Below the pieces are notes generated by a model. The model made no database searches, was not told the origin of the DNA, and worked only from the letters and a program-made list of their open reading frames with translations. From Octopus bimaculoides (Eukaryota), in assembly GCF_001194135.2 (NCBI RefSeq), contig NC_068992.1, forward strand, positions 59,067,735 to 59,131,734: a stretch of 64,000 nt of DNA, given 5' to 3'. Shown piece after piece: positions 1-64,000 of the stretch. The translations under genes were made by a program, and so were the position numbers. Each line of letters opens with the position of its first letter. Position 1 is the stretch's first letter.

Positions 1-160
1 CATATCAATCACTAGGTCCCCCACTATCATATCAATCACTAGGTCCCCCACTATCATATCAATCACTAGGTCCCCCACTATCATATCAATCACTAGGTCC
101 CCCACTATCATATCAATCACTAAGTCTCCCACTATCATATCAATCACTAGGTCCCCCACT
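1..160. repeat. 27-bp minisatellite (CATATCAATCACTAGGTCCCCCACTAT) x ~6, truncated by the window start
   Basis: Units start at 1, 28, 55, 82, 109 (variant TAAGTCTCC) and 136; head-to-tail with no spacers. Confidence 0.95.
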
Positions 161-419
161 TAATTATTCTGCTTCCTTCGTCGTTGTAACAAAAAGACAA
201 TCTTCATTCATGGTGCACTCTCGTTACCCAGGTCGATTTCATGGACCTTTATTTCCACCTTTGCCCCACCCTTCCGTTCATCCACCCTACCCACAATCAT
301 CTTCCTTTGTCTCTCACTAGTCTCCATTTCTTGTTACTGCTCTAGCGCAGTATCGTACGTGATTTCGAATCCTTCAATCTCAACGCATCCCACCCGACAT
401 TTACATGTTCCAAAATGTT

Positions 420-885
420 TATAATCTCCTTGTTCATAATCGTTCTCTAGTCCCCACACCGTACAGGATATGAGATCCTTTTTTCGTCTTCCTCCCGCTG
501 TCTTATCTGTCACTCCTCCAATGCCATCACCTCACTGGGCTCAGCTACCATTCCTTCCACATAAATTACCCCTTCACCTACTCCTCTATCACTTATACCT
601 ATTACTTAACATACTCCTTCTATAACTCCCTATATATCGGACAGACAGTTGGCCCGTTTTCCTAGGAGCGTCACTGAACGTTTTCCGAACATCTGCCACG
701 AAACTTTAGTGTCTCATTTCACGCCATTTCCTCTCTGCAGATTACCCCATCCGGCGTTTCTTCATGCTTGGTTTATTCTGGAATCACGAATCCAGCTCAA
801 ACGAGCACTCATCTTTATTGTCCAAAGATTTAGCCCGATGGATTCAACCACAGAATTTCCTTTACTTTCAAATGCATATCACCGC
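420..885 (+). mobile_element. Penelope-like element remnant, GIY-YIG endonuclease region
   Basis: Manual translation: NLLVH (~425), RCLICH (496-513), FTYSSITYTYYLTYSFYNSLYIGQT (573-647), then frameshifted RF.EHL, VSHF and LIF. The order matches the PLE motif FTCxSxNxIYCIxCxxCxxLYIGET...RFxEHL...HF...LIF. Strongly G-poor plus strand. Confidence 0.65.
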
Positions 886-1194
886 TTTCTACACACGTGA
901 GACATATATACACACTCATTCGAACCTAGACGCAAGAAAAATACAAATACAATAATATATGAACAAACACACATGTATCATATTTTCTTCTCACAAATAC
1001 CAAAGGCATAAACACGCACACATTGTTACACATATCTTGCATTACACTAATGCAACACTTCCATAGACACACCCATCACATCACACACAGCCAATCATAT
1101 ACACTCAAATGACACTTTACATGCATACATACACAATTATATGCACAATGGGGATATTCATGAATTTTTCTACCAGACTATCAGATGTCCATAT

Positions 1195-2420
1195 ATAAGA
1201 TTGGGTGAAAGTCTTGTTGCAACTTTTTTACATAATTGCTTTGAAGATACTTTTCAGTACTCACAGTGAAATAAGCATTAATTTTCACATTCTAATGTTT
1301 CTTCTTTCATTCTTTGCAGATTACTTTATGAAAAAGCTCTTAAATTCCTATCGATTTTACCCTTCGAAAATGGCTTTAAATCAGACCCATGAAAAACGCT
1401 GTGTGTCGTATGAATTCAGAAGAGACTGTTCGGCAATGTAAATAGCAAGAAATATTCGAACTGATGATGGAAATGAAGTTTTAAGTGTCCGGACATACCA
1501 ACTATGATTTGGCCAGTTTCGTTCGAGAAAATTTATTTCTCGCGGATTCCCTTCAATTTGGACGATAAAGTTCTGTTGATATTGAGCTTCTGAAGACCAC
1601 AGTTCAAGAGATTCAATTATAATTCCATATCGGTCGTACAATAACTTCATGAACTGGGAAAATCGCCTAAACTTGGTCAGTGTATCCCTAATCATCTGAT
1701 TGTTTCTTAGATTAATCAGCGTTGCCCTCTGCACATCTTTGAAGAGTAGACTTGTTGTCGGACGTTTCCTGGATAGAATCATCAGAACTGTTGAAAATTG
1801 AGTATTCTCTAATCATATCCGACGGAAACGACAATGGTTAGCACCCAATAAAATGGAGAATCCATCACCAAGCCAGGGGTACACTCGAAAAATGTATGAT
1901 CTGTATTTGGTGGGATATGAAGGGTATCGTCTATCACTGAAATGTTAAATGAAACGAAAGAAGTTAATACGGAGAAATATTGTTTTCAATTGGAAGCTTT
2001 GCAAACTGTTTGAAGAAAACGTGCCCCTCGTTGATCATTCGTAAAGAGGTGATGTTGTTACGCGATAACAAAATACCACATATTGCTCAAGTTACTCTGG
2101 AAAATATGGAAGTTTTGCTTCATCCTCTTTACAAAAGTGATCTGTTTCCGTTTGTCTCTCATTTTAAAGATCCTTTTGAGATTAACATTATTTAGATGGA
2201 AAACAGTTCTTTAATTATGAAGTGGCTGGAAATGATATTGAGTATTCCTTTCCTCCGAAACCTAAGCCATTGTACGCCCAAAGGATCAGGAATTTTCAAA
2301 TAGATGGGATTATGTTGCCAATAATGAAGTAAAATATTATTTCATATCGATTAAGACCTATCAAGCATTTGTTTCTTTTACCTCTTGAAATACGACAGGA
2401 CTATCTAAACTAACACATCA
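1195..2420 (+). mobile_element. Degenerate mariner (DD34D-type) transposon
   Basis: N-terminal HTH-like CVSYEFRRDCSAM*IARNI...LSVRTYQL*FGQF (from ~1400), FLDRII, CIWWDMKGIVY, LLRDNKIPH (DNARPH-like), EVLLHPLYKSDL (HPPYSPDL-like). Many stops and frameshifts; ends approximate. Confidence 0.85.
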
Positions 2421-2469
2421 CTGGTCACGATACACTTCCCTTCTTCCTTTCATTACACTCCTCTTTCAT

Positions 2470-2790
2470 CTAAGTCCGAATTGCTCAACTTCCCTATCGT
2501 CATCGAGGTCTTCCAAATGGTCTCTTCCGAGTCTTAGATATCAGTCAACAGAGACAAAAGACGAACATTTTTTCTGTAAACTTTGAGACATATCCAGCCA
2601 AGCGAGGTTCCTTTTTGGTATTCCGCATAAACTCCACTTCATTTTCGAATTACCGTGTTTCGATTATGCTTCCGCAATGAAGTTCTTAGCACACTGCATC
2701 CACAGAAACATTTGTACCAAAGTAGGAAGACACACGAATACACTTAGTAACAACAATACATCCGTACATAAAAGGTCTCCAAAATACAAA
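2470..2790 (-). mobile_element. RTE-clade LINE, 3' ORF remnant
   Basis: Minus strand gives FMYGC ... LAGYVSK ... RKRPFGRPR*R*, matching the RTE C-terminal LLYGCE...WAGHVxR...KRPxGRPxxRW. Confidence 0.6.
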
Positions 2791-2830
2791 GGAATACTGA
2801 AACACATATGTATCATAAGGGTATAGTAGT

Positions 2831-2873
2831 ATACATACATACATACATACATACATACATACATACATACATA
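2831..2873. repeat. (TACA)n microsatellite
   Basis: Direct inspection. Confidence 0.95.
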
Positions 2874-3479
2874 GAAGTAGTCTGCTCCTACTCAAAGTTT
2901 GACCACTTCTTCAGAGATGTGCTTTTACCGTACATGAGCGTGTAAGTGGCTTTTCAGTTCTGAGAGCTTTTTGCCATTCGCATTATCAACAGTACAAATA
3001 TGTTTCACCTCAAGTGGATGTGTTGTTTATCTTGTCTGACTTGTGGATGTTTAAATACATATTTAGACAAGCTGTTAGAAGAATGTTGTCTCATATATAT
3101 ATGTGTGTGAGTGTGTGTGTGTGCGCGTCCGTGAGAGCGTATAATTATGTATATATGTATGTATATATATATATATATATTATGCACGTATATACATACA
3201 TACATACATACATACATACACAGAGGCACAGAGAAAAATATACGAACACACAATAGTACACACTCATTAACATTTACCTTCCTACATATGAAACTGTTTT
3301 CGTTCTCGCTTCAGACATTTACAAATAACATAAGACGGAGATACAAATGTGAGTGAAAATCCCGGCAGCAGTGACTGCGTTTAAATGCGATGTCTTCTAG
3401 CTTCGTCCTGTTGCTGTTTTGTTCTACTGTTACCGATTATTGTTTATCCTTTATCAGCAAGCCTCGCCCTCTCCTCTGA

Positions 3480-3900
3480 TATATTTAAAACCTTGCCGAA
3501 CTCCAGTCTCTCACTGGAGCGGTCAATAGCAATGCTTTCCCACACTTCGGCGTTCAAATACGAAGACTTCCTGTCTCTCTCTTGCAGATATGCTTATGAC
3601 GAAAATGAAGTTCTTCTTGCGTATTCTTGGCTATTCCCGATACAGCAGATCCTTCGAGGTCGTCCCATATGAAATACGATGTACGTGGCAAAGCCACCAA
3701 ATGCATCATTGTTGTATAAGGACGAAGTGGATGGATATCTGCGCATGATCCAGGACCACATTATTAGTGATTCTGTCTGTCCATCTCATGTACAGGATCC
3801 ATCTGCGGCTGCGCAGGCGAAAGGCGTTGCCGTACCGTCCCTGTCCAAAGTAGATCTGCCTAATCTTTCTACCGCAAGACAGTGTGCCAAAGAACAAGAT
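3480..3900 (-). mobile_element. RTE-clade LINE, C-terminal ORF remnant
   Basis: RRWILYMRWTDRITNNVVLDHAQI then RWLCHVHRI...SKDLLYRE, matching the RTE LRRILxIxWQDRITNxEVLxRA...RWLGHVxRM...PKDLLYGE. Confidence 0.85.
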
Positions 3901-5448
3901 CTATAGCCAGTAACCTATGTACCTACGCACATCCCCCCCCCCNNNNNNNNNNNNNNNNNNNNNNNNNNNNNNNNNNNNNNNNNNNNNNNNNNNNNNNNNN
4001 NNNNNNNNNNNNNNNNNNNNNNNNNNNNNNNNNNNNNNNNNNNNNNNNNNNNNNNNNNNNNNNNNNNNNNNNNNNNNNNNNNNNNNNNNNNNNNNNNNNN
4101 NNNNNNNNNNNNNNNNNNNNNNNNNNNNNNNNNNNNNNNNNNNNNNNNNNNNNNNNNNNNNNNNNNNNNNNNNNNNNNNNNNNNNNNNNNNNNNNNNNNN
4201 NNNNNNNNNNNNNNNNNNNNNNNNNNNNNNNNNNNNNNNNNNNNNNNNNNNNNNNNNNNNNNNNNNNNNNNNNNNNNNNNNNNNNNNNNNNNNNNNNNNN
4301 NNNNNNNNNNNNNNNNNNNNNNNNNNNNNNNNNNNNNNNNNNNNNNNNNNNNNNNNNNNNNNNNNNNNNNNNNNNNNNNNNNNNNNNNNNNNNNNNNNNN
4401 NNNNNNNNNNNNNNNNNNNNNNNNNNNNNNNNNNNNNNNNNNNNNNNNNNNNNNNNNNNNNNNNNNNNNNNNNNNNNNNNNNNNNNNNNNNNNNNNNNNN
4501 NNNNNNNNNNNNNNNNNNNNNNNNNNNNNNNNNNNNNNNNNNNNNNNNNNNNNNNNNNNNNNNNNNNNNNNNNNNNNNNNNNNNNNNNNNNNNNNNNNNN
4601 NNNNNNNNNNNNNNNNNNNNNNNNNNNNNNNNNNNNNNNNNNNNNNNNNNNNNNNNNNNNNNNNNNNNNNNNNNNNNNNNNNNNNNNNNNNNNNACATAT
4701 ATATATATACGTAACCTCTGTTCACTGGAAGAAAAAGAGAGTTACAATACAATTTATAAACATCTAATCATTGAAGTAGAAAGATTATTATCAGAAAATT
4801 CATTCGTATTCATATTTTAAATACACATACGCACACACACACACACACACAAACGCACGCACACACATAATTATAAACACACATATGTATATTCATATCT
4901 TCATACGTTGACGTGTATGAAAAAAAAAATCGATAAAAATCTGGAAACTTGTGTTAAACACCCTTAAACATATGATTATTACTTCACGTACATAAGTAAA
5001 TATTTCCAACGTGGATTGCTATATTGCAGTTCTTGTTCATTTGCTGCCAGGGAACTATTAAATACTAACACTAGACTTACTGTTTACTAGATATATTTAC
5101 CTTCTTGTCTGTTGCATTACACCTGCCTTATCACCTTCTCCATTAGTGTGGAGATTATACATTCCAGAATAATGACGATGGTTAATACGGCTTTTTGCAG
5201 AATAAAATACACGCAGATTGCATTTGGAAGCCATTTTGTTTTTTGCTGTTTGTGGCTTTCCTTTCTTCCTTAGGTTTTATCCCAGAGCATTAACGAAATT
5301 AATGTAACAAATCAATGTGGGTTAAAAGGGAATTACGATTAAAAAAAATATTTATTTACCAAAGCTGTGAAAACAATTCATGGCAGAAATAATCCTTGGT
5401 ATAAGAAAATATAAGCATAACATTCTAATAATTCGTGTGTTTATACCT

Positions 5449-5450
<2 letters not shown>

Positions 5451-5534
<84 letters not shown>

Positions 5535-5566
5535 ACACACATGCACACATACACACACACACACAC
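5451..5566. repeat. (AC)n microsatellite
   Basis: Direct inspection. Confidence 0.95.
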
Positions 5567-5629
5567 AGGGAAACACCCACACACACGTATTTGTTTTTAG
5601 CAAAGTTATATATGAAAACAAGTAAACAT

Positions 5630-5663
<34 letters not shown>

Positions 5664-5894
5664 TAGACACAGAGAGAGACATACATACATATCTTACAGT
5701 GGGACCTGTAACAAGACAGAACTCTCTGCATTCAATAAAACAGTCGCCCCATAATGTGTCTGCAGTGCCAGTATTCATACCAACATTTCGGCTGCTTGAT
5801 TCGACGCTTGATGAGATCTGAGCCATTGATGGGAAAACCCAAGTGATGTAGACGGCCTCTACCTAAAACGAAAATAAGGCGGCAGGGACTTAAC

Positions 5895-6065
5895 TCAAAT
5901 TTGTCCTTGTTCAGCAGCATATTATTCTTTTCCGCCCATTGAATGACCGCCAGTAGATCTGATTGAAGCCTTGTCCGGTCACCCACATCGTTGATGACCT
6001 TCTGGATCTTGGAATCATCTGCAAAGATTCTTATGTTACTGTGCTTGATGATGTCAAGAGAGGGA
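5895..6065 (-). mobile_element. CR1/L2/Jockey-type LINE reverse transcriptase fragment
   Basis: IRIFADDSKIQKVINDVGDRTRLQSDLLAVIQWAEKNNMLLNKDKFEL: FADD catalytic motif plus LQxDL..W...NxMxxNxxK. Confidence 0.85.
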
Positions 6066-7042
6066 GGGAGGGATGTATAGTAATTCTTATTCATATATGT
6101 ATTATTTGTTTTATATTTGTGAAAATAATTTAACATATTCAGAATTTCTAACATGGGAATACCTCTGACATGTGCTTGGAAAGTATAGTCATGATTATCG
6201 ATTTGGTGACTATTGATCCATGATTGGTTTGGAGGTAAATATATCAGTCCTCGTTCATCACAAATGTTCAGCTTCCTAGAAAAAAAAAAAAAACGTGTTG
6301 AATTAATCAGCGGTAAATGAATAATAGAAAAATGGATGTCGATCCGATCCCCACAAGATGTGAACATTGTGGATGATCGCTGGAGCACCTTTCTTGCGGC
6401 CGATGCGGAATCTTTAACTGAAAGTCAATCCGTGTTGTCACAAATCAAATTGTGATATGCTTAATACGGTTCACAATGAGCATACCGTGTTATCCTGGAT
6501 CAGCAATGAATGAATCAGTAATAAACAAGGATAGATGTAATAATTATATCTTGTGGCAGCGACCTCAGTTAAACGGTAATAATAATTGTATGAATTGAAT
6601 CAACAACACTGTTTTCATTTCCGCTGGGATGCATATTAGTTCAATGACTTCATTAATGTTCTTAAGAAATTATTCCAACGTTATCCTCTCTAATTTTACC
6701 CTTTGTTATAAGCCTGAAATATTGCGAGTCAAAAATGAAAACTTATTTTTCGGTCGCTCGACATGGGTGAAATACCAACTATATTTTCTTTAAATCAAAA
6801 TTTGATGCCTCGTTTTTGAGGGTTTCTTTGTTTTTTGTTGTATTTTTCTGCTTTCGCTTTTGCTTTTTTAAAGAAAAAAAATAAGATAATGGACGAGATA
6901 ACCCTAGATATACAAATGACGCGAGATGAACCCGTTTGATAATAGGTCTGCACGGTCAGCGTTAACATGGAACTAAACAATAGCTACGACTGCAGCAGCA
7001 GCAAAAAACATCAGCAACGACATTTGAGGCGTTGTTCAGAGT

Positions 7043-7120
7043 CTAAAGTATCTGTTATTAGTTACGGATTGCGTAGAGGCGCTAAAGTATTTGTTATTAG
7101 CTAGGAATTGTGTAGAGGCG
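7043..7120. repeat. 39-bp tandem duplication
   Basis: CTAAAGTATCTGTTATTAGTTACGGATTGCGTAGAGGCG followed by CTAAAGTATTTGTTATTAGCTAGGAATTGTGTAGAGGCG. Confidence 0.85.
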
Positions 7121-8343
7121 CTGTAGAATCGAAATGAGATTCCAAGAGTACCAAGTCAATGACCTGTTCATATCTAATTATTGTTATTTCAGTTTAATCA
7201 AATCACCTATAGAATTGAATAAAGTCGTAGAGTGACAATTTTCCTTCTCGTTTTGATGCAGGTGAATTTCCTTCTTAAGAAACGCGAATGGTTAATTGCA
7301 CTGAACAACTAAATGCGATGACCATTGACAAAGCTATAGATATATTTAGAGGTAGAGAATATATATACATACATATATATATATGTATATATGTAAATGT
7401 ATATGTACATATATATATATATATATATATANNNNNNNNNNNNNNNNNNNNNNNNNNNNNNNNNNNNNNNNNNNNNNNNNNNNNNNNNNNNNNNNNNNNN
7501 NNNNNNNNNNNNNNNNNNNNNNNNNNNNNNNNNNNNNNNNNNNNNNNNNNNNNNNNNNNNNNNNNNNNNNNNNNNNNNNNNNNNNNNNNNNNNNNNNNNN
7601 NNNNNNNNNNNNNNNNNNNNNNNNNNNNNNNNNNNNNNNNNNNNNNNNNNNNNNNNNNNNNNNNNNNNNNNNNNNNNNNNNNNNNNNNNNNNNNNNNNNN
7701 NNNNNNNNNNNNNNNNNNNNNNNNNNNNNNNNNNNNNNNNNNNNNNNNNNNNNNNNNNNNNNNNNNNNNNNNNNNNNNNNNNNNNNNNNNNNNNNNNNNN
7801 NNNNNNNNNNNNNNNNNNNNNNNNNNNNNNNNNNNNNNNNNNNNNNNNNNNNNNNNNNNNNNNNNNNNNNNNNNNNNNNNNNNNNNNNNNNNNNNNNNNN
7901 NNNNNNNNNNNNNNNNNNNNNNNNNNNNNNNNNNNNNNNNNNNNNNNNNNNNNNNNNNNNNNNNNNNNNNNNNNNNNNNNNNNNNNNNNNNNNNNNNNNN
8001 NNNNNNNNNNNNNNNNNNNNNNNNNNNNNNNNNNNNNNNNNNNNNNNNNNNNNNNNNNNNNNNNNNNNNNNNNNNNNNNNNNNNNNNNNNNNNNNNNNNN
8101 NNNNNNNNNNNNNNNNNNNNNNNNNNNNNNNNNNNNNNNNNNNNNNNNNNNNNNNNNNNNNNNNNNNNNNNNNNNNNNNNNNNNNNNNNNNNNNNNNNNN
8201 NNNNNNNNNNNNNNNNNNNNNNNNNNNNNNNNNNNNNNNNNNNNNNNNNNNNNNNNNNNNNNNNNNNNNNNNNNNNNNNNNNNNNNNNNNNNNNNNNNNN
8301 NNNNNNNNNNNNNNNNNNNNNNNNNNNNNNNNNNNNNNNNNNN

Positions 8344-8698
8344 GTACGCAACTGGTACTTAATTCATCGATCCCGAACGGCAAAATCGACCTCGGCGGAA
8401 TTTGAACTCAGAACGTAACGGCAGACGAAATACCGCTTAGCATTTCACCCGGCGTGCTAACATTTCTGATTTCTTCATTGCCCACAAGGGGCTAAACATA
8501 GAGGGGACAAACAAGGACAGATAAATGGATTAAGTCGATTACATCGACCCCTGTACGTAACTAGTACTTAATTTATCGACCCCGAAAGCTTGAAAGGCAA
8601 AGTCGACCTCGGCGGAATTTGAACTCAGAAGGTAACGGCAGACGTACCGCTAAGCATTTCAGCCAGCATGCTAACGTTTCTGCCAGTTCGGCGCCTTA
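8344..8698 (-). mobile_element. Two abutting copies of tRNA-derived SINE family A
   Basis: Reverse complement has the head GGCG..GAACTGGCAGAAACGTTAGC (A-box-like), GAGTTCAAATTCCGCC (B-box), body GAGGTCGACTTTGCCTTTC...GGGGTCGAT and a tail, then a second copy starting at AGAAATGTTAGC. Confidence 0.9.
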
Positions 8699-8784
8699 GG
8701 TGGAATATATATTGTAAAGCATTGTGTCCTACGCTCTCATGATTCTTCTTGCTCGCTGCATTATTATCAAAAGAGTTAATAGTT

Positions 8785-8985
8785 TAAAATGTTGACACAA
8801 AGTCAGCAAATTTGGGGAGGGTGTTAGTCGATTACATCCATCCCAATCAGGTCGACTTTGCCTTTCATCTTTACGCGGTCGATATCATAAGTACCAGCCA
8901 AGTACTGATGATGATGTAATCAACTCCACCCTCTCCGCAAAATCTGCCAGCTCTGTACCAAAATTTGAAAACATCATCATTATTA
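8785..8985. mobile_element. SINE family A fragments in opposite orientations
   Basis: Minus-strand tail piece (~8785-8845) joined to a plus-strand body GGTCGACTTTGCCTTTCATC...GTACCAAAATTTGAAA. Confidence 0.7.
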
Positions 8986-9889
8986 TTATATCCTTTTATC
9001 TCAACTAAAGTTACCTCATTCCAATAAGCATTTATAGAACAGAACCAGTTTATATGAGTTTGAGTAGCTCCTAGAGATTGTCTCGTTAGCTTAATAGGTT
9101 AACGAGGTATTAAAAGTCAAAATCAAGTTGGATGTTTCACTGAAACTAAATTTAACTTCATCAATTTCCTTTAAAGTTCATTAGTGAAATTTAAATGTAA
9201 GAAGCCTTCAAAGCATAAATCCGACATTATCCGTAATTATACGTTGATGTTAAAATTTGCCCCAGGTTTCAACACTGTGTCGATAAATATATGTCCTTGT
9301 GCGTCTGTCTGCTTGTTTGTATGTTTGTGCATTTATTTATGTAGCTGTATATAAAATATCTTATTTGGTATACATACATGGTGCAATATTTAATTTCTTA
9401 AATAGACACAAAGCCTCAGCTTCGGAAACATCAGGTAATTAGATAGCGTAACGACTGCAGGGCATAAAAACATGTGCAAGTTAAGACGAATGATTCCAAT
9501 GGAAACCTAACTCTGGAAATTGTTTTGCTAGAAGCATTATTCTACTCTGTAGAACTTTTCCTTCTCAAAACCGATGATTTAATATCACTTATTTGGTAAT
9601 TTCCAGTGTCCTGAACAAATAAACTCACAAACACTATCAGTCTTGTGTGAATTCTCATTCCTAATTGGAACTGTTTCATTGCACACACGCACGCAAATAC
9701 GTACATTCATACATCTATGTATGTATGTATGTACATGCGTCATATAAAATTGTTCGGGAGATTTTATCAGAAATGTCTTCGCCACAAGTTCAGAATTAGC
9801 TGTTCTTCACTCATTCCCGACACTGAGGCTCTTGCTGAAGTTAGGATCACATGAATTTAAACTATTCTTATTAGGAATCAACTATGATA

Positions 9890-10140
9890 GACAGGCCATC
9901 TCGTCCACATGGATGTTGAGCACATTCTGAATCCAATGCTTTATAGCGAACTTATACTGGGAAAGAGTAAATAAAAAAATACTAAGCTGAAAAAAAGGTA
10001 CAAAGACGTTTTAAAATCAAATTTGAAATGCCTTTAATTATCTTACAATAGTCTTCAATCCCTTGCAGCAGATGGTGAAGTGTGGAGAGCTACGGTTTAC
10101 AGCAGTGTTAAAGATTTTGAGCTTGAGAGAGTTAAAGGCA
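9890..10140 (+). mobile_element. RTE-clade LINE 3' remnant
   Basis: GHLVHMDVEHILNPMLYSELILGK ... KKRYKDVLKSNLK resembles the RTE GHVxRMxDxRIPKQLLYGEL..GKR...KKRFKDTLK. Confidence 0.75.
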
Positions 10141-10172
10141 AGCTAAAATAAAAAGTAAATTTCGTAAAATGG

Positions 10173-10237
<65 letters not shown>
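10173..10237. repeat. (AAT)n microsatellite
   Basis: Direct inspection. Confidence 0.95.
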
Positions 10238-10538
10238 CTCTAGGAATGATAAAAAAAAAGGTACTGAAACCTATTTGAAAATGATACCAGGTTTACCATC
10301 CCTACAGGCGCCAGATCACCGGTAGTTTTAGACAGAATTAATCTTCGTTAGCGACGCTACTCCACTGCCTAGGAGTATATATATATATACGCCGTGTCCT
10401 CATGTGTATGTGTACATANNNNNNNNNNNNNNNNNNNNNNNNNNNNNNNNNNNNNNNNNNNNNNNNNNNNNNNNNNNNNNNNNNNNNNNNNNNNNNNNNN
10501 NNNNNNNNNNNNNNNNNNNNNNNNNNNNNNNNNNNNNN

Positions 10539-10616
<78 letters not shown>

Positions 10617-10617
10617 C

Positions 10618-11046
10618 ATAAGAAAAAGAAAATGGAGATTGAGAAGTTAATTATTATTTATTATTAACATCAAATTAATCATCATCCCTTTCAGCTGTTT
10701 CAATTACTACCCAGTAAATATTAAGTAAATATTAAGTTTATGTGACCTGAGCATAATACCTTCAGAGGGAAAAACAAAGAAAAAAACACACCCTAGGATG
10801 TTTTATATGTGCTCATGTATTGATTATAGCAGACTATTTCAGTCTGCTATAATGAATTCATAAACACATAAAACATCCAAGGGTATGTATTTTTTCCCCT
10901 TTGAAGATATTATGCTCAGGTCATATAAATTTAATATTTACTTAATGTTTACTGAGTATTAGTTGAAATAGCTGTAAGGGATGATAATTAATTTGCTGTT
11001 AATAATAAACAATTATTAACCTCCCAATCTCCATATCTTTTTCTTA
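10618..11046. mobile_element. Palindromic foldback / MITE-like element (~210-bp arms, 5-nt loop)
   Basis: Centre ATTATAGCAGACT-ATTTC-AGTCTGCTATAAT (loop 10836-10840); the arms align out to AAGAAAAAG..ATGGAGATTG / CAATCTCCAT..CTTTTTCTT. Confidence 0.85.
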
Positions 11047-11376
11047 TTTTATATGAATATAAGCTATTTGATCTTATATGATATAACCATTATGTTAAGA
11101 AAATAAATTACCCCAAAATACGAGGTATTTAACCAGTATTTCCTTGGATGAGACCATCCCTTCATGTGGTTAACATAACCTCTAATCGAATTTAAGTGTG
11201 TGTATATATATATATATATATACATATATATATGCGTATATAGTTTACATCGTAGGAATAAACTTTCAGATGTGAAGTCCGTTTTTACACTGGAACTCAA
11301 AACAAGAAGTAAATAAAGCTAAGAATAATAGCGTTTAAAAGTTGGGTAATGAACCCTTTGGATGGAAAAGGCCGAA

Positions 11377-11449
11377 GGCTGCAGGTGGGACACGAACTCA
11401 CATCTTCTGTAAATGTGACAGACGTTTTACTATTAAACTAAAGCAATCC
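11377..11449 (-). pseudogene. tRNA-like sequence (tRNA pseudogene or isolated SINE head), 73 nt
   Basis: Reverse complement GGATTGCTTTAGTTTAATAGTAAAACGTCTGTCACATTTACAGAAGATGTGAGTTCGTGTCCCACCTGCAGCC. It has a D-arm-like AGTTTAATAGTAAAAC, a 5-bp anticodon stem TCTGT/ACAGA with a 7-nt loop, and a T-arm GTGAG-TTCGTGT-CCCAC. The acceptor stem is imperfect. Confidence 0.55.
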
Positions 11450-12109
11450 TTCCAATTTCTCTATCCATTTTCTATCCAATTTCTCTATCCAATTTTGTTG
11501 TTACTATATATTGAAAAAGATATGAACATTACAACTTGACAATCTTGAACCCTGATTATGAAAAAAATCAATGTCTGTTAATTCATAAACGTAAGTAATA
11601 TATAGACTCTGTTTTTCGACCAAGAAACGCAGTAAAATTTTATTTATCCAAACATGCTTGACTTACTTCAAAGAACTTTCCATCGATAGAATCTCGAAAG
11701 AAACACTGCATGTTAATAAACCCCTTTGAAGCTGAAATATGCTTTAAAGACTCCAAGGTTAGCACATTCATTGATTCGTAGATGCGATCGTATATGGTTT
11801 TAAATGTCAGAATCGTTATTCCGTTCTCGTCAAATGGGTAGTAGACGAAGAATTCCGTTTCTTATCTTACGTTTATAAAACAGAGCTAACCAACGTGTTT
11901 ATTTGATCGATAATAAGCAGAAAAATTGATTTATTATCGCATTCCGATTGCCGAATATTATGTGTTAAAGTTTCGATATATCATCAATATCTTACCAACA
12001 TGAATGTTCTTGGATTGTGTAGAAAATTCACCGTGACAAATTCTGAGAGATCCCCTGCGTGTTGTTTTGAATGGAAGCAATGTTTGAGGTAATTTTTTAG
12101 ATCGCTTTT

Positions 12110-12390
12110 TCAGATTCGTCGACATCTAGCCATACGGTTCCGGATTTAGACCCACTGTCTATCACCTTGGGTAAGTGCATTCTACTATTGCCCCGAGCCG
12201 CCGATAGATGCCTTGTGAACGGATTTGGATGACGGAAACTGAAAAAGCCATATATATATATATATANNNNNNNNNNATGTTTATGTACATATGCATGTGT
12301 ATGTGTGTCTTTGTGTTTGTGCTTGTCCCCCATCATCGTATGACAACTGGTGATGGTTTACTTACGTTTCCGTAAATTAACGGTCCGGTA
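12110..12390 (+). mobile_element. tRNA-derived SINE family B, 3'-truncated
   Basis: CACCTTGGGTAAGTG..CTACTATTGCCCCGAGCC..GCCTTGTGAACGGATTTGG..GACGGAAACTGAAAAAGCC, an internal microsatellite, then TGTCCCCC..GACAACTGG..CGTTTCCGTAAATTAACGGTCCGG. Homologous to copies at 23489, 38345 and 61695. Confidence 0.8.
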
Positions 12391-12392
12391 CA

Positions 12393-12670
12393 CAAGATGG
12401 TCTAGCTTACGAGGTAGAAATAAATTTACGTATGATCGGCTGTGAGATGATACAGACTGCTGGTATCTTGTTGAAGTTACCTCAGGCTGCAATGGCAACA
12501 GGACAAGTCCTTTTCCAGAGGTTTTATTTCTCCAACTCATTTATGAAACACAACATGGAGGTAGTAGCAATGGCCTGTATGAACCTGGCGTTGAAAATAG
12601 AGGAATGTCCACGAAGGATTCGAGATACGATAAATGTTTTCCACCATATAAAGCAGTTACGAAGTGGAAA
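12393..12670 (+). pseudogene. CCNL: Cyclin L (CCNL1/2-like) N-terminal cyclin-box fragment, probable processed retrocopy
   Basis: In-frame [92 protein letters not shown] matches cyclin L (QDGL...[40 protein letters not shown]...[28 protein letters not shown]). No introns; in-frame stop at 12378 upstream; no true N- or C-terminus. Confidence 0.9.
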
Positions 12671-14316
12671 CTCTAAATGGAGTGCCAATGATGTTACCTG
12701 GCTGATCCTGTGTGCTCATGGGCTAGACACATCGTCTCCTCCACTGGCTTTACCTGGCTCATGAACCACATCCTAGATGCCATGGTTTGTATATTATCTG
12801 CACTGTCAGCAGAACTCAGAAATTGTGATGGAATTCCCTTCTCTGTTTTCTTCTTTTCTTTCTTTCCTTTCTTTTTCTTTTCTATTTTCTATTTTTTTTT
12901 TTTAAATCTCTTACTCTACTGAGTTGGAGCATTGTTTTGCATTTAACTGATAAGTATTTCTTATGGTTTCTTACTTTGTTACAACAGGAACGAAGGAGCC
13001 TCACTCTACTTTCACATGTTTTAGATAAAATAATAATTTAAATATTGCAGACATTTATTTTTAATTTGTAACAATATTTTTTTAAAAATCTTAAATATAA
13101 ATGAAAAAAATATGTATGTATAAAAATTTATTTAGTGTTAAAGTTTATACATTAAAGTTAGTCACTGTAATATAAAACTATTTTTTAATAATTTTATTAG
13201 ATTATTTACATTTTTGGTCCTTTCAATTTTTAACAAAAATACAATATTTAATTTGAAATAAAATTTGTTTATTTTTGTCTGCAACTTTATAATTGAAGAA
13301 AAAAATTATTTTAATTTAATTCAATCCTAAAATTAACTTTTAATAGTTGAAGTATATTTGTAATTTGTTTGACAAAATGTGTAAACAGGGGCGGCTTCAG
13401 TCGAGACTCAACAGTAAGGAATTTGTCTTCTGGAAGATCTCTCTGCAAATTCATGTCATATATGTTATTCAAGTTATTCTACCAGATAATGAATGATAAG
13501 TGGTGCGTGTGTGTTTGTGTGTATTTATCATGGGATACAAACGATTAGCTACAGGCATGGGCTCAGGCACAACTCTTTGCTACAGTTCATGCCTTTTAGG
13601 GAAAAATCAATTTTACATGAACATCTTTCTTAATGACTTAAAAAACTAACTTTGTATAGTTAATACTTTAACCCTTTAGCATCCAGAAAAGGAACCGGGC
13701 TTAAAGAAAAATAATTAATGTGGTTGATTTGTTGGACTAAAATATTTCAAGCCAATGAGCCAAATTAGCTGCAGTCCAACGACTGCAACAAGTCAAAGAT
13801 AAAACATAAAACATTCATACTCACTCACACGATAGACGCACATCTTCACCTTAATGATGCAATACTCTCATACACAATAAAACGCCTACATCGTTCATAT
13901 ATACATCTAATCCAAATATCTCCAAATTCGAATATTACCTGCCCAGTAAACAACTTAACTCGGTCGAGCACTCGTGAAAATCCATTGCTCAGTATGTTCA
14001 GCATCGTTTCACAAATTTCTTAACAACAATAACTTCACTCTATAATTAGTTTAACTCATTGTCTTCAATAAATATTCGTTTGATATTCAGATCTCATAAC
14101 AAAATAATAACCATAATTTAACTATGATAATCTCTACATGTTTAATTGAAAGATACGTTAATTCTTTCGTGTTTCCTTTGCATAGCAAACGTATGGTGTA
14201 CGAAGTTTCTGTCCACGACTTTATTCAGGTAAGACGCTAAATCTCATGAGATTTATAAATGGCACAATATTCAACTAGTTTCGAGAAGTGAAAACCATCA
14301 TTGCATGCATTGTGTT

Positions 14317-14345
14317 GATAGATAGATAGATAGACAGACAGATAT

Positions 14346-14410
<65 letters not shown>
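14317..14410. repeat. (GATA)n microsatellite
   Basis: Direct inspection. Confidence 0.95.
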
Positions 14411-14411
<1 letters not shown>

Positions 14412-16091
14412 GCAGAGACAGAGAGAGATACACACATACATATATATTTACAGAGAAAGATACTATTTTACACACACACACACGCACACACGCGCGCGCA
14501 TATATATACACATATTTGGCTTGTATTCAAACGAAACTTTTTCTGCGTAAAGAAGTTATTTTTTGTAGGGAAACNNNNNNNNNNNNNNNNNNNNNNNNNN
14601 NNNNNNNNNNNNNNNNNNNNNNNNNNNNNNNNNNNNNNNNNNNNNNNNNNNNNNNNNNNNNNNNNNNNNNNNNNNNNNNNNNNNNNNNNNNNNNNNNNNN
14701 NNNNNNNNNNNNNNNNNNNNNNNNNNNNNNNNNNNNNNNNNNNNNNNNNNNNNNNNNNNNNNNNNNNNNNNNNNNNNNNNNNNNNNNNNNNNNNNNNNNN
14801 NNNNNNNNNNNNNNNNNNNNNNNNNNNNNNNNNNNNNNNNNNNNNNNNNNNNNNNNNNNNNNNNNNNNNNNNNNNNNNNNNNNNNNNNNNNNNNNNNNNN
14901 NNNNNNNNNNNNNNNNNNNNNNNNNNNNNNNNNNNNNNNNNNNNNNNNNNNNNNNNNNNNNNNNNNNNNNNNNNNNNNNNNNNNNNNNNNNNNNNNNNNN
15001 NNNNNNNNNNNNNNNNNNNNNNNNNNNNNNNNNNNNNNNNNNNNNNNNNNNNNNNNNNNNNNNNNNNNNNNNNNNNNNNNNNNNNNNNNNNNNNNNNNNN
15101 NNNNNNNNNNNNNNNNNNNNNNNNNNNNNNNNNNNNNNNNNNNNNNNNNNNNNNNNNATATATACATGCTTTCGGCGGCGGATGTTATTTACATTTTAAT
15201 CAATTTATCATTCTCCACGCGTAGTAATATAAAACATCGCAATATGAGATTGTTCCAGTTTGTTGAGAGATTTATCTAATTATAACCTGTACCAACACAA
15301 ACATTTCTAAATATCTCATTGAAATTTCTATGGTCGAAATGCAGATTTTCTAATATTTTGCGTTGAATTCATTTGAAAATGAATTCTCTTCTCTTCTTCC
15401 AATTAAGTGGGCATGTAAATAATTGCAATTTTGCCTCAGTAATTTGTGCAAGGTGGTATAAATTGACAGGTACATGAATTTGTTCCAGGATGTAGCCTCA
15501 TTGGACTAAAATCAAAACATCATTTTATTCATTTAAGTGACTTTAATCTTAAACATGTGCGGTCTTTTGTTTCCCGTCTCTAGCTTCTCGGTTGAATGCT
15601 TACAAATGTGTAATATTATAGAATAGCCTAGCTTTGAAAGAAAATGTTTGCGATTTTATCATAAAAGCTATTGTCATCAAGACTATATACTTGGCATATT
15701 CATTTCTCTCTCCTTTTCTTTTCATTTGTTCAAACCAACTTTATATTTATTTATGGAAACAAAGAGGGGAAAAAACGCTATTATCTTTTCATATTAATTT
15801 AAAAAGCAATTCGCGTTGAATCATAAATTGAAATAACATTGTTGAAAATGCCATGGCAACATTCAATCAGCTGAAATCTGTTGTTTTAATTGTATCTCTT
15901 TCATTTTATATAATTTTATATAATTTCAAAATATTTCTACCCTTCTTCTAGCTGAAAGGCCTCAAATCAAGTCGAAATTGCAGTCCTTTAATTGTCAAAC
16001 TGACATATTCTCTCCGGGAGTTATAAGCCCAGAATTATTTCAGAGTAAATCTAGAAATAATCTTCTGATACAAAATTAATTAATATGCAGA

Positions 16092-16215
16092 CGAAGGCAG
16101 CGAACCGGACAAATACTTGGCATTCATCTGTATCAACTTTCTGAGTTCAAATTCCGCCGAGGTCGCTTTTGCTTTTCCTCTTTTCAGAATCGATGAAATA
16201 AGTACCAGTCGGACA
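16092..16215 (+). mobile_element. SINE family A fragment
   Basis: TTCTGAGTTCAAATTCCGCCGAGGTCGCTTTTGC...GATGAAATAAGTACCAGT. Confidence 0.8.
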
Positions 16216-16983
16216 CATGTAATTGACGGCCCTCTCCTACTCCAGCTAATTTCGAGCCTTCTGTATATAGTACAAAGAATTAGTTAATATGCATACGTAG
16301 AATTGACAGAGTCAACAGAGATGTCATGCCGGATCTCCGCGTTTTAAGTTCAACTCCCAACGAGACAACTTTGTAACTCGTTCTTTCGTGGGCCACAAAA
16401 TATACCGGAATTGATACTGTAGCAGTGTCTCTCCAGGTTGTTTACCTTCTGAAAGCAACATGTGCGATGAAACATGCTTAGCTGTATCGGTCTTGTCTTT
16501 CCTTTGGGTATTAGTTGTGTGGAGAGACAATGTTTACATACACTGGCCACTATTAATCTTCCACAAAACAAACTTTATCCAGACAGTCCTGCACATATTT
16601 ACAGGTACATGGTAAGCCCTGACCTTGGCAGGCCTTATATGTAATTAACAAGCTCTATCGTGGTGTTAACTAATCTTTTCCTTTGTATTTTAAATTTTAG
16701 TCTTTGTGAAAGTGGAATTTTTTACTGTTCAGGAGTCTGTAGTTAACTCTATAGAACTGGTGCTTTTTCTATCCACCACGAAAGGATAGAAAGGCAAAAA
16801 TGATCACGGCAGATTTTGAACAAAGAACGTAAGGAATCGGAGGTAATATCCCCTCGCTGTCGATTCTGCCCGCTCAACGCCTGCAAATGAACTGATCTTC
16901 CGTAAGGTACAACGCGCTGCACTATCCTTAAATCGAGCCCATAAGCTTACGAAACGTGTACGCGGCTCTTCATTCAACTATAT

Positions 16984-17204
16984 GTATTGGTTTCAAATTT
17001 TGGCGCAAGGTCAGCAAGTCCGGAGTGGGAATAAGTCAATTACATCCACCCCAGTGCTCAACTGGTCCTTATTTTATCGACCCCGGAAAGGAGGAAGGAA
17101 TGAAAGGCAAATCGATCTCGGTGACTTTTGAAATCAGAACATACAGACGGACGAAATAAGCATTTTACCCGCCGTGCTAACGATTCTGCCAGCTCGCTGC
17201 CTTA
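16984..17204 (-). mobile_element. SINE family A, near full length
   Basis: Ends in GCTAACGATTCTGCCAGCTCGCTGCCTT (reverse complement of the head); body and tail motifs present. Confidence 0.9.
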
Positions 17205-17599
17205 ATTAAACTATATAAATTTAATCTCACTCGACACCGCTCTTCACCATGGTGACAGCTTGGATCAACTTTTAATGAACTATCAAAATAATTAAATGGA
17301 TTTATGTATTAGTAAAGTCAACACAGATACGCTGTGAAGTGTCAGGATTTGGGATTTAATTAACGTAAGCCGTTACAAGAGACATGCCTTCAAAACCACC
17401 AACAGTATTGCCATAGCCATGGATGAAATCTGATATGCACTGCTTCACATGCCTACGAGTCGAATGATGTTGAAACGATGTTTTGGAACAATGTAATCCA
17501 ATTGGATAGGGAACACATTCGTAGTGTAACAGTAGGGAAGAATCGAAGTTTCCGAGAAACGATCTGTACTGAATCGGATCATTGGAATCAGTGCTTTGA

Positions 17600-17601
<2 letters not shown>

Positions 17602-17667
<66 letters not shown>

Positions 17668-17800
17668 CATACATACATACACACATACATACATACAAAC
17701 ATACATACGTACGTACATACGTACATACATACATACATACAAACATACATACATACATACATACATACATACATACATTCATACATACATACATACATAC
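17602..17800. repeat. Compound (TA)n/(TACA)n microsatellite
   Basis: Direct inspection. Confidence 0.95.
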
Positions 17801-20116
17801 ATTAGCAGGAGCGCCCAAAATTAATTCGCCTGATGCTACTTAGACATGTTATCAAATTCTATACCGTTATTTATTGAAGTTTTAGCTTTTAAGAAAAAAC
17901 GCTCAGCATGTTATGAGAATACAAACAGCTTCCGTGAATTTCATGCGTCGCATTAGAATTGTAAGTTGCATTAGAAATGTAAGTGGAACTAGAATATTCT
18001 TAAACAATAAATGAAACCGGTTCTCGAATCATGCGAGTCAGAAATTTACCTCTTGGCTTACAAGTTTTTTTTTTTGTTTCTTTTTGTGAATGTCAATAAG
18101 ATATTTGATTACAAACTGGATAACCTGAGAAATGACACTGTTCTTTGAACGATGAGACAAAGACCTCTTCTATGGCAATATTTGCTAAAATAATAAACAG
18201 ATAATAGAATATTGAAATCATATTTAAAATTAGTCAGTTGAAAAATTTGAGGAGTGTCTGTATTTCAATGCAATTGTGTTTTTATAAAAAGCGTTCAGTG
18301 GATTTGTAAGTGCAAAAGGTGAAAAAGTGTGTACAACGTTTATTTTGGGTTACNNNNNNNNNNAGTGTGTACAACGTTTATTTTGGGTTACTGCATGATC
18401 TGGCGAGTGTGAGTGTGTCTGTGCATGTGTCTGTGTATGTGTCAGTCATACACGATCTATATTTTCGTGTTATACTTACATACGTGTGTGCGTGAGCATC
18501 TGCGTCTATATAATTTTGTTATATCTAAATGTCTTGTTATGTTCTATTTAAATATTTTAATGTTTTGTTGTTTTTTTTTTGTTTTTTGCTATAATCGTAT
18601 TTGTAGTCTACTATATTNNNNNNNNNNCCAGTAAATCTTTTAGACGAACTTGTGTATTTTTCAAATTTGTGTTTATTATATGATCAGAGAAAATACAGAA
18701 CAAAATCTAGCCAGGAACATGAAATAAAACAATATAGATAGGTGATTAATAATTTGAGGGATATTCAACCATCAATGTCGCATCTAAACAAACTGAAGAT
18801 TCAAAGATTTTAATGAGGGAGTGGTTTATTGATTAAACGAATATTTATGGTGGGGTTTCTATTCCGTCTAAGAACATAAACACCAGCTACTTGCATATTT
18901 GTGTTCAAACCTGCCAGAGAGTATAAACGTTAAATAGGTAAATCATTGTTCCGAACTCTACACAGTGTAAAGAACGATTTTTCATCGGTTGGCAGATATC
19001 AGCACTGATCAGCAAACAGTTTTGTTCGCTGAAATTATAAACAAAATCACTGTTTTGTTTGTTTAGACACAACATATAGAAACACAGGTGTCCCAGAATC
19101 CCTTGTACCAACGAACCGGGTGTATTACGAACACGTTTTCGTCATAAAAAAGGGAAGTTGTTCTCCTGTGACGTACAAAGCTGCAACTAGCACATTTGCG
19201 TTCGAATTTGCCGGAATGTTTTAAGAATAATATTCAAAGCACCATGTCATATCTTGCTGTACACAATGCAAATAACGGTCCCTTAGTCTAAAAACAATCT
19301 CAGTATTAGAAAGACAAGACTATCTCTGCGGTGATAAAGAATATTGTGTCGCATAGCGTAAACTTCTAATTAACGGAGACGTCAACCATAATCGAATTTA
19401 TGTCCTTTGGCTTTTTCTCCTTAACACGATAATTACATTGCATTAATAATAACAACAATTCCCCTTTTCTTAGATTAAGGGATCTAAATATATGCCAAGA
19501 GGTCGATTTCTGATATGCATGATTTCAGAACCAGTTTCTATCTTTATCGAAGTATATATANNNNNNNNNNNNNNNNNNNNNNNNNNNNNNNNNNNNNNNN
19601 NNNNNNNNNNNNNNNNNNNNNNNNNNNNNNNNNNNNNNNNNNNNNNNNNNNNNNNNNNNNNNNNNNNNNNNNNNNNNNNNNNNNNNNNNNNNNNNNNNNN
19701 NNNNNNNNNNNNNNNNNNNNNNNNNNNNNNNNNNNNNNNNNNNNNNNNNNNNNNNNNNNNNNNNNNNNNNNNNNNNNNNNNNNNNNNNNNNNNNNNNNNN
19801 NNNNNNNNNNNNNNNNNNNNNNNNNNNNNNNNNNNNNNNNNNNNNNNNNNNNNNNNNNNNNNNNNNNNNNNNNNNNNNNNNNNNNNNNNNNNNNNNNNNN
19901 NNNNNNNNNNNNNNNNNNNNNNNNNNNNNNNNNNNNNNNNNNNNNNNNNNNNNNNNNNNNNNNNNNNNNNNNNNNNNNNNNNNNNNNNNNNNNNNNNNNN
20001 NNNNNNNNNNNNNNNNNNNNNNNNNNNNNNNNNNNNNNNNNNNNNNNNNNNNNNNNNNNNNNNNNNNNNNNNNNNNNNNNNNNNNNNNNNNNNNNNNNNN
20101 NNNNNNNNNNNNNNNN

Positions 20117-20168
<52 letters not shown>

Positions 20169-20339
20169 GCACACAAACATACATATGTGTTCAGATTAAA
20201 TTTAATGAAGTTTTATGTCTCCCTTTTTTCAAGAAGAGCTCGAGGTTTTCTTGAACAGCTAACGGTTTTGGAGGGCATACAGATTGTAGTAGTAGTTGAG
20301 AAGTCGTTAACTGAGATGGTGTATTGGAAGCCAACTTGA

Positions 20340-20960
20340 GTATTGGAAAAGAGTTACCTGTATCATGAATACTTGGTGTGCCGAATGTCAAATTACCGAC
20401 ATCATAATTGTTGCTCAATACTCTGTGAACATTGTAAGATTGCAAGGCATGACGTTTACAGCTACAACAGAGACTACGAAACACTGGTCAGCAGCAAGGC
20501 ACAAAGCAGGCGTTCAGACTGCTCCGCAATCCCAGAATTCGTCACCACTACTTTGAAGAGAGCCTTAGGCTCAATTCAGACAGCTATGCGAAGCTGCTGG
20601 AGGTTATGTTCAAATCCTAACTTGAGAAAATTTCTACTCGACGATCAGATGTGTGGCAGCACGATTCGGTTCCTGACCATAGCCAAAAGTGTCAGAAGTC
20701 GTTGTCAGAGAATATGTACGACTAGACCCAATATTTAGCCTACTCATTCCCCCCTCCCGATTGTAATCCCATAGGTTAGTGTTTGTGGTGCGGTTGAGAA
20801 GGGCATCAACCGCTTTGCCTGCAACACCAAAATTGAGCTGATGGCCAAGATCTAGGAGGTGTTCAAGGATTTTCCACAGATACAATGAGGAATGCATGCG
20901 CCATGTTCCAGACCCGTCTTGAGGTCGTGGCAAGGGGTGCAAATGAGTGCAGCGATATCA
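20340..20960 (+). mobile_element. Degenerate Tc1/mariner transposase, C-terminal half (related to the element at 62699)
   Basis: LRLNSDSYAKLLEV...VWQHDSVPDH...PDCNP..CLWCAVE...MRNACAMFQTRLEVV resembles YVWQQDSAPCH...SPDCNPLDYYVW...KACRRFRSRLEAV. Confidence 0.8.
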
Positions 20961-22726
20961 AACTCTCTTATTCACCAAATTCCACATATCAGAGGAAGCT
21001 CTCAAAAATAACAGTATGTATATATATANNNNNNNNNNNNNNNNNNNNNNNNNNNNNNNNNNNNNNNNNNNNNNNNNNNNNNNNNNNNNNNNNNNNNNNN
21101 NNNNATATATATATATATATATATATAAAACGTTACATATATTTAACTCTTTGATGGCTATTTCTGACCTGTAATTTCTCAAGAAGTATCTTCGATTCAT
21201 TGTAAAAGTTCAATTGATTAAATAATACATTAAGCAAATAAATATATAATTATCTTAGTTCTCTTATTTTATTGTTGGGTTATCTTGGACATGAGAATGC
21301 CTCGTAATTGCTTTAACTGTTGTAGAATCAAAATTTACAAAAAAAACTAGAAATTTGATAATTTTTAGACGAAGCATTTGCATAACTTTTCAGCGAACAA
21401 GAAACCTTTTGAGGTACCTTTGTTTTTGCTAAGTGTAACAGAACTTTAATTCGGTTCTAAAAGTTAACGAAACACTCGCTGACTTATAACTCTTTCCATT
21501 ATATTTATTAAGGCTGGGTATTTTCGGCGCCCAACTGACACGACAGAATATGTCACAGCCAGTAAGTATGCTTCGAATGGAAGGGATTATTGGTGGGCGT
21601 GCTCTTTTGGGGAAAAGATTTTTGCTATGAGGATGGGCTTACAACATTTATGCTGATCGCTTGGAAAACAACCTTTAGTTTCACCATATAATGATGTTCA
21701 TGCGTGTATATTCTGAATATGTGTGCATGTGTGTGTATTCTGTGTGTGTGCGTGTGTGAATGGGAATATTAATTACTACGTGATACTATGAATTAATTCA
21801 CGTGTGTGTGCGTGTCTATATGTGTGTGTGTATGTGCACGAGACAATGTGTTTATCTGTGTAGGAGAGTGATTGAAAGAAAGTATCAAATCTACTTAGTC
21901 TCTCTCTTGGAAAACAAAAAACACCAGAAAGAGAAGATGAATGATGAAATTATTTTTAAAAGATCACCTGAAATTGTAAACATGTAGCGATATAATTAGA
22001 ACGTGGAGGATGTAATTGCTAACGTGATAAAATGAAATTACAAGAGCTTTTTATAAGATGCTTCACTTTAGGTAAAGCAATATATTTAACGGTCCTATTA
22101 TTTATTTTTCGTAGAAGATTAATTTTAAAATGTTACAAATGACAGAAATTTTTTTCTTCTTCCATGTAAAACGCCTCCTTTTGAGAAACACTTTGAATCA
22201 AATTTCATGCAAATTTCATATACAGTATCTTCTTTTATTGAGCTGTGCTTTCTTTTCATTTTGCTTTTTAACAATTTTTCATCGTTTCATCTCCAACTAG
22301 AAGAGTGTTTACGGAGATCATTGATGTGTTTTCTGGTTTAACTAATTTTCATAATAACCAAGATTGGAAATATATAAAACAATTCTTAGCAAATGTGTTA
22401 TGTTCTATGTTTCCTTTATTTATTTATTTAGCATTTTGAATGATATTATATAGCTGCAGTCAGGTACTGAAGTTCAGTTACTGATTGGAATCACAGGTAC
22501 TTTCTTCTAATCAATTACCATCAATAAATACATATATAGATGTATGCATATATATATATATATATANNNNNNNNNNNNNNNNNNNNNNNNNNNNNNNNNN
22601 NNNNNNNNNNNNNNNNNNNNNNNNNNNNNNNNNNNNNNNNNNNNNNNNNNNNNNNNNNNNNNNNNNNNATATATGTATACACACACACACACACATATAT
22701 ATATACACATATTTTATAGGTGCATG

Positions 22727-22764
<38 letters not shown>

Positions 22765-22888
22765 TGTATGAGTAGGTATGTAAATATGTATGAATATATA
22801 TATATATATATATATATTAGATAAATCGTATGGTATACACCCGGTAGCTTACCAGTAAAGCACGTTCACTGCCACAATGTCCTTTAGG

Positions 22889-23436
22889 TATTTGATTGAT
22901 GAGAAAGATGGAAGATGGAAGATGGAAGATACGGGAATGTTTATTTATCACTGCAATTGTTTCGACCCATCTAGCATGTATCCTTCACGAGTGAGATACT
23001 TAACAACTGATTTAGGAGTATCCGACAGTATAGATGTGTCTCTTCAGGTGATTAAAAGACGTATTTCGTCAAAATAACGACTGTTCCGTATACAAAGGAT
23101 ACAGCTTCATCTTATATAAGATCAGTAATGAATAACAGATGCAAAAAGTAACGAATACACAATACAGCGAAAAAAGTATTAAAAGGTTTAAGAAGTATTT
23201 AATACTTTTATAAATCTTATATAAAATGAAGGTGTATCCTTGAATTTTCTGCTTTTCAGTACACAAACCGAGAATCTTGTAATCACCTAAAGAGACACAT
23301 CTACACCGTCGGATACTCCTAAACTAGTAGATGAATACCCCACCCGTGCGGGATCGATGCTAGCTGGGTCGAAACAATTGTAGTAAGTAATAAACATTCT
23401 CATATCCTCCGTCTTCTATCTCTCATTAATCAAGTG
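22889..23436. mobile_element. Foldback element (~170-bp outer arms plus inner matching blocks), possibly inverted Penelope-type terminal repeats
   Basis: Left TTGTTTCGACCCATCTAGCAT...TTTAGGAGTATCCGACAGTATAGATGTGTCTCTTCAGGTGATTA is the reverse complement of right TAATCACCTAAAGAGACACATCTACACCGTCGGATACTCCTAAA...ATGCTAGCTGGGTCGAAACAA. Confidence 0.85.
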
Positions 23437-23488
23437 CGTGTGCATGTGTGTGTGTGTATGTATGTATGTATGTATGTATGTATGTATA

Positions 23489-23621
23489 GGCGCAGATGTG
23501 GTTATATAGTAAAAAGCTTGCTTTCCAACTATAAGCATCTGAATTCAGTCCACTACATAGAGCCTCGGGTCGACCAGACTTGTAAGTAGATTTCGTAGAT
23601 GGAAAGTGAAAAAAGACCATC

Positions 23622-23652
<31 letters not shown>

Positions 23653-23878
23653 TCTGTGTCTGTGTGTGTGCGTGTGTGTGTCTTTGTGTTTGTGGTCGAC
23701 CCCTCCGCCACCGCTTAACAACTGGTATTGGTGCATTTAGGTCCCCCGTAACTTAGCGGTTCGGCAAGAACCCCATAGAATAAATAACAGCTTTTAAAAT
23801 GGCGTCAATTCATTCGGCTACATATTTTGAAGCCGGTGCCCCAGTATGGCCGCAGTCTAATGCCTGAAACAAGCCAAT
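23489..23878 (+). mobile_element. SINE family B, near full length
   Basis: Head GGCGCAGATGTGGTTATATAGTAAAAAGCTTGCTTTCCAAC, internal (GT)n, CCCCGTAACTTAGCGGTTCGGCAA, tail GGTGCCCCAGTATGGCCGCAGTCTAATGCCTGAAACAAG. Confidence 0.85.
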
Positions 23879-26479
23879 AGTTTACCATAAATATACATTT
23901 CTACTTTTTCATGTCCGATGATTGTTGAATTTATTTGTCTAATTTTGGAGGAAACTTCCCGATAACAATAAAAACCTATAATATATAGGTTGATAAGTAG
24001 AAATTAAAATAAAGAACGTTCTTAATCACAGAGATAGAGACACGAATTATTTTTAAAATTCGGCAAATCAACAACTCCGAATTTCGGATGCAACTTTACA
24101 TCGACCCCAGTGCCCAACCGGTTCTTATTTCATCGAAAAGACCCCGAAAAGATGACAGGCAAAGTTGATTTACTATGCACAGCTTTGGTTACTAAATATT
24201 TGTAAACCAATCAGCCATTCCTGAGCCCACTACCTGAGTCTATGTTGAGAAGGAGAGAGGGTCATGTTTATAGCAAATGTATTTGCGCAGTGTGGTCTGA
24301 GTTGAATTTTGTTCAAAAGGAAATTAAAAACGTGTCGAATATATTTCACCAAACAGGTATTTATGTTTGAATTATTTCTGGGGCTAAACACTTCAGTTAA
24401 CATATTTAATACAGGAACAATTAAAACGCTAAATATAAATAACTATGAGGAGAAGAATAAGCAATGTTTGATTTAATAACTAATATTGTTTTAAACATTT
24501 AGAAAAGCACTGGAGACAACTCTAAGTATGTTTCTTACCACGAACTTATCAGTGAAATAGATTATTCTATATTTGCTGATGTAGCAATGAAAGTATTACT
24601 AAGTAAATTTACGAGACCGTCTGTTCGTCAATGTATGAAAATAGAATTGGTTAGGGATTAACTCAGACATCTCATCCGCATAAAAGAACAATAGTTACGT
24701 TAGTGTTAACATATTTCATGCTGATTGCCTCTATAGTCCGCCTTCTTATTTTGCAGAATAACGGAACGTTTCAGAGCGTTTCTCAAATATCTTAAAAGTT
24801 CTAATAATAATGTATCTTTACTGAATATTTTCCCACTCGTTTCCATTTCCTTATATTATACCCACCTCCAATATTTCACACATGAAACCTAGTTTCCTGT
24901 TTGTTTTTTATTTTTTTAATTAAAATTTTTTTTTTTTTTGGCATTCGTTGCATTTAAAAACTGGTATTTTCAGTTAACGTCTTTACTTTACCACATGATA
25001 CGATGTGCAAGTTTATTTTTTGTATTCTGACTTAGCTTTGCTTGGCTCTCTTACGTTTCAGGAGGGATTTTTCTTTTTGTAATTTTTGCAATGTTAGGAA
25101 GACAAAGAACTTAAAAAGCTGAATAGAACTTTGTGGCATAATAAACACGGACGTTTATGAATATGGATTTCCACGAAACGAATAAAATCCCACTTCTTTA
25201 CTAAATTGACAGCTTGGATTACAAGTAAAATTATCTTCGGAAATACCTTTTCTTTTTTTATTTTTCATTTTGTTTCTTTTGTAGATGAACGAAAATGCGC
25301 TGCATGAATCAATTTTATTTTGCACTAGATATGAGAGTATATTTGCATAAAATATACAAAGTGCTAAATACAAAAAGCAAAGTGTAGATGTATTAATTCA
25401 TACCTAAGTATCGGTAGTCGAAAGCTTATATGTGATAATATAGCTTCATTCTAAAAGAAGTTAGTTTTTCTTGTAATGTTTTAGGGTTCATCTAAAAATA
25501 GAGGAAGTTCCTAACAATTTGTCTTTATTTTCATCTACATAAAATCAATCCTGAAACTTTATATATACTCTCCTGTTAAAAATATTTTTTAGCAATATGA
25601 CGAAACGAAACACTTATTCAAAAAAAACCCAATCAAATTGATTTTATCCATCCTACTTGTATAAGATAAATAGAATCCATTGATTCTATATTGTCAATAA
25701 GGTTCGTCTACTGATGTGTGATAATCATTTATTGATCTCAGCTGAGTGCCTTTCCAGTTAGGTCTGCAGTGCGATAAAAACTCGGTACTTTTAGTGAAAC
25801 ATTCACAAATTTTATTACAGCATAGCCATTACTCTATAATAATAAATATTACTTCTACACGATATGTATTTAATACTGACATGCATTTAGTTAAAGACAC
25901 ACTACAACCAGTGAACACCAAGTAACAGCAATTATATCACAAAGTAATTGACGAAATCCTTATTCCAGTAACCATTTCCAAAATATAACTACATTGTACA
26001 TAAGCGATTGCAAATAAGACTCAAGAAAACTAATTCATTGTTTCAGAAATGAATTTGTTTCAGAAGCTGTAAAAATATTTCATGGCTATGATTAATAATT
26101 TCTAAGGCAAAGAAAATATTTAAAATAGAAAACGTACAAAACAGAGGAAATAATTCATATTAAAAAATAACATGGTAAAATTACCATTTCCAGCCATTTT
26201 GAATTATTATCATTATCATTATTATCATTATTATTATTATTATTATTATTGTTATTATTATTATTATTCATCGCGGAATACATAAGATGTGATTTCAAAC
26301 GCTCCAGTTTGGTGCAGCTTAAAACATTTATTTACACTGGTTTGATGCTTATTTACATTATTTATGTTATTCCAAGTTGTCAATAGAAACACCAGGAACC
26401 TGTTACTGGTTTTCTGCTGTTGTTTGCCCTCCCCCCCCACTCAGGTGCTATAATTTGACCCACCAAAGAAGTTCGGTGG

Positions 26480-27560
26480 GCGGAACGCGTCTTGAAAGTG
26501 TTGCGGAAAAAGAAAACAACCTCTCCCATGAATCTGGTGACTGCTGAGAATTTCCCTCCACCTCCCTCCGTTATTGGCAACAAAACAAGAGAAGAGGAGG
26601 AGAAAAACGAGACTATTACAGTACAAAGTCCACTTTGTAGTAACAGTAGTAGTAGCAGTAACAGTAACAGCGGTAGCAGTGACAACAGCAGCAACCGCAA
26701 AAGTGACAGCAGCCGCAGCAGTAGTAGAAGCGGTAGCAACAACAACAACAAAAGAGATAGCAACTGCAGCGGCAGCAGCGATAGCAACAACAGCGACAAT
26801 GAAAGCAAAAGTGACAACAGCAACAACAACAAAACCAATCCCAATGACATCGACAAGAAGAACGACAACAACAGCAACAACAACAACAAAGGCGCGTTCG
26901 CAACAGCAGCAGCTGCGAAGAAGAAATAACGCTTTACCATGGAAACTAATTAAAGAAGAAAAAACATGGGCCAATCAAACTATTCCGTCAGAGGCAATTG
27001 AAGCAGTTGAGAGAAGGACGGTGCTTTTCAGATACATCTCAGCAGAGACGAAAAGAGCGGCTTTAATAGCCCAAGTAGATATTGAGGCGGCGCTGAGGTG
27101 CATCAGAAATGACATTGAGTACGTAGCGAGGGGCAAACAATTCGGTACTGTTTAAGTCAAACGCCCTCACTATGAAACATTCAATGACCCCTTGCAAAAC
27201 CAGCAAAGTCATTATGTACCACTCCCACATGGGGAAACGAACAGCACATGTCCGCCTTCCTAGGTTCCTGCCATGACTTGATATTTGGTGGCTTCTGGGA
27301 TGCATAATCGTGGAGGGGACGGATACTGCCTCGACAGGGGTGACAAGAACTGCCAAGGAGGACTGGTTAGGGGCATTGACCCGAAAACATTAAAAAATCC
27401 AGACCACATCCGTCTGCATATCATGACTGAGAAATGACTCATTTGCGAGCTCGCTGCCCCCCAACTGATACAAAGTGCAAGGGGTCAAATGCCTCCACTG
27501 CTACCTACGCTGGGACGCGGACCACAAACAGCACCAGCACCGGCAAAACCACCAGCAACA
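26480..27560 (+). mobile_element. Probable non-LTR retrotransposon ORF1 (gag-like) remnant with a (CAA/CAG)-rich N-terminus
   Basis: After the low-complexity stretch: ERRTVLFRYISA...DIEAALRCIRNDIEYVARGKQFGTV, then LDIWWLLG...TRTAKEDWLG, then HLRARCP (the H-X4-C end of a CCHC zinc knuckle). Stops and frameshifts present; clade assignment is inference. Confidence 0.5.
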
Positions 27561-28620
27561 ACACCAAGCACAGCTCTGAGTGCCTTGGGTATGTACTGTG
27601 GTTCGTTGTGGTGCTCTTATTTTCTTTGTATTGAAAGTGTTTTACGTAGGATGTGTGCGGTTCCTAGTAGTGTTATTTTCTGTATGTTATATATACTTGT
27701 AAGTCCTGGTGATTTTGTTATCTATTTTTCTGAATGCTTTTTTATCATACCTAATGCGCCTACTATGACAGGAATTGTTTCTCTAATTTTTCCGTCAAAT
27801 TTCTGCCTTTCGCTTTTTGTCTATTCCACAGTTTCAGTTCTATGTCTGGTAACTAGTACCGATCTTGAATTAATTGCCTCAATAACATTTCTTGAATTCA
27901 ACTTAACTGTAGTTACATTCCTCACTTTCCTCGTATACACCTTAATTGCAATTTGGTTCGTCTCTTCCAGTTTTGATTCAACTACCTCCAGTATTCCCAA
28001 GTACTTATACCACTGTCCTTTCTCGACTGCTTTCATTATTTTCCCATTTGGCATTTCAATCATCTGGCTTCTTTCAAATCTTTCTCGTTTCATTATCAAA
28101 ATAGTGCATTTTTCAAACCCGAATTCTATTCTTACATGTGAACAGTACGTACAAGACTTTTTAGTTGCTTCTCATTTTCACATAAAGCTTTTAATCATCC
28201 ATAAATAGATTACTTATCTAACCATGCTCTTTTCACAAATTACACAGTATTTTGACCTACCGTATTATCAAACCGGCTGGTAACATTGGAATATACCACC
28301 TATGATGTTAACCTTCCCAATTCAGTACTCCAATATTTCATAATTTCATTGTCTATTGTCTCCATATCTTTTGCCACTCTAAGTATGCTTAATGTTTTAC
28401 TTACCCAACCTTGCAGCGCCATGGCCTTTTCTTTTTTATAATCTAAGTATGCTACTTTTAATTCCGTCAATCTGTTTCTGTAATATCTGATAACCATTTT
28501 ATTAAATAACAACTGGTTTCAATTTGCCCTACGTAGCCTTGCTCACCTCTTTTGTTTCCGTAGAACACCGGTCATAAGCTTCCACATAAGTAGCAAAAAA
28601 ATTATTGGTTGGATATTTAA
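27560..28620 (-). mobile_element. R4/Dong-clade LINE remnant, internally deleted
   Basis: CLLMWKLMTG, QLLFNKM, AYLDYKK, LFMDD (RT motif), YKYLGILE...KLNSRNVIEAINS. This joins directly to the extreme C-terminus IPVIVGALGMIKK...IQKITLLGTAHILRKTLS (27620-27790) and a 3' UTR. Confidence 0.9.
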
Positions 28621-28724
28621 CACCAATTTACATTTCACACGATCATTAAGATACGACAACGTTCGTTCATTTGTTAACTCAGTAGGAACATGTCCTTGCT
28701 AACGGCAAATATATTTATGATTAT

Positions 28725-28920
28725 TAATTTAGCAATTGCGGGGGAGGCTGTAGGTCAGTTGCATCGATCCCAGTGCTCGACGGGTACTTATTTAATTGAC
28801 ACTGAAAAGATTAAAAGCACAGTCGAACTCGGCAGAATTTGAACTCAGAACGTAAAGTCGGAAAAAATGCTGCGAAGCATTCTTCCGGTGCAGTAACGAC
28901 TCTGCCACCTCGCTGCCTAA
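28725..28920 (-). mobile_element. SINE family A
   Basis: GTCGAACTCGGCAGAATTTGAACTCAGAACGTAAAG...CTCTGCCACCTCGCTGCCT. Confidence 0.85.
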
Positions 28921-29915
28921 TGACAAACACATTTTAGTCATAAAAAACACACACGAAAAAAAAAAAACATGTTAACACCACTGAAACGTTTATTATTTGA
29001 TTATTTGATGTCAAAGATTTTGCTGCACCAACTGCTATGTGGTCACAGACATGTTTCCACGCGTCTCGCATAGCTGATCAANNNNNNNNNNNNNNNNNNN
29101 NNNNNNNNNNNNNNNNNNNNNNNNNNNNNNNNNNNNNNNNNNNNNNNNNNNNNNNNNNNNNNNNNNNNNNNNNNNNNNNNNNNNNNNNNNNNNNNNNNNN
29201 NNNNNNNNNNNNNNNNNNNNNNNNNNNNNNNNNNNNNNNNNNNNNNNNNNNNNNNNNNNNNNNNNNNNNNNNNNNNNNNNNNNNNNNNNNNNNNNNNNNN
29301 NNNNNNNNNNNNNNNNNNNNNNNNNNNNNTGATACTTTGCTTCATATATAAAATTCTTATACTGTAAATTATTTTTCTTGTTTACATTTTAGAATTAAGG
29401 TTTAAAAAATTAAAATTGACTGGATAAACGATGAAACCATAACATTTCTTTTTTGAAATCTAAGCTGTTTTTATTGTTGATTGGGCTTTTCAAATGTGAA
29501 TTTCCTTCCTCTGCTTTACTATATGAAATTTTCAAATTTATACAAAAGAGAAAATGAGATTCTCATTTTTTTATTCTTAAAATATTATATCCTTCAAGAA
29601 GCATGCTTTAATGGTTTAATCGAACACAACCGACACCACTATATTATTTATTGCTTTAAATCTAATATTTCTTTATTCTTTAAAATCTTTTCGTCTCTTT
29701 TGCCGCACTGCTACGCTATAAGAAAGTAAACAAACCAATACCAGTTTCCAAGTAATGTCGACAAAAAGACATGCACACACGCAGACACACATGCAAACAT
29801 ACACAACATGCATATAACACATACACATATATGTATGTGTATGCATGTATGTTTGTGCTTGAGTGTGTATCTGAGCATCTGTGTGTGTGCCTGTGTCTGT
29901 GTGTGTGTACAAACG

Positions 29916-29921
<6 letters not shown>

Positions 29922-30006
<85 letters not shown>
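29922..30006. repeat. Long (TA)n microsatellite
   Basis: About 85 bp of perfect TA. Confidence 0.95.
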
Positions 30007-30008
<2 letters not shown>

Positions 30009-30244
30009 GGGGTACTTCCATACAGTTTCTACTTATTGAATTCATTCACAAGGTATTGGTTGGCCTGGAGCTCTAGTAGACGCTATTGACGGAGTCGAGA
30101 AAATAAGAGAAAAGTTATAATGGCCTATGTTTTAAGGTGAGCGATGTGTTATGGTCACTTTATTAAGCAGCGGCGTCAACACTCACGCTTTCACGGACGC
30201 ACATCAGATGCTCTGTTCTTCTTTTATATCCATTATCATACTGC

Positions 30245-30458
30245 TTCTAAATTTGGGCACAAGGCCAGGAATTTCGGGGGAGTGGATAAGTCGATTACAC
30301 CGTCCCCAGTGTTCAACTAGTACTTATTTTGTCGACCCCGAAAGGATGAAAGGAAAAGTTGACCTTGGCGGAATTTGAACTCAGAACATAGAGACGGAGG
30401 AAATGCCGTCAAGCATTTTTCCCGGCATGCTAACTACTCTGCCATCTCACCGCCTTAA
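30245..30458 (-). mobile_element. SINE family A, full length
   Basis: AAATTTGGGCACAAGGCC...GACCCCGAAAGGATGAAAGG...GGCGGAATTTGAACTCAGAAC...CTCTGCCATCTCACCGCCTT. Confidence 0.9.
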
Positions 30459-30517
30459 ACGCATTACTATATTGTTTTATATCATTTTATGTTATATTAT
30501 GTTACATTATATTATGT

Positions 30518-30830
30518 GAAGGTGAATGGCTTAGTGGTTAGGGAATTCGGTTCGCGATCCTAAGATTCAAAGCTCAATCTCCAGCGGCGACGCGTTGTGT
30601 CCTTGAGCAAGACACTTTACTTCACGCTGCTCCAGTTCACTCAGCTGGCAAAAAATGAGTTATACCTGTATTTCAAATGGCCAACATTGTTACGTTCTGT
30701 CACGCTGAATCTCCCTGAGAACTTAGGTAAGAGTACATGTGCCTGCAGAGTGCTCAGCCACGTTCATGTTAATTTCATGAGCAGGCTGTTTTGTTTATCG
30801 GATGACTGGAATACTCGTCGGGACGTCAGT
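30518..30830 (+). mobile_element. tRNA-head, CORE(MIR)-like SINE (family C)
   Basis: TGGCTTAGTGGTTAGGG head, GTTGTGTCCTTGAGCAAGACACTTTAC CORE-like motif; 3' part homologous to the reverse complement of 56430-56600. Confidence 0.8.
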
Positions 30831-31622
30831 TAATATTATGTTATATTATATTATATTTTAATAACCAGCTGAGTGTACAGGGAGTAGACGTTACTTTCAC
30901 AAATTCATAACGTGCTTCTGAACCGGGAATCGATCCTTATGATCAAAAGTCTAGTTGTCTAACTACGAGGTCACGCTGGTTCAATGAGAACTAATTAATC
31001 TCAGTAAAAGGTGCTCTCTTTAAAAACCATAACTGCAAACTACCTAGATATTGAACCCTTGTTTACTGAGGCCCTGTTGAGTCTGTTTCTTGCACTACAG
31101 CATCGCGTTAAATACGATCTCTTAGATATCAACGCTACTAGAGCAAGAAAATATCTCAAATAAAATTTAATATCCGATTACCAGCATGACCGTTTCAATG
31201 AGAGGGTTCACAGATTAAACGCTTGAAGAAGTTTTGATTAATTTTCTCGATTCAATAACTTTTCAATGACTGTTCAATAGCATTGGGATGCCTATCTGTC
31301 TCTAAGAAGATGATTGGGAGAGAATTAACCACAAATCTCTTCTACATTCCCATGAGTTAGGCCTTTAATGAAGCGTTACCACTACTAATCATAACTATTG
31401 ACGCAAATTATGTGGGTTTCTCTTTTAATTTGGTTCGTCGCTGGTGTCTTTTTTTTATGAAGACGTTTAGCTCCCTTAATAAAAAAAATTCATATTTGTT
31501 TTAATTTAAAATTTTAATTTATTTAATTCATTGGAATAAGTTTTGGTAACGGTTAAAATTGCTATGCATATTTCTCTCATTCTTCGCTATGAATAAAAGA
31601 AACAACGCAGCAAGCAGCAGTA

Positions 31623-31659
<37 letters not shown>

Positions 31660-31736
31660 CGTGCGTGTATGTGTGTGTTATATATGTAAATTTATATGCA
31701 TATTATATACGCACACACATGCAAATACATATATTA

Positions 31737-31770
<34 letters not shown>

Positions 31771-31781
31771 CTTACATACAT

Positions 31782-31832
<51 letters not shown>

Positions 31833-32115
31833 CGTATGTATGTATGTATGTATTTATGTATGTATGTATGTGCAGATTTGTATGTTTTACGTATGTGTTC
31901 TCATGCACAGAGTTACATATCTAGACATGCTCATATATATTTAGATGATAAACTTCTATGTATGTATGTATAATTTTTGAGTGCTAATATTTAACCTCAA
32001 TTAAACGTGGATATTCTATTGGAACAAACTATACTGCGGTTTATAGCGAGAGGGTAAATTCCTGCGACCTCCAGCGCCGAGATCACCAGATCACATGATT
32101 TTGATCTACATGGTG

Positions 32116-32250
32116 TAACGTTCCGGACTTGAATCCTTCATCAGAAGAAGAGAAGGAAATTGTGAAGCCTAGAGGAATGGGAAATAGTCTATTTATAAAA
32201 CCAGTGGGGAGGACATATGCGTCTGTCGAGTCGGTGTTAGAGGTAGATCC
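32116..32250 (-). mobile_element. Penelope-like terminal-repeat remnant with a degenerate minimal hammerhead motif
   Basis: Minus strand: pyrimidine-rich run then CTGATGA-A-GGA-TTCAAG-TCC-GGAA-CGTTA. The typical PLE tail is CTGATGAAGG...CCGAAACGT. Confidence 0.55.
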
Positions 32251-32759
32251 ATAACTAAAATTACAAAAATATATCAGTAATGAAAATTGCGGATTATTAT
32301 ATATAAACGAGGAGAAGAAAGCATTAAATACGACGGATGTCTCATAAATGATATTGGATTTAATTTTTTAATTATATTTCCGTGATGATTCCTTAGTTTT
32401 AAAATGAGAAATGTAGTGAAATCAAAAAGCAAATAAATATTTCTCCAATTGCAAATATTCTACAAATAGTGGGCTTTTTTTATTATCCCTTTTCGGTTTA
32501 CTGCTTTATTTGGCAGTAAATGAGATTATATGATAATTCTGAATAATATAATTAAATAACACCATGGTTCGGTTAGTATGAATGTTGATATTGATGGTAG
32601 CCATCGGGTAACCATTACTAGTCTTGTTGTACTAAAACTGTTTTGTTTTTATTGCTTCTGTTTTGTTGTTCTTCTTCATCTTAATATTTTTTTTTCTTCG
32701 TTCTGGTTTGTTTCAATCTTTACTCTTCTTTTGATTTGATTTTTGATTTTATTTATTTA

Positions 32760-33420
32760 TATTTTGTACTATCCCCCCACCACCACCACCTTTTGCTGCT
32801 TCTCCTTCTGCCGCTACAATTACTTTTCATCTTTTCTTCTACTCCTACATCTTCTTCTTCTTCTTCTTCTTCTTCTTCTTCTTCTTCTTCTTCTTCTTCT
32901 TCTTCTTCTTCTTCTTCTGTTGCTTCTTCAATTCTTTCTTCTTTTTGCTTCCTTTTTTCTTTTCTTTTTATAATTATTGTTGTTATTCTTTCTTTTCTTC
33001 TTTTACTTCTATCTCTATTTCTTTCCCTGCTTATTTTCTTGCTCTCCTCCCCTCCATCTCCTTCCTTTTTCCTCTTCTTATTTCTCTTTTTCTCCTCCTC
33101 CTCCTCCTCCTCCTCCTTCTCCTCCTCCTTATTATTATTCTGCTGCTGCTGCTACTGCTGCCTCTTTGCTTTTCTTTTTCTCATTCTTCGTCTACTTCTT
33201 CTTCTTCCTCTTTTGTCGCTTCTTCTTCTACTTCTTCCTTTTCTTTTAGTACTACCACTCCTGCTGCAACTACTACTACTATAACATCTTTTTCTTCTTT
33301 CTTTCTGGTGGTGGTGGGGGTGGCAGCGGCGGCGACGACGGTTTTGGTGTGATGGAGATGGTGATGGTGGCGGTGGCCATGATGGTTGTTGCGACAATGA
33401 TGGCGTGGTAGTATACCAAC
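32760..33420. repeat. Low-complexity (CTT)n/(CCT)n/(GGT)n tract
   Basis: Perfect (CTT)n at ~32849-32917 inside degenerate trinucleotide repeats; this explains the poly-S/L/P ORFs. Confidence 0.9.
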
Positions 33421-34272
33421 ATTATCACCACATCACACCAACATTATCATCATCCTTACATCAACATTTTCTTCATCCTCGCACCAGCATTATCACCTAG
33501 TATCACACCTCTATTATCACCACCAACAAACCAACATTATCACTATCAGCTCAACGTTATCACCGCCACAGTAATAAAGGTGGTGTGATGGTTGTGACAA
33601 TATTGATGTGACGGTCATGATTAAAGTGATGTAATACTATTGATTGTGATAGGGATCATAAAAGTATTGAGATGATAATGTAGATTCAAGTAACAGAAAA
33701 ATTTATATTGAACATTTTTAATCCTACGGTGTATTTGTGAACTAATATGAAAATATTTTAAACGCGATGCTAAACTTCAAAATTACAAATATGTTGTGTT
33801 CTTCCATTCCAGAAAAATACACCATACATCATTTTGAATTTGAATTCTGCTGAATAACCCCTGAAGAATTAATCTCTAATTAGTCGTTTATATGTCAATC
33901 AAAATCTTCATTCAGCATCTTTAATGAGGATTCCATTTAAAAACTTTTTTTTTCTTTTTGTATGAGACCCTAACTAGTGCTATGAATATCCTGTTTGAAA
34001 ACACTTTAAACACACTCCAGTTTTCAAATGTGGTTCTGCTTGATTTCTTTTTTTTTTTTCTTTTATTATTACATTTCAGAAAGGATTTCTTAAGATTGGT
34101 ATTGAACTCCTTTTCATTTGATCGTTTGGGATTTTCTTTGTGATCTGACGTTAACTGCAATAATCTCCCATTTTTGCAAAAGCTGTACAGAAGAAAACCG
34201 TCGAACCCCCAAAATTTTCATTCTTTTATTTGTGTCATTTATTATTTTTATTTATTTATTAATTCATTCATT

Positions 34273-34305
<33 letters not shown>

Positions 34306-34334
34306 GTTCAGTAGTTTTATTTTTATAACGTGCT

Positions 34335-34368
34335 TTCACTTCACTACCGAGCATTATTATTATTATTA

Positions 34369-34418
<50 letters not shown>

Positions 34419-34621
34419 GTTATTATTATTATCATTAAGGCGTCGAAAAAGCTTAGCGGCATTTCATCCGCCTTTGAGTAGAGAGTTCAAATTCCGCCGA
34501 GGTTCACTTTGCCTTTCATCCTTTCGGGGTCAGTGGAATAAGTACCAGTTACAGATTTGGGTTCATATAATCGACTAACCTCCTCCCCCAGATTTCAAGC
34601 TTGGTGCCTATAGAAGAAAGG

Positions 34622-34662
<41 letters not shown>

Positions 34663-34692
34663 TACTACTACTATTATTAATACTACTACTAC

Positions 34693-34749
<57 letters not shown>

Positions 34750-34750
34750 C
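34335..34750 (+). mobile_element. SINE family A (34438-34620) embedded between (ATT)n tracts
   Basis: AAGGCG...GAGTTCAAATTCCGCCGAGGTTCACTTTGCCTTTCATCCTTTCGGGGTC...GTGCCTATAGAAGAAAGGATT, flanked by (ATT)n. Confidence 0.85.
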
Positions 34751-35066
34751 ATCTTTCAATTTTGTTTCCATTTTTTGCCGAGTGTCTTCCCAACACCTAG
34801 AGTAAAGAAACTCACTGTATACATTGGTGGGTCATCGACATAAATACACCAGATTGTTCATTTACAAAGTCATGTGATAGGAAAAAGGTGGAAGAAAAAC
34901 AGGGAGAAAAGGGAAGAAGGAAAAAAAAATAAAAACGAAAGGGAAAAGGAAAGAAAAATTCACAGCGACGATGCTCTTCTCAATGCGTGTAACTGGTACG
35001 GCCAGTTAAGACAATCTTTTGTACTTCCTGCATGGATAGTAACCCAAGGATCAGCTTCAAAATCAT

Positions 35067-35098
<32 letters not shown>

Positions 35099-35369
35099 CT
35101 ACTGTTGTTGTTGTTAGTGTTGTATTCCCTCCTCTGCCTTTCAACCTTTTTTCAATGTCCTAGGATATTTGCTGATTTCAGTCACTGAAAAGAGTTTTTT
35201 GTAGGTTTGACGTCATGTACTCAAGTTAGAAGTGAGAGGGTATATATATATTTTTTTAATTATCATGTACATTGGAAGTTATAAAATATACTAAGTTTAT
35301 AAAAATATGTACAGTCACTGATCACAAATCATTTCACATGAATATATTTAACATAAAATCGACGAGCTG

Positions 35370-35575
35370 ATCCAAGTACTATCGCTCCAGGCAAAATGCT
35401 TAACGGCATTTCGTCCGTTTTTACGTTCTGAGTTCAAACGCCACAGCGATCGACTTCGACCTTCGTCCTTTTGAGGTCAATAAATTAAGTACCAATTGAG
35501 CACTTAAGTCGATGCAGTTGACTAAACTCTGCTCCGAAATTGCTGGCTTTGAGCTCAAATTTGAAACCAGTATAT
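35370..35575 (+). mobile_element. SINE family A
   Basis: AAATGCTTAACGGCATTTCGTCCG..TACGTTCTGAGTTCAAA...CAAATTTGAAACCA. Confidence 0.85.
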
Positions 35576-35666
35576 TTAATATTCTATAACTGATTCATTG
35601 AAGGAAAATAAGAAAGTAATCAAAATGACCCATATTAATTTTTTTCACGAGAGACGTATACATATC

Positions 35667-35726
<60 letters not shown>

Positions 35727-36449
35727 NNNNNNNNNNNNNNNNNNNNNNNNNNNNNNNNNNNNNNNNNNNNNNNNNNNNNNNNNNNNNNNNNNNNNNNNNN
35801 NNNNNNNNNNNNNNNNNNNNNNNNNNNNNNNNNNNNNNNNNNNNNNNNNNNNNNNNNNNNNNNNNNNNNNNNNNNNNNNNNNNNNNNNNNNNNNNNNNNN
35901 NNNNNNNNNNNNNNNNNNNNNNNNNNNNNNNNNNNNNNNNNNNNNNNNNNNNNNNNNNNNNNNNNNNNNNNNNNNNNNNNNNNNNNNNNNNNNNNNNNNN
36001 NNNNNNNNNNNNNNNNNNNNNNNNNNNNNNNNNNNNNNNNNNNNNNNNNNNNNNNNNNNNNNNNNNNNNNNNNNNNNNNNNNNNNNNNNNNNNNNNNNNN
36101 NNNNNNNNNNNNNNNNNNNNNNNNNNNNNNNNNNNNNNNNNNNNNNNNNNNNNNNNNNNNNNNNNNNNNNNNNNNNNNNNNNNNNNNNNNNNNNNNNNNN
36201 NNNNNNNNNNNNNNNNNNNNNNNNNNNNNNNNNNNNNNNNNNNNNNNNNNNNNNNNNNNNNNNNNNNNNNNNNNNNNNNNNNNNNNNNNNNNNNNNNNNN
36301 NNNNNNNNNNNNNNNNNNNNNNNNNNNNNNNNNNNNNNNNNNNNNNNNNNNNNNNNNNNNNNNNNNNNNNNNNNNNNNNNNNNNNNNNNNNNNNNNNNNN
36401 NNNNNNNNNNNNNTATATATATATATATTTATGCATATATATATATATT

Positions 36450-36480
<31 letters not shown>

Positions 36481-36959
36481 ATTTATGTATGTATGTATGT
36501 ATAAACTCGCCCACACATATATTAGATACGCCATGGAGTGAAATCAGACTTTCATTTTGATAAATGTCCGTTTGTTTGAGTTCTTACTTTTCTTGTTCCT
36601 ATTTACAAATTTAGTTTTGACTTTTGGGTTGGTTTTGTATTCTAGTTTGTTAAGACCGATTATCTCTTGGAAGGTGATTTCTAAATATGACCATATTAAG
36701 ATAGTCTCTAACATTCCAGGCTGTCGCTCTCTGATTCTGAGCGGCCGTACATAAGCAGCTTTCTCATGCTATTTCTTTCTCTCTTTCTCTCTCTCTATCT
36801 CTTCTTATACCTGTCGCATTTTTTCACTCCTCAAACTTTTGCAATTTCAAAATACAAGATCGTCTTAAATCTCTTTCAGAATATCCTAATCCAATTGATC
36901 TGCTCGCTAGACTACGCTTTGCTCTACACGAATATGTGCTTCAGTTCGAAACCTTACAT

Positions 36960-36987
36960 CTGCTGCTGTTGCTGCTGCTATTGTTGC

Positions 36988-37030
<43 letters not shown>

Positions 37031-37086
37031 CTTCTTCTTCTTCTTCTTCTTCTTCTTCTTCTTCTTCTTCTTCTTCTTCTTCTTCT
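36960..37086. repeat. Compound (GCT)/(GTT)n/(CTT)n microsatellite
   Basis: Direct inspection. Confidence 0.95.
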
Positions 37087-37186
37087 TGAAAGGCACCGCA
37101 GCCANNNNNNNNNNTTCTTCTTGAAAGGCACCGCAGCCAAGCTCAGTTGATCTGGGGGATCTTTCTTACTTTTTTAAGGCATAAAA

Positions 37187-37402
37187 CGAGTGTGATAAAA
37201 AGTTCCTGGTTTTGGGTAAAAGAAAATACAGGTGAATCATTAATTATGAAGTTATTCAATATATTCCCCTCTCAGATTCACACACTTATTGTAGCGATCC
37301 TTCAGGTTTTCTAAACCCTGTAAAAGAACTCAGGAGACTAGGTCCCCAACCAGGCCTTTCACGACACCCTTAAAGTCAAGAACTTTTCAGAACCTCCTAA
37401 GT
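37187..37402 (-). mobile_element. Mariner-derived MITE
   Basis: Short inverted ends AAAAGTTCCTGG ... CAAGAACTTTT; the minus strand encodes DRYNKCVNLRGEYIE*, the typical mariner transposase C-terminus. Confidence 0.7.
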
Positions 37403-37424
37403 ATACATTTTACAGATAAAGACC

Positions 37425-37745
37425 CCCTTCGGTCAGGAATGACCGTGGGATTGCACCTAGAAAGTTCTTTCCGAGGCACAAGTCCGGGCAAGGTTGTTTA
37501 TGGAAGACCAGCAGTCACCCATGCATACCGGCCTCCCCTCTCCACGCTACCAGTGTTATCCAAGGGAGAGGCAAAGGCCAATACAGCTTAACACAAGTGA
37601 CATCGCAACTCATTTCTACAGCTGAGTAAACTGCAGCAATGTGAAATAAAGTGTCTTGCTTAAGGACACAACACACAGCCCGGTCCGGGAATCGAACTCA
37701 TGATTGTGAGACCGACGGTCTAACCACTGAATCATGTGGCTTCAC
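37425..37745 (-). mobile_element. CORE(MIR)-like tRNA-derived SINE
   Basis: AAAGTGTCTTGCTTAAGGACACAAC...CGGGAATCGAACTC..CTAACCACTGA is the reverse complement of a tRNA head plus CORE motif. Confidence 0.8.
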
Positions 37746-37964
37746 GTATATATTTTAGCGCCTTTTTTTACTAAAGAAAAAAATAAGAAAAACAGGGGCT
37801 TGATTCAAAGGAAGATTGGTTGTTATACTTCGCGTGTCAAGGGACCGTATAGATGTTGATATTGTTGATGTTGCTGTTATTGTCGATGTTATTATTGTTG
37901 TCTGGTATTGCAGTTATTCTTCTTCTTCTTCTTGTTGATCTTGTTGTTGTTGTTGTTACTGTAA

Positions 37965-38327
37965 TTGTCTCTTGCCGCACTGATTTTCTTGGACTTTGGT
38001 GACACGTTTCCAGCACTCCTTCCTGCTTTGTTGGGGTTGTCGATGTTCGTGATCTTCCGGAACGCTTCTCGTGGACATTCTGAACAGTTCCATCGGCTTC
38101 AAACTTATCTCTAATTCGAATGATGGTAAGTCGCGTTGGTGGATCTGTTTGAAACTCCCTCCTAAACTGTCTTTGCACTTCAACTACGTTTTCACATTTC
38201 CAGTAGCATTTTAGAATGAATTTCCTTTGTTCAAAGTTAATTCCAATGGGTTTAATCTGGAAACAAAAATCATCAATTGAGTTATCAGCTGCTAAAGTGT
38301 GTAAACACTATTTTAGGACACCCTGTA
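37965..38327 (-). mobile_element. Tc1/Tc3-like transposon 5' end (HTH region and one TIR)
   Basis: QRQFRREFQTDPPTRLTIIRIRDKFEADGTVQNVHEKRSGRSRTS...QSPRKSVRQ. End reads TA|CAGGGTGTCCTAAAA on the minus strand at 38311-38327. Confidence 0.85.
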
Positions 38328-38344
38328 TGTATGTGTGGGGGAGG

Positions 38345-38660
38345 GGGGCATATGGTAACGAAGCTTACTTCTCAAACGCATGGTTCCGCGTTCAGTGTCT
38401 TCTGATATAGCCACGGGCTGATCAAAGCCTTGTGACTGGATTTGGTTGACAGAAATATGCATATATCTATGTGTGTCTCTGTGTCTGTACTTGTGTTTGT
38501 TTTCCACCACTGCATGACGACCGGTGGTGTTTTGTTTACATCCCTGTAATGTAGTAGTTCGGCAAAAGATCCGATATAATAAGTACTAGCTTTCAGAAAT
38601 AAGTCCTGAAGTCGATTTTGTTCTACTAAAACCCCTCAATGACTGAAACAAGTAAACGTA
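38345..38660 (+). mobile_element. SINE family B
   Basis: ATGGTAACGAAGCTTACTTCTCAAAC..GGTTCCGCGTTCAGT...CAAAGCCTTGTGACTGGATTTGG...GTTCGGCAAAAGA..AATAAGTACTAG...GACTGAAACAAGTAAA. Confidence 0.85.
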
Positions 38661-38849
38661 AAAGATATATATATCTACATGTAAGTATGTGTGTATGCAT
38701 GTATATTTGTATGTATGCATGTATGTATGTATGTATATATGTGTGTATATATATATATATATATCTATATATATATATATAGGTGTGTGTATACACGCAT
38801 ATAAAAATATGTAAAAAGTAAATATTAGACAGACCAGACACGCATGATC

Positions 38850-39260
38850 GCTTTAGTTATACTCCAATTGTTACTTCTTCACTTTACCTGCAAATAATTG
38901 CTGAAATATTATTATATAATAAATGCATTAAATTTATTACATTCCATCCGTATTATTTCAGCAACACTAGCGAATGAAGACTCTTCGAGTACGGGCGGAA
39001 GATATTTGCTAAATTAAGCCATATTCTACAGAATAAATATCTAATTCAGGTGTATATTCGATGAGATATTGTGTTATTTACTACGCAGCTTGCTTTCGTG
39101 CCCGAGGATCCATCATTCGCCAGTGTTGCTGAAATAATACGAATGTAATGTAATGATGTAATGTAATAAACTTAATGTATTTATTATATAATAATATTCC
39201 GGCAATTATTTGCTGGTAATGTGAAGAGGAAACAATTGTAGTATTATCCAATAAAGCGTG
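38850..39260. mobile_element. Foldback element (~120-130-bp arms, ~135-bp spacer)
   Basis: Left 38859-38977 ATACTCCAATTGTTAC...GTATTATTTCAGCAACACTAGCGAATGA is the reverse complement of right 39113-39244 TCATTCGCCAGTGTTGCTGAAATAATAC...GAAACAATTGTAGTAT. Confidence 0.85.
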
Positions 39261-40532
39261 TTTGTTCAATCCAATCTGTCTTGTTTACACATTTTTTTTT
39301 CTTTACTCTAGGGATATTCACGGATTTCAGGATGTACCTTCATTAATGCGATTGGCTTTCGTTGTGAAATTACACCTGATAGTCCAATACTCGAGGACGA
39401 GGTTTATAAAGCAAACTACTATATATATNNNNNNNNNNNNNNNNNNNNNNNNNNNNNNNNNNNNNNNNNNNNNNNNNNNNNNNNNAAGCAACAAAAATTC
39501 AATAGGTTATAGCAGTACGTACGTTTCGTACAAGCTCCATTTATTCATGTAGTGAGAACACCACAGAAAATACGATGAAAATGTACTCCTCAGCTGCATA
39601 ATAGAATTTCATTTTAGAAAGTCATTTTGAAGATGTTTGCAAAAAACAAGAGTAAGAGAAGAAAACACATCTCGACTATGCTGCTATTTCACAGACAAGT
39701 GAATCAATATAGTTTAAGGCAGTCAGAGCAGTTTGAGGGAATATTTGAATGTTATTTCTAGCAAATGAAGTGACAAAATATAGGATCCCTTCCCGGCACT
39801 CCATCACTGAATGTTTTAGTTGCTTGTATGTTTGTTTATTATAATATGTCCGTTATTCCTGAAAGTGATTTGTATTACGTTGGGGAGATGGGTGTTTTGG
39901 TGCAGTAGACTTAAGAATTGGAAATAAACACGCCATCAGAGATTGTTTGTTGTTTCCGAAGTAGGTTCTTAAGTACAGGATTTAAGGAAGAGAAAATGAG
40001 AAAAATATATATAAAAGAAATACTTGTGGATGAGAAAAATGTAGTTAGACTCGTCAAAATGGGGATGCGGCGGAGGAAGGGGACGAGAACAACAACGTCA
40101 TCGAGGAGGACGCCGTGGACGAGGATGAGGACGACAATGATGATGATGACATTAATGATGATGACAACGACGGTGATGCAGAAGAGGAGAACAACGACAA
40201 TGAGGAGTTGGGTTGGAGGTGAAGAAGATGCACAGAAAGGAGTTGTCTGCGCTAGTGGCGGTTGCGGCGGCAGTGGTGGTGGTGGTGGTGGTAGGAGAAG
40301 GAGCAGGCGAAGAAGAAGATGTCGGAAAAGGTGTTTTCTCATACGGAATTAAAAGTAAATGTAAAGAGGGAAAAAAAAAATCATGTGTGAGTGGGGAGTG
40401 GGAGGGAAGTAAGGTATTACAGAAGAGATTGATAAAGAAAAAAAATAAGAGATGTGAATGAGTACCAAAGCGAAAGAGGGAAAGAACTGGAAACGGGTAA
40501 GACTGAAAAATAGTCTTCTATGAAAGAATAAG

Positions 40533-40745
40533 GCGGTGAGGTGGCAGAATCATTAGGGCGCCGGACAAAATGGTAAGAGACATTTTTACCGGATCTTTAC
40601 GTTCTGAGTTCAAGCACCGCCGAGGTTAGCTTTGCTTTCCCCGCTTCGGGCTCGATAGGGTAAGTACAGTTGACCACTGAGTGGAGGGGGGGGGCGATGT
40701 TATTGAAATGCTTCTCCCTTTCAGATCGCTGGCCTTGTGTCGAAA
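40533..40745 (+). mobile_element. SINE family A
   Basis: AAGGCGGTGAGGTGGCAGAATCATTAG...TTTACGTTCTGAGTTCAAG...GGCCTTGTGTCGAAATTAGAA. Confidence 0.85.
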
Positions 40746-41335
40746 TTAGAATCAATAATAAAACGGGATATATTAGGTACGACGAAAGAGGCAAGCTGGC
40801 AGAATCATNNNNNNNNNNNNNNNNNNNNNNNNNNNNNNNNNNNNNNNNNNNNNNNNNNNNNNNNNNNNNNNNNNNNNNNNNNNNNNNNNNNNNNNNNNNN
40901 NNNNNNNNNNNNNNNNNNNNNNNNNNNNNNNNNNNNNNNNNNNNNNNNNNNNNNNNNNNNNNNNNNNNNNNNNNNNNNNNNNNNNNNNNNNNNNNNNNNN
41001 NNNNNNNNNNNNNNNNNNNNNNNNNNNNNNNNNNNNNNNNNNNNNNNNNNNNNNNNNNNNNNNNNNNNNNNNNNNNNNNNNNNNNNNNNNNNNNNNNNNN
41101 NNNNNNNNNNNNNNNNNNNNNNNNNNNNNNNNNNNNNNNNNNNNNNNNNNNNNNNNNNNNNNNNNNNNNNNNNNNNNNNNNNNNNNNNNNNNNNNNNNNN
41201 NNNNNNNNNNNNNNNNNNNNNNNNNNNNNNNNNNNNNNNNNNNNNNNNNNNNNNNNNNNNNNNNNNNNNNNNNNNNNNNNNNNNNNNNNNNNNNNNNNNN
41301 NNNNNNNNNNNNNNNNNNNNNNNNNNNNNNNNNNN

Positions 41336-41416
<81 letters not shown>

Positions 41417-41957
41417 CGGAGGGGGATGAGAAAGAGATAAGAAAGGAGCAGAAAGGAGAGTAAGAAACAAGCTCAGAACAAAGGAAGAACAAAGGAAGAT
41501 CAAAGTTGCTTGATGGTAATAAACATAACAAGCGTAAATGTAATAAAATGTGAAGGCGAGAAAATGAGCGATAAATCATAAAGATACAGTTGCATGGCCG
41601 TGTGGTTAAGAAGCTCGCTTTGCAACAACCATGTGGTATCGGGTTCGATACTCTTCCCAAGAACACAGTAACAAATGCTTGTGCAAGGTTGCAGAACCGT
41701 CTTATGGGAATGGAAGAAGGTGAGAGCGTCAGTTTTGCATAAATTGTTATCTCGCAGCCATAATCAAGTTGGTGTTTTTTTGTTTTTTTTTTACTTTAAT
41801 ATATAATAATTCTTATTTTTGGCTCAGATATTGTTTTCCTCAACGTTAATGCAAACTGTCAAGCTTAGCTCGAAAATCCTTTGCATATACACATACATAT
41901 AAGCATGTACATGTATGTATGTATGTATTTATTTATGTATGTATGTATGTATGTATG

Positions 41958-42066
<109 letters not shown>

Positions 42067-42221
42067 GTACGCACAAAGAAGCACTTTACAATACATATAT
42101 GTATATATGTATATGCATTTTAATACGCACATACGCACACTTCTCTGTCTCTCTATATATGTGTATATTTGAAGATTTGTGCATACACGAATTTGTGAAT
42201 ACAGGTGGATAGATAGATAGG

Positions 42222-42271
<50 letters not shown>

Positions 42272-42976
42272 TAGAGGGAGAAGACAGACAGAGAGATATT
42301 CGTTCCTTTTACTTATGCACACACACACACACACACTTATATATATATATACACACGTACATACACAAGAACACACACATACACACACACATATANNNNN
42401 NNNNNNNNNNNNNNNNNNNNNNNNNNNNNNNNNNNNNNNNNNNNNNNNNNNNNNNNNNNNNNNNNNNNNNNNNNNNNNNNNNNNNNNNNNNNNNNNNNNN
42501 NNNNNNNNNNNNNNNNNNNNNNNNNNNNNNNNNNNNNNNNNNNNNNNNNNNNNNNNNNNNNNNNNNNNNNNNNNNNNNNNNNNNNNNNNNNNNNNNNNNN
42601 NNNNNNNNNNNNNNNNNNNNNNNNNNNNNNNNNNNNNNNNNNNNNNNNNNNNNNNNNNNNNNNNNNNNNNNNNNNNNNNNNNNNNNNNNNNNNNNNNNNN
42701 NNNNNNNNNNNNNNNNNNNNNNNNNNNNNNNNNNNNNNNNNNNNNNNNNNNNNNNNNNNNNNNNNNNNNNNNNNNNNNNNNNNNNNNNNNNNNNNNNNNN
42801 NNNNNNNNNNNNNNNNNNNNNNNNNNNNNNNNNNNNNNNNNNNNNNNNNNNNNNNNNNNNNNNNNNNNNNNNNNNNNNNNNNNNNNNNNNNNNNNNNNNN
42901 NNNNNNNNNNNNNNNNNNNNNNNNNNNNNNNNNNNNNNNNNNNNNNNNNNNNNNNNNNNNNNNNNNNNNNNNNNNN

Positions 42977-43010
<34 letters not shown>

Positions 43011-43350
43011 CATTATTATTATTATTAGTTTTGTTGTTGCGGTTGTTGTTGATGTTGTTGTTGTTGTTGTTCCGCCTTTCACAAAAAGCCTTGCGAAACA
43101 GCGACCCAAGGTTTCCTGGTCGAAATATTAATTTATTTCCCCAGTTATCAAACCGTTAAAGCAGAAAAAATCGTTTCAGTAGTGCTATACTACTTGTTGA
43201 AAATCATACGACACAGTGTATACACACACACATACACACACGCACACACACACACACACACACACACGCTCACACGCACATACACACACATACATACATA
43301 CATACATACATACATACATACATACACACATACATAGACTCATACATACA

Positions 43351-43384
<34 letters not shown>

Positions 43385-43789
43385 CATACGTACGTGTCTG
43401 ACCACCACTTGTACCTACACCTTCATGGCGCCTGACGTGGCTTTTTAAACCGGGCAATGTATTGAAAAGACACCGACATAAATTTCATATCCGATTTAGA
43501 CGACCAAGAACTGTAAGTTAAGTTCTAAACTTAGTGTACCTTAAAATGTATTTTGAAAAACTTTGATTTAATTTAAACGATGTCTGCAAACGCAAAGACA
43601 TCTGTGTCTGAAGTCAAAAACCCCCATTTAATGTTTAAAATACGGCGAATGCATTTTTGCTGGAATCGTTGTAACAATTTGAAATGTCTTTCATAACACG
43701 TCCATGTTTCAGAAAAATACAACAAGGATAGTAAGACAAACAATTTGTAAAGAGCTAATTTTGTGTTACTATTTATGTCGTTGGCGCCT

Positions 43790-44430
43790 AACGCGTGTGC
43801 GGCCCTTTGAATTCGCAGATGTATTTCTGTGTCCAGATTTCAATCATTTTGTACAGAACATCGAAAGTAGATGAAAGATCAACAACCTCAAGTAACTTAG
43901 CCTTACCGAAAATTTTAGCGGAGTTGCAAACAGCACCACATGCAAGTTGAAACATTGCAACTGTTCTTTTCAAATTTATGGTGAATCCAAAATCATCACA
44001 AGCTGAGTGAAATGCAGATGCAAAAGTGTGCAGGCCCGTTTCAGGGTGACTGGCTACACCGCAATCGTCAGTGTATAAAAGTTCCTTAATGAGTGAAGTA
44101 AAAACCTTTGTTTTGAATTTCAGTCTGGTCAGATTAAAAACATTCCCTGTTGTTCGATATTTTATGTAAAAACCCTCCTCGGAGTTTTGAAAAGCGTGTG
44201 ACAGCACAACAGTAGAGTATATTGCAAAGAGAGTTGGTGCATCAAGGTCTCCTTATTTTACTCCATTTTCCACGGCAAAAGATTCAGAAAGCCTACCACT
44301 ATAATAAACTCTAGCCTTCATATCTTGATACAAATTTGTTCACAAATTTTTCTGAGCAACCTATTTTCCTTGGAATTAGCGACAGAGCATTTTGATTAAC
44401 AGTATCGAAAGCAATGGTATAGTATAAGAT
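43790..44430 (-). mobile_element. RTE (BovB-like) LINE reverse transcriptase remnant
   Basis: AFDTVNQNAL...KIGCSEKFVN, FAVENGVK*G..APTLF, YIKYRTTGNVFNLTRLKFKTKV...ELLYTDDC...FGFTINLKRT. Confidence 0.9.
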
Positions 44431-44746
44431 TCTCTCCAATGTACTTTTCCTGAAACTGTCTGATACTAAAGATACAATCAACTGTGCCCCTGGAGGAGTG
44501 AAAACCACATACATACATATATACATACATGACGACACCAGTTTCAGTGTGACTCTCTCTAACAATTCAAAATAATGAATTTAATTCCTCTTAATTCTAT
44601 CCCAGTTCATCTAATTGTATTTATTTATCGTTACTTTTCATAAAAAAGCCTTTTTTATATTCAATGTGCCTTTTCGCTTTTATTCTTCTTACTTTCCCCA
44701 TATCTTTTCCACGTGTAGTTTCTATTTTCTTTTTGAAACATATTTC

Positions 44747-44784
<38 letters not shown>

Positions 44785-45436
44785 TTATAAATATACAGGG
44801 ATTAGCAATTGAGTTGCTTCTCCAACATACTGAAAATTTAGAAATAGCAGTCAAAGAACTACTGTATATTTATAATGCTAAATAGTTTTACCGATAAAGG
44901 TTTTTTTTCATACTGAACTACTTGGCAGAATTGTTAATTATTAATTCTATTATTAATTGACGATTCTCTGCCCTTATTCTTGTATATATATNNNNNNNNN
45001 NNNNNNNNNNNNNNNNNNNNNNNNNNNNNNNNNNNNNNNNNNNNNNNNNNNNNNNNNNNNNNNNNNNNNNNNNNNNNNNNNNNNNNNNNNNNNNNNNNNN
45101 NNNNNNNNNNNNNNNNNNNNNNNNNNNNNNNNNNNNNNNNNNNNNNNNNNNNNNNNNNNNNNNNNNNNNNNNNNNNNNNNNNNNNNNNNNNNNNNNNNNN
45201 NNNNNNNNNNNNNNNNNNNNNNNNNNNNNNNNNNNNNNNNNNNNNNNNNNNNNNNNNNNNNNNNNNNNNNNNNNNNNNNNNNNNNNNNNNNNNNNNNNNN
45301 NNNNNNNNNNNNNNNNNNNNNNNNNNNNNNNNNNNNNNNNNNNNNNNNNNNNNNNNNNNNNNNNNNNNNNNNNNNNNNNNNNNNNNNNNNNNNNNNNNNN
45401 NNNNNNNNNNNNNNNNNNNNNNNNNNNNNNNNNNNN

Positions 45437-45484
<48 letters not shown>

Positions 45485-46704
45485 ATATATAAGGTGTGTG
45501 AGTATACATGTATATTCGTACCCAGATGTATAAAATACATATTCATTTATTTATACATGCATACATATAGACATGCATACCTCCATAGCTTTATAAATAC
45601 ATGCATACACCAAGATATGTATACGTATACATATAACTACGTACGCACATATTTACAAATATACTTCTATTATGTATTCATTTATTTCGTTATCTGTTTG
45701 TAGTCATTAATGATTCTCGCTTTGGTCCACTCGTTATGAACCCAAGCCTTATCTCATGATGCTTAACATTTCCTATCACAACATTAGCGCCCTGCTGTGA
45801 CATTGGCAAAATGCATTTAATTTCAATCGCCCACTAACTGGACACTTGGCTGCTGAAACGTACCCTCTGGAACTATAGATCACTGATGTAAAAACTAGAT
45901 TTAAATCATAACGGAATAACAGCTGACAAAATGCATAAACAATTAACTGACTTCGCCATTATCGTCGTTGTCGTTGTCGATGCTGTTGGTAAGCTTTAAA
46001 TTAGCTCTGATCGAGCAAAAGTTTGTTACACTGGTAGTAATTAAAAAAAAAACAATGTACGGCCAATATTTGTTGATCTTCCATATCTTCTCCTAGTAGA
46101 GCACCGTGCATATCTCCATAGAAATTCGCAATTGTTTTTAACATTTGTTGTTATATAGGAAACCGTAAATGTTTCCATTTTCTGCTGTCCACAATGTTTT
46201 TGTATACTAAATCCTGTTGCTGCTATTGTTGTGCTATAAACCCAGATCACATTTGATACTAAACGATGAGGTTCAAACATCACGGCCATTTTTCCTGTTA
46301 TAATCCGTATCTGCCTTGCCATGAACCATATCTCTACACTGCAGCTTACAGTAACAAATTGTATCTATAACAGTATGGAGATTCTATTGCATTTTGTCTT
46401 CCTCTCTCTCAACTGTCCGATCTATTTCTGAAAATCCGTAGATTTTGGTGGTGTCCTCAGGGGCGGTCACCATACTAGACTGGATCATAGCGTGGCAGTT
46501 GCGTTTCTACATTAATTATCGTATGTGTAACTCATAACGCAGTATTTTGGACAAATAAGGCTGTAATATTATAATACAATGACATGCTATTGTAATGTAA
46601 TGATGTAATATTATAATGTAATGACATGCTATCGTAATGTAATGGTGTAATATTGTAATGTAATAATGTAATGATGTAATAAGGCAATATTTGCTGTTTC
46701 AGCT

Positions 46705-47232
46705 AAAGCAGCGAGCTGGCAGAACCGTTAACACGCAGAACGAAATGCTCAGCGGTATTTTGTCTGTTTTTACGTTTTGAGTGCAAATTCCGCCGAGATT
46801 GACTTTGCATTTCATCCTTACCGGGTCGATAAAATAAATGCCAGTTGAGTGCTGGAGTCGATGTAATCGACTTACTCCCTCCCTGATATTTTTGACGCTG
46901 TACCAAAATTCGAAACCAATTTTTGATGTGCTATTTAAAGCGGCGAGCTGGCAGAAACGTTTGTTATCCTTTTGTCTGTCCTTGTTTGTCCCCTCTATGT
47001 TTAGCCCCTTGTGAGCAATAAAGAAATAAGAAACGTTTGTACGCAGGGTGAAATGCTTGGCAGCATATCGTCCGTCTTAACATTCTTAGTTCAAATTCCG
47101 CCGAGTTTGACTTGGTCTTTCATCCTTTTAGAGTCGATAAAATAAGTACCACTTGAACACTTGGATTGATGTAATTGACTTAGCCCCTCCCCCTAAATTG
47201 CTGGCCTTGTGCCAAAATTTGAAATCAATATC
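46705..47232 (+). mobile_element. Two SINE family A copies; the second carries a 65-bp SINE-tail insertion
   Basis: Heads at 46705 and 46937; insert 46964-47028 flanked by the direct repeat AGAAACGTTTG. Confidence 0.9.
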
Positions 47233-47564
47233 TGTTGTACAAATAATAGGAGTGGGATTTCATGCTGATGTATATCTCAAAACTTACTTCAATCCAACAT
47301 GGTTGTTGAATTTTCGTTGAACAACTTCTCTGACTGCGGATGGAAAAACTCACTAAAGTAACAGAAAAAATAGGTAATAATGTTTAACAATGTTTCTTCA
47401 CATTCAAAGGTCAACTCTCATCCAATTCAATTTTCTTTATTCCATGATCAATAAAAATAATCAACATTAAAATACAGGAAGTCGATTAAATTAACTAACA
47501 CTTTCTCTTAAAATTACTGACTGACTACCTAAACTAGAAATTATTATTACTATTATTATATCTA

Positions 47565-47753
47565 AGGCGTCGAGCTGGCAGAATCGCTAACACGCTGGAC
47601 AAAACGCTTAGTTGTACTTCGCTCGACGCTACGTTCTGAGTTCAAATTCTACCGAGGTCGACTTTGCTTTCACTCTTTCGAGGTGTATTTGGATCGATGC
47701 GATCGATTTACCCCTCCTCACAAATTTCAGGCCTTGTGCCTTTAGTGTAATGG

Positions 47754-47797
<44 letters not shown>

Positions 47798-48198
47798 GCG
47801 GCTAGCTGACAGAATCGTTAGTGAGCCGAGAAAAATGGTTTGCGGTATTTCGTCTGTCCTTACGTTCTGCGTTCAAATTCCACCGAGGTCATCTTTGCCT
47901 CTCATCCTTTCGGGATCGATTAAATAGGTACCAGTTACGCACATGGATCGATGTAATCGACTTAACCCCTCCCCCACAAACTGCCCTTGTTGCAAAAATT
48001 TGAAATCACTATTATTATTATTATTATCATTATAAGGCGGCTAGCTAACAGAATCGTTAGCACGCTGGCCGAAATGCTTAGCGGCATTTCGTCCGTTCTG
48101 AGTTTAAATTCGCCGAGGTCAACTTTGCTTTTCATCCATTCGGAATCGGTAAAAATAAGTACCATTCGGGCCCTGGACCTATTGTAGAAAGGATCATT

Positions 48199-48230
<32 letters not shown>
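47565..48230 (+). mobile_element. Three head-to-tail SINE family A copies separated by (ATT)n/(ATC)n
   Basis: Heads AAGGCGTCGAGCTGGCAGAATCG (47565), GCGGCTAGCTGACAGAATCG (~47797) and AAGGCGGCTAGCTAACAGAATCG (~48034). Confidence 0.9.
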
Positions 48231-50065
48231 TATCAACATCATATAACCGTGAGGCGATACATATCGAGAGCTTTTGATAGTTAAATATCTTAGCAACAGT
48301 TGAAATGAAGTACTGATAATCAGTTATGAACCACCAGCCACTCAGACATGTAGTTTTTGCTAATGTTGCTGATGATGATTGCCTTTGTTCCCCTTTTGTT
48401 TTTGTTTTTTTTCCATTTACTCCTACAAAATAAACCTGGACATTAATATCGCTGATAGGAAAGAGAGAAGGAGGAAGAGGAGGAGGAGGAGAGAGAGGGG
48501 AAGGAGAGAAATATGACTCGGCGGCACGGAGCAGAAAAATTTCTTAACGTCTAGAAAAGAAATTTAAGCGTTGTATATTCAAATACCAACCAGTTCAATA
48601 ATAATTGGCGTTTGAGTCTGCAATCTGCAGATCGCTGTGGAGGCGTTTAAAGAAAATGAATGATTATAACATAACTAAATACAAAGACACACACACACAC
48701 ACACACATATATATGTATATATATATATATGTGTGTGTATATGNNNNNNNNNNNNNNNNNNNNNNNNNNNNNNNNNNNNNNNNNNNNNNNNNNNNNNNNN
48801 NNNNNNNNNNNNNNNNNNNNNNNNNNNNNNNNNNNNNNNNNNNNNNNNNNNNNNNNNNNNNNNNNNNNNNNNNNNNNNNNNNNNNNNNNNNNNNNNNNNN
48901 NNNNNNNNNNNNNNNNNNNNNNNNNNNNNNNNNNNNNNNNNNNNNNNNNNNNNNNNNNNNNNNNNNNNNNNNNNNNNNNNNNNNNNNNNNNNNNNNNNNN
49001 NNNNNNNNNNNNNNNNNNNNNNNNNNNNNNNNNNNNNNNNNNNNNNNNNNNNNNNNNNNNNNNNNNNNNNNNNNNNNNNNNNNNNNNNNNNNNNNNNNNN
49101 NNNNNNNNNNNNNNNNNNNNNNNNNNNNNNNNNNNNNNNNNNNNNNNNNNNNNNNNNNNNNNNNNNNNNNNNNNNNNNNNNNNNNNNNNNNNNNNNNNNN
49201 NNNNNNNNNNNNNNNNNNNNNNNNNNNNNNNNNNNNNNNNNNNNNNNNNNNNNNNNNNNNNNNNNNNNNNNNNNNNNNNNNNNNNNNNNNNNNNNNNNNN
49301 NNNNNNNNNNNNNNNNNNNNNNNNNNNNNNNNNNNNNNNNNNNNNNNNNNNNNNNNNNNNNNNNNNNNNNNNNNNNNNNNNNNNNNNNNNNNNNNNNNNN
49401 NNNNNNNNNNNNNNNNNNNNNNNNNNNNNNNNNNNNNNNNNNNNNNNNNNNNNNNNNNNNNNNNNNNNNNNNNNNNNNNNNNNNNNNNNNNNNNNNNNNN
49501 NNNNNNNNNNNNNNNNNNNNNNNNNNNNNNNNNNNNNNNNNNNNNNNNNNNGAGGGAGACATGCGCAACAGTGTGCCAGTGAATTAAAAAGAAAATGAGA
49601 AGAAACAAAGTTTCGAGTAAGGAAATTCTAATAGCAAGAACTGGTTTTTAGTTTTTGATTATCAGCTCTTGGATTTTATTGGGTTTTTTTCTTTTCCTTT
49701 CTAATCTACTGAGTCAATTAAGCGGAAAAAGAAGCAATATTTTACGACTGAAGACTTTGGAGATATGTCTTTTCATCCATAACTATTTTTTTTTAATTCA
49801 AAAACAAAAATATATATACACATATATAGAGAGAGGGAGAAAGCAATGGCTCATTCATAGGCAATGGTGTTGCTATAGAAATAGAATAAGATTGTGACAC
49901 ATAATACTATCGATGTTTTAAACGAAGAAAACCAACAATACAAGCATGGACGATGATAATAAAGATTGAAATGTATAGCATATAATTCGTGTATGCATGC
50001 ATATATGTATATATGTGTGTGTGTGTATACACACACATGTATTTGTATATATGTGGGTGTATATG

Positions 50066-50097
<32 letters not shown>

Positions 50098-50214
50098 TGT
50101 ATTATTTGTTTATTTTGATTATCATTTAAAATCCGATATTCTATGCATTACATAAGATGTCTGCGCAACGTTTTGCGTAAAGTACGAGCAATAGATAGAT
50201 AGATAGATAGATAT

Positions 50215-50254
<40 letters not shown>

Positions 50255-50362
50255 GGCGTATGTGCAACTCGGCGTAGTTTTGCGTCCACAAACAAGAAGA
50301 AAAGTTATTTAAGAGAGAGGCAGAATATACATACATATATATATATACATATATATGTGTGT

Positions 50363-50408
<46 letters not shown>

Positions 50409-50469
50409 GTGTGTGTGTGTGCATTTATATATTCTTCGTTCCTCTTATTAAACATGGCTGTGGCCAGAA

Positions 50470-63800: not shown

Positions 63801-64000
63801 TGGTGTTCAATGTGGTGACCCAGCATGGACTCTGACCAATGACTGAAAAGCACACTGTTTCAAAAAAATATATCGTGGTAACAAAACACGAAACTCCGTC
63901 GGTTAGTTGCTTGCTTGCTTGCCCGTTCGTTTGTTTAATGGATACATCAAATGAGTTGATTACAATATTACTTAGGAACTATAGCAAATTTGCAAAGTGG

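Follow-up and report, generated by a model that had tools for sequence, protein, structure and literature searches.

A probable processed retrocopy of cyclin L1 in the genome of Octopus bimaculoides, copied from an isoform that ends in an alternative exon

The sequence between positions 12393 and 13687 of the window (the whole 64 kb stretch of O. bimaculoides DNA analysed here) is very probably a non-functional processed pseudogene fragment, i.e. a retrocopy, of octopus cyclin L1. This assignment follows from the lack of introns at three parental junctions, the bounding of the insert by SINE sequence and the relaxed constraint on the copy. It is an ordinary dead retrocopy with one unusual trait, that a stop-containing alternative isoform was copied. 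A first-pass annotation made from the letters alone had proposed a 5′-truncated processed retrocopy of a spliced cyclin L RNA. The analysis supports this proposal and indicates that the template was an isoform with exons 1-2-3-3a. The features at the locus are as follows.

12267-12276, no strand: assembly gap (10 N), 117 bp upstream of the copy
12296-12392, + strand: left half of a SINE, with a TG-rich start from ~12278, ending ...GGTCCGGTACA
12393-12485, + strand: copy of the last 93 nt of exon 1 (QDGLAYEV...LKLPQ), identified by blastn to the parents
12486-12560, + strand: copy of exon 2, 75 nt, joined to exon 1 without an intron
12561-12670, + strand: copy of exon 3, 110 nt, with S>L (TCG>TTG at 12592), joined to exon 2 without an intron
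12671-13687, + strand: copy of alternative exon 3a (located inside parental intron 3), colinear with the parents
12432-12764, + strand: incidental 110-codon ORF (MIGCEM...LPGS-stop), the ATG of which is new in the retrocopy
13688-13815, + strand: right half of the SINE, continuing the reference SINE exactly where the left half stops

Cyclin L identity and the missing introns

In the segment 12393-12670 the N-terminal box of cyclin L is represented by 92 2/3 codons. The translation matches Pfam Cyclin_N (1.2e-7, profile positions 26-101 of 127 only) and tblastn against cuttlefish CCNL gives 5e-65, so that the intronless cyclin L N-terminal fragment noticed in the first reading is real. CCNL of the cuttlefish Acanthosepion pharaonis is 89% identical to the product at the protein level, and the cyclin L1 proteins of many animals are 70-78% identical to it. 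The parental locus was found by blastn as O. bimaculoides CCNL1 (L007), a separate locus with 95-98% identity and values of 1e-29 to 1e-48 for the individual exons. The full-length O. bimaculoides cyclin L1, found in the protein database with a padded 377-aa query, has 478 aa. The whole 64 kb window was searched by tblastn using cephalopod, limpet and other cyclin L proteins as queries, and no further cyclin L exon was found in it; this rules out a real cyclin L gene at this locus. The complete two-fold cyclin box and the C-terminal RS domain are absent from the window.

We compared the cyclin L1 loci of cuttlefish (L001), O. bimaculoides (L007), O. sinensis (L008) and Argonauta hians (L009). 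In all four, exon 1 ends in ...CTACCTCAG followed by gt, and exons 2 and 3 have lengths of 75 and 110 nt, with AG/GT bounds. The bases after parental exon 1 are gtaagg, gtaggt or gtatgt. The blocks 12486-12560 and 12561-12670 of the window, which had been equated with exons 2 and 3 of the vertebrate gene, correspond exactly to these exons in the four cephalopod parents, and the vertebrate sizes of 75 and 110 nt are also correct in the CCNL1 locus of the primate Saimiri. All four parent genes have GT-AG introns at the positions corresponding to 12485/6, 12560/1 and 12670/1, where parental introns had been anticipated. Intron 1 is 1.7-8.8 kb long in the parents, and overall parental introns of 1.5-9 kb are precisely missing from the copy.

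The copy begins 111 nt into the coding sequence. Its exon 1 part is 95.7% identical to O. bimaculoides (L007 3112-3205), 90.4% to O. sinensis and 74% to cuttlefish. The exon 2 copy has 93.7% identity to L007 4888-4962, which is flanked there by ag...gttagt, and that of exon 3 has 96.4% identity to L007 7779-7888, flanked by ag...gtaagt. In many other animals the exon-1 ORFs enter an intron right after LKLPQ, which is consistent with this being an old intron position.

The extension into exon 3a and the split SINE

The cyclin L similarity had been taken to end at 12670. This is true of the canonical protein only, and homology to the parent gene runs unbroken to 13687, giving a retrocopied insert of 1,295 bp (12393-13687). 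The section 12671-13687 is colinear with a single stretch of O. sinensis intron 3 (L008 10866-11910; an alignment of 1075 columns that scores 1401 bits and has 34 mismatches and 15 small gaps). It also matches O. bimaculoides at L007 9903-10037 (97.8%) and 11226-11326 (91.6%), flanking an assembly gap, Argonauta (87.6% over 234 nt) and cuttlefish (75% over 287 nt). We considered whether the 3a region might be a SINE or other repeat, and rejected this; apart from T-rich low complexity, neither the window nor the parent loci contain a second copy of it.

The gap in the chromosome-level O. bimaculoides assembly lies inside exon 3a and is 1,188 N in length (L007 10038-11225). The sequence missing from it is seen at 12806-13580 of the retrocopy and in O. 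sinensis at L008 ~11001-11809, so that the retrocopy shows the content of this 1.2 kb gap.

In all four parents the 3a match starts directly after a polypyrimidine tract and ...TTGCACAG. About 70 nt of intron upstream of the 3a AG are kept among the parents, and exon 3 stands in their place in the window, the junction in the copy reading ...GTGGAAA followed directly by CTCTAAATGG. Since the upstream intron is replaced by exon 3 at a conserved acceptor, exon 3 was spliced to 3a in the template RNA. Approximately 1 kb of 3a is then read through without a splice. The in-frame stop of the 3a copy is the TGA at 12762-12764.

In alignment, the left half of the SINE covers the initial ~100 positions of another copy, at 23668-23900. 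When the two flanks of the insert are joined they rebuild one SINE, identical to the 23668-23900 copy at 163 of 215 positions, with nothing clearly lost or duplicated. The limits of the insertion are placed at 12393 and 13687 because the two halves rejoin into one element in this way. A truncated SINE fused to the copy had been described at first. A SINE does adjoin the 5′ end; it is not truncated, its other half being at 13688-13815, and it is the target of the insertion rather than a fusion partner, with its halves rejoining around the copy. In addition to that at 23668-23900, a further copy of the same SINE family is present in the window at 52600-52720, and we take the family to resemble an abundant Octopus SINE. 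An Rfam scan of 12000-14500 gave nothing above threshold. A mir-297 match to the TG-rich SINE start (12279-12380) was dismissed as chance, with 28 bits against a gathering score of 90.

The split SINE bears on the possibility that the structure is an assembly artefact, arising from cDNA contamination or a chimeric contig. The window is part of an AT-rich, gap-rich draft scaffold with 23 runs of N, one of which lies just upstream of the copy, and the contig bearing the whole structure (12277-14574) is only 2.3 kb long. Yet both insertion junctions fall within that contig, and the flanks are matching halves of one SINE. Moreover, cDNA contaminating from the same animal would be equal to the parent, whereas here 13 of the 278 coding positions, together with further sites in 3a, differ between the copy and the O. 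bimaculoides parent, and they do so in a decay-like pattern. We therefore regard an artefact as extremely unlikely.

At the 5′ junction the sequence CAAGA can be assigned to either the SINE or cyclin L, i.e. there is microhomology. The last bases of the copy at the 3′ junction are ...CATCCAGA, and the SINE sequence AAAGGAACC comes next; in the parents the sequence beyond this point reads ATTACTCTG... and is not rich in A. The copy lacks an A-rich tail at its 3′ end, where at most 3-4 A's are found that are supplied by the SINE target, and neither AATAAA nor ATTAAA occurs up to 40 nt from that end. Any flanking repeat at the insert is at most a degenerate 4-6 nt (CAAGA / AAAGGA), overlapping the parental sequence too.

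These junctions might be read as the product of a single event without a pre-existing SINE, in which reverse transcription switched template from SINE RNA to cyclin L RNA and back to SINE. The order SINE-mRNA-SINE on the same strand, the CAAGA microhomology and the ending of the mRNA part without a tail or a clear duplication would all be in keeping with such a chimeric retrotranscript. It would, however, need two switches that left and re-entered the SINE at the same nucleotide, and the same arrangement is accounted for by one event, an insertion into one of the many copies of the SINE. The probability of this alternative is as low as that of an artefact.

An insertion of cyclin L1 cDNA into an existing SINE is therefore retained, and a probable series of events can be suggested. 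In the template RNA introns 1 and 2 had been removed and exon 3 spliced to 3a deep in intron 3, so that the template was an unproductive or truncated isoform (exons 1-2-3-3a) and not the canonical mRNA. Its reverse transcription, in trans, was presumably the work of a LINE-type enzyme. Copying ended, or the cDNA was cut, 111 nt into the coding sequence, and the cDNA was inserted into the SINE, splitting 12296-12392 from 13688-13815. Thereafter the copy has drifted without constraint at the protein level. As to the mode of insertion, the cDNA might have been 3′-truncated, or a longer nuclear transcript that was incompletely processed might have been its source, with capture at a break.

A poly(A) tail and a target-site duplication are the classical hallmarks of LINE-mediated retroposition (PMC5470649). 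Like the processed pseudogenes made by LINEs (PMC5470649), the octopus copy is an intron-free, 5′-truncated copy of a multi-exon gene at an unrelated locus, and has undergone neutral decay. Unlike them, it has no recognisable poly(A) remnant or target-site duplication, and its template was an isoform ending in an alternative intronic exon. The lack of a clear poly(A) tail, target-site duplication and polyadenylation signal weakly favours a truncated or break-captured cDNA, and classical endonuclease-driven target-primed insertion may be a somewhat poorer fit.

Endonuclease-independent LINE-1 insertions and the capture of cDNA at double-strand breaks have been described in mammalian cells and yeast. 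The octopus copy resembles these in its lack of a tail and of any clear duplication, in the microhomology at its junction and in having a 3′ end that is not at a polyadenylation site, although a break and an enzyme at the octopus site are hypothetical. We know of no cephalopod LINE families that make processed pseudogenes routinely, and our search for literature on octopus retrocopies found no paper.

We note two ORFs in the window, 5732-6388 and 43788-44207 (both - strand), in which the reverse-transcriptase-like motifs FADD and YTDD can be seen by eye; Pfam gave no match for either. Another ORF (37837-38178, - strand) has a DUF4817 helix-turn-helix domain (2.7e-6) and is probably a transposase remnant.

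Decay of the copy and its age

Coding changes were polarised using O. sinensis, Argonauta and cuttlefish. This places seven amino acid replacements on the retrocopy branch.

12423: D>N, retrocopy branch
12434: I>M, retrocopy branch
12487: V>A, retrocopy branch
12529: Y>F, retrocopy branch
12536: K>N, retrocopy branch
12543: V>M, retrocopy branch
12592: S>L (TCG>TTG), retrocopy branch

All seven affect residues that are invariant in the four cephalopods, and they are accompanied on the branch by 4-5 silent changes. The last is the change of LASKIEE to LALKIEE that had first suggested a loss of constraint, and it is specific to the retrocopy. The ratio of 7N:4-5S is compatible with neutrality (binomial p=0.15-0.26). 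By contrast the parents of O. bimaculoides and O. sinensis differ by 0N:11S (Fisher p=0.0046 against the retrocopy branch), and the comparison of octopus and cuttlefish parents, entered as 2N:42S, gives p=1e-4 against that branch. Among the parent genes the Nei-Gojobori pN/pS is 0.00-0.05, while omega for the retrocopy branch is roughly 0.4-1, a value derived from only ~12 changes. The loss of constraint is thus borne out. Three further retrocopy-specific changes lie within the otherwise invariant core of 3a. Bases that set the retrocopy apart include 12592T, 12715C and 12731A.

The reading frame is open from the TAA at 12378-12380, a stop that had been noted previously, to the TGA at 12762-12764, i.e. 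for 128 codons. Within it, a retrocopy-specific T>G at 12434 (ATT>ATG, the I>M replacement above) made the ATG of the 110-aa ORF. It could be argued from the open frame, the new ATG at 12432 and the point estimate of branch omega below 1 that this is a retrogene with a function, or that it serves as an exon in a cyclin-L-like paralogue and is under purifying selection; it might then encode a short dominant-negative half-cyclin. The open frame, however, merely copies the parental isoform as far as its own stop, and is preceded by an in-frame stop in SINE sequence. The product would contain ~93 of roughly 250 cyclin box residues and would lack the second cyclin fold and the RS domain, and the seven replacements at cephalopod-invariant residues include some in the QVAMATGQ and LASKIEE motifs. 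A search of the protein database found no identical protein. We consider a functional product to be very unlikely, and continue to regard the copy as a pseudogene.

The copy and the O. bimaculoides parent have in common at least four derived bases relative to O. sinensis and the outgroups. These shared bases indicate that the copy arose in the O. bimaculoides lineage, after its separation from that of O. sinensis. The divergence of the copy itself is ~2.5-4%, of the same order as the per-lineage intron divergence of the two Octopus species, for which intron mismatches total ~6-7%. A Logan contig (L002, from SRR11869390) mismatches O. bimaculoides at ~9% of positions; it comes from a third octopod, which is not the source species of the window.

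Exon 3a in the parent genes and a vertebrate parallel

The polypyrimidine tract and CAG of the 3a acceptor are conserved in the four species, and an exon of the cuttlefish gene model P0001 begins at this same acceptor, as does the junction in the retrocopy. Together these three observations argue that the 3a 3′ splice site is functional and used in vivo. The conserved core of 3a runs from 12671 to ~12845 in window positions, and its first ~125 nt are almost invariant in the four species. Between octopus and cuttlefish the 3a block (the acceptor and first ~120 nt) has 85.9% identity over 184 nt, compared with 78-85% for the coding exons, and is the only alignable island in an intron 3 of 12-16 kb. 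The alignable parts of the locus in these two animals are the coding exons, the 3a block and one island after exon 5, and nothing else. The 3a comparison spans roughly 270 million years of cephalopod evolution.

In Octopus and cuttlefish 31 codons of 3a precede its in-frame stop; in Argonauta there are 93, and a 5-nt insertion there shifts the frame while leaving the nucleotide conservation undisturbed. Nearly all the differences in 3a between octopus and cuttlefish alter an amino acid. From the frame shift in Argonauta and these mostly amino-acid-changing differences it follows that the constraint on 3a acts on the RNA and not on the peptide. As judged from sequence, this pattern of conservation looks like the signature of a regulated unproductive exon.

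A retrocopy-specific G>C at 12715 affects a G that is invariant in all four parents (..CTGTGTGGTCATGG). It removes a GT that might be an internal splice donor.

The island after exon 5 of cephalopod cyclin L1 (L007 26414-26506, corresponding to L001 24817-24910, 87%) has a counterpart in position in vertebrates, where an island also follows exon 5 (L010 9038-9304, corresponding to L011 11853-12132, 82%). This may be another alternative exon. A limpet isoform of 192 aa (P0002) ends right after exon 5. We also note that a number of short cyclin L models or transcripts (P0003, P0006, P0010, P0027, P0035, P0040 and P0045) depart from the canonical protein precisely where exon 3 ends, and reach a stop shortly afterwards; the species include horseshoe crab, snail, sea anemone and several insects. 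P0041, P0056, P0008 and P0009 look like plain intron read-through, and the others may contain alternative exons from that same intron.

Intron 3 of vertebrate CCNL1 contains a block that is more conserved than the coding exons (L010 3907-4270 in Saimiri, L012 3536-3900 and L011 4655-4923), with 90.8% identity over 368 nt between monkey and bird and 77% over 273 nt between monkey and shark. After the AG at L010 4022 an in-frame stop is reached after 10 codons (SDQLHLPKPG-stop). This element and cephalopod 3a lie in the same intron and in the same phase. Comparison of the two gave no sequence similarity, with only 8-11-mers at the level of chance, and common descent of the cephalopod and vertebrate elements is for that reason only a possibility.

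A recent preprint lists CCNL1 among genes with conserved poison exons (bioRxiv 10.1101/2025.04.06.646893). The vertebrate block was found here by its conservation, and is a candidate for that exon. Parental 3a is similar to the conserved poison exons of RNA-processing genes in being an alternative exon with an in-frame stop, in having nucleotide conservation that equals or exceeds that of the coding exons independently of reading frame, and in sharing intron and phase with the stop-containing element of vertebrate CCNL1. The likeness holds for the parent gene and not for the pseudogene. It is conceivable, although we would not think it probable, that the pseudogene preserves, as a germline fossil, an unproductive isoform of cyclin L1 and that 3a is a regulated stop-containing exon, the counterpart of the vertebrate intron-3 element.

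A function of the pseudogene is unlikely, and it has little importance in itself. It does provide a clean example of retroposition in an octopus genome, with insertion limits that are base-exact by virtue of the split SINE. It is also independent evidence for the existence in the germline of a cyclin L1 transcript with exons 1-2-3-3a that is not annotated, and it draws attention to exon 3a as one of the most conserved non-coding stretches of the cyclin L1 gene. The likeness to vertebrate CCNL1 suggests an autoregulatory splicing switch, possibly of ancient origin, in a cyclin that activates the spliceosome. If this is true, the control of cyclin L dosage by unproductive splicing at intron 3 would predate the protostome-deuterostome split.
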